37,181 nucleotides of DNA, taken from positions 1 through 37,181 of the IMG/VR virus record IMGVR_UViG_3300037756_000102, one strand, 5' to 3'. Of this stretch, positions 1 through 37,181 are shown one piece after another (position 1 is the first letter of the stretch; every line of letters begins with the position of its first letter). The stretch is from a virus. Its lineage: Duplodnaviria; Caudoviricetes. A program made the position numbers and the translations under genes. The notes under the pieces are model-generated. The model made no database searches. It was given only the letters and a program-made list of their open reading frames with translations, and was not told the DNA's origin.

Positions 1-8
1 CGTCCGGG

Positions 9-60
9 TTGACAGCTGTCCTTGTCTCTGGTTTACTTAAATCCATACCGAGGGAGGAAC
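9..60 (+). promoter_or_regulatory. Conserved promoter/RBS cassette, copy 1
   Basis: TTGACA(9-14)-N17-TTTACT within TGGTTTACTTAAATC, then GGAGGAAC RBS before ATG 62; same layout at 4250, 4688, 7377 and 17578. Confidence 0.75.
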
Positions 61-61
61 G

Positions 62-1009
62 ATGAAGACCCAGAAGCCCAAGACAAAGACCATTCACCGG
101 ACCGTGATGGTCCCCGTGACCGTGGACGGTGAGACACGCGTTGTCCCGGAGACACAGAAGTTTGAGGTACCCGTCCCGCCGCTGTCCCTGGACAGAATTG
201 TCCGGCGTGTCATGACCGGCCTGGCACTGGCCGTGGTGACCGGCGCCATCGTCTGGTCAACCGTCGCCATCTCGGAACTGCTGGCCGCCACCGCCCCGTA
301 CTGGGTCGCGCTGCTGATCGCGGGTGTGTTCGATACCGCCTGGGTGGTCTCCCTCATGGCTCAGTGGCTGGCCCGCAACACACCTCGTCCCGCCCGCGAG
401 ATGGGCGGCCGACAGCTCCGGCTGCCCACGCTGGCGCAGGTTTTCGGGTGGGCTGCTCTGGGGCTGTCCATGGCACTCATCACCCTGCACGGGCATGTTG
501 AGGGCGACATCCGGGTGGGTATCGCGGGGGCCGCTGTCTCCGCTGTCGCCAAGGGCCTGGTCACCGTGGTGCTGCACAGCTCCCGTATCAAGCTGGACGA
601 ACGGCACATGGGGTGGGTGGCCGAGAAGATGCAGGACGCCAACGCTGTCATGGTCGTGACCCGGGCGCAGGAAGAGGCAGACAGGACACTGTCCCGTGCT
701 CAGGATGTCCGTCTGTCCCTCGGACTGGACATCCCGTCTGTCCTGACTGTCCCGGACAAGGACAGCGGGACAGACGGACCGGACAAGACACCCCCTGGAC
801 AGGACCGGAAGGCACTGCCCCCGGGACGTCACGACGATCTGTCCGGGCAGCGCAACCGGTCCCAGTACGCCCGGGAACTTGCGGCCCGGGGAATGGGGCG
901 GGACGCGATGCTGGCCGAGATGACCCGGGAGTTTCCCACCGACGCTCGCGCCAACCTGGTGAAAGCGGTCAACCGGGCGATCACCCGGGCGAACCGGGAT
1001 GTGGCCTGA
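62..1009 (+). CDS. Spd-like (plasmid spread/transfer accessory) membrane protein
   Basis: About four hydrophobic segments, then coiled coil, low-complexity linker and helical C-terminus; RBS; upstream of a TraB-like ATPase. Confidence 0.55.
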   Translation: MKTQKPKTKTIHRTVMVPVTVDGETRVVPETQKFEVPVPPLSLDRIVRRVMTGLALAVVTGAIVWSTVAISELLAATAPYWVALLIAGVFDTAWVVSLMAQWLARNTPRPAREMGGRQLRLPTLAQVFGWAALGLSMALITLHGHVEGDIRVGIAGAAVSAVAKGLVTVVLHSSRIKLDERHMGWVAEKMQDANAVMVVTRAQEEADRTLSRAQDVRLSLGLDIPSVLTVPDKDSGTDGPDKTPPGQDRKALPPGRHDDLSGQRNRSQYARELAARGMGRDAMLAEMTREFPTDARANLVKAVNRAITRANRDVA

Positions 1010-1089
1010 CGGTTGCCTGAGCGGCCCGCACGCCGGGCCGCGAAGGGGAGTCTTCAGACCGGCTGGGGACCAGGAGAGGGAGGAACGGC

Positions 1090-1395
1090 ATGCGGTACGG
1101 CAGAGAGGCCCGGAAATGGGCCAGGACCGTGAAGCACGGCAGCACCTACTACGCCATCGCGGAGATGAGCCCGGGGTGGCCCGGGCCCGAACGGAGGTAC
1201 CTCTCCGAGCACACGTTCGACCGTCGCAGCCCTGTCGACGGAGCCCCCATGTGCGGTCATATGGACGCACTCCAGGTGTACGCCACCACGGGGAAGCTGT
1301 ACGAGGACCGGAGCCACCCGGACATCAAGGGTCTGATGACGTACCGCGAACTGTCCAAGGCTGCCGAGCGGTCCCACATCAGGGACTGGTCATGA
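1090..1395 (+). CDS. hypothetical protein
   Basis: GGAGGAAC RBS, GC3-rich frame, ATGA overlap with the next gene. Confidence 0.7.
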   Translation: MRYGREARKWARTVKHGSTYYAIAEMSPGWPGPERRYLSEHTFDRRSPVDGAPMCGHMDALQVYATTGKLYEDRSHPDIKGLMTYRELSKAAERSHIRDWS

Positions 1396-1553
1396 GTGCT
1401 TCCAGTGCGCTGACCCCGCAGCGGTGTGAGGAGCTGCTGCGGGCCCTGTCCCAGACAGCTCAGCGGGCCGCTGCACGTGGTGACCAGGCGACCTACCGGG
1501 GCGCCCATCAGGAGATGGACAAGCTGCTTGCCCTGAGGGAGGCACGACGGTGA
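1392..1553 (+). CDS. small hypothetical protein (MSASSALTPQRCEELL...)
   Basis: 4-bp start/stop overlaps with both neighbours; helical sequence. Confidence 0.55.
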   Translation: MSASSALTPQRCEELLRALSQTAQRAAARGDQATYRGAHQEMDKLLALREARR

Positions 1554-2065
1554 ACACGAACACCCGCACCGAGCCCAACACGCTGGTCGCGGAGATCGAA
1601 TTCTGGCTTCGGCACCGCACCGCACACCCCCTGGTCAGCACCCCCACTGCCGAGCTGGTCTCGCAGGCACTCCAGAACGTGCCGGCTCCCGCGCTGAGTG
1701 CCCCGTCACGGGCCTGGAAGTGGTTGCCGGACCGGACGCTGCGGCGCCTGGGGAAGACACGTTCACAGCGGCACGTGAGCGACCGGGAACTGATCGGGCT
1801 GGCCGCCATGGTGCTGGAGAAGTACGGGTGGACCGGAGCCGGGAAGACGCGTACCCGGTCCGGGTGCCGATGTATCGCGGGAGCCTTCCGGCTGCTGGTG
1901 GATCTCGGTTATGGGGACATGGACACCGTGCGGGCGGCCGGGGAGCGCCTGGACGCCGCTCTGAGGGCCTCCGGGCAGCGGGGCCCGTACTACGAATGGA
2001 ACGACCGACCCGGGCGCTCCCCGGCTCAGGTGAAGGAACTTCTGGGGGCAGCTCAGAGGAGGTGA
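1550..2065 (+). CDS. hypothetical protein (DUF6197-like, GW...C..GA...WND motif)
   Basis: RBS GGAGG, GTGA overlap; LEKYGW, CIAGA and EWND motifs recalled from Streptomyces mobile-element proteins. Confidence 0.55.
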   Translation: MNTNTRTEPNTLVAEIEFWLRHRTAHPLVSTPTAELVSQALQNVPAPALSAPSRAWKWLPDRTLRRLGKTRSQRHVSDRELIGLAAMVLEKYGWTGAGKTRTRSGCRCIAGAFRLLVDLGYGDMDTVRAAGERLDAALRASGQRGPYYEWNDRPGRSPAQVKELLGAAQRR

Positions 2066-2159
2066 ACAGTGTGCCGGAGGATCAAAGAGAAAGGATGATG
2101 AAAGCGCTTCGCGAGAAGAACGAACGGAGCAGCGGCAGGGGCCGCTGACCACTCCCCCT

Positions 2160-2192
2160 GAACCCCTGCGGTGTTCACCGCAGGGGTTCTTT
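2160..2192 (+). terminator. intrinsic terminator
   Basis: 14-bp perfect stem GAACCCCTGCGGTG/CACCGCAGGGGTTC followed by TTT. Confidence 0.75.
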
Positions 2193-2195
2193 CCG

Positions 2196-2210
2196 TGTAC
2201 AATTCGTACA
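2196..2210 (+). promoter_or_regulatory. leaderless promoter with YefM-type operator
   Basis: TACAAT -10 hexamer 6 nt before ATG 2210, overlapped by TGTACA and CGTACA. Confidence 0.5.
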
Positions 2211-2389
2211 TGCAGATATCTGTTTCGGAAGCCCGGCAGAACCTGGCCGAACTGGTGGACCGGGTGAAGTGCTCCGGGCTTTCCGTGACACTCACCCGCC
2301 ACGGAAAGCCCGTGGCCGTTCTCGGGCCGGTGGAGGAAGACAATGACGAAGGAAGAAGCGATCCGCGAAGCGGCGAAGGAATTCGATGA
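2210..2389 (+). CDS. Phd/YefM-family antitoxin-like DNA-binding protein
   Basis: MQISVSEARQNLAELVDRV...VTLTRHGKPVAVL matches the Phd/YefM N-terminal signature. Confidence 0.8.
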   Translation: MQISVSEARQNLAELVDRVKCSGLSVTLTRHGKPVAVLGPVEEDNDEGRSDPRSGEGIR

Positions 2390-2474
2390 CGAACCGCTCC
2401 GGGAACTCGCGGCCATGGCCGAAGCAATCCGGCTTGGAGCAAGCCTCGAGGAAATCGCGGCGGCCGGAGACTGA
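2343..2474 (+). CDS. 43-aa acidic helical peptide (MTKEEAIREAAKEF...)
   Basis: Read by hand; strong GGAGG RBS; overlaps the 3' end of the Phd-like gene. Confidence 0.45.
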   Translation: MTKEEAIREAAKEFDDEPLRELAAMAEAIRLGASLEEIAAAGD

Positions 2475-2574
2475 GGCGTTGCCGGGTTGCCGTTGCCAGG
2501 CACACCCCGCCCCCTTGACGTGCGCACACGGGCCGCACGCAACACGCAACAGCAACAGGACGGAGGGACACACC

Positions 2575-4260
2575 ATGGACGTCATCGGGGCTCTGGGATC
2601 GGGCGGCATGCTGGTACTGGTTGTGCTGGCCTCCGTTCTGCTGCTCAAGAACGACAAGGTGCGGAAGGCGGCCAAAGTCAGAGCTCGAGAGATTGCCCGC
2701 AGGCTGTGGACCGCTTACCGCCGCTGGCACAAGCGCGTCGGGTACCGTGCCGCCGCACCGGGCGACGGGTGCGCGGCTCTTTCCGCCGGGGTTTTCGTGT
2801 CGGGGTTTCCGGTGCTGTCCGCCGGGGGAATTCTTCTGGCCGCCGCTCTGTGGACTCGGGCCACCAGGAAAAACGGAAAAGCCCGGGGGCCGGTAAAGAC
2901 CCTGAAGCCCACCCGCGAAGAGAAGCGGCTGATGGGTGCGCTCTCCCGGTGGGAATCCATCGCCCCCGCGCGCGGGCTGGAGCTGGTCACGGTGACCGGC
3001 ACCGAGCTGACCAAAGCGGGAATCGTAGCTGACCTGGACCTCGGCAGGGGCTGGTCCGTGCCGGAGCTGAACAAACGCACCGAGGACGTAGGGGCGCTGT
3101 TGGCCGCGCTCGATGACATGCCGATGGAGATCGGTCCGGGCGGGCGGAAGGGCAAAGCCAAGCTGGCCCTGCGCACCCGCTCCGCCACAGACGGGATCGA
3201 TATGGGCTGGACCCCGGACTGTACGGGCCTGGGGCTCGACACCGTGACCGGGGAGGAAGTCGTTCTGGGGTGGCGGGACCGGGTCCTGGTGGCCGGCACG
3301 TCGGGCGCCGGTAAGTCGGTTTTCCTGCGCCCGCTGCTGGCCGATGTGCTGGCCCTGGACTGGGCTCATGTGGTGTACATCGACATGAAAATGGTCGAAG
3401 GCGCCCTGTGGGAGCCGCTGGGGGCCACGGTCGCGTACACCACGGAAGACGTGGAAGCCGTGGTGACAGGCCTGGTGGCGGAGATGAACTACCGGCTGGC
3501 CGACATCAAGGGGAAGTCAGCCAAGTGGACGCCGACCCCGGCGCATCCCGAGACGCTGGTCATCGTGGATGAGGGCGCTGAAGTGATGCTCCGTACCAAG
3601 CTGGGGCTGGCCGGGCTGGAGACCCTGGCGCGGATGGCGCGCGCAGCCGGTATCCATCTCTGGTGGTGCACGCAGAAGCCCACCATGTCCGGTCCGGGCG
3701 CGGGTATCCCCCCGCAGATCGCCGCACAGATGAATGTCCAGGTCTGCCTGAAAGTCCGTACCCCCTCGGAGGCGCGGACCGTGCTAGGGGAGGACGCGAC
3801 GGCTCTGGGCTGGCACGCCAACCTCCTGCCGGCCCCGGGACACGCGCTGATCCGGGGGACCGGACGCGGACCGGTCGCGGTCAAGGGGTGGCACATGGAG
3901 GACGGACAGATTCAGTCTGTCCCGTCTGTCCACAAGGACTGTCCTCCGGTCTTGTCTGCCTCTGCGGACAGTCCGGTGTCTGTGTCCGGTGTCCCGGACG
4001 ACTTGTCCGCGTGGCTTGTCCGTCCCCGGGACACGGTGTCCCTGGACAAGAAGGACCTGGACTGGGAGCCGCTGTCCGTCGCGGACTGTGTCCTGTCGGT
4101 CCTGTGGACATCGGACGGTCCGCTGGGGGTGCGGGACATCGCCCGGGAGTGCGGAAAGAATCCGGGGACGGTGTCCCGGACACTGCGACAGCTTCAGGAC
4201 AGCGGGAAGACTGTCCTGGACGAGGCGGGAAAGTGGTCCGCTCCCCGGGTTGACGCCTGA
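2575..4260 (+). CDS. traB: TraB-like FtsK/SpoIIIE conjugative DNA translocase
   Basis: N-terminal TM helices, Walker A GTSGAGKS, Walker B LVIVDE, LARMARAAGIHL..TQKP motif, C-terminal wHTH; RBS GGAGGG before ATG 2575. Confidence 0.85.
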   Translation: MDVIGALGSGGMLVLVVLASVLLLKNDKVRKAAKVRAREIARRLWTAYRRWHKRVGYRAAAPGDGCAALSAGVFVSGFPVLSAGGILLAAALWTRATRKNGKARGPVKTLKPTREEKRLMGALSRWESIAPARGLELVTVTGTELTKAGIVADLDLGRGWSVPELNKRTEDVGALLAALDDMPMEIGPGGRKGKAKLALRTRSATDGIDMGWTPDCTGLGLDTVTGEEVVLGWRDRVLVAGTSGAGKSVFLRPLLADVLALDWAHVVYIDMKMVEGALWEPLGATVAYTTEDVEAVVTGLVAEMNYRLADIKGKSAKWTPTPAHPETLVIVDEGAEVMLRTKLGLAGLETLARMARAAGIHLWWCTQKPTMSGPGAGIPPQIAAQMNVQVCLKVRTPSEARTVLGEDATALGWHANLLPAPGHALIRGTGRGPVAVKGWHMEDGQIQSVPSVHKDCPPVLSASADSPVSVSGVPDDLSAWLVRPRDTVSLDKKDLDWEPLSVADCVLSVLWTSDGPLGVRDIARECGKNPGTVSRTLRQLQDSGKTVLDEAGKWSAPRVDA

Positions 4261-4308
4261 ATCTGTCTATGGTTTACTTAAATCAATCAGCCACACAGAC
4301 GGAGGAAC
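4250..4308 (+). promoter_or_regulatory. Conserved promoter/RBS cassette, copy 2
   Basis: TTGACG-N17-TTTACT; TGGTTTACTTAAATC; CAGACGGAGGAAC. Confidence 0.75.
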
Positions 4309-4313
4309 AGACC

Positions 4314-4649
4314 ATGGAGCTGACCAATGAGTCCGACAAGTGCAGGATCGTCCGCAGTGTCACTGTGGCTGACGGTCCTGCACTCCCCCGCCCATACAGC
4401 TCGGCTGGCAAGCTGTTCCGTGTCGAGAACATCACCGTTCACTACGTTCTCGATGAGGATTTCTGGACTGCACACCGCTGGGCCATCGCTGTTCGCGGGC
4501 CGGAACTGAAGAAAGACGGATCGGACAGCAAGAACGTCTACGACGGCGTTCCCCCGTCCCGCTGGGACAAGGACCCGCAGTGGGGCTTTCTTCGGTCCGT
4601 CATCGACGCGCTTCGCCCCACCGGCACAGTTGGACTGCCCACTGTCTGA
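4314..4649 (+). CDS. hypothetical protein
   Basis: ATG after cassette RBS; followed by a terminator. Confidence 0.7.
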   Translation: MELTNESDKCRIVRSVTVADGPALPRPYSSAGKLFRVENITVHYVLDEDFWTAHRWAIAVRGPELKKDGSDSKNVYDGVPPSRWDKDPQWGFLRSVIDALRPTGTVGLPTV

Positions 4650-4657
4650 TCCACCCA

Positions 4658-4748
4658 CAACCCCCGGAACCGAGACCGGTCCGGGGGTTGTGTCGTTCCC
4701 CGGTTTATGGTTTACTTAAATCAGATCGAGGAACACAGACGGAGGAAC
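4658..4748 (+). promoter_or_regulatory. Terminator hairpin fused to promoter/RBS cassette, copy 3
   Basis: CAACCCCCGGA..TCCGGGGGTTG hairpin whose 3' arm supplies the -35 TTG; near-identical to 7350-7434. Confidence 0.75.
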
Positions 4749-4751
4749 AGA

Positions 4752-5033
4752 ATGCGTAAAGCCCACGGAACCCGCACCCGGACCGATCTGGACTGGGCCC
4801 TGATCATGCAGCGTCCCGTCACCGTCTCCTACGTCCGGGCGGATGGAGCGGAGACCGTACGGACCATCGAGCTGTACGACATCCGCGAGACCAAGGCGGG
4901 CAACATCATCGCCAAGGCCATGGACCGCGAGACCGGCCAGGCCCGTACCTGGCGCCTGGACCGCATCACCCACTACACCCTGCACCGTGGCCGGTACACC
5001 GTGCCGCGCCCCGTGAAAGAGAACGCCCGATGA
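4752..5033 (+). CDS. stand-alone WYL-domain protein
   Basis: VTVSY..ADG.ETVRTIE.Y...A.DRETG..RTWRLDRI is the WYL signature; no HTH. Confidence 0.8.
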   Translation: MRKAHGTRTRTDLDWALIMQRPVTVSYVRADGAETVRTIELYDIRETKAGNIIAKAMDRETGQARTWRLDRITHYTLHRGRYTVPRPVKENAR

Positions 5034-6307
5034 AGATCGAAACCCTGACCGCCGAACAGACCGCCGCGCTGGCCACAGTCCGTGAAGAGTGGCTGGCCCA
5101 TGGCCTCGCGACCGGACCGGCAGACCGGGTCGAAGCCGAAGCGGGGGTGGCTGACGCCTACCGCGCAGCCGGACTGGAACCCCCGAGCATCATGATATGG
5201 CTGGACTCGCCCATGGCCGGGGCTATCGCGGCCGGGGCTATCGCGGCCGGGATACTCAGCACCGGCCGGACTCAGGTCCGGGATCAGGTCTGGAATCAGG
5301 TCCTGGGTCAGGTCGGGAATCAGGTCCGGGATCAGGTCGGGAATCAGGTCCGGGATCAGGTCCGGGATCAGGTCGGGAATCAGGTCTGGAATCAGGTCCT
5401 GGGTCAGGTCCGGGATCAGGTCCGGGATCAGGTCGGGAATCAGGTCCGGACTCAGGTCTGGGCTCAGGTCTGGGATCAGGTCTGGGATCAGGTCCGGGAT
5501 CAGGTCCGGACTCAGGTCGGGGCTCAGGTCTGTGATCCGGTCTGGGCTCAGGTCTGGGCTCAGGTCGGGGCTCAGGTCGAGGATCCGGTCCGGATTCAGG
5601 TCCGGACTCAGGTCCGGGATCAGATCCTGGGTCAGATCCTGGGTCAGGTCTACCGGGCCGCATACGGGCAGCACGACGCCGGATGGCTCGCGTTCTACGA
5701 TTATTTCCGCGCCCACTGCACCGTTCCGGAAACCGAGCGGCTGTCCGGATTGATACGTGTCGCGCGGTCCGCCGGCTGGTGGTGGCCTTTCGAAAGCGCC
5801 GTCATTCTTACCGAACGCCCCACCGTGCTGCACCGCGACGGGCAGGCCCGGCTGCACTGCCCGGACGGCCCCGCCATCGCCTACCCGGACGGCTGGTCCA
5901 TCTGGTTCTGGCATGGCGTTCGGGTTCCTCAGGACCTTATTGAAAAGGGCTGGGACACCGCGACCATCCTCGCCGAACGCAACGCAGAGGTACGGCGCTG
6001 CGCCATCGAACGCCTGGGCTGGGACACCTTCATCCGGGAATCCGGTCTGGCTCTGGTCGCCTCCGCTCCGGACCCCGGCAACGCCCCACATGAGCTGGAA
6101 CTGTACGACCTACCCGAGGAACTGGCCGACCTATACGACGAGCCCGCTCGTATCCTTCTGGCCGTCAACGGCACCGCTGAACACGACGGTACCCGGCACC
6201 GCTTCGGCCTGCCGGTGCCCGCGCACCACACCGACCCCATCGGGGCAGCGGCATCACTCTATGGATGGACCCGCGAGCAGTACGCAGCGATGGAGGTACG
6301 CCGGTGA
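5030..6307 (+). CDS. DUF6745-like protein with QVxx tetrapeptide repeats
   Basis: GQHDAGWL, GWWWPF, RLHCPDGPAI.YPDGW..W.WHGV and NAEVRR motifs; central repeat tract. Confidence 0.75.
   Translation: MKIETLTAEQTAALATVREEWLAHGLATGPADRVEAEAGVADAYRAAGLEPPSIMIWLDSPMAGAIAAGAIAAGILSTGRTQVRDQVWNQVLGQVGNQVRDQVGNQVRDQVRDQVGNQVWNQVLGQVRDQVRDQVGNQVRTQVWAQVWDQVWDQVRDQVRTQVGAQVCDPVWAQVWAQVGAQVEDPVRIQVRTQVRDQILGQILGQVYRAAYGQHDAGWLAFYDYFRAHCTVPETERLSGLIRVARSAGWWWPFESAVILTERPTVLHRDGQARLHCPDGPAIAYPDGWSIWFWHGVRVPQDLIEKGWDTATILAERNAEVRRCAIERLGWDTFIRESGLALVASAPDPGNAPHELELYDLPEELADLYDEPARILLAVNGTAEHDGTRHRFGLPVPAHHTDPIGAAASLYGWTREQYAAMEVRR
5273..5650 (+). repeat. 12-bp degenerate tandem repeat (CAGGTCCGGGAT consensus), about 31 units
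   Basis: Directly visible; encodes QVRD/QVWN/QVGN/QVWA units. Confidence 0.95.
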
Positions 6308-6864
6308 TATGCGCTCACGACGGGTGCGAACGCCCAACTAAGGCCCGCGGCCTCTGTCCGATGCACTATCACCGTTGGCAGCGGCACGCCGACCCGGGCG
6401 TCACCCGGAAGGCAGCCAACGGGACACCGCTCGCTGACCGGCTTCGCCGCTACTCCACCGAGAGGGAGTCCGGGTGTATCGAGTGGACCGGCGGGTTGAC
6501 CACATCTGGATACGGGTCAATGGGGGGACTGAAGGCCCATCGCGTCGCATGGGAACTCGCACACGGCCCCATTCCTGACGGACTGCTGGTCTGTCACCAC
6601 TGTGACAACCGCCGATGTGTGAATCCCGCACACATGTTCTTGGGAACCATCGCGGACAACAACGCGGACAAAAAGGCGAAGGGCCGGGCGGTCGCGCCAC
6701 GAGGGTCTGAGCAGGGGCGCTCAAAGCTGACCGAGAGCGACATCCCACATCTACTGTCCCGGCTGGCCCGAGGTGAACGCCAAGTCGATGTGGGCCGCCA
6801 CTTCGGGGTGTCGCAAGCGGTCGTCTCGGCCATCAAGCGCGGCGCCCTCTGGAAACACGTCTGA
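6304..6864 (+). CDS. free-standing HNH endonuclease with N-terminal Zn finger and C-terminal HTH
   Basis: C..GC..RGLC.MHY; AHRVAW..VCHHCDNRRCVNPAH; GTGA overlap suggests start at 6304. Confidence 0.85.
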   Translation: MICAHDGCERPTKARGLCPMHYHRWQRHADPGVTRKAANGTPLADRLRRYSTERESGCIEWTGGLTTSGYGSMGGLKAHRVAWELAHGPIPDGLLVCHHCDNRRCVNPAHMFLGTIADNNADKKAKGRAVAPRGSEQGRSKLTESDIPHLLSRLARGERQVDVGRHFGVSQAVVSAIKRGALWKHV

Positions 6865-6933
6865 CCCCACAGTCTTTCGCGCGCAGCCCTGCGGGCGGAT
6901 TCACTGCATCACCCAACCGAAAGAAGGAATCCC

Positions 6934-7338
6934 GTGGCAACTCTTGCCCAGACCGAGCAGCAGACCGGTGTCACCGTTTTCGACTGGCTGGCCCGTGAGG
7001 CCGAAGTTCCTGTTGTCACCCGGGCGGCCTGTCAGGGTGACGTCAGCATTCTGCGCGTCACTACCGGGCCCGCGACCACCACTCTGCCGAAGGCCGGTGC
7101 TGTGGTGGTGCGTGGCGAGGCCGGAGGCAACACCCACTCCCTGCACGGGGCCGGCTGCCTGTGGGGCGCGGCGGCCGGGCGCGGGGATGATCTGGTGCTC
7201 GGTACGCTGACCGTTCCCGAGGGGTGTGAGGCGGTCCTGGCGCATCCCGAGCATGGCTTCCTGGCCATCGCGCCCGGCACGTACCGGGTCGGCCGTCAGC
7301 GTGAGTTCGCTGGTGAGTGGCAGATGGTTGCCGACTGA
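6934..7338 (+). CDS. hypothetical protein (QGDV...HPEH...RQRE family, usual DUF6745 neighbour)
   Basis: QGDV, GNTHSL, HPEHG and GTYRVGRQRE motifs; RBS. Confidence 0.7.
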   Translation: MATLAQTEQQTGVTVFDWLAREAEVPVVTRAACQGDVSILRVTTGPATTTLPKAGAVVVRGEAGGNTHSLHGAGCLWGAAAGRGDDLVLGTLTVPEGCEAVLAHPEHGFLAIAPGTYRVGRQREFAGEWQMVAD

Positions 7339-7349
7339 CCAGCCCTTAG

Positions 7350-7434
7350 CAACCCCGGACCGAGACCGGTCTGGGGTTGCTTCGTTCTCCGGTTTATGGT
7401 TTACTTAAATCAACAAGGAGTACAGACGGAGGAA
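7350..7434 (+). promoter_or_regulatory. Terminator hairpin fused to promoter/RBS cassette, copy 4
   Basis: CAACCCCGGACCG..CGGTCTGGGGTTG hairpin; TTGCTT-N17-TTTACT; CAGACGGAGGAA. Confidence 0.75.
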
Positions 7435-7439
7435 ACCTG

Positions 7440-7844
7440 ATGGGATACCTGACCTCGGTCGGCGGAGAGATCCGCATCGACCCGCCCCTCACTTGGGGGG
7501 AGTTCCGCACCAGCCCGTTCTATGCCGATGACACCGATCACCAGAACGTCGCGCTGCACGTCGTCGAGAAGATCATCACCACCGATGACGGCGAGCTGAC
7601 GTGCCGCACCGCGACCGCGCTCGTGCCTCGATGGGAAGACGCCTTCAGGGCATACGACCTGGTCAAGCATGTGCAGGCCGCCATCGACGCCTTCCCCGGC
7701 CACGCCTTCACCGGACGCCTGGAGTGCGAAGGTGAGGAGACAGGCGACCTGTGGCGGGTCGTTGTCCGCGACGGCCGCGCCGTAAAGGTCACGCCGCGCA
7801 TCGTCTGGCCCGACGACCCAGAGCCCATCATCCGGGCAGCCTGA
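7440..7844 (+). CDS. hypothetical phage protein (DUF6205-like)
   Basis: MGY.T...GEI.I.PPL.W N-terminus and GEE..D.WR motif; cassette RBS. Confidence 0.6.
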   Translation: MGYLTSVGGEIRIDPPLTWGEFRTSPFYADDTDHQNVALHVVEKIITTDDGELTCRTATALVPRWEDAFRAYDLVKHVQAAIDAFPGHAFTGRLECEGEETGDLWRVVVRDGRAVKVTPRIVWPDDPEPIIRAA

Positions 7845-7957
7845 TGACCCGCACCGTCATGCGCCACCGGCAGGCGCCCACGCCGTGGGGCTGCCGCTGG
7901 TGCGGCACCCAGCAGAGTCACCACGGTACGCGGTGGGTATTTGAGGGAGGTAGCTGA
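7844..7957 (+). CDS. small Cys-containing peptide (GCRWCG)
   Basis: TGATG coupling to the upstream gene. Confidence 0.4.
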   Translation: MTRTVMRHRQAPTPWGCRWCGTQQSHHGTRWVFEGGS

Positions 7958-7959
7958 TC

Positions 7960-8124
7960 ATGGGGTGTCAGGAACTCGCTGCGATGCTTGAGCGGCACGC
8001 TTCCGAGCGTCAGTCGGCGGCACAGCGCGAGGGCGACCTAGCCGTTCGCCGACTCCAGAAGGCTCAGGACAAGGAGCAGAAGAACCACGTGAAGCGCTGC
8101 CCGTTCTGCAAGGAGGCGACCTGA
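7960..8124 (+). CDS. 54-aa hypothetical protein (C-terminal CPFC)
   Basis: Read by hand; GGAGG RBS; TGATG coupling to the next gene. Confidence 0.5.
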   Translation: MGCQELAAMLERHASERQSAAQREGDLAVRRLQKAQDKEQKNHVKRCPFCKEAT

Positions 8125-8327
8125 TGCGCGACCTGTTCTCCGGCGTCCATGCCTTCCTCGCGGCCGGCATCTCCTCATGGCCCTGGCTGGTGCTGGGGTC
8201 GGTGTTCCTGGCGGCCGGGGTATGCGTGTGCGCCGCGCACATTCCGGCGATGGATGTGTGGACCGGCGCGCGGAACGCGGACAAACCCTGCGGAATCCCA
8301 GACCCACCGAGGAAGGAGGGCCCCTGA
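8124..8327 (+). CDS. small membrane protein
   Basis: Hydrophobic segment; RBS AGGAGG; coupled on both sides. Confidence 0.5.
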   Translation: MRDLFSGVHAFLAAGISSWPWLVLGSVFLAAGVCVCAAHIPAMDVWTGARNADKPCGIPDPPRKEGP

Positions 8328-8677
8328 TGACCGATGTAGTGCGTCCCGACTGGCACGACCATGCGTTGTGCGACGGAACCAAAGACGAGGTGTTCTTCCC
8401 GGCCAGCCCCAACACGGCGGAAGACTGTGCCTTGACCGCACAGGCCCGGTACTGCCGACAGTGCCCCGTACGGACCCGGTGCCTTCAAGCGGCTCTCGAC
8501 AACCGCTCAGAAGGCATCTGGGCGGGGACCACCGAGTACCTGAGGAACCAGCTGAGAAGGGAACGCGACCGGGTCAAGTGCCCCGGTTGTCTGAACCAGA
8601 CCATCGCACGCGAAGAGAACACTGCCGCCTGTGTGGCGTGCGGACTGTCCTGGACCACCGACCGGAACACGGAGTAG
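8327..8677 (+). CDS. whiB: WhiB-family transcription factor with C-terminal Zn ribbon
   Basis: W..HALC...FFP...C.QCPVR..C...GIWAGTT; extra CPGC..CVAC. Confidence 0.9.
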   Translation: MTDVVRPDWHDHALCDGTKDEVFFPASPNTAEDCALTAQARYCRQCPVRTRCLQAALDNRSEGIWAGTTEYLRNQLRRERDRVKCPGCLNQTIAREENTAACVACGLSWTTDRNTE

Positions 8678-8681
8678 CGCG

Positions 8682-9728
8682 TCACATCACCACTGCCGCG
8701 GAGCGCTGGACATTGTGCTGAATGTCCAGCGCTCTTTTCCATGCCTCTTCCCACCGCCACACATGGTCAACGAGCTGGAGGCCGGCAGCCACCTCGCGGC
8801 CGGCCGCACTCATCTCCTGACGAAGAGCAGCCGACTCACGCATCCGCTTCAGCTCGCGGTACCAGACCCGCGGGCGCTCAGCGAGGACGCCCGCGCCCAT
8901 CCGGTTCAGCCGCACGTACTCCGGCCGCGGGGAGGCCACCCACGGCACACCGCAGGCGCTCATCTCAAGAGGCTTGAGCCAGGATTTCGACCGGTTGAAC
9001 TTGGTATCGGCCAGCGGGGCGATACCGATCCCCAGCGTGGACACGGCCCTGGGCCACTCCTGCATCTCCACCGCTCCGCCGTCCGGGTCCGCACTCAGGC
9101 CGAACGCCCTGCCGGCCCCGGTGTTGTCCCCGAACATGCGGAAGCGGGCGCCCTCGTTCACGATCCGTGCGACCGCCCCGCCCACCGCGTCGGGATCGTT
9201 CGGGTGGGAGTGGATGGACGCGGGCCAGCCGATCAGCTCCGAGTCGGTGCGCGGCAGCCCGTAGTAGTGCGCCGGGAGGTAGTTGTGCAGGACGTGCCCC
9301 CGGCCGTGCGAGGCGTACACGGGCAGCAGCGCGGGCGCGGACACGGTCACCAGCGTGGCGTTCCGGCAGGCGTCCGCGAGGTTGTGCCAGGAATGATCGG
9401 TGCCCGGCTTGATGGCACCCCACGCCGGATTGGACGGGTGCACCGAGGACAGATCGTCGTCCACGTCGATGACGACAGCGACGCCCTTGGCGCGGAGGAT
9501 CGGGACGGCCTGCCGCATCCACATGTGGGTCAGCCGCTGGAACACCACCACGTCAGCGTCTATCTCCACGTCCTTCACCACGTCGTGATCCATGTGGAGC
9601 CGGACCCTCCGGTCACGGGTGTTGATCACCTCCACGTCCAGCCCCCGGGCAGCAAGCATCTCCCCCGGCCAGATCATCCGGAAATGACCGCACGCGAACC
9701 GGTCCGCCGGATAGACGACGACCTTCAC
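8682..9728 (-). CDS. glycosyltransferase (GT-B, family 4-like)
   Basis: CG.FR..WP N-terminus, VIDVDDD, IGIAPL..FN.SKS.LK.LE...GVP.VAS motifs. Confidence 0.8.
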   Translation of the reverse strand: MKVVVYPADRFACGHFRMIWPGEMLAARGLDVEVINTRDRRVRLHMDHDVVKDVEIDADVVVFQRLTHMWMRQAVPILRAKGVAVVIDVDDDLSSVHPSNPAWGAIKPGTDHSWHNLADACRNATLVTVSAPALLPVYASHGRGHVLHNYLPAHYYGLPRTDSELIGWPASIHSHPNDPDAVGGAVARIVNEGARFRMFGDNTGAGRAFGLSADPDGGAVEMQEWPRAVSTLGIGIAPLADTKFNRSKSWLKPLEMSACGVPWVASPRPEYVRLNRMGAGVLAERPRVWYRELKRMRESAALRQEMSAAGREVAAGLQLVDHVWRWEEAWKRALDIQHNVQRSAAVVM

Positions 9729-9961
9729 TCGGCCGCCTTCGTCCGTGCCGGGCGCGTACGGGACGCAGCGGACCGGGCCGCACGTTCCTTCGCCACGTCT
9801 TCCACTAGGGCGTCCACAGCGGCTTTCAGCTCGGACACGGCGTTCTCCAGCGCGGTGACCCGGGCAGCCACCGCGTGCACCTCTTCATGCACCGTGTCCG
9901 CAGAACTGTCGGGCTGCGTCTCCTGCCGGATCAGATGTCTGATCCGCTCGTCCATCGACAT
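9725..9961 (-). CDS. hypothetical coiled-coil protein
   Basis: RBS; heptad pattern; coupled to the GT gene. Confidence 0.6.
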   Translation of the reverse strand: MSMDERIRHLIRQETQPDSSADTVHEEVHAVAARVTALENAVSELKAAVDALVEDVAKERAARSAASRTRPARTKAAE

Positions 9962-9975
9962 GCTTTCCCCTTCTG

Positions 9976-11025
9976 CTACATGGGCCAGTACAGCGCTTCG
10001 AGACGCGCGGCGGACACCGTCACCGGTCCGGTCTCCTCATAATGCAGGACCTCCAGACACAGCCGCTCCCGGCTGCTACCCGTCAGATGACCCGTCCAGC
10101 ACACCGTAAAGTCCCCGTTCCCCAGAGCCTGGACGGGCGAATCCGTGGGCAGCGCACTGGAGCGCTCATACACCCCGGGCTCCGTCTCCCGCCACTTGGA
10201 GAACCGGAACTTCACTTCCTCACCCCCGGTCAGCCCGGAAACGGTGACGCCGGCGGAAGCCGTGAAGAAACAGGGGCCGAACACGAAGCTGGTTCGGAGC
10301 GGCACTTCCGCCCATGAGGTTCCGTCGAACTCCTCATTGACACGGACACGCTCCCATTCCGCGGCCGGGACGGTCTGTGTGTGATCAGCTGACCGGTAGA
10401 TCCTGTGGTGCGGCACGTCTTCCTCCTCCGGTGCGCCCGGGCCGGCGAGGCGTGCCGCCACATCCGACCGGAACGCGTCCATATCGAAACTCGGATCGAC
10501 CTTCCGACGGGTACCTTCCTTGTGGCCGATGACGGAGTGCTCGGACCAGCCGTGCGCCCGGCACAGGGCGGCAGCCCACCGCACCGCCTGTTCGTACTGG
10601 ACGGCCGGGTAGGGATCGGATCCGTTCCCCAGGTTCTCTATCTCGATACCGTAGTAGTACCGGTTCCCGTCGACCGGTTCCGCGGTGTCCGGCCGGGGGT
10701 GGGTGCTGTCCTCCCGCACCACGGCATCGTGGGCGTTCTGTGCGAAGGTCCCGGCGTGGTTGGCGCGCCCGTGCCCCGTCAGCCACACAGTGCCGCCCTT
10801 GTCCAGGTACGCGTGCGACAGCGGGCCCGGCAGTCCCGAATACCCGTCATAGACCAGGTTCAGCGCGTTGTGGCCGGCCGTGTGGTGGATGACCACCCCG
10901 TTGACCGGTCCCCACGGGTTGACGTGGTTCCGGTTGTGCGTTCGCCAGTCCCGGTACTCCGTGAACCGGACATGCTCGAGCTCCATCGCGGAGAGCAGCG
11001 CGGAGACGCTGAGCGGTGATGCCAT
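9976..11025 (-). CDS. endolysin, N-acetylmuramoyl-L-alanine amidase (Amidase_2)
   Basis: VVIHHTAG, ANHAG, GIEIEN, IGHKE..RKVDP motifs; AGGAGG RBS supports the start at 11025. Confidence 0.9.
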   Translation of the reverse strand: MASPLSVSALLSAMELEHVRFTEYRDWRTHNRNHVNPWGPVNGVVIHHTAGHNALNLVYDGYSGLPGPLSHAYLDKGGTVWLTGHGRANHAGTFAQNAHDAVVREDSTHPRPDTAEPVDGNRYYYGIEIENLGNGSDPYPAVQYEQAVRWAAALCRAHGWSEHSVIGHKEGTRRKVDPSFDMDAFRSDVAARLAGPGAPEEEDVPHHRIYRSADHTQTVPAAEWERVRVNEEFDGTSWAEVPLRTSFVFGPCFFTASAGVTVSGLTGGEEVKFRFSKWRETEPGVYERSSALPTDSPVQALGNGDFTVCWTGHLTGSSRERLCLEVLHYEETGPVTVSAARLEALYWPM

Positions 11026-11033
11026 GGTGCCTC

Positions 11034-11570
11034 CTAGAGCGGCATGACGGACAGTTCGCGTTCCCTGAAGTTCCCCGTGTTGCCGCTGACGCGGTATTTG
11101 GCGGTGAACGTGTTCGAACCGGCCGTCAGGGGGATGAAGAACCCCGCGCCGATACGCATACGCGCGCCGGCCGAAAGCCCCGCCGTGGTGATGGCGCGCG
11201 CAGTTGTCGCGGCCAGCGACGTTGCCCCGCTGACCTCCACCGACACCAGACATGCGGAGACCGCCGCATCGTTGTCCATCGAGCAGCGCATCATGACCAG
11301 GGCGTTGTCTCCCGTATCCACGGTGACGATCGGTCCCGGGGTCGTCAGATCGGTGAAGACCACCGAAGAAGTGGACTCCGCAGTGTCAATGTAGGTGTCC
11401 TGGGGGAACCGCTCCACGATGGAGTTCACGCCGTTGCCAGCGAAAATGGACGAGACCTGTGTGGCCTTCGCCGGGGCCGTCTCGTTCAGGTTGTCCCGCA
11501 CGTGGGTGTTGAACTGCGCGGCGGTGAACACCGTGTTGGGTACCGCCGTCATGGGTGCTGTCCAGGCCAT
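11034..11570 (-). CDS. minor tail / tail-fibre-like protein
   Basis: MAWTAPMT...TAAQFNTHVRDNL N-terminus, beta-rich C-terminus; GGAGG RBS. Confidence 0.65.
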   Translation of the reverse strand: MAWTAPMTAVPNTVFTAAQFNTHVRDNLNETAPAKATQVSSIFAGNGVNSIVERFPQDTYIDTAESTSSVVFTDLTTPGPIVTVDTGDNALVMMRCSMDNDAAVSACLVSVEVSGATSLAATTARAITTAGLSAGARMRIGAGFFIPLTAGSNTFTAKYRVSGNTGNFRERELSVMPL

Positions 11571-11929
11571 CAGGCCGCCTCCCGCACATCTCCGGGCACG
11601 CCGTGCGCCCGGTTCTCGTCCCGCAGGTCTTCTGCGGACTGGCCGTGGGGGATACGGAACCGAGTCGCCCCCTCGTGATCCTTCGGGTACCAGTTCCGGG
11701 TATGTGGAACCGGTCGCAGCATGAGGACCGACATGATCTCTTCCTCCTGTGGGCACCACTCGATGACCGGAACGGACAGCAGGCAGGACGAGCACATGAA
11801 CTCGGTCTTCCGGCGGATCAGCTGCCCGCCCCGCTCCCGGTGGTGCAGCAGCTCCGTCCCCCCGCACCAGGGCCGTGGGCAGTCCGCGACCCACATCCCC
11901 GAGTACACATACGCTCTCACTCTGTCCAT
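11570..11929 (-). CDS. hypothetical Cys-rich protein
   Basis: W.ADCP..C, C..C and TRNW.P motifs; coupled within the tail operon. Confidence 0.6.
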   Translation of the reverse strand: MDRVRAYVYSGMWVADCPRPWCGGTELLHHRERGGQLIRRKTEFMCSSCLLSVPVIEWCPQEEEIMSVLMLRPVPHTRNWYPKDHEGATRFRIPHGQSAEDLRDENRAHGVPGDVREAA

Positions 11930-11940
11930 GCTGCCTCTCG

Positions 11941-13548
11941 TCATGTCGCGAACTCGTTCACGTCGAACTCGCTCTGCGCGTCCCAGATCCACACCGTGTT
12001 CGGGTTGTCCGCAGCGAACGGGTCGAAGAAACCGTCATCGAACCCGGCACCCGGCTTGTCGAAGGTGAACGGGTTCTCGTTCGGTGGCGGAAGAGTCTTC
12101 TCGCACCCCAGGACCACCGCGTGCACCGGGGGCATGTCCGGACCGATACGCCGGATCGTGTGCGCTGCGTTCTCCACGAAGAAATCCGAGTCCATGCCCA
12201 GTTCGTCATTGCGGATCGTGATCCGGTCGGACACCGTCCGCACGAAGATCTCCCGTAGATGTTCCGGGTCACAGGACACCACGCGCATGCGCACGGTCGG
12301 CCGGCGCGAGGCGTAGTTGGCGAGGATCACCAGCGCCACCGCCCGAACGTCCTCCAGTGTGGCGAACGGGATCGTCAGCGGGTAGAACCTGCGCCCGTTG
12401 GTGCCTGACGACGCTGTGTCCTCCTCCTGGATCGCGACTGTCCGGGCACGCTCCAGAGGGCGTGCCCGGAGCCTCATGAAACCGACCGTCGCCGGACCGC
12501 CTATCGACGTCACCCGGATGATCACCCCCTGTCCGGAGGTACGGGACAGGGTCGCGGACACGGTCCCGGTACCCGACCAGACGATGTCCGGGTCACTGCC
12601 TGTGGTGGTCGGCACCGCCGCGTCCTCGAACGGGACAGACGACTGGACACGGACGGACACCGTCTGTCCCGGGAGGATGGAGAACGGGGAGTCCGTCGAC
12701 CAGACGACCTGCCGGTAGGCGTTCCGCACCAGAACCGTCACGTCCTGTCCCACCACGTTGATGATGTCCCGCCACCCTGTCTCGTACACAAACGGCGCCG
12801 TGTACGAGAGACCCGTTACGGCAGGCGCGTCGCAGGACACCCGGGTGGCCGCGTAGGACGCCTGAGACGTGAGAGACCTCGGACGCAGAATCCGGTGGTG
12901 CCTGTCCCGGAAGACGAACGTGCCGTCCTTCTCCACATAGGCGATGGCCGGCGGGCCCTCCGCCAGGACCATTTCCTGTACCGCTGTGAATGCGTCCGTC
13001 TCCTCCGCCCACCAGAACGGCATGTACGTGGCGCCCACGTCGATATCGCGCCTGTCCGCAGGCCACCCCGCCTCGTCCAGGATCTCCGTGATGACCTCAC
13101 CGGTGCGCAGTGCCGGGAACAGGGGCGTGGACAGGACGACCGACTGGAGCTGAGCCAGGCCGTCAACGATCGTGAAGTCAGCTGTCGTGTCCCCCCTGTC
13201 CGGATGGACCGTGAAGTCGTCGATCCGGCCACGGAACAGGGGGAAATCCACACCGCCCAGGGCCGCGTCAAAGAACACGTCGCGGCCGGGGCCCAGCTCA
13301 TCGGCCAGCGGGGAGTCCGGGTTCTCCGGGGAGTACACCCGGTCCGCGTTGCACAGGGTGAAGCCGCCCACCCCGACCCTCCCCGGGGACAGCTGCCGGG
13401 ACTGATCCCGTCCGTAAGCTGCTGTCCAGCTGCCGTCCCCGAGTACGGACTGTGTGACATCGTCCCCGGTTCCGGTGACGACCCCGTCACCGTCCCAGTC
13501 CACCAGCAGTGTGTACGCCGCTCCGGTGACGCACGGGCTCCAGGTCAC
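11941..13548 (-). CDS. minor tail (baseplate hub-like) protein
   Basis: Directly after tape measure; YGRD, LFRG.I and G.FVFRDR motifs. Confidence 0.7.
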   Translation of the reverse strand: MTWSPCVTGAAYTLLVDWDGDGVVTGTGDDVTQSVLGDGSWTAAYGRDQSRQLSPGRVGVGGFTLCNADRVYSPENPDSPLADELGPGRDVFFDAALGGVDFPLFRGRIDDFTVHPDRGDTTADFTIVDGLAQLQSVVLSTPLFPALRTGEVITEILDEAGWPADRRDIDVGATYMPFWWAEETDAFTAVQEMVLAEGPPAIAYVEKDGTFVFRDRHHRILRPRSLTSQASYAATRVSCDAPAVTGLSYTAPFVYETGWRDIINVVGQDVTVLVRNAYRQVVWSTDSPFSILPGQTVSVRVQSSVPFEDAAVPTTTGSDPDIVWSGTGTVSATLSRTSGQGVIIRVTSIGGPATVGFMRLRARPLERARTVAIQEEDTASSGTNGRRFYPLTIPFATLEDVRAVALVILANYASRRPTVRMRVVSCDPEHLREIFVRTVSDRITIRNDELGMDSDFFVENAAHTIRRIGPDMPPVHAVVLGCEKTLPPPNENPFTFDKPGAGFDDGFFDPFAADNPNTVWIWDAQSEFDVNEFAT

Positions 13549-16500
13549 AGGAACTCCCCCACCACGGACGGCAGACGCCGCTGCCTGCGCAGGTCGTCCA
13601 GTGCGCCCGTCAACCAGTCCAGCATCTCCGTACGGGAACCGATGACACCCCGGTTCTCCAGCGTCAGGTTCACCACCGAAGGCTGCGTCGGCGGGGCCAC
13701 GGCCACGGCCACCGGGGATACGGCCAGCTGCAACGGGGCAGCATCCGGTCCCGCCACGGATCCGTTCACCTCGGCTGTCATGTTGAAGGGCTCGCGGACG
13801 GACCTCAGGATGTCCTCGGCCGCCCGGACCACATCCCGCTCCCGGTCGAGCATGCCCTGTGCGAACGCCTCTGAGACGGCTTCACCGGAGAAGGACACCC
13901 ACCCGCGCCCGGAGAACGGGCCCTCCTTGGCCGGGCTCCCGGGGAACAGGTTCCGGATGCTGCCGAGAAGGTTGCCCGCCACGTCCCGGGCCCGCTGGAA
14001 CTGGGACGTGATGCCGTCAATGAACCCTCCGATCAGGGCTGCACCCGCGTTGAACAGGAAGCCGCTCAGGTTCCCCAGTGCCCGGAGGATGCGCGCCGGG
14101 ATTCCAGCTGCCAGGCGGACCGCACTGAGACTGAACTGAATGAGTCCCGTCAGGAAGCCCCGGCCGCCGGCCAGTGCACTGCGGAGCAGCCGGTGGCTCA
14201 GCTCGGCCAGGGCCACCACGATGCGGCCGGGAAGCCGGATGAACAGCGCCACGACATTGCCCAGGAAGCCCGTCACGGCCTCTCTCGCCAGACCGAAGGC
14301 ACCAGAGAAGTCTCCCCGCAGCAAGGCGGCCACGGCCTGAAGCGCGGGCACCACCGTGTCCCGCAGGTGGGCTGCCAGGGCGCCCGCGAAAACTTCGGCA
14401 AGTGCGGACACCAGCCCGATCAGCGGCTCAAGGATGGCTATCAGTACGGTCAGCGCTTCGCTGATCAGCGACGCCAGCACGTCCAGTACCGGCCCCAGGA
14501 TCTCCGCCAGTGCGGCGAAGATATCAACCAGTGCCACGACCGTGGGAGTCAGGGAGGAGATCAGTTCCAGCACCACAGGGAGCAGTGCCTCTACCAGGAC
14601 CAGGAACAGATCGAGGATCGGCTGGAGGATCACCGGCAGCTGCTCAAGAACTGGTTGCAGTGCACCTGCCAGGGCGATCACCAGGGTTGTCACCACGGGC
14701 GCCAGCTGGGCAAGGACCTGGGCAGCCGCGTCGATAACGGGTATCAGCAGCGCGAACAACTGTGAGGCAGCCTGGAGGACGGGTGCCAGTGCGGGGCCGA
14801 TGGCGGCCACCAGTGCCAGCACTGCGGGCGCAACGTCGACGATCACCTGCGTGAGGGATCCGATGACCGGTTCCAGCGAGCTGAACAACTGCGCCACCGT
14901 TTGCAGGACGGACTGAATCGGGGCGCTCAGCTGCGAGATCAGGTCTCCGAGAATCCCCAGCAGCGGGGATACAGCCTCCAGCGCTGTGCCGAACGCACCG
15001 GCCAGCACCACCAGGAAGCCGGCCACCTCTTGCAGCAGTGGCCCCGCTTCCTCGAACACGTCCGACAGCAGCTCGGCCACGGCCAGTGACAGAGGCGCCA
15101 CCGCCTCGATCAGCGTGGTGAAGACGTCGGCCAGGATGCCCAGCAGCGGGGACAGTGTGGTGATCAGGCCCAGGAAGACAGGCAGCACCGACTGAGCCAT
15201 GTCGCTGAGCACAGCCAGTACCGGGGCCACCGCAGTGACCAGCGCGCCGAAAACCTGGGCCAGAGTGTCCAGCACTCCGGACAGGACCGGAACCATGGTG
15301 TCCGTCAGCGTCCCGAACGTGTCCAGCAATGGATCCAGGAATCCGGTCAGTGTGTCCAGCGCCGGGGCCAGTGTCCCGGACACCGCGTCGGCCAGCTGCT
15401 CGACCAGGGGCGCGAGGGCGGTGAACACCTGGGCCAGGGCATCGAACACGAATTCGAGTGCCGGACCGAAGGCAGCGATCAGCTGTCCCGCCACGACCAG
15501 CAGCGGGGCGAAAGCTTCCGCGAACGCACCCAGTGACTGAGCCAGGGCCACGACCACCGGGCTGAGCGCGTCCATCACCGGTGTGAGACCGTCCGACAGG
15601 GCCTGCACCAGGGTCTGAATGGGGCCGATCAGGACGTCTGCCGCCTCCAGGACAGTCCGCAGGACCGTGGCGAAGATCGGGCCGACCGAGTTCGCTATGA
15701 GACTCATCGTGTCGGCCAGACCAACAAGGACATCCTGGAAAAGTGTCGTCTCCGTGGCCGATTCCAGGATTTCGAAAACGTCCTGGACAGCATCGAGAAA
15801 GACTTCTGCTGTGGTGCCTGTGGCGCTGATGATGTTGTTCAGCGAACTGAACGCGCTTCCCGCGATGTCCCCCAGCTGCCCCAGGATGTCCAGAGAGCGA
15901 TCAACGGCACCCTCCAGGGCCCCTGACTCAACAGCACCCGCCAAGGACTCCACGGCCCCCTCCAGGGCCCCGCTGGCGGCATCCCCGATCCGCGTCAGGC
16001 CTGGAGAAGCCCCCTCCGCCAGCAGAACCAGAGAACGCAGCAAGTTTCCGGGGATCGTGGACAGAGACGCAAGTCCCTCGTTGGCGCCTGCCAGCGCACG
16101 TCCCAGGGAACCGGACTCGGACAGTTCGTTGGCCGCCTCCGCTGTGCCCTGGGCCATGTTCCGCATCACAGCGGCTGTTTCCGTCAGACCGGTCTCCAGC
16201 ACCGGCAGCGTGGTGGTTGCCAGGTCCCGCAGAGTCCCGTCAAGACCCTCGAAGAACTCCTGCTGAACAGCTTGCTGGAACGCCCGGAAATCCCCGCTGA
16301 GCGCCTGCACCTCCAGAGCGAACGCCTGTGCGGAAGGCGCCAGGTTCTCCAGGGCTGCCGCGAAATCCTCGGCCGAGGTCTCCCCGCTGGCGAACGCCGC
16401 CTCGATGGCATCGCCCATGCCTGCGGTGGCCAGCTGAACAGCGCCCGCAGCAGCGCCCACAGCGAGGATCGCCGGAGCGGCTGTGGCAGCGGCCGGACCG

Positions 16501-16685
16501 ATGGCGGCAGCGGTGGACACGATCCCGCCCAGAGCGGGCGCCAGGGACCCCAGGGCCGCACCGGTCAGCGCCAGGGAACGCGAGGTGCTCTGGGCGAACG
16601 CCGCGATGGCGCGCCGTGCCGGGGAGGTGTCCGCCTCCACGTCGATGCGCGTGGTACCGAGATCCTCACCACCGGGAGTGCTCAC
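13545..16685 (-). CDS. tape measure protein
   Basis: 1046 aa, Ala/Leu-rich helical repeats with periodic Pro, SPAKEGPF motif; follows the chaperones. Confidence 0.9.
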   Translation of the reverse strand: MSTPGGEDLGTTRIDVEADTSPARRAIAAFAQSTSRSLALTGAALGSLAPALGGIVSTAAAIGPAAATAAPAILAVGAAAGAVQLATAGMGDAIEAAFASGETSAEDFAAALENLAPSAQAFALEVQALSGDFRAFQQAVQQEFFEGLDGTLRDLATTTLPVLETGLTETAAVMRNMAQGTAEAANELSESGSLGRALAGANEGLASLSTIPGNLLRSLVLLAEGASPGLTRIGDAASGALEGAVESLAGAVESGALEGAVDRSLDILGQLGDIAGSAFSSLNNIISATGTTAEVFLDAVQDVFEILESATETTLFQDVLVGLADTMSLIANSVGPIFATVLRTVLEAADVLIGPIQTLVQALSDGLTPVMDALSPVVVALAQSLGAFAEAFAPLLVVAGQLIAAFGPALEFVFDALAQVFTALAPLVEQLADAVSGTLAPALDTLTGFLDPLLDTFGTLTDTMVPVLSGVLDTLAQVFGALVTAVAPVLAVLSDMAQSVLPVFLGLITTLSPLLGILADVFTTLIEAVAPLSLAVAELLSDVFEEAGPLLQEVAGFLVVLAGAFGTALEAVSPLLGILGDLISQLSAPIQSVLQTVAQLFSSLEPVIGSLTQVIVDVAPAVLALVAAIGPALAPVLQAASQLFALLIPVIDAAAQVLAQLAPVVTTLVIALAGALQPVLEQLPVILQPILDLFLVLVEALLPVVLELISSLTPTVVALVDIFAALAEILGPVLDVLASLISEALTVLIAILEPLIGLVSALAEVFAGALAAHLRDTVVPALQAVAALLRGDFSGAFGLAREAVTGFLGNVVALFIRLPGRIVVALAELSHRLLRSALAGGRGFLTGLIQFSLSAVRLAAGIPARILRALGNLSGFLFNAGAALIGGFIDGITSQFQRARDVAGNLLGSIRNLFPGSPAKEGPFSGRGWVSFSGEAVSEAFAQGMLDRERDVVRAAEDILRSVREPFNMTAEVNGSVAGPDAAPLQLAVSPVAVAVAPPTQPSVVNLTLENRGVIGSRTEMLDWLTGALDDLRRQRRLPSVVGEFL

Positions 16686-17035
16686 AGGGCAACACCCATC
16701 GAGGCGAGGAAACTCGAGCTGGCCTCTTCCTCACCCTGCCACCACCAGGGGGCCCCGGGATCGGGCCGTTCCACGTCCGTGGCCTTGTGCAGGGGTGTGC
16801 CCCACCCGGACACGCCAAGTTGTCCGTCAAACGCCTTCCGGGCGTTCTCCGGACTCTGGCCCTCAGCGGGCTGGATACGGCGTGTCATCTCGCTGTAGAT
16901 CAGGTTCAGGAAACGGTCTGAGGGGAGAGAGAGGAGATCGATACCGCAGGATGCTGCGCGTCCGTCGAGTTCATGCCAGGTGACTGGTCCGCAGCCCCAG
17001 GTGAGGAGATCGAGGACGGTACGGTAGGGCGCTTC
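16682..17035 (-). CDS. tail assembly chaperone, frameshifted (T) segment
   Basis: Overlapping -1 frame (..PYRTVLDLLTW..LPSDRFLNLIY) between chaperone and tape measure; no clear start of its own. Confidence 0.55.
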   Translation of the reverse strand, partial: EAPYRTVLDLLTWGCGPVTWHELDGRAASCGIDLLSLPSDRFLNLIYSEMTRRIQPAEGQSPENARKAFDGQLGVSGWGTPLHKATDVERPDPGAPWWWQGEEEASSSFLASMGVAL

Positions 17036-17334
17036 CCGTAGTGCTCCATGAGCCACACGATCACGTCGTTGAGCTGGTTCACGTCGATGGGCGCGGCCAA
17101 ATCCTTCATGCGGGCAGCGAACCGCTCGTATGACTCGGGGAGCAGCACCATCGACAGAGCCTCGTACAGGGGCGCTACGTCGGCGCTGCCGGGGCTGTCG
17201 CGCAGACCGGAGAAGCGGGCCGCGAATTCCGCGAGGGTGCCGGCCGGGAGCGCCGGGGCCGCCTCGAACATGTCGTCGTCGATACGGAAGCGGATCGGCT
17301 CCCGCTTCCTTGAGAAGTCCTTCACACCGTCCAT
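16906..17334 (-). CDS. tail assembly chaperone (G)
   Basis: Position upstream of tape measure; ends ..YGKRPT plus Ser-rich tail. Confidence 0.7.
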   Translation of the reverse strand: MDGVKDFSRKREPIRFRIDDDMFEAAPALPAGTLAEFAARFSGLRDSPGSADVAPLYEALSMVLLPESYERFAARMKDLAAPIDVNQLNDVIVWLMEHYGKRPTVPSSISSPGAADQSPGMNSTDAQHPAVSISSLSPQTVS

Positions 17335-17384
17335 GGGGCCACGGTACGGAGAGGAAAACCAAGATCATTCCGGGAGAGTGCCCG

Positions 17385-17528
17385 GAGTGCCCGGAGTGGG
17401 CAAAAAGACATCCTCCCCCATACGTCTGACTGTCTCTAGGTACCTGTACATTACAAGCAATGCATCACTCTGGATGCAGAGTGAGAGACGTATGGGGGAG
17501 GATGTCTTTTTGCCCACTCCGGGCACTC
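17385..17528. repeat. perfect 43-bp inverted repeat with 58-bp AT-richer spacer
   Basis: Arms 17385-17427 and 17486-17528; intergenic. Confidence 0.95.
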
Positions 17529-17577
17529 TCCCTACACCGGCATACGCCCGCACTTCCGGCGAACCGGACACTCGGGG

Positions 17578-17636
17578 TTGACTACCTGGCCCCTACGTGG
17601 TTTATTTAAATTAGTAACCCGGACAGACGGAGGAAC
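17578..17636 (+). promoter_or_regulatory. Conserved promoter/RBS cassette, copy 5
   Basis: TTGACT-N17-TTTATT; TGGTTTATTTAAAT; CAGACGGAGGAAC. Confidence 0.75.
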
Positions 17637-17639
17637 GAC

Positions 17640-17900
17640 ATGAAGACTGGAGCTGGCGTGAGTGACCCCCGGTTCATCACTGATCATCATGGCCGTGTAT
17701 GGGTACGCGAAGGTTTGCGTTACCCCACATATGTCCACTGCGGAATGCGGTGGGTTCGTGAATCGGTGGAGGACACCCAGCATGGATTGCCTAGTCAAGA
17801 GGTACTGGACAACCAAAACTACGCGGAGTTGTGTTCCATCTGCCTTGGTGGCCGTCAACGGCATGTGGCGGCACAACCTGACGAACCGAAGAACAACTGA
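17640..17900 (+). CDS. hypothetical protein (HCG..CSIC)
   Basis: Starts at the cassette RBS. Confidence 0.6.
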   Translation: MKTGAGVSDPRFITDHHGRVWVREGLRYPTYVHCGMRWVRESVEDTQHGLPSQEVLDNQNYAELCSICLGGRQRHVAAQPDEPKNN

Positions 17901-17914
17901 CGGAGGAACCAGGC

Positions 17915-18169
17915 ATGAAGAGGATCACCAAACAGCGCGAGCTTGTCCGGCTGGCCCGGCAGCTGAAAGTGCGCCCCGACTGGCACGAGTCGGACGAGCT
18001 GGGTGTCACTGCGACCACGGACGGTGACAGCTTTGATAACGCCGGGTTCTGGGGGTCCGGCTTCCACGGATCAGGCACCGAGATGTACGTGACACTGCAC
18101 CAGGACGGCAGGCCGGTGGCTCAGGTCAACCTGGCGACGCTGTTCGCGTGGGCAGCCGGAGGAGAGTGA
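17915..18169 (+). CDS. hypothetical protein
   Basis: GACGGAGGAAC RBS; GC3-rich frame. Confidence 0.7.
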   Translation: MKRITKQRELVRLARQLKVRPDWHESDELGVTATTDGDSFDNAGFWGSGFHGSGTEMYVTLHQDGRPVAQVNLATLFAWAAGGE

Positions 18170-18180
18170 GAGACGGATCA

Positions 18181-18223
18181 ACGATGAACGGCCCCAGGCC
18201 ATGTGCCTGGGGCCGTTCATCGT
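18181..18223. terminator. bidirectional terminator
   Basis: 19-bp perfect stem between convergent genes. Confidence 0.75.
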
Positions 18224-18606
18224 GCTGCCCGCAGAGCCCGCGTGAGGAAGTCGTTCGGGGCGTTGCCCGGGTGACGGACGATCCTTGCGTATACCACCCG
18301 GCCGCCGACCATGAACCGCAATGCCTTCGCCCGTACCGGCCGGATGATGTGGGGCCGCGTCCCCTTGATCACGTAAATGGTTGCCGGGTGCGTTGATTCG
18401 AGCCGGCCGATGATGTTCCGCCCCCGTCCGTCGATGCTGGACGAGATGTGCTCGGACATGCTGCCCGGTGCAGTGACCCTGGCGACTGCCTCAGCCCTGT
18501 TCAGCCTCCGCCGCATGCTCTCGTACACCAGGCCGCCGGGAAGCCTCAGCATCCGCTCCAGGGCATTCCGGTTGATGGTCACGGACACGCTGGTGGTCAG
18601 GCTCAT
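18217..18606 (-). CDS. HK97 gp10-like tail/neck component
   Basis: YV.KGTRPHIIRP..AKALRF...V.HPG..PNDFL.RAL motif. Confidence 0.75.
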   Translation of the reverse strand: MSLTTSVSVTINRNALERMLRLPGGLVYESMRRRLNRAEAVARVTAPGSMSEHISSSIDGRGRNIIGRLESTHPATIYVIKGTRPHIIRPVRAKALRFMVGGRVVYARIVRHPGNAPNDFLTRALRAAR

Positions 18607-18658
18607 GTATCCACGGTACGCTCGATTGTGCGTTGCTCCTTGTGGTGAGGACACCGAA

Positions 18659-18692
18659 AAGCCCCCCGGTCGAGATAGCTCCCGGGGGGCTT
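18659..18692. terminator. terminator hairpin
   Basis: AAAGCCCCCCGG..CCGGGGGGCTTT. Confidence 0.6.
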
Positions 18693-18698
18693 TGGTTA

Positions 18699-18806
18699 TC
18701 AGCGGCCCTTACGCTTGTCGGCGGATCGGGTCCAGATCCAGCCGGCCGCCAGGGCGACGGAGAGCGCGAACCAGCACAGACCGGTGCGGATGATGTCGGC
18801 TGTCAT
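18699..18806 (-). CDS. small membrane peptide
   Basis: GGAGG RBS, ATGA overlap, one TM helix plus basic tail. Confidence 0.4.
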   Translation of the reverse strand: MTADIIRTGLCWFALSVALAAGWIWTRSADKRKGR

Positions 18807-19237
18807 GGCGTTGTCTTGACCTCCTGACTGTCCGATGCCTGGTCCTGGAAGATTCGGATGGCACCCCGGCTGACCTTGCTGGCCAGAGTTTTGACCGTGT
18901 CTGCCGAAGGGCCGCGAACGGACCGGTACTCTACGGCCTTCTTGTTGAGCCATATCACTACTTCGCGCTGAGCTTCTGCCAGTACTTCGGCCCGTAGCTC
19001 CGCCAGCTCCTCCCGGATCTGGTCCCGCTCGTCGATCAAATCGCTCACCTGAGTCTGTGACTGGTTATACATGACGGCCAGGTTCTCCGCCTTGCTGCGC
19101 AGCTCCGCCTGCTCCCCATCAGCGACCGCCATGGCGTTCATGGCGGGCACAAGGCGTGCCCTCCCTGACGACATGGGCAGCCCCTTACCGATTGCCGCCG
19201 CGTACCGCTCCCGGCGCTCATCGTCAGTGTTACTCAT
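18803..19237 (-). CDS. hypothetical coiled-coil protein
   Basis: RBS AGGAG; RRERYAAAI motif and coiled coil. Confidence 0.65.
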   Translation of the reverse strand: MSNTDDERRERYAAAIGKGLPMSSGRARLVPAMNAMAVADGEQAELRSKAENLAVMYNQSQTQVSDLIDERDQIREELAELRAEVLAEAQREVVIWLNKKAVEYRSVRGPSADTVKTLASKVSRGAIRIFQDQASDSQEVKTTP

Positions 19238-19410
19238 TCGCTTTCTCCTCCTGTGGTGGTCGGGACAGTCAGTCCGAGCATGGCCAGCAGACGGGCCCGA
19301 TCGGCCTCATCGACCGCGTGGCGTTCGACTTGCCGTTCGGCGCCCTTCATCACGTCGTCCGGGACGTTCTCCAGGATCAGGGGGCGTCCGGCGGTCAGCT
19401 CAGCACCCAT
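19234..19410 (-). CDS. 58-aa hypothetical protein (MGAELTAGRPL...)
   Basis: Read by hand; GGAG RBS; ATGA overlap. Confidence 0.5.
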   Translation of the reverse strand: MGAELTAGRPLILENVPDDVMKGAERQVERHAVDEADRARLLAMLGLTVPTTTGGESE

Positions 19411-19446
19411 GGTCTCCCCCGAGGGTGGGGTACAGGTCGGCGTGGC

Positions 19447-19641
19447 TCATACGTACGCTCCCTTGCCGAGTCCGTGCCCGCAGGTGGGGCAGGGCAGGAG
19501 TTCGTCTGAATCGACCAGCACCAGCTGGTCCGATCCGTGCCGGGTGAGTCGCTCGCTCGTGATGAGCCGGTTGATCGTGCGTACCGACACCCCGAGTCGC
19601 TGCGCTGCTTCTTTCTTCGTGAGGTATGCCATGAGCGTCAT
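19447..19641 (-). CDS. excisionase-like HTH (HTH_17/MerR-like) protein
   Basis: YLTKKEAAQRLGVSVRTINRLI; C-terminal CPTCG. Confidence 0.8.
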   Translation of the reverse strand: MTLMAYLTKKEAAQRLGVSVRTINRLITSERLTRHGSDQLVLVDSDELLPCPTCGHGLGKGAYV

Positions 19642-19696
19642 GGTACAACCGTGTCTAGGGGTATGACAAGCCCATCAAGGTTGTTGGCCCCAGGGG

Positions 19697-19725
19697 TTGA
19701 CAGACCTGTCGTGCCCTGACAGGGT
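19697..19725 (+). promoter_or_regulatory. promoter divergent from the HTH gene
   Basis: GGGGTTGACA -35 overlapped by a GACAG-AC-CTGTC dyad; weak -10. Confidence 0.4.
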
Positions 19726-19764
19726 GGGGTCATCACCACAGGAACTCACCAAGGAGCGGACGAC

Positions 19765-19929
19765 ATGTGGTTCATAGAGACGGCCGGTTTCCGGATCGGC
19801 CCCGACTGGTACACCGAAGCGGGCCCCTTCGCCACTGAGAAGGACGCGGAGGCTTGGCTGGCTAACAACGCTCACAGACTGATCGGCGTTGGCCGCAAGA
19901 CTCGCATTGCCTGGGACGACGAGAACTGA
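19765..19929 (+). CDS. 54-aa hypothetical protein (MWFIETAG...)
   Basis: Read by hand; AAGGAG RBS. Confidence 0.55.
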   Translation: MWFIETAGFRIGPDWYTEAGPFATEKDAEAWLANNAHRLIGVGRKTRIAWDDEN

Positions 19930-20016
19930 CACCCCAGTCTCCGGACGGTCCAGCCGTACGGGCGCCATAACCCACCGGAGACACGTAAGACTCACCACAC
20001 CGAGAGGAACGAGACC

Positions 20017-20637
20017 ATGGCAAACACCGCACTCATGAAGCGCGTACTCCAGCAGGTAACCGAGCACCCGGAAACGCACGACCAGGGCTCCACACAGATC
20101 GGGCACGGCCCCGGGCTCACTCGGGACATCGGCGGATGGTCGCTGTTCTTCGCCCACGAGGCCCGGAACCTCCACTGCTCCCCGTACGTGGACGTCTTGG
20201 ACGACTCGTTCCCGGAGCCCATCCTCGGCACTGCTGAGGCCCTCGGCATCGGCAGTGCCGAGGCTCAGGAGATCTACGCCGAGGAAGACAACGACAAGGC
20301 CGTAGTGCTGCTTCAGAGCCTCATCAGCAAGTACAGCGCTGCCGGCCCGCGCGTCGTCGATGTGTGGATGGACCCCGCGCAGCGTGAGACCGGTCCGTTC
20401 CGTCATGCTGACGACGACTGCGGGGGAACTATCCGGAGGTACGGGAGCGGCTGGCGTTGTGACGTATGCCGTGCAGTCGACTTCGGCAAGCAGGCAGCGC
20501 CGATGCTGGGCCCCGCGCAGGCGGAACGGCAGAAGATCACCGACCAGCTGTTCGACCGGGCGCGCAACGAGCTGGACACCGCCAAGGCGCTGTGGCTGTT
20601 CGAGCTGGCCCTCAAGATCGAAAGGGGTGAGGAGTGA
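20017..20637 (+). CDS. hypothetical protein
   Basis: GAGGAAC RBS; GC3-rich; CGG..C..C motif. Confidence 0.7.
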   Translation: MANTALMKRVLQQVTEHPETHDQGSTQIGHGPGLTRDIGGWSLFFAHEARNLHCSPYVDVLDDSFPEPILGTAEALGIGSAEAQEIYAEEDNDKAVVLLQSLISKYSAAGPRVVDVWMDPAQRETGPFRHADDDCGGTIRRYGSGWRCDVCRAVDFGKQAAPMLGPAQAERQKITDQLFDRARNELDTAKALWLFELALKIERGEE

Positions 20638-20718
20638 TGGCGACCACCGATCCGACCCACGTGGCCCCTGAATGCCCCGTGCACGGCAACGACTCCGATC
20701 GCCCGGAGGTGAGCGGCG

Positions 20719-21009
20719 ATGTGGTGGAACTCCAGTCGAGGGCAACACAGGAGCCCCGGACCGCGTGAAGTCCGCCAGCAGCTCGACGCAGCGACCCACC
20801 TCCTGAGGAACAGCCGGACGCACGTCAAGGAGCTGTACCAGCAGATTGCCCGGCTCCGGGCACAGCTGATGTACCGCGACCATCAGATAGCCGAGCTGCG
20901 AGCCCTGGTGGCGAAGCTCGAGAACCACTTCGCGGCATCGGTCCCGTCCGCCCTGGACGTCACCCAGGAAATCAAGGTTGTGCCGCTACAGGAGAAAGGA
21001 CAGCCATGA
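20719..21009 (+). CDS. hypothetical coiled-coil protein
   Basis: GGAGG RBS; coupled to the next gene. Confidence 0.6.
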   Translation: MWWNSSRGQHRSPGPREVRQQLDAATHLLRNSRTHVKELYQQIARLRAQLMYRDHQIAELRALVAKLENHFAASVPSALDVTQEIKVVPLQEKGQP

Positions 21010-21305
21010 GCAACGAGTACACCCCTCGACAGCACACGGTCTACGCGATTCAGTGGAATGGCTGGGTCGGACGTACAGAAGAGATCCAGAGCTTCCTCGG
21101 AGGAGAGGACCACGCGGCAACATCTCTGACTCGTGGCGGCCTGAGCGTCCACACACTCAAGTGGTCGGTTACGGTCCCCAAGAACGGCTGGATTATCCGC
21201 CACAAAGCCGGACCGCTCCGGTACGAGATGCTGACCGACGATCTGTTCAAGCATCGGTACGAGACCGCGACGAAGGCCGCACCGAGTGACGCCACCCACC
21301 ACTAG
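21006..21305 (+). CDS. hypothetical phage protein
   Basis: V.AIQW.G...GWIIR...F...YE motif. Confidence 0.65.
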   Translation: MSNEYTPRQHTVYAIQWNGWVGRTEEIQSFLGGEDHAATSLTRGGLSVHTLKWSVTVPKNGWIIRHKAGPLRYEMLTDDLFKHRYETATKAAPSDATHH

Positions 21306-21793
21306 GACAGGCTGACCAGAACCCGCAGCTCGTTCCCGACGCAGCCCCCTGACGGCCCCTGTGCTGTCAGGGGGCGCAGCATGTAGCTGTCGATGTCCCG
21401 GGCGTCGTCCATCTCCTGGAGCCGTTCCTGTACAGAACAGATCATCTCGTAAGCGTCCCGCAGGACCTCCCGGGCGGACGCGTCCAGCTCCGCCACGGTC
21501 GGTGACAGGGACTGACCGTCCGGGTTGGGCGCGCACCGCACCACCTGAATGACCAGCTCCGCCACGTTGAGTGCGGCTCCGCAGTTCCCTGCCGGCTGCT
21601 GGATCAGGTCGGGAAACACCTCGGACGGATAGATCTGGTTCACGGACACCGCCAGCAGCCCGCAGTCACATTCGTCCCATGCGATGGCGCCGGGCACCAC
21701 ACCGGACCGCAACGGCTTCACCGTCAGCGCATCATGCACCGCCACCCGGATCTCTTCCGCCAGCGTGTACCACTTCAGGGGGCCGAACAGCAC
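21302..21793 (-). CDS. putative tail terminator / minor tail protein
   Basis: PG..AWD.C.CG.L, RC.P and GP.GGC.G motifs; follows the adaptor. Confidence 0.6.
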   Translation of the reverse strand: MLFGPLKWYTLAEEIRVAVHDALTVKPLRSGVVPGAIAWDECDCGLLAVSVNQIYPSEVFPDLIQQPAGNCGAALNVAELVIQVVRCAPNPDGQSLSPTVAELDASAREVLRDAYEMICSVQERLQEMDDARDIDSYMLRPLTAQGPSGGCVGNELRVLVSLS

Positions 21794-21809
21794 GTCATCC
21801 TCCTCCCGG

Positions 21810-22622
21810 TCACGGTGGGGCTCCGGTGTCCGGGCGCCTCACTGTCGGCCGGTCCACGTTGTACACCCGGGACCGGGCCCGCAAGTTCGACGGGTTCCAC
21901 GTGTTGACGAACGCGTCCACCAGCCAAATACCTGTCCGGCCCTGTCTCAGCAGTTCACCGATGTCCGGATACTGGATCGTCACGCCCTGCCGGATCAACT
22001 GCGTCAGGCCCGGCGGCAGGTTGCAGTCCGCGCCCTGCCCGGCACGGATGATCTCGCACACCAGCGCGCCCATCGCCAGTGCCGCGCCCTCCGGGATGAC
22101 CTCCCCGAACGTGGCCGTGACCGACCAGGTACCCGGCTCCGTGTCATCGGATCCCAGATCGTTACACAGCGGCCACAGACCACCGTCCGTACGGATGACG
22201 ATCCGGTTGTTATCCAGCCGGTAGGACCCGGTGGGCATCGGTGTGCCGTCGATTTTGATTTCCACGATCCGGTGGACCGGGGACGGAAGAACGAACTCGC
22301 TGACCGACGAACACGAGCACGTCCCCGGGCAGCCCCCGCACCCCAGGTTGAACCACTGGCCGCCGATCAGCGCCGGACGGGGGTACTGCCCGCTGAACGG
22401 AACGACCCCTTCCGGGAACGCCCCGTAGCAGTCCCGGCGGCATGGCCTCAGTGTCACGTCGCACAGGCCGAACCGCATTCCGGTCAGGCCCCACAGCAGG
22501 TCCGTGGCCAGCGACACAGCCAGGCCCGTAAGCACGGGCGACTCCGCCGACACATCGCAGATCAGATGCACCGGCCAGTCCGCGCACGGACCGAAATCCG
22601 AACCAGGACCGGCCGTTGCCAT
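21810..22622 (-). CDS. head-to-tail adaptor
   Basis: AT..LW.LTG..FG.C...RPC, LP.PV, RQGVT and TG..LVD motifs. Confidence 0.7.
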   Translation of the reverse strand: MATAGPGSDFGPCADWPVHLICDVSAESPVLTGLAVSLATDLLWGLTGMRFGLCDVTLRPCRRDCYGAFPEGVVPFSGQYPRPALIGGQWFNLGCGGCPGTCSCSSVSEFVLPSPVHRIVEIKIDGTPMPTGSYRLDNNRIVIRTDGGLWPLCNDLGSDDTEPGTWSVTATFGEVIPEGAALAMGALVCEIIRAGQGADCNLPPGLTQLIRQGVTIQYPDIGELLRQGRTGIWLVDAFVNTWNPSNLRARSRVYNVDRPTVRRPDTGAPP

Positions 22623-22630
22623 GGATTCTC

Positions 22631-23305
22631 CTACGCGGGGATTGTGGTGGTGTCACACGCTGCGGTGGGCGGGGGCGTGGTGGTGACGTTCCACAGCCAG
22701 TGTTCGTCATCCTCCACGGTTTCCCCGGCCGGTAGCCACGCGGCGCCTACCAGGTCATCCCACAACGGGGATGCGGCCCTGGTCTCCGAGATCACCTGGA
22801 GTGTGGACCTGCCGTTCTGAATCGTGTAGGTGCCGATCCTGGTGGACCCCACGTTGGGCCACGCGTTGTAAATGTACCGCTGAGCCCCGGTCGCATCGCA
22901 GGCTGCCTGGCCTGCGATCTCCTGCCACACTTCGAGGCTGTACCTGTTGACGGGATTACCCTCTGCGACCGCGAAGCCGGTACCGGTGGCCGGAGTGCCC
23001 GTGGTCAGTGTCCGGGCCGAGGTGATCCATGACGCACCCAGAACGTTGATCTCACAGAAATCGATCGTGAGATCCATCCGCTGAAGCGTCGGGTCGTCCC
23101 GCTGGTTCACGCACGGCAGACCGGATGCGGTGCGCTCGAAGAACTCTTCACCGTCCTGGTACTGGGGCGCCATCTGTACCTGAACGAAGCCACGGGTCAC
23201 CATGACCAGGCCTGAGTCCCCGGTGATCGGGACTCCGCACACGTCCAGAGCGACGATACGAAGATGCGTGCCTTTGATGGGCGTCACGCAGGTTGAAATG
23301 GCCAT
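22631..23305 (-). CDS. major tail protein
   Basis: G..LR...LD.CG, GEEF..RTA.G..C and LEVW motifs; GGAGG RBS before 23305. Confidence 0.7.
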   Translation of the reverse strand: MAISTCVTPIKGTHLRIVALDVCGVPITGDSGLVMVTRGFVQVQMAPQYQDGEEFFERTASGLPCVNQRDDPTLQRMDLTIDFCEINVLGASWITSARTLTTGTPATGTGFAVAEGNPVNRYSLEVWQEIAGQAACDATGAQRYIYNAWPNVGSTRIGTYTIQNGRSTLQVISETRAASPLWDDLVGAAWLPAGETVEDDEHWLWNVTTTPPPTAACDTTTIPA

Positions 23306-23309
23306 GGTT

Positions 23310-24188
23310 TCAGTCCTCCGGTACACCCAGATTGATCAAAGCAGCGAGATGGCAGCACTCCCACGCCATCACGTATGTGCGCTCCGCGAGCATTTCCACG
23401 GTGTTCTCGGCCCGGTCCAGGCTGTCCCGGACCTGCGTTGCGAACACATCGCCCCGGTACCCGAACACAGCCCCCGTCGCGTAAATCCACGCAGTTCCGG
23501 CAGGGGCCGCAGTCCCGTCCGGCCCGGTGTTCGGATATCCCCCGCCCACCGCGACAAGGTTCCCGGACAGTGTCCGCAGTGTCCCGTCTGTGTCCCGGAC
23601 AAGACCCCACGCGTCCAGTGTCGCCAGGGCCAGCCGGGGGACATGCAGGACGCCCTGTCCCTCATAGCAGTCGTCGAGACACTGTTCCAGGACACCCAGT
23701 CCATGGGCCGCGTCCACGCCGGTGATACACACGGACGCGGCAGTCTGGAGCGTGATGCTCTGCGCATCCTCCACCCCGGCGTCTGCCGCCAGATGCGGGA
23801 ACACGGTTGTCACACCGCCGGCGGTGCCTGTCCAGAACGCCGTTTCCAGCTGTGATTCCTCTACGCGGGACAGAGCATCTGTGGCCACTGAGTCCACGTC
23901 GGACAGCCCGACCGGGGAGCAGTCGAACCGGGCGAACACCGTAATCGGTGTGGCGCCCCGGAAGTCCTGTGTGACGTTGGCGCTCTTGGGCTCCGGCTCC
24001 GGGGGAGCACCCGTTCCGGTGACCGACACGCACTCGTCATAGGTGGTTCCACCGACCGGACACCGCTCAATGTGGGTTATGCCGTTACGCCAGTGAGCGG
24101 GGGCGGTCGGCTTCTGCGCCGTGTCCCACAGGCCGTACGGCAGGGAGGTGAACGCGGGCGGATCAACGATCGGACGTGCTCCGGCCAT
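23310..24188 (-). CDS. virion structural protein (second capsid-associated protein)
   Basis: Immediately after major capsid; HW..G, G.GY and N....AER.Y motifs. Confidence 0.6.
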   Translation of the reverse strand: MAGARPIVDPPAFTSLPYGLWDTAQKPTAPAHWRNGITHIERCPVGGTTYDECVSVTGTGAPPEPEPKSANVTQDFRGATPITVFARFDCSPVGLSDVDSVATDALSRVEESQLETAFWTGTAGGVTTVFPHLAADAGVEDAQSITLQTAASVCITGVDAAHGLGVLEQCLDDCYEGQGVLHVPRLALATLDAWGLVRDTDGTLRTLSGNLVAVGGGYPNTGPDGTAAPAGTAWIYATGAVFGYRGDVFATQVRDSLDRAENTVEMLAERTYVMAWECCHLAALINLGVPED

Positions 24189-24218
24189 GGCCGTTCACCT
24201 CCCTTTCAGGTCCGTGGA

Positions 24219-25997
24219 TCAGAGGTTCGGGAAAGGATCGATGTCCGTACCCGGAGTCAGGGTGGCCACGGTGGTAGCGCCCATCACGGAGAAAGTCGTG
24301 GTGTACAGCCGGGACTCATGGCCCACACGGGCAACCAGCTGGCATTCCTCGGACCATGCGGCCGTGAAGTCGTTCTCCGCGTTCAGGACACTGTCCCGGA
24401 TCACACCGAGGTCCAGACTCAGGCCCTGGCCCCGGATGAACGTACCGGCCGCGTACACCATGAACTGAGCACTGGTCGGCCACGCAGTCATCGGGGTGGC
24501 GTTGCCGAACTGGCCGGCTCCCCGGATCTGCCAGTCGTTGACGAACTGGACCCTCAGGTTCCGGTCCGCGAAGAAACTGTTGATCATGGCGTCAGTGACG
24601 GACAGCAGGTCCACACCGGTACGCCAGGCCAAGTCCGCCCGCAGTACGTTGCGGACCCAGAACGGGGCAACGATCTCCAGCACGTCATCCATGCACATGC
24701 CGAACCGGGAACGGTAGTCCGTCGCGGCCAGGTCCATGCCGGAGAGGATCTGCTGATAGGCCGGCTTCGCAGTGGCCGGAGTGCCGCCCCCCGCGAACTC
24801 TCCGCCGCTCACAGTCACCAGCGACTGGGCCACCATCTGTGCGATGGTGCGGGCGTTCATCGCCTTGGCGTGCGCGGACATGAGGAGCCGCAGCATGTTG
24901 CGGGTCGCCTCGGGATAGGCGTCGTCCGTGAGGTTGCCCGCCGTCAGGCAGATGCCGTAGCACTCGAGGCGCTCCTCCTCGAAGTCCGGGCAGGGGACGC
25001 GGACACACGGCTTGTTGGGGGAGCCGGTGACGGTGGCGATGTCGTCGGCTTCGGTCCACAGCCACGGGTTGGACTCGGAGCTGAGCGGGACGGAGAAGCC
25101 TCCGAACGCACCGTTGAGGGCGTCGGCCAGACTCGGGGAGACCGGGAAACGGATGCCGCCACGGCTCACGCCGAAGGTCGGCAGATCGATCATGCCGTCT
25201 TCGCAGGCGATGTTGAAGAAGTCGTACCGGATCTCGGAGGGGGCGCACCAGCCTCCGCCCGCCACCAGGGAATCCTTCAGGTCCGGCCGGGTGAGATGCC
25301 GGATCAGTTCCTCGATCTGGGCGGGGGACGTACGGTCATCCACCGTGTGTTCGAAAGCGTTGCGGACCGTGGCCACGGTGTGGCCTTCGGTTGAGCCGGT
25401 CCGGGTGACGGGAAGGCTCCGCGCCTTCTTGGTCATGGCTTCGGTCAGCGCGTCCAGCGTGGACAGCTCACCACCGGGGGAGACACCGGGGATGTCCACG
25501 GACGCCGTGACGGACAGGCGGGCGGTGGGTGCCTGAGGCTGAGGAGCGTTCTTCGCGGTGTCCGACAGGGACGCGATACGGCTTTCGATGCTGCCGCGCC
25601 GGTCCGCGTACACGGCAGTGAGCCCTTTGATGGCGCCCTGGGCAGCGGCTGCTGCGATGGCCTCGGTGTCGATGGCCGCGGCGGCCGGCGGCGCGCCCTG
25701 AACCGCATCCTCCGGTCCGTTGACACGGGTGCGGAGCTTGGACATCTGGTCGGACTGCTTGACGCGCTGCTGGTCCGCGAGGTGCTGCGCCCGGACTTCA
25801 CGGGCCGCGAGTTCAGCCCGGATGCGGTCCAGGCTGTCTGTCACCTCTTCGGCGTACTGGAGCAGTCCGGTGTCGATGTCGTCCAGACCGTTGACGCGGT
25901 TGAACTCCGAAACCCCGGTGGTTTCCAGCGCCTTGAGTTCGTCATCGCTGGTGAGCGCGAGATCATCGGGGGCTGAAAACAGTTCCTCGTGGGCCAT
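24219..25997 (-). CDS. major capsid protein with N-terminal scaffold-like region
   Basis: N-terminal coiled coil; LVAGGGWCAPSEI.YD, DLP...RGG and LDLG..RDS.LN..ND motifs. Confidence 0.85.
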   Translation of the reverse strand: MAHEELFSAPDDLALTSDDELKALETTGVSEFNRVNGLDDIDTGLLQYAEEVTDSLDRIRAELAAREVRAQHLADQQRVKQSDQMSKLRTRVNGPEDAVQGAPPAAAAIDTEAIAAAAAQGAIKGLTAVYADRRGSIESRIASLSDTAKNAPQPQAPTARLSVTASVDIPGVSPGGELSTLDALTEAMTKKARSLPVTRTGSTEGHTVATVRNAFEHTVDDRTSPAQIEELIRHLTRPDLKDSLVAGGGWCAPSEIRYDFFNIACEDGMIDLPTFGVSRGGIRFPVSPSLADALNGAFGGFSVPLSSESNPWLWTEADDIATVTGSPNKPCVRVPCPDFEEERLECYGICLTAGNLTDDAYPEATRNMLRLLMSAHAKAMNARTIAQMVAQSLVTVSGGEFAGGGTPATAKPAYQQILSGMDLAATDYRSRFGMCMDDVLEIVAPFWVRNVLRADLAWRTGVDLLSVTDAMINSFFADRNLRVQFVNDWQIRGAGQFGNATPMTAWPTSAQFMVYAAGTFIRGQGLSLDLGVIRDSVLNAENDFTAAWSEECQLVARVGHESRLYTTTFSVMGATTVATLTPGTDIDPFPNL

Positions 25998-26104
25998 GGT
26001 GCCCCCTTCTGAGACCGTGCGCGGACTCTTGTTACTCAGGGTCAATGTAGCAACGTGCGCCCGATACGGCAAAGATGACCCGATTTAAGTGGACTCGTTA
26101 ACGA

Positions 26105-26143
26105 AACGAACCCCTCCGGGGGCCTCTGCCGGAGGGGTTCGTT
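26105..26143 (-). terminator. terminator hairpin
   Basis: AACGAACCCCTCCGG..CCGGAGGGGTTCGTT with a T-rich tail on the minus strand. Confidence 0.7.
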
Positions 26144-26154
26144 CACCAGGTCGA

Positions 26155-26214
26155 TTACCCGCCGGAGGGCGGTACCGGAACCGGGCGCGGCTTGTTCTTC
26201 CTGCATCCGCACAT
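26155..26214 (-). CDS. 19-aa peptide MCGCRKNKPRPVPVPPSGG
   Basis: Read by hand; AAGGTGA RBS; lies between protease stop and terminator. Confidence 0.4.
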   Translation of the reverse strand: MCGCRKNKPRPVPVPPSGG

Positions 26215-26219
26215 GATGA

Positions 26220-27959
26220 TCACCTTCCGTGAACCCGAGCGGCCAGGGCGTCCAGGACTTCCCGGGTATTTACCTTGACAGGTTCAATGATAGGGCGACG
26301 GGACACTGAGGGCCGTCCGGCAGCAACAAGAGCCATCTGCGCACCGGACGCGACCCTGGCAGCCATACGGGGCACCGGGAACCCCGGGACGTTGACCGCC
26401 AGCAGCCCGACCAGACGCAGCTGGCCGCCGATACGCCGCCAGTCCCCCGATACCTGACCTGACGCTCGCAGCTCATGGACCCGGTCCGCGTCCGCCGTGC
26501 CGCGCACCGCGCCCGCCACCCAGATGCCGTGCCTGTCATTGCCCACCGCCACGTCCGCGACGGCCGATCCCGTGTTGTCGTAGTGCTCAGCGGCCGGGGA
26601 AGCACCCATGTTCAGCGGGGCGTGCCCTGTCCCCACCGTGAGCTGACCGACTGCCACCGTGCTGCCGTCCTCCGTCGTCAGCTCGCCCGTCATGAAGAAC
26701 GGGTGTCCGTCCTCCCGCGGGGGCTGCACACACTGGTCGGAGAACCCCACATGGCAGGATCCCCACTGCGCGGCGTGCCCGTACACCCGGCCGGACGCGT
26801 CGATGGTGATCGCGGTGGGCACCGACAGACCCGGGTCCCGGAACCACGCGGCCGGCGGGACCCACTCACCCACGTCCGCGCTGGCCGTCACCACTTCTCC
26901 GGCTGTCATCAGCTCCGGCGGGGTGCGCCCGGCGTCCCGCAGATGGCGCGCCAGGTGGTTGTACACGCCCTGGATATCGGCGCCCGGGATCGTGGTTCCG
27001 CCCCGTGCTCCGTTCAGGACACCGATACCGGTACTGCATGCGGTCAGGTTCGCCGCTCCCGGACGTCCCTGCGCGCTGACTTCGTGGTGGATGAATCGGC
27101 ACGCCTGCTTGGTCAGCTCTCCGTCTTCGATACTGTCCGTGTCGATCCATGCGTAAGCGTCACGGGCCGTCTCCACCGTCATGGGCGACGGGAGCCGCTG
27201 TTCACTGGCCGGGCCGTCCCAGGACTCGTCAGTGGTGGGGGTGTCGTGACTGGCCACGGGACCGAACGAATCCAGGCGTCCGCCCGCCACAACGGCCCCG
27301 GCCTCGTCCAGAATCTCCACGTACGCTTCGGCGAATGCGGGGATGTCGACCAGGGTTGCCGCGCGGATACGCCCCGCATGGAAGATCATCTTTTCCGGTT
27401 GGGCGAACAGGAGATCTAGAATGTCCCCTTCGTCGTCCGCGCCCTCCGTGTCGTCCTCCGGCCACACGAACTCGATGTCCGCGTCACCGATCGAATCAGC
27501 ATCGATCGACACCCCGCGAATGAACCGACCCTTGATCAGGTCATAGACCCGCTGCCCGTCCGGCTCCGCAAGGTTCAGGACACCTTCGCCCATGATCCGG
27601 TCGTCCTCGCGCCAGATCCGGTCAATCCGTCCGACGTTGACGGCCAGTGTCCGCGGCTGACCACCGTGGCTGTCTTCCTTGTTCCAGCGCAGCGACAGCG
27701 GGGGCTCTTCCCACGTCAATGATTTCGGGGCGAACTCCCGACCGTCACCGGTCGTGATGCCCTCCACCGCGAGCGGTCCCCGCCATGCGGCCTCCGCCAC
27801 AGGGCCGTCCTCTCCGTAGAGAAGGTCCCGCTGCTCCTGCGCCTGTTCCTCCGTGGTGTGGCAGCCCACCGTCTCACCCGTATCAAGATCCACGACACCC
27901 CACGGGGATTCCCCCGGGCACCCGTCATGGCCTTCCCGGATCTCCAGATGCTTGGCCAT
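26220..27959 (-). CDS. capsid maturation protease-like protein
   Basis: EG..TGDGR.F, VG.I..I, GVS.D, ATLV.IPAF and SGDWR..LAVN.PGF motifs; lies between MuF-like and capsid genes. Confidence 0.7.
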   Translation of the reverse strand: MAKHLEIREGHDGCPGESPWGVVDLDTGETVGCHTTEEQAQEQRDLLYGEDGPVAEAAWRGPLAVEGITTGDGREFAPKSLTWEEPPLSLRWNKEDSHGGQPRTLAVNVGRIDRIWREDDRIMGEGVLNLAEPDGQRVYDLIKGRFIRGVSIDADSIGDADIEFVWPEDDTEGADDEGDILDLLFAQPEKMIFHAGRIRAATLVDIPAFAEAYVEILDEAGAVVAGGRLDSFGPVASHDTPTTDESWDGPASEQRLPSPMTVETARDAYAWIDTDSIEDGELTKQACRFIHHEVSAQGRPGAANLTACSTGIGVLNGARGGTTIPGADIQGVYNHLARHLRDAGRTPPELMTAGEVVTASADVGEWVPPAAWFRDPGLSVPTAITIDASGRVYGHAAQWGSCHVGFSDQCVQPPREDGHPFFMTGELTTEDGSTVAVGQLTVGTGHAPLNMGASPAAEHYDNTGSAVADVAVGNDRHGIWVAGAVRGTADADRVHELRASGQVSGDWRRIGGQLRLVGLLAVNVPGFPVPRMAARVASGAQMALVAAGRPSVSRRPIIEPVKVNTREVLDALAARVHGR

Positions 27960-27960
27960 T

Positions 27961-29343
27961 TCAGGTCTCCTCTTCCCAGAGCGCCACTACCGTCCCCCTG
28001 CACCGGGGTCCGCCCAGACAGGCTGTGTAGCCACCCGCAGGGTAAGCCACCAGCGAATCGGCCAGCGTCTCGAACTCTGTCCCGTCGATGTCCCGGCACG
28101 GGCCGCACACGTTGCGGTCCAGGATTTCCGACGCCGTGTACACACGTGCCGGGGGCGCGGCCTCCAGCACGGTGCGGCGTCCCTCGTTCTGCGCAGCCGT
28201 GATCGCCCCGCCCACCGTGACCCGCGGCCCGGCATCGGACAGGCCGACCAGGTGGGCGCCCACTTCCTCCCCCACCTGGACCGGGGAGACCTGCGGGCGC
28301 CCGATCAGCTCCAGCGCCCGGCGGACAGCGGACTGAACCAGAGAACTGTTCAGGATCCTGGCCGTCACGCCCGCGATGGAGCGCAGCAGATCCAGCCCCA
28401 CCGCGGCAGTCACAGCCCCGCCCAGTTCCCAGTCCGGAACAGCTACGCCCTGTTCCTCCGCTTCCTTCTGCTGGGCTTCCCCGGCCTGCTGTGCGGCACG
28501 CACCATGTGATCAATCAGCACGGCTTCTACCGGTGCCGCGTCCAGTGCCAAGGCATTCAACAGGTCCAGGTCACCGAGTTCGGCAGCGGCCTGAACTTCA
28601 CCCGTCAGAGTCTCGATCTGCTGCTGACGCAGCGGCTCAAGGTCGGCCATCACAGCATCTACGGCTGACTCCCAGTCACCCTGCATCCGGGTGAAGTCAG
28701 TGAACCGCTCGTCCGGCCGGGGCTGCCTGCGCAGCGGACCCGCAGCAGCCGTAACAGCGGAACCCAGCGGGATGTCCGTGTGCTCCCCGCCGAACGCCAG
28801 TCGCACACGGTCGAACGTGACCGGGCCCATACGGGTGGCCACACTCTTGATCAGCGATGTGTCTCCCGAGTACGCCACACAGATGTGCGGCGCCCACGGT
28901 GCGTGCTGGACCGGAAGGTCATCCGGTCCGTGCCGGTCCTCAAGAGCGTCTGTGGCAAGCCGGTGCAGATCCTCAAGCCGGGCGCCCTCGCTGTCCCGGT
29001 CGTCTCCCACTCCGAGGACCCAGCACGGTTCAGGACTGCCCGCGTTCCAGTGGTTCGCCCCGAACACGCGGGCCTGTACCGCCCCCGGAGGCTCCGCCTC
29101 CAGCCGGCTGCGAACCAGGCTGATCAGCTCCGTTCGCTGATCCTCACTCCAGTCCTCACCCTCCCCGAGGAAGAACAGAGTCAGATGCAGCTCCCCCGCG
29201 TCCTCCCCACCGGGCAGCGCCAGACGCTCCGCGTCCTCCTCCGTGGGCATGAGCGCGATCATCGCCCCGGACGTGTGCGACCCATCGGCAGCGGCCCGCA
29301 GCGTACGCAGCCGGAAAAACGGATCGTCAGCGACGATGCCCAT
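27961..29343 (-). CDS. 2H phosphoesterase (2'-5' RNA ligase-like) fused to MuF-like head morphogenesis domain
   Basis: LHLTL and PHICV 2H motifs; C-terminal SEILD..VC.PC..DG...C.G..RCRG. Confidence 0.7.
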   Translation of the reverse strand: MGIVADDPFFRLRTLRAAADGSHTSGAMIALMPTEEDAERLALPGGEDAGELHLTLFFLGEGEDWSEDQRTELISLVRSRLEAEPPGAVQARVFGANHWNAGSPEPCWVLGVGDDRDSEGARLEDLHRLATDALEDRHGPDDLPVQHAPWAPHICVAYSGDTSLIKSVATRMGPVTFDRVRLAFGGEHTDIPLGSAVTAAAGPLRRQPRPDERFTDFTRMQGDWESAVDAVMADLEPLRQQQIETLTGEVQAAAELGDLDLLNALALDAAPVEAVLIDHMVRAAQQAGEAQQKEAEEQGVAVPDWELGGAVTAAVGLDLLRSIAGVTARILNSSLVQSAVRRALELIGRPQVSPVQVGEEVGAHLVGLSDAGPRVTVGGAITAAQNEGRRTVLEAAPPARVYTASEILDRNVCGPCRDIDGTEFETLADSLVAYPAGGYTACLGGPRCRGTVVALWEEET

Positions 29344-31087
29344 TCAGCCCTCCAGTCACCAGCAGATCCACCGTGCTGCGCATCGGCGCCATACCTCCCA
29401 CACGCAGTGTCCCGAACGCGTCCAGCGAGCATTCATAGGTGCCGCTCCGGCCAGGCCGGACAGACCGACCCATGATCAGCGCACCCTTCGTGTACGGGCA
29501 GGAGTACGCGTGAGCGTCGCACAGCGGGGGATGCAGCACATCCGTACCTGAGACGGAGAACCGGATCAGGTGCGGTGCCCGGGACTGTGCCATCAGGCGT
29601 TCGGTCCTGCGCACGGACATGTCCGGTTCCGGTGGTTCGTCCTCCCTGGTATCCGGCTCTGTACGTTCATCCTGCTGCGGGGAAGACTCGCCCGGATCCG
29701 GTGCTGGTCCTGCCTCCGCAGCCCGGACAGGGGTGATCACGACCTGTTCACCGATCAGTTCCGACAGGGCGGACCCGGCACCGGACGGCAGCGTCTGAAT
29801 AATCCGTTTCAGTGCCTGTTCCTTCAGTTCCTCGCCCTCGGGCTTGTCCTCGTCACTGAACCCTGTCTCCCTGCGCAGCGCGTCTCCGTCGATCTCCATC
29901 CGGTCATAGAGCAGAACAGCGTTACCGGACTTGTCCGGGCGTACAGCCAGCTCAGACAAGTCGTACCAGACCACGTAACGGCCGATGTCCTCCTGACCGG
30001 ACGCGGCAAGGCGAGGCTGTAGGTAACCCGTGGTGAGCGCCTGAGAGATCAGTTCCGCGTCGGGGGCGATGACCGTTTTCAGCGCCCCCTCTTCCAATTG
30101 CCACGCCGACCAGTGATTCACCTCGGCCATACCCATCAAAACTTCGGACGGGATGTTCAGCTGCATTGCCAGGCGCTTGATCGCTGAGTCCCGCTTGTCG
30201 ATGATCCGGTCATCGATCTGGAGCGTGAAGTCGAGATGTTTGATCTTGTCCAGGTACTCGCCCGGTACCTTGATCGGGATCGGTACGACGCCGGCAGCTG
30301 TGCCCGGTTCTCTGATGGCCTGAGCCGCGATCTCGATGAACTCGGCCGCGAACGGATCCGGAGCGTCCGCGTACTCCTCTTTCACCGGAAACTCGATCTC
30401 CTGCGGGTACAGGAACACCCCGGCCGACGCCAGACGGGACAGATACTGCGCGGAAATATGCCGGTTGACCAACTCAAGCTCCCGCATGGCTGCACGAGCT
30501 GCACGAGCCGGAGAATCCGGCAGATACGACCACCTCTTGTGCGGACGCCGCACCAGCACCACCAGATGATCCGATGCCAGCGTGCGCCATTCCCGGGCGC
30601 CCTGAAGGGAGTCCTCCCGGATCACCTCGAACGTGCCACGGTGCGCCCGGACCTCGTCCACGGAGCGCACTGCCCACCTGTCGACGTCCCCGTCGGATTC
30701 CCCGATCAGGTACCCCTCACCGGGAATGTCCAGCTGGGTGGTCAGTGAGCTGATGAGTCCGGCCTGCCCGGCGACTCCTCCGGCCAGCATGGTCATCATC
30801 TGCACCGGCAGGCTGTCACCCTCCAGGCGCACCGGCTCATCCTGACCGGGCAACAGCTCGGCCGCATAGAACCTGACCCGGGACATCATCGCCGATTTCC
30901 AGTCGGTCGCATACCGCAGCTCCCCCAGGTTCTCCCAGTAGCCCCAGACCTCTTCCTGCCAGGTATCGGAGGACCGGAGGAACTGGTTGCGGGCGTCCTT
31001 GACGGGGATGGCGGCAGCGGTCAGGGCTTCCCGGTCGGTCTGGGATGTGTCCTTGCGGCGGCCGAGGCCGAGCGTCCACCACGCCAT
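29327..31087 (-). CDS. portal protein
   Basis: WQ.E.W..GEL.Y, GEGY, SRLA.AG and NHW.AW motifs; follows terminase. Confidence 0.8.
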   Translation of the reverse strand: MAWWTLGLGRRKDTSQTDREALTAAAIPVKDARNQFLRSSDTWQEEVWGYWENLGELRYATDWKSAMMSRVRFYAAELLPGQDEPVRLEGDSLPVQMMTMLAGGVAGQAGLISSLTTQLDIPGEGYLIGESDGDVDRWAVRSVDEVRAHRGTFEVIREDSLQGAREWRTLASDHLVVLVRRPHKRWSYLPDSPARAARAAMRELELVNRHISAQYLSRLASAGVFLYPQEIEFPVKEEYADAPDPFAAEFIEIAAQAIREPGTAAGVVPIPIKVPGEYLDKIKHLDFTLQIDDRIIDKRDSAIKRLAMQLNIPSEVLMGMAEVNHWSAWQLEEGALKTVIAPDAELISQALTTGYLQPRLAASGQEDIGRYVVWYDLSELAVRPDKSGNAVLLYDRMEIDGDALRRETGFSDEDKPEGEELKEQALKRIIQTLPSGAGSALSELIGEQVVITPVRAAEAGPAPDPGESSPQQDERTEPDTREDEPPEPDMSVRRTERLMAQSRAPHLIRFSVSGTDVLHPPLCDAHAYSCPYTKGALIMGRSVRPGRSGTYECSLDAFGTLRVGGMAPMRSTVDLLVTGGLNGHRR

Positions 31088-31139
31088 CGCTACGCCTCCA
31101 GGATCCGGGCCACGGATCTACTGTAGCCAGTGAAACGCG

Positions 31140-31174
31140 CAGGACCCCCGCGCGGGGGAAGCGCGGGGGTCCTG
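31140..31174 (-). terminator. hairpin between DUF1360-like and portal genes
   Basis: 14-bp perfect stem CAGGACCCCCGCGC/GCGCGGGGGTCCTG. Confidence 0.55.
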
Positions 31175-31208
31175 GAGAGCGCACGTGGACAGTGCGTGCC
31201 TGAGTATG

Positions 31209-31589
31209 TCACGCCCATTCCTGGGCTGCCAGAAGGGCGCCCAGGGCCCACACGGCTGCCCACACCAGGACCGGATCCGGTACCGATCCCCAGTGGGCGA
31301 CAGCCGCTGTCACTCCGGCAGCGACCCACCCGGATGCACACCACGCGCAGGAGACCAGTTCCCCGAACCAGCGGGGTGACCAGCGCCAGGGCTGCACGTA
31401 GCGGTGCATGACCCCGTCGAGTTCCTTGAGGTCTCCACCGTTCTGCGGGGCGTGCCGGGCCCGGACCGGTACCCAGTCGCCGGCCAGTCGGGCACGGACC
31501 CACAGGACCGGGGGGAAGGTGTCCTCGACGACAAGCCGGGTGCCCCGGTAGGTGGCGAGGGACATGAGAGTGAGCAGCATCCACGTCAT
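31209..31589 (-). CDS. DUF1360-like membrane protein
   Basis: LATYR.TRLV..D and GEL.SC.WC...W motifs; TM helices. Confidence 0.75.
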   Translation of the reverse strand: MTWMLLTLMSLATYRGTRLVVEDTFPPVLWVRARLAGDWVPVRARHAPQNGGDLKELDGVMHRYVQPWRWSPRWFGELVSCAWCASGWVAAGVTAAVAHWGSVPDPVLVWAAVWALGALLAAQEWA

Positions 31590-31613
31590 ATGACGTACTG
31601 TAACCGGCCCCGG

Positions 31614-34034
31614 TCAGCCGATCTTCCGGCCCGCAGCAGCCGACGCAATCGACCCCTGACCGGACGACACCGCCTGTACCAGCCGCATATGCCATGGGCC
31701 CCACACCATCGCGTCCAGTCTGTCCGGTGACCACCCCAGCTCCGGATACCAGGTACACAACTGGCCCTCCAGTTCCTCGAACACCCCGACGTGATGCCAG
31801 CGGCCCTGAGCACTGAGCGCGCTCACCGGCTGCGCCCGGATCACCTTCCCCCGCGTCGCCCGGACCTGCTTGAGCGGGATACTCACCCCCATCCGCTCAC
31901 ACGCCGTACGCAGCACCGCCACCGCCTGATCGCCCCCGTAGTTGACCTCCACACAGATGTCATCCGCCTCCCAGTCCACGGCCGCCTGTACCGCACGGGC
32001 TCCCCAGCCCTCCGGCTGAAGCCTGCACGTCCGGTCGTCCAGCACGAAGCCGTGCGCGCGGGCCCGGGGCTGGCCGCCCTCCATCTCCTCCGGTTCAGGG
32101 AATGTGCCGGGCAGCACCAAACCCGACTTGGCTGTGACCACGATCCCCTGTTCCCCCGCCCCGCCGGACGGGTCCACACCCACCGTGATGCGCGCCGTAC
32201 TGGGAAGCTGATCGGGGGTGATCCGGCCATGGGCAAGCGAGGTACGGCGCCACAGGGCGTTCTGCACCTCCTCCAGCAGCCGCCCGTACAGTTCCTGATC
32301 GCCGATCTCCGTACCCGCGTACGCGTCCTCCAGCGCGGCCTTCACGCCCTGGTCAAGGTACGGATTGTCATACATCGTCGCGTGCGTGTGGGCGACCTTC
32401 GGTATGTCCCCGGAGATCAGTTTCTTGAGCAGCGGGCGGGGCCGGGGGGTGGTTGTCGCCACCCAGTGCGGACGCCTCCCGGACCGCAGACCGAACCGCA
32501 GCTGATCCCAGCACGCGTCCATGTACCGCCACGCAGCGAATTCCTCCAGCCACGCTGTGCAAAGATTTCCACCAGCCCGCAGCCGGTCCGCAGCTTTCGG
32601 TTCATCCGCCCCGAACAGTTTGGCCTGCGATCCGTTCTGCCAACGGATCACCGTGCCTCCCGGCGCCTGCACCAGCCGGGCGCCCGGGTTGTGGCTCCGC
32701 AGCCCGGACGGCCCTTCCCAGCACGCTGTGACCGCGTCTCCCAGCGTCGGGGCGATGATGCCGATCCAGTGCGGTACAGGGCCCGGGATGCACGGTGGAC
32801 CGTTCACGTGGTCGGTCAGGTACGCGGCAGCGGCAGCGGTCTTCCCGCTGTTGTGATGCCAGATGCCTTCCGCTAGGTAGCTGTGTACACCGGGGACTTG
32901 CAGGTCGTAGAACTCCCCGTAGCCGATACTCTGTTTGGACACCACCCGTCGCCAGGTAGTAGAATCCAACCATGGCCCCGAAATGGAAACTTCCACCGGA
33001 CGCAATTGATCGCTATCAGTCAGGGATGTCCCTGAAAGACCTAGCGAATGAATACGGCACCAGCCCCCAGACGGTTGGCCGTCGCCTCCAGGCAGCCGGG
33101 GTGAAACTGCGAGGGGCAGAGAAGACAGAACAGCATCGGGCGCGTCTGTCCGCAGCCAAGCTGACCCCCCTTGATGAGGGACAGCTACGTAAACGGGCAT
33201 CTCAAGGGATGAGTTGTCGAGAGATCGCTGCGGAGCTGGGAGTGAATGAGGAAGTAGCCCGGGAACGCATGATCCGTCTTGGGCTGCCGCGTCTGCCGGC
33301 CAAGGCGCGTCCGGAACGTAACCACTTCTGGCGAGGTGGCCGAACGACGGACAAGGCTGGTTACATCTTGGTGAAGGCGCCTGGTCACCCCCATGCCACC
33401 CAGAGCGGCTACGTACGGGAACACCGACTGGTGATGGAACAGGAAATCGGAAGGTATCTGGAACCGGGCGAGGTAGTGGACCATATCGACGGCAACCCGT
33501 CGAACAACGATCCGTCAAACCTCCGGCTGTTCGCGTCGAACGCGGAGCATCTTCGTGTGACGCTCGCGGGTCGGACCCCGAACTGGACTGAGGACGGTTG
33601 GCGCCGCATCCAAGCAGGTGTCCGGAAAGCAGCTCGTCAGCGCGCCGCCAGCCAGAAGGCGTCAGAAAACGGTGACCCCCAGTAACCGCGACTGAGCTGC
33701 CGTCGTCCAGCTCGAAGCGCAACCACTCAGCTGTCCCCTTACGGAACGGCGCAGCGCAGCGCACCGGAACAGCTCCGTCGTGCCCGAGACCGAGCACAGT
33801 GATGGGCTGCCCGGAGGCAGCCAACTCAGCCACCGGTGCTTCAACCCCAGTCAACGGGTCAAGGATCCGTGTCCATGGAGCGATACATCCCCGCCCGGCC
33901 ATAAGCAGCCACCCGTACCAGTCCCCCGGAGGCGGAACCTGGTGCGGCTGCGGGCGCCACCGCGCCGGAGCATGCGCCCGGGTGGCGAGAGCTCTCGCAG
34001 CCAGCTGCGCCACCGCTACACGGTCAGTGTCCAT
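31614..34034 (-). CDS. terL: terminase large subunit containing an intein (460 aa after splicing)
   Basis: Spliced Walker A AGRG/SGKT, WLEE Walker B, TTTP, DNPYL, VGVDP and SPDRLDA nuclease motifs. Confidence 0.92.
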   Translation of the reverse strand: MDTDRVAVAQLAARALATRAHAPARWRPQPHQVPPPGDWYGWLLMAGRGCIAPWTRILDPLTGVEAPVAELAASGQPITVLGLGHDGAVPVRCAAPFRKGTAEWLRFELDDGSSVAVTGGHRFLTPSGWRRADELLSGHLLGCGANRPQSSSGSDPRASHEDAPRSTRTAGGLTDRCSTGCRRYGPLPRPVPDTFRFPVPSPVGVPVRSRSGWHGGDQAPSPRCNQPCPSFGHLARSGYVPDAPWPADAAAQDGSCVPGLLPHSLPAPQRSLDNSSLEMPVYVAVPHQGGSAWLRTDAPDAVLSSLPLAVSPRLPGGDGQPSGGWCRIHSLGLSGTSLTDSDQLRPVEVSISGPWLDSTTWRRVVSKQSIGYGEFYDLQVPGVHSYLAEGIWHHNSGKTAAAAAYLTDHVNGPPCIPGPVPHWIGIIAPTLGDAVTACWEGPSGLRSHNPGARLVQAPGGTVIRWQNGSQAKLFGADEPKAADRLRAGGNLCTAWLEEFAAWRYMDACWDQLRFGLRSGRRPHWVATTTPRPRPLLKKLISGDIPKVAHTHATMYDNPYLDQGVKAALEDAYAGTEIGDQELYGRLLEEVQNALWRRTSLAHGRITPDQLPSTARITVGVDPSGGAGEQGIVVTAKSGLVLPGTFPEPEEMEGGQPRARAHGFVLDDRTCRLQPEGWGARAVQAAVDWEADDICVEVNYGGDQAVAVLRTACERMGVSIPLKQVRATRGKVIRAQPVSALSAQGRWHHVGVFEELEGQLCTWYPELGWSPDRLDAMVWGPWHMRLVQAVSSGQGSIASAAAGRKIG
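32936..32971 (+). promoter_or_regulatory. putative leaderless promoter of the antisense HNH gene
   Basis: TGGACA-N18-TAGAAT-N6-ATG(32972); no Shine-Dalgarno. Confidence 0.55.
32972..33685 (+). CDS. HNH homing endonuclease with two HTH domains, antisense and fully nested in the intein
   Basis: HTH GMSLKDLANEYGTSPQTV; HTH GMSCREIAAELGV; N.FWRGG..GY..HP..GYV.EHRLVME..VDHIDGNPSNNDPSNL..EH. Confidence 0.9.
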   Translation: MAPKWKLPPDAIDRYQSGMSLKDLANEYGTSPQTVGRRLQAAGVKLRGAEKTEQHRARLSAAKLTPLDEGQLRKRASQGMSCREIAAELGVNEEVARERMIRLGLPRLPAKARPERNHFWRGGRTTDKAGYILVKAPGHPHATQSGYVREHRLVMEQEIGRYLEPGEVVDHIDGNPSNNDPSNLRLFASNAEHLRVTLAGRTPNWTEDGWRRIQAGVRKAARQRAASQKASENGDPQ

Positions 34035-34052
34035 GGACGGAGTGTGCCCGGT

Positions 34053-34616
34053 TCAACGTACGGCCGCGTCCCCGCGAGTGGGGCGGCCAGCGGAGTTCTT
34101 CCCGTGGTGCCACCACGTCCAGCTCCGGACCGGGAGATGAACGATGCGGGCGCCCGCAGCGACGCAGCCCTTGGTAAACGCGAAATCCTCCCCCACACCC
34201 TTGAAACCCACACTCCGCGCGAGGCCGGTACGCACGAGAATCGTGATGGTGGTGGAGTGCGGGTGATCGTCGTCCCAGGGCTTCCCGAAGAACATGGGGA
34301 ACGGGTCGGAACCTCCCTTCACCCGGAACCAGGGGTACACGTAGTCCGCCCCGGTCTCCTCCGCACAGGCCAGCAGCCCCGCGATATGACCCGGATCCAT
34401 CTCGTCATCCGAGTCAAGGAACGCGGTCCACTCCGTCTCCACCAGGGCCATGCCGCAGTTCCGGGTCATGGCCGCGCCCTTGTGGAACACATCCCGGGCG
34501 AGGATGTGTTCCACGGGGACCGTCTGTGCGGCCACAGACGCAGCGGCCCGTTTCAGCATCCCGTTGCGCTCTCGCGCCTCGTGGTAAGGCGTGACCACGG
34601 TGACGCCCGGCTTCAT
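34053..34616 (-). CDS. glycosyltransferase family 2
   Basis: VTVVTP, GAA.TRN.G, AFLDSDD and GED motifs. Confidence 0.85.
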   Translation of the reverse strand: MKPGVTVVTPYHEARERNGMLKRAAASVAAQTVPVEHILARDVFHKGAAMTRNCGMALVETEWTAFLDSDDEMDPGHIAGLLACAEETGADYVYPWFRVKGGSDPFPMFFGKPWDDDHPHSTTITILVRTGLARSVGFKGVGEDFAFTKGCVAAGARIVHLPVRSWTWWHHGKNSAGRPTRGDAAVR

Positions 34617-35053
34617 CGCGGAGTGCCCTTCCACAGGATCTCGTTGTCTCCCTGGATCCTCAGCTCCAGCGTCTTCCACGGTCGCAGACCGTAGTCAGCG
34701 TGCGCAGCCTTCGTACCGTCCAGATAGTGGAAACTGGCCATGCACCAGAAGCTGACATGGGTGGGGTCGGCGAACGCATGCCAGGTTCCCGATAGACAGT
34801 TCGGCACTCGGATCTCGAACACGGAACCGGGCTTGAGGACCCGGTGCGCCTCGTTCATCACCGTGATGCGCGGCTCGCCGGCCGGGATGTGCTCCATCAC
34901 GTGCGACGCGCGGATAGCGTCCATGGTCCGGTCACCGGTCGGCCACGCCGCGCCCTGCGCCATCCGCTTCCACGGCCCGGTCCCGTGCTGGGGGTCCAGG
35001 TTGATCCACCCTGACTGGACGAGTTTCCCGCCACCGATCTCGATACTGGGCAT
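34613..35053 (-). CDS. class I SAM-dependent methyltransferase
   Basis: IEIGGG, SHVMEHI, HRVLKPG and DPTH motifs. Confidence 0.85.
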   Translation of the reverse strand: MPSIEIGGGKLVQSGWINLDPQHGTGPWKRMAQGAAWPTGDRTMDAIRASHVMEHIPAGEPRITVMNEAHRVLKPGSVFEIRVPNCLSGTWHAFADPTHVSFWCMASFHYLDGTKAAHADYGLRPWKTLELRIQGDNEILWKGTPR

Positions 35054-35304
35054 CACACACGCTCCGGCCAGTGCCAGGTACCGCCAACCGCATGCCCACA
35101 CTCCACGTGTGAGACGCCTTGATTGAAGAACATTCCGGTGGGGTTGAGTATCGCCAGCGAGAGAATCCCTCCCCCAGCATCTCCCGAAGGGTCTTCCACT
35201 GCTGTGATGACTGCCGCTCGGCACTGCGAGCTGTACTCGCCGCCAGGTGTGCCATAACTGACGTAGTGCACGGTCCTGCCCACGCTCGGTATCTGTGCAC
35301 CCAT
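35053..35304 (-). CDS. hypothetical phage protein
   Basis: PSVGR.VHY...AA.IT...GTWHWPER motif; coupled on both sides. Confidence 0.7.
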   Translation of the reverse strand: MGAQIPSVGRTVHYVSYGTPGGEYSSQCRAAVITAVEDPSGDAGGGILSLAILNPTGMFFNQGVSHVECGHAVGGTWHWPERV

Positions 35305-35957
35305 CAGTGATGCCGTCCACTCGGCTCATGCTTCATCCACGGATTTGCGAAGTGCGTACCAGGCAGCGCGGCCGGGCGTAGCTTCGCCTCACGCAGTACG
35401 AACGCCTGCGAAACCTGATCGCGCTGTGATCCCGCGCGGACTTCCCGCGCCCACGTAGCACCCATCCGCTTGACAGCGGGGGTGTGCTGCCGGGCGATCA
35501 CCCCGGACGCCCACAACCCCCAGCGCTCCGGATGACCAGCGTCCCGGTACCGGTCCATCTGCGGAGCGGCCAGCCCATCGGGGTCCATTCCCAGCCGGAC
35601 GATCTCCGTACCCTCCTGATACAGGCAGTCCCGCCACGGATGAACCCACTGGGCGATGGGCTTGGCCAGTTCGAGGGCTTCGGCCGCGAAATCCGGGCTG
35701 GTGATCCGGAACGCTGCATCCACCCAGATACTCGCCTGTGCGTCGGTGTACTCCCACGGCAGGAACTTCGGGCGCTTCGCCGCACGTACCGCGGCCAACT
35801 TCGGCTGCGGCCTCACCACCACACGCCAGCCGAGGGGATCGGCAGGTGCCTTGTCCGTGACAAGCACCCAGTCCACCTCGATCCCGGTCTGCTTGAGAAC
35901 GGGCTTGACCGAGTCGTACCCGTCATACACCGCACTGACTATGGCCACGTCAGCCAT
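35304..35957 (-). CDS. glycosyltransferase-like protein (DUF616/TOD1-MUCI70-like)
   Basis: A..GYD, K..PW, SIWVDA, HPWRDC.Y.E and RDQ.S motifs; CAGACGGAGGAA RBS before 35957. Confidence 0.75.
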   Translation of the reverse strand: MADVAIVSAVYDGYDSVKPVLKQTGIEVDWVLVTDKAPADPLGWRVVVRPQPKLAAVRAAKRPKFLPWEYTDAQASIWVDAAFRITSPDFAAEALELAKPIAQWVHPWRDCLYQEGTEIVRLGMDPDGLAAPQMDRYRDAGHPERWGLWASGVIARQHTPAVKRMGATWAREVRAGSQRDQVSQAFVLREAKLRPAALPGTHFANPWMKHEPSGRHH

Positions 35958-36001
35958 GATTTTCCTCCGTCTGTCCTTGTCCACTGGGTCTCCCTGGTCC
36001 T

Positions 36002-36808
36002 TCATTTGTACCATTTCACGGTCGCTGCAATCCGATCCCAGTCCAGTTCCGGCTTCCAGTCCAGACGACCCCACCCGTCGCCCTCCGCAGTGATCTTCAC
36101 TGGCACCTCGCCCGGCCGCATCGGCAGATGCTCCACCCCCGCCGTACTGCCCGTCACCTGAAGGACGAAGTCGGCCAGCTCGTTGACCGTGACCGGTACA
36201 CCGGTGCCCGCGTCGAACACCACGTCATCGCCGTACGCAACTGCGGCAACCAGCATCCGCCCCACATCGTCGGCGTGCACCAGGTCCATGGTCTGTTCTC
36301 CGTCGCCCCAGACGGGCAGCGGACGGTTCTCCCACGCCGCGCGTGCGAACGTCGGCAGGATCTTCTGCGGATGGCCAGGCCCGTACGCCTGATAGGGGCC
36401 GTAGCCGTTGAACGCCCGAACGGTGGCCACACGCAGCCCGTAGGCATGGTGCCACGCGGTACTCAGGCGCCGGGCCGCGACCTTCGTCGCCGTGTACACG
36501 CTGGGGAACGGGTCGGGCATGCTGATGCCGACATAGCCGGCCCGGTGGGTACGGCACCACTCCAGTATCCGCAGGGTGCCCTTGACGTTGACCTCAAGAG
36601 CTGTTTCCGGCATGTCGAACAGCTCGGTGGTGCCGAGGACCCCTGCAAGATGAATGACCGTGTCCGCATCCCCCAGCGCCTCCAGGGATCCGAGGATGTC
36701 CCGACCCTGGAGGCGGTCGAACGCCCACACGGTGTGTCCGGCTTCCTGTGCCGCGCTGATGGTGGCCCGGCCGAAAAATCCGGCCCCACCGGTCACTGCG
36801 ATCTTCAT
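36002..36808 (-). CDS. NAD-dependent epimerase/dehydratase
   Basis: TGGAGFFG, HLAG, YTATK (YxxxK), N.YGP and GDGEQT.D motifs. Confidence 0.9.
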   Translation of the reverse strand: MKIAVTGGAGFFGRATISAAQEAGHTVWAFDRLQGRDILGSLEALGDADTVIHLAGVLGTTELFDMPETALEVNVKGTLRILEWCRTHRAGYVGISMPDPFPSVYTATKVAARRLSTAWHHAYGLRVATVRAFNGYGPYQAYGPGHPQKILPTFARAAWENRPLPVWGDGEQTMDLVHADDVGRMLVAAVAYGDDVVFDAGTGVPVTVNELADFVLQVTGSTAGVEHLPMRPGEVPVKITAEGDGWGRLDWKPELDWDRIAATVKWYK

Positions 36809-36823
36809 CGGACTTCTCCTCGC

Positions 36824-37181
36824 TCACCACGGGGTCCGGCCCCATTTCGCTTTGAACGCCTCGCGGTCCCGCCCTGCCTGCGCCTGGAGCTCCGGCCGTT
36901 CGTACATCGATCCGTTGGGGCAGCGGTGCTCGACCGTGAGACCCGGAACGAGAAGCGCCCCGCCCTTCTCTCTGGCACGCCAATCAAGATCATCGTCCCC
37001 GTACCACCACCTCAGTGACTCGTCCAGACGGAGCCCCGCTTCACCACGCAGCATGTACGCATATCCGGTGATCCGTGTCCACAGGTCGACCGGTCCGGCT
37101 TTGGTGTGGAGGATCCGGCGCTTCCCCCCGAGCTGGTCCGGGTAGGCGAGCACAGCCGTGGTGGAGCGCATCGCCGCGGAC
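36824..37181 (-). CDS. glycosyltransferase family 2, 3' part (truncated by window edge)
   Basis: G.A.M.R...DE...WYGDDD..V.H..D...F..KW C-terminal GT2 pattern. Confidence 0.65.
   Translation of the reverse strand, partial: SAAMRSTTAVLAYPDQLGGKRRILHTKAGPVDLWTRITGYAYMLRGEAGLRLDESLRWWYGDDDLDWRAREKGGALLVPGLTVEHRCPNGSMYERPELQAQAGRDREAFKAKWGRTPW

Follow-up and report, generated by a model that had tools for sequence, protein, structure and literature searches.

How can an essential phage gene stay open through a long insertion whose opposite strand encodes a complete nuclease, and does such an arrangement move as one element? This question is raised by the gene for the large terminase subunit (TerL) in the window, by which we mean the whole stretch of DNA analysed, a linear virus record of 37,181 bases with 66% G+C. 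A preliminary description of this DNA proposed that TerL is split by an intein and that the homing endonuclease of the intein is a separate gene on the antisense strand. We consider it highly probable that the locus is a mobile two-strand element, combining a self-splicing intein that has a junk linker with an antisense HNH nuclease that copies the insert into empty alleles.

Results

The minus strand of the window carries terminase, portal, protease, major head and tape-measure genes, with the portal, protease and major head genes downstream of terL (Table 1). Because the relatives of the terminase that bear names come from Streptomyces, the host was probably an actinobacterium. The TerL ORF matched Pfam Terminase_6N, Intein_splicing and Terminase_6C, and the in-frame insertion of 1038 nt interrupts a conserved motif, the Walker A, as AGRG/C...HHN/SGKT. 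Once spliced, TerL is predicted to have 460 aa.

Table 1. Positions of the terminase gene, its intein and the antisense nuclease gene in the window.
Feature	Position	Strand	Description
terL, terminase large subunit precursor	31614..34034	-	806 aa; Terminase_6N/6C, phrog_2
N-extein	33888..34034	-	49 aa; ends in Walker A ...LMAGRG
C-extein	31617..32849	-	411 aa; begins with +1 Ser (SGKT)
Intein	32850..33887	-	346 aa, C1 ... H345-N346; TerL aa 50-395
N-terminal splicing region	33603..33887	-	intein aa 1-95, comprising blocks A and B with T69 and H72; model, RecA intein match
Linker	32976..33602	-	intein aa 96-304; free of stops and predicted to be disordered; HNH gene read antisense
C-terminal splicing region	32850..32975	-	intein aa 305-346; blocks F and G; model
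HTH-HTH-HNH endonuclease gene	32972..33685	+	237 aa; Pfam HNH_3 E 2.6e-13 and HTH matches
First helix-turn-helix	32996..33094	+	HNH aa 9-41
Second helix-turn-helix	33176..33280	+	HNH aa 69-103
HNH (beta-beta-alpha-metal) core	33422..33550	+	H151, D170, H171, N179, N183, H193
Predicted sigma-70-type promoter	32936..32965	+	TGGACA-18 nt-TAGAAT; 6 nt before HNH ATG; intein codons D308-K318

All residues of a class 1 intein are present, namely C1, T69-x-x-H72 in block B, H345, N346 and the +1 Ser. In the AlphaFold model, the two splicing regions (intein aa 1-95 and 305-346) form a confidently folded HINT domain, with a pLDDT of about 88-97 over aa 1-90, and the approximately 200 residues of the linker are disordered (pLDDT <50). 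Foldseek matched the model to the Mtu RecA intein (E 1e-7, rmsd 1.5 A) and also to DnaB and DnaE inteins. With a HINT fold, the splice residues and an in-frame insertion absent from homologues, the insert is a class 1 intein, the splicing itself being predicted. Coordinates, splice residues and model thus agree on the 346-aa intein with blocks A, B, F and G that had been placed between AGRG and SGKT. Kelley 2016 (PMC5050341) showed for phage TerL inteins a preference for Walker A and the ability to splice. Both intein junctions were bridged by contigs of other public DNA runs, one (X3) matching positions 32660-33488 across the C-terminal junction with 1 difference and another (X2) matching positions 33747-34098 across the N-terminal junction with 2 differences, and an assembly artefact is therefore ruled out. 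In the contigs of 4 of the 12 runs listed, no joint skipping the intein and no near-identical empty allele was found.

Scanning both strands with HMMs, as the preliminary description had proposed, gave Intein_splicing on the minus strand with 34.7 bits, slightly below the cut-off of 35.8, and HNH_3 on the plus strand (E 2.6e-13). The precursor of 806 aa has no nuclease Pfam domain and hence no canonical in-frame endonuclease; together with the disordered linker, this confirms that no nuclease motif lies in frame between blocks B and F. An intron was also considered and rejected, as no Rfam family matched at the gathering threshold over 31500-34300.

The antisense ORF, claimed to be complete and to keep its H-N-N-H residues, holds up on both points, with H171, N179, N183 and H193 intact. 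It starts within intein codons P305/W306 and ends in V68/T69, so that its last residues overlap the folded part of the intein including block B, in the codons of which its stop codon (TAA, 33683-33685) does lie. The nuclease ORF is thus complete within a contiguous intein, the layout of a non-canonical intein. Pfam showed HNH_3 and HTH alone in this protein, and neither a LAGLIDADG nor a VSR-like identity. The first helix-turn-helix is additional, and none of the other 16 members of the family alignment (A1) has it. The protein is I-HmuI-like in that it joins a beta-beta-alpha-metal core to a separate DNA-binding module; I-HmuI (PDB 1u3e) was the best solved nuclease match by profile (E 4e-4) and the top nuclease by Foldseek as well, but there the match was weak (E 0.09). 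No CxxC zinc site was found in the 237-aa protein or in the consensus of the family alignment. When five of the six frames over the HNH ORF were compared, the TerL frame alone was stop-free besides the HNH frame. In the window taken alone this is modestly unlikely, with 0 stops against 3.4-3.7 expected (P ~0.01-0.03).

The HNH gene may have its own promoter. Between 32400 and 34400 the candidate in Table 1 is the sole sigma-70-like site, shuffles giving 0.1, and no terminator-like site was found there; the promoter-like site lies within the codons of the C-terminal strand of the intein. A spacing of 6 nt between promoter and start corresponds to a leaderless transcript, which is established for actinobacteria. 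The same TAnnAT-6 nt-start spacing was common to five relatives (L027, L028, L029, L030 and L115), and further family members have longer leaders with GGAG-type sites. For the family, we scanned the 189 nt antisense to the intein at its C-terminal end in 82 clusters and scored them out of 12. Scores of at least 10 occurred in 12 clusters, compared to a mean of 2.9 and a maximum of 7 in the null and to 1 on the opposite strand, and scores of at least 9 in 41 of the 82, against 15.4 in the null, the other half being without a convincing consensus site. The window scored 10. If the predicted promoter is active, the HNH would be made apart from late terminase expression.

The layout belongs to a family. 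A query with the HNH alone gave 21 viral loci, and 19 of these had the same antisense-intein layout; a search with a 17-member alignment found 246 relatives on viral contigs, of which 80 were retained, and 28 in prokaryotic genome contigs. We examined 129 loci, including that of the window and four from cultured or annotated phages, and an HNH match was present in 127 of them. Where the HNH core scored at least 78 bits, 109 of 110 loci had it inside an antisense intein, on one strand and in one phase. These 110 consist of 107 contiguous antisense inteins, one intein that is open but ended by the contig (L074), one whose intein frame contains a stop (L042) and one free-standing HNH (L033). The weaker matches (<78 bits) were in an intein in 0 of 17 cases. 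As the intein frame is open in 108 of the 109 intein loci, these are not split inteins or fractured genes. The 106 complete inteins, 278-393 aa in length, formed 82 clusters at 90% nucleotide identity.

The hosts are mostly terminases of several subfamilies, invaded in Walker A. Non-terminase hosts are helicases in L001, L034 and L084 (two of them with SNF2 matches) and a RecD-like protein in L081; the hosts in L044, L071, L073 and L139 have a P-loop but no Pfam call. Scanning with the intein alignment was precluded by its variability, and a single N-terminal domain was used instead. This splicing-domain scan found four loci, three with an antisense HNH and one mini-intein (L138), which has the splicing domain without a linker. 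A tblastn search of the entire intein against cultured phages gave no match, but the HNH query did match. Matches to the HNH, and also to the terminase of phage Sabo, came from eight cultured phages, of which seven are Pectobacterium phages of the Ymer group and one is Dickeya phage Setonix; their terminase genes contain a related element, and the full layout was found in both phages that were inspected, Sabo (L023) and Pseudoalteromonas phage PHS3 (L024). In the annotation of Sabo the terminase is hypothetical and the HNH was missed, and in that of PHS3 the HNH was called and the terminase cut in two. The words 'intein', 'HNH' and 'homing' are absent from the main text of the Ymer genus paper (PMC11445585).

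Selection acts on both strands of this family. A stop in the intein frame requires NTT, NCT or NTC followed by A on the HNH strand, and the expected number was obtained by resampling synonymous HNH codons. Over 11,985 codons in the 82 clusters the intein frame had 0 stops against 344.9 expected, a count that covered contiguous members, and the HNH-first search gave one broken member among 109; because the stop set was contiguous-only and the intein ends were located by motif, the tallies of stops and of intein ends are in part circular. In the remaining two antisense phases there were 379 stops (383 expected) and 531 stops (468 expected), and 16 free-standing HNH controls had 80 (93.7 expected). 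Stops in either frame of the homologues had been regarded as evidence against the arrangement, and among the 109 intein loci L042 alone has one, in the intein frame. The constraint extends to the HNH protein, in which a Phe codon before an A-starting codon was found in 0 of 243 cases, and Ile before an A-starting codon was encoded by ATA in 41 of 41, compared to 99 of 510 elsewhere. A chance opening through high G+C was rejected, as the intein frame is open in members with G+C down to 32%. Judged from these sequences, the openness of the intein frame across the family is far beyond chance, and a linker without any stops implies that read-through is under selection.

The nuclease is itself conserved. 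Its residues H171, N179, N183 and H193 are kept in 82 of 82 clusters, and the median pN/pS of 0.23 in 58 pairs with an identity of at least 72% indicates purifying selection. The HNH genes of L080 and L086 had a dN of 0.012 and a dS of 0.235, and that of the window, compared to its four closest relatives, had a pN of 0.26-0.34 and a pS of 0.63-0.82. The mean identity over 3,321 family pairs was 19% in the linker, 45% in the HNH and 32% in the splicing domain. The comparison of both frames across homologues that had been suggested also gave a pN/pS of about 2 in the linker frame. We rejected positive selection on the linker as the reason, because the wobble base of the HNH is position 2 of the linker codon.

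The distribution of the intein is patchy. For the terminase of the window, the best 120 of 1,530 matches (226-720 aa) were taken as neighbours. Among these 120 nearest terminases listed, 112 are empty at the intein site, with Ala at +1 in 97 and Ser in 15; the other eight are three C-terminal remnants of invaded genes (that of the window, P0102 and P0108) and five unclassified ones. In a quick tree of 119 rows the three invaded terminases occupy three separate positions among the empty alleles. A search for longer forms gave 59 proteins, three with a full Walker A intein there and 45 with an empty Walker A. One of these three (P0151) has a 346-aa sister intein in a TerL that is just 55% identical. 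P0102, P0108 and P0151 are protein records, whose invaded status is known from the protein alone. Ala occupies +1 in the closest empty neighbours of each of the three invaded alleles, from which we infer that either rare Ser alleles served as targets or homing co-converts the Ser codon.

At the DNA level, seven pairs of loci were compared, and the excess identity of the intein was strong in two, modest in one and absent in four. In the L080/L086 pair the inteins are 95.1% identical, compared to 67-80% in the flanks, and in the L064/L068 pair 99.3%, compared to 83-95%. These two pairs, with inteins more alike than their flanks, would fit homing. The HNH, the splicing domain and the extein correlate about equally (Spearman 0.47-0.52), and much of the history may therefore be vertical; such pairwise correlations gave no separation of lateral from vertical history. 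The trees of the HNH and of the splicing domain (FastTree, few columns) agree in their main clades, and these correspond to the target motif (AGRG, GGRG, GGSR or GxxG); with weak support, the mini-intein L138 is placed within the inteins that bear an HNH. This pattern appears to fit a single ancient origin, with the parts travelling as a unit and the HNH being lost on occasion.

Discussion

The mobile two-strand element that we propose takes up what was observed, namely the anatomy, the conserved phase and open intein frame, the selected HNH, the relatives that are empty and the clades that match between nuclease and splicing domain. Class 1 splicing in cis through C1, T69/H72, H345-N346 and the +1 Ser would restore TerL, and the linker would be discarded along with the excised intein. 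A leaderless HNH mRNA from TGGACA/TAGAAT would start at the ATG, independent of the late terL transcript. The enzyme, given its specificity by the HTHs, would make an I-HmuI-like nick or cut in an empty allele, close to its Walker A codons, during co-infection, and recombinational repair would then copy the whole insert into that allele. As to the origin, a free-standing HNH gene may have invaded a mini-intein once, long ago; afterwards the unit would have reached numerous terminase subfamilies as well as certain helicases and ATPases, and would now and then have reverted to a mini-intein. The composite selfish element of the preliminary description is in this respect upheld by stop avoidance, purifying selection on the HNH, the predicted promoter and the patchy distribution, and it was wrong in its implied uniqueness.

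It is possible to ask whether the HNH is expressed and active but benefits the phage, as a packaging accessory or an anti-competitor nuclease, with no homing. The strong purifying selection and the place in a packaging module would suit such a role, and HNH nucleases that assist the terminase are described (PMC3592412). However, the HK97 gp74 type in that source is a small HNH with CxxC zinc sites, encoded beside cos/terminase, whereas the HNH of the window has no CxxC site and has HTH domains like those of homing enzymes. The antisense-HNH intein is also found in SNF2, RecD-like and other ATPase genes, and its absence from 112 of the 120 nearest terminases listed, as well as the recent transfer in two pairs, speaks against a benefit to the phage. 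We therefore think this explanation unlikely.

Free-standing HNHs might instead have entered mini-inteins repeatedly, the overlap being a tolerated accident without joint travel. Close members do include a free-standing HNH (L033), and L138 is a closely related mini-intein; in some pairs the HNHs have an identity of 0.75 while that of the splicing domains is just about 0.4. Repeated entry is nevertheless hard to reconcile with a single strand and phase in 109 of 109 loci and with the matching clades of both trees. The position of L138 among HNH-bearing inteins, weakly supported as it is, points the same way, and the antisense phase of L033 is stop-free (0 stops against 3.3 expected), so that L033 looks like an escapee. 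Such a history is very unlikely in our opinion.

We give hardly any credence to a linker that is not translated through, whether by a split intein or by processing at the RNA level. Split inteins flanking a free-standing nuclease are described by Dassa 2009 (PMC2677866), and gene callers begin a 443-aa product inside the intein (P0001); but the linker frame is fully stop-free and the locus has no Rfam intron match at the gathering threshold. That the HNH of this phage is a silent, decaying passenger, in line with the decay of the antisense ORF that Gosselin 2025 expects after homing ends, is scarcely conceivable against an intact ORF with intact catalytic residues, a promoter score of 10/12 and a pN well below pS compared to the four closest relatives.

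The mobile two-strand element has published counterparts, and the claim that no example was described did not stand. Antisense LAGLIDADG or VSR-like homing endonucleases in inteins were reported by Gosselin, Arsenault and Gogarten (bioRxiv 10.1101/2025.01.02.630785), whose account counts 63 non-canonical among 784 inteins, assigns such inteins to four host types including a terminase, calls these layouts rare and proposes the same origin and joint action for them. It credits to Gorbalenya 1998 the earlier antisense LAGLIDADG cases in Synechocystis DnaX and a Chloroflexus SpoVR-like protein, and gives HNH as in-frame alone. Our intein resembles theirs in being contiguous, with an unstructured in-frame linker, an opposite-strand nuclease, a phage terminase as host and signs of continued transfer, and it differs in that the nuclease is an HTH-HNH. 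Inteins with an HNH between blocks B and F have the same nuclease superfamily in the same position; here, in contrast, the nuclease is a separate opposite-strand gene, outside the excised intein.

Other systems share single features with the locus. In the ShiLan-type, described in Arsenault 2025 (PMC11855218), a hidden HNH lies on the same strand of phage methylases, in frame 3, without an intein or splicing domain; there as here an HNH is nested in a host gene, whose frame is kept open as a loop, and leaderless translation is proposed, leaderless initiation being discussed in that paper. Our HNH, in contrast, is antisense and within a true intein. The fractured genes of Dassa 2009 (PMC2677866), in which split inteins surround a free-standing endonuclease, once in a terminase, also encode the nuclease separately between the halves of the splicing domain, but with the host gene broken in two, whereas the frame here is unbroken and selected to stay open. 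With I-HmuI our HNH shares the VVDHxDGN..NN..NLR core, and it differs in having its HTHs N-terminal to the nuclease core and its gene in an intein. The gene of I-HmuI is found in a group I intron. In the full-text literature searched, most subscription journals being outside its coverage, an antisense HNH in an intein was not found. The layout is thus already known, and its HNH version and the size of the family seem undescribed.

A wider reading is possible, which we put forward tentatively: these inteins may be an old and successful selfish class of single origin, in which the antisense layout is itself favoured. Inteins with an antisense nuclease, far from being a rare intermediate, would then form a major class in phages that is hidden and routinely mis-annotated. 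As the last beta-strand of the intein would double as a promoter for the host sigma factor, the nuclease could follow its own schedule, early or in the prophage. Since the element brings its own +1 Ser codon, it could colonise a Walker A without a splicing nucleophile, and it would have jumped among terminases, helicases of the SNF2 and RecD-like kinds and further P-loop ATPases. In the 'splicing first' model inteins gain nucleases by invasion, and what was supposed to be an intermediate would here be an end state that is stable and found widely. With a natural overlap of about 710 nt between the strands of an essential phage gene and costs that can be measured on both of them, the locus is a clean system for the persistence of overlapping genes. 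The published antisense cases appear to have distributional support alone; because cultured phages, those of the Ymer group of Pectobacterium and Pseudoalteromonas phage PHS3, carry the element, splicing, expression and homing are directly testable. The antisense-HNH layout also accounts for the annotation errors in Sabo and PHS3.

Inteins and nucleases in terminase relatives

Several loci were compared with the window (Table). In L130, the Walker A motif of the terminase is empty and a different intein is found at RAGGNT|C...SN|C, with an HNH_3 ORF hidden inside it whose product carries CxxC ribbons at its C-terminal end. The RAGGNT site is also occupied, by inteins of 274-331 aa, in seven longer relatives (P0122, P0132, P0138, P0141, P0144, P0156 and P0162). 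In the sections of Gosselin (bioRxiv 10.1101/2025.01.02.630785) covered here, four layouts are given, and an out-of-frame HNH inside a true intein is not among them.

The two components also occur separately. On the strand opposite the free-standing HNH gene of L033, the frame in the intein phase still contains no stops (0 vs 3.3 expected); this HNH is possibly an escapee from an intein. The mini-intein of L138 is a close relative of the splicing domain of the window intein, and the intein of P0173 (161 aa) is reduced in part.

In locus L133 (~1790-1810) and in the terminases P0024, P0081, P0093, P0112, P0121, P0130 and P0131, the Walker A motif is irregular precisely at the insertion point. 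The forms found were AGRLRG|AGKT and AGRM|AGKT, and L133 has a frameshift; these forms could be alleles that confer resistance, scars, or errors of assembly. Four other relatives (P0135, P0148, P0155 and P0167) carry a different intein type, inserted directly past the lysine of Walker A (GK|A or GK|P). The terminase of L015 has a second intein-like insert, and the C-extein of the L027 terminase is long, similar to L015.

Because of the intein/antisense-HNH element, terL and the HNH gene were misannotated in two cultured phages. In the record of Pectobacterium phage Sabo (PQ008974), terL is named hypothetical and the HNH gene was overlooked; in that of Pseudoalteromonas phage PHS3 (KX912252), the HNH gene was called and the terL around it was broken into two mislabelled genes.

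Other genes of the window

The cluster next to terL possibly serves virion or DNA glycosylation, and similar genes also precede terL in L133.

Table. Coordinates of features in the window and in compared loci
Feature	Location	Strand	Remarks
Cluster directly upstream of terL	window 34053-37181	-	two glycosyltransferases, methyltransferase, nucleotide-sugar epimerase
Head-module gene	window 27961-29343	-	N-terminal 2H-phosphoesterase/RNA-ligase-like region; C-terminal part matches families of head maturation proteases
FtsK/SpoIIIE-like gene	window 2386-4260	+	in phage contig
Free-standing member of the window's HNH family	L033:2968-3486	+	antisense to neighbour genes; without intein
Mini-intein, 130 aa	L138:2001-2390	+	without HNH; same Walker A position as window intein
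Terminase, close relative (69%)	L130:544-2778	+	Walker A empty
HNH_3 ORF in L130 intein	L130:1230-1757	+	same strand, out of frame
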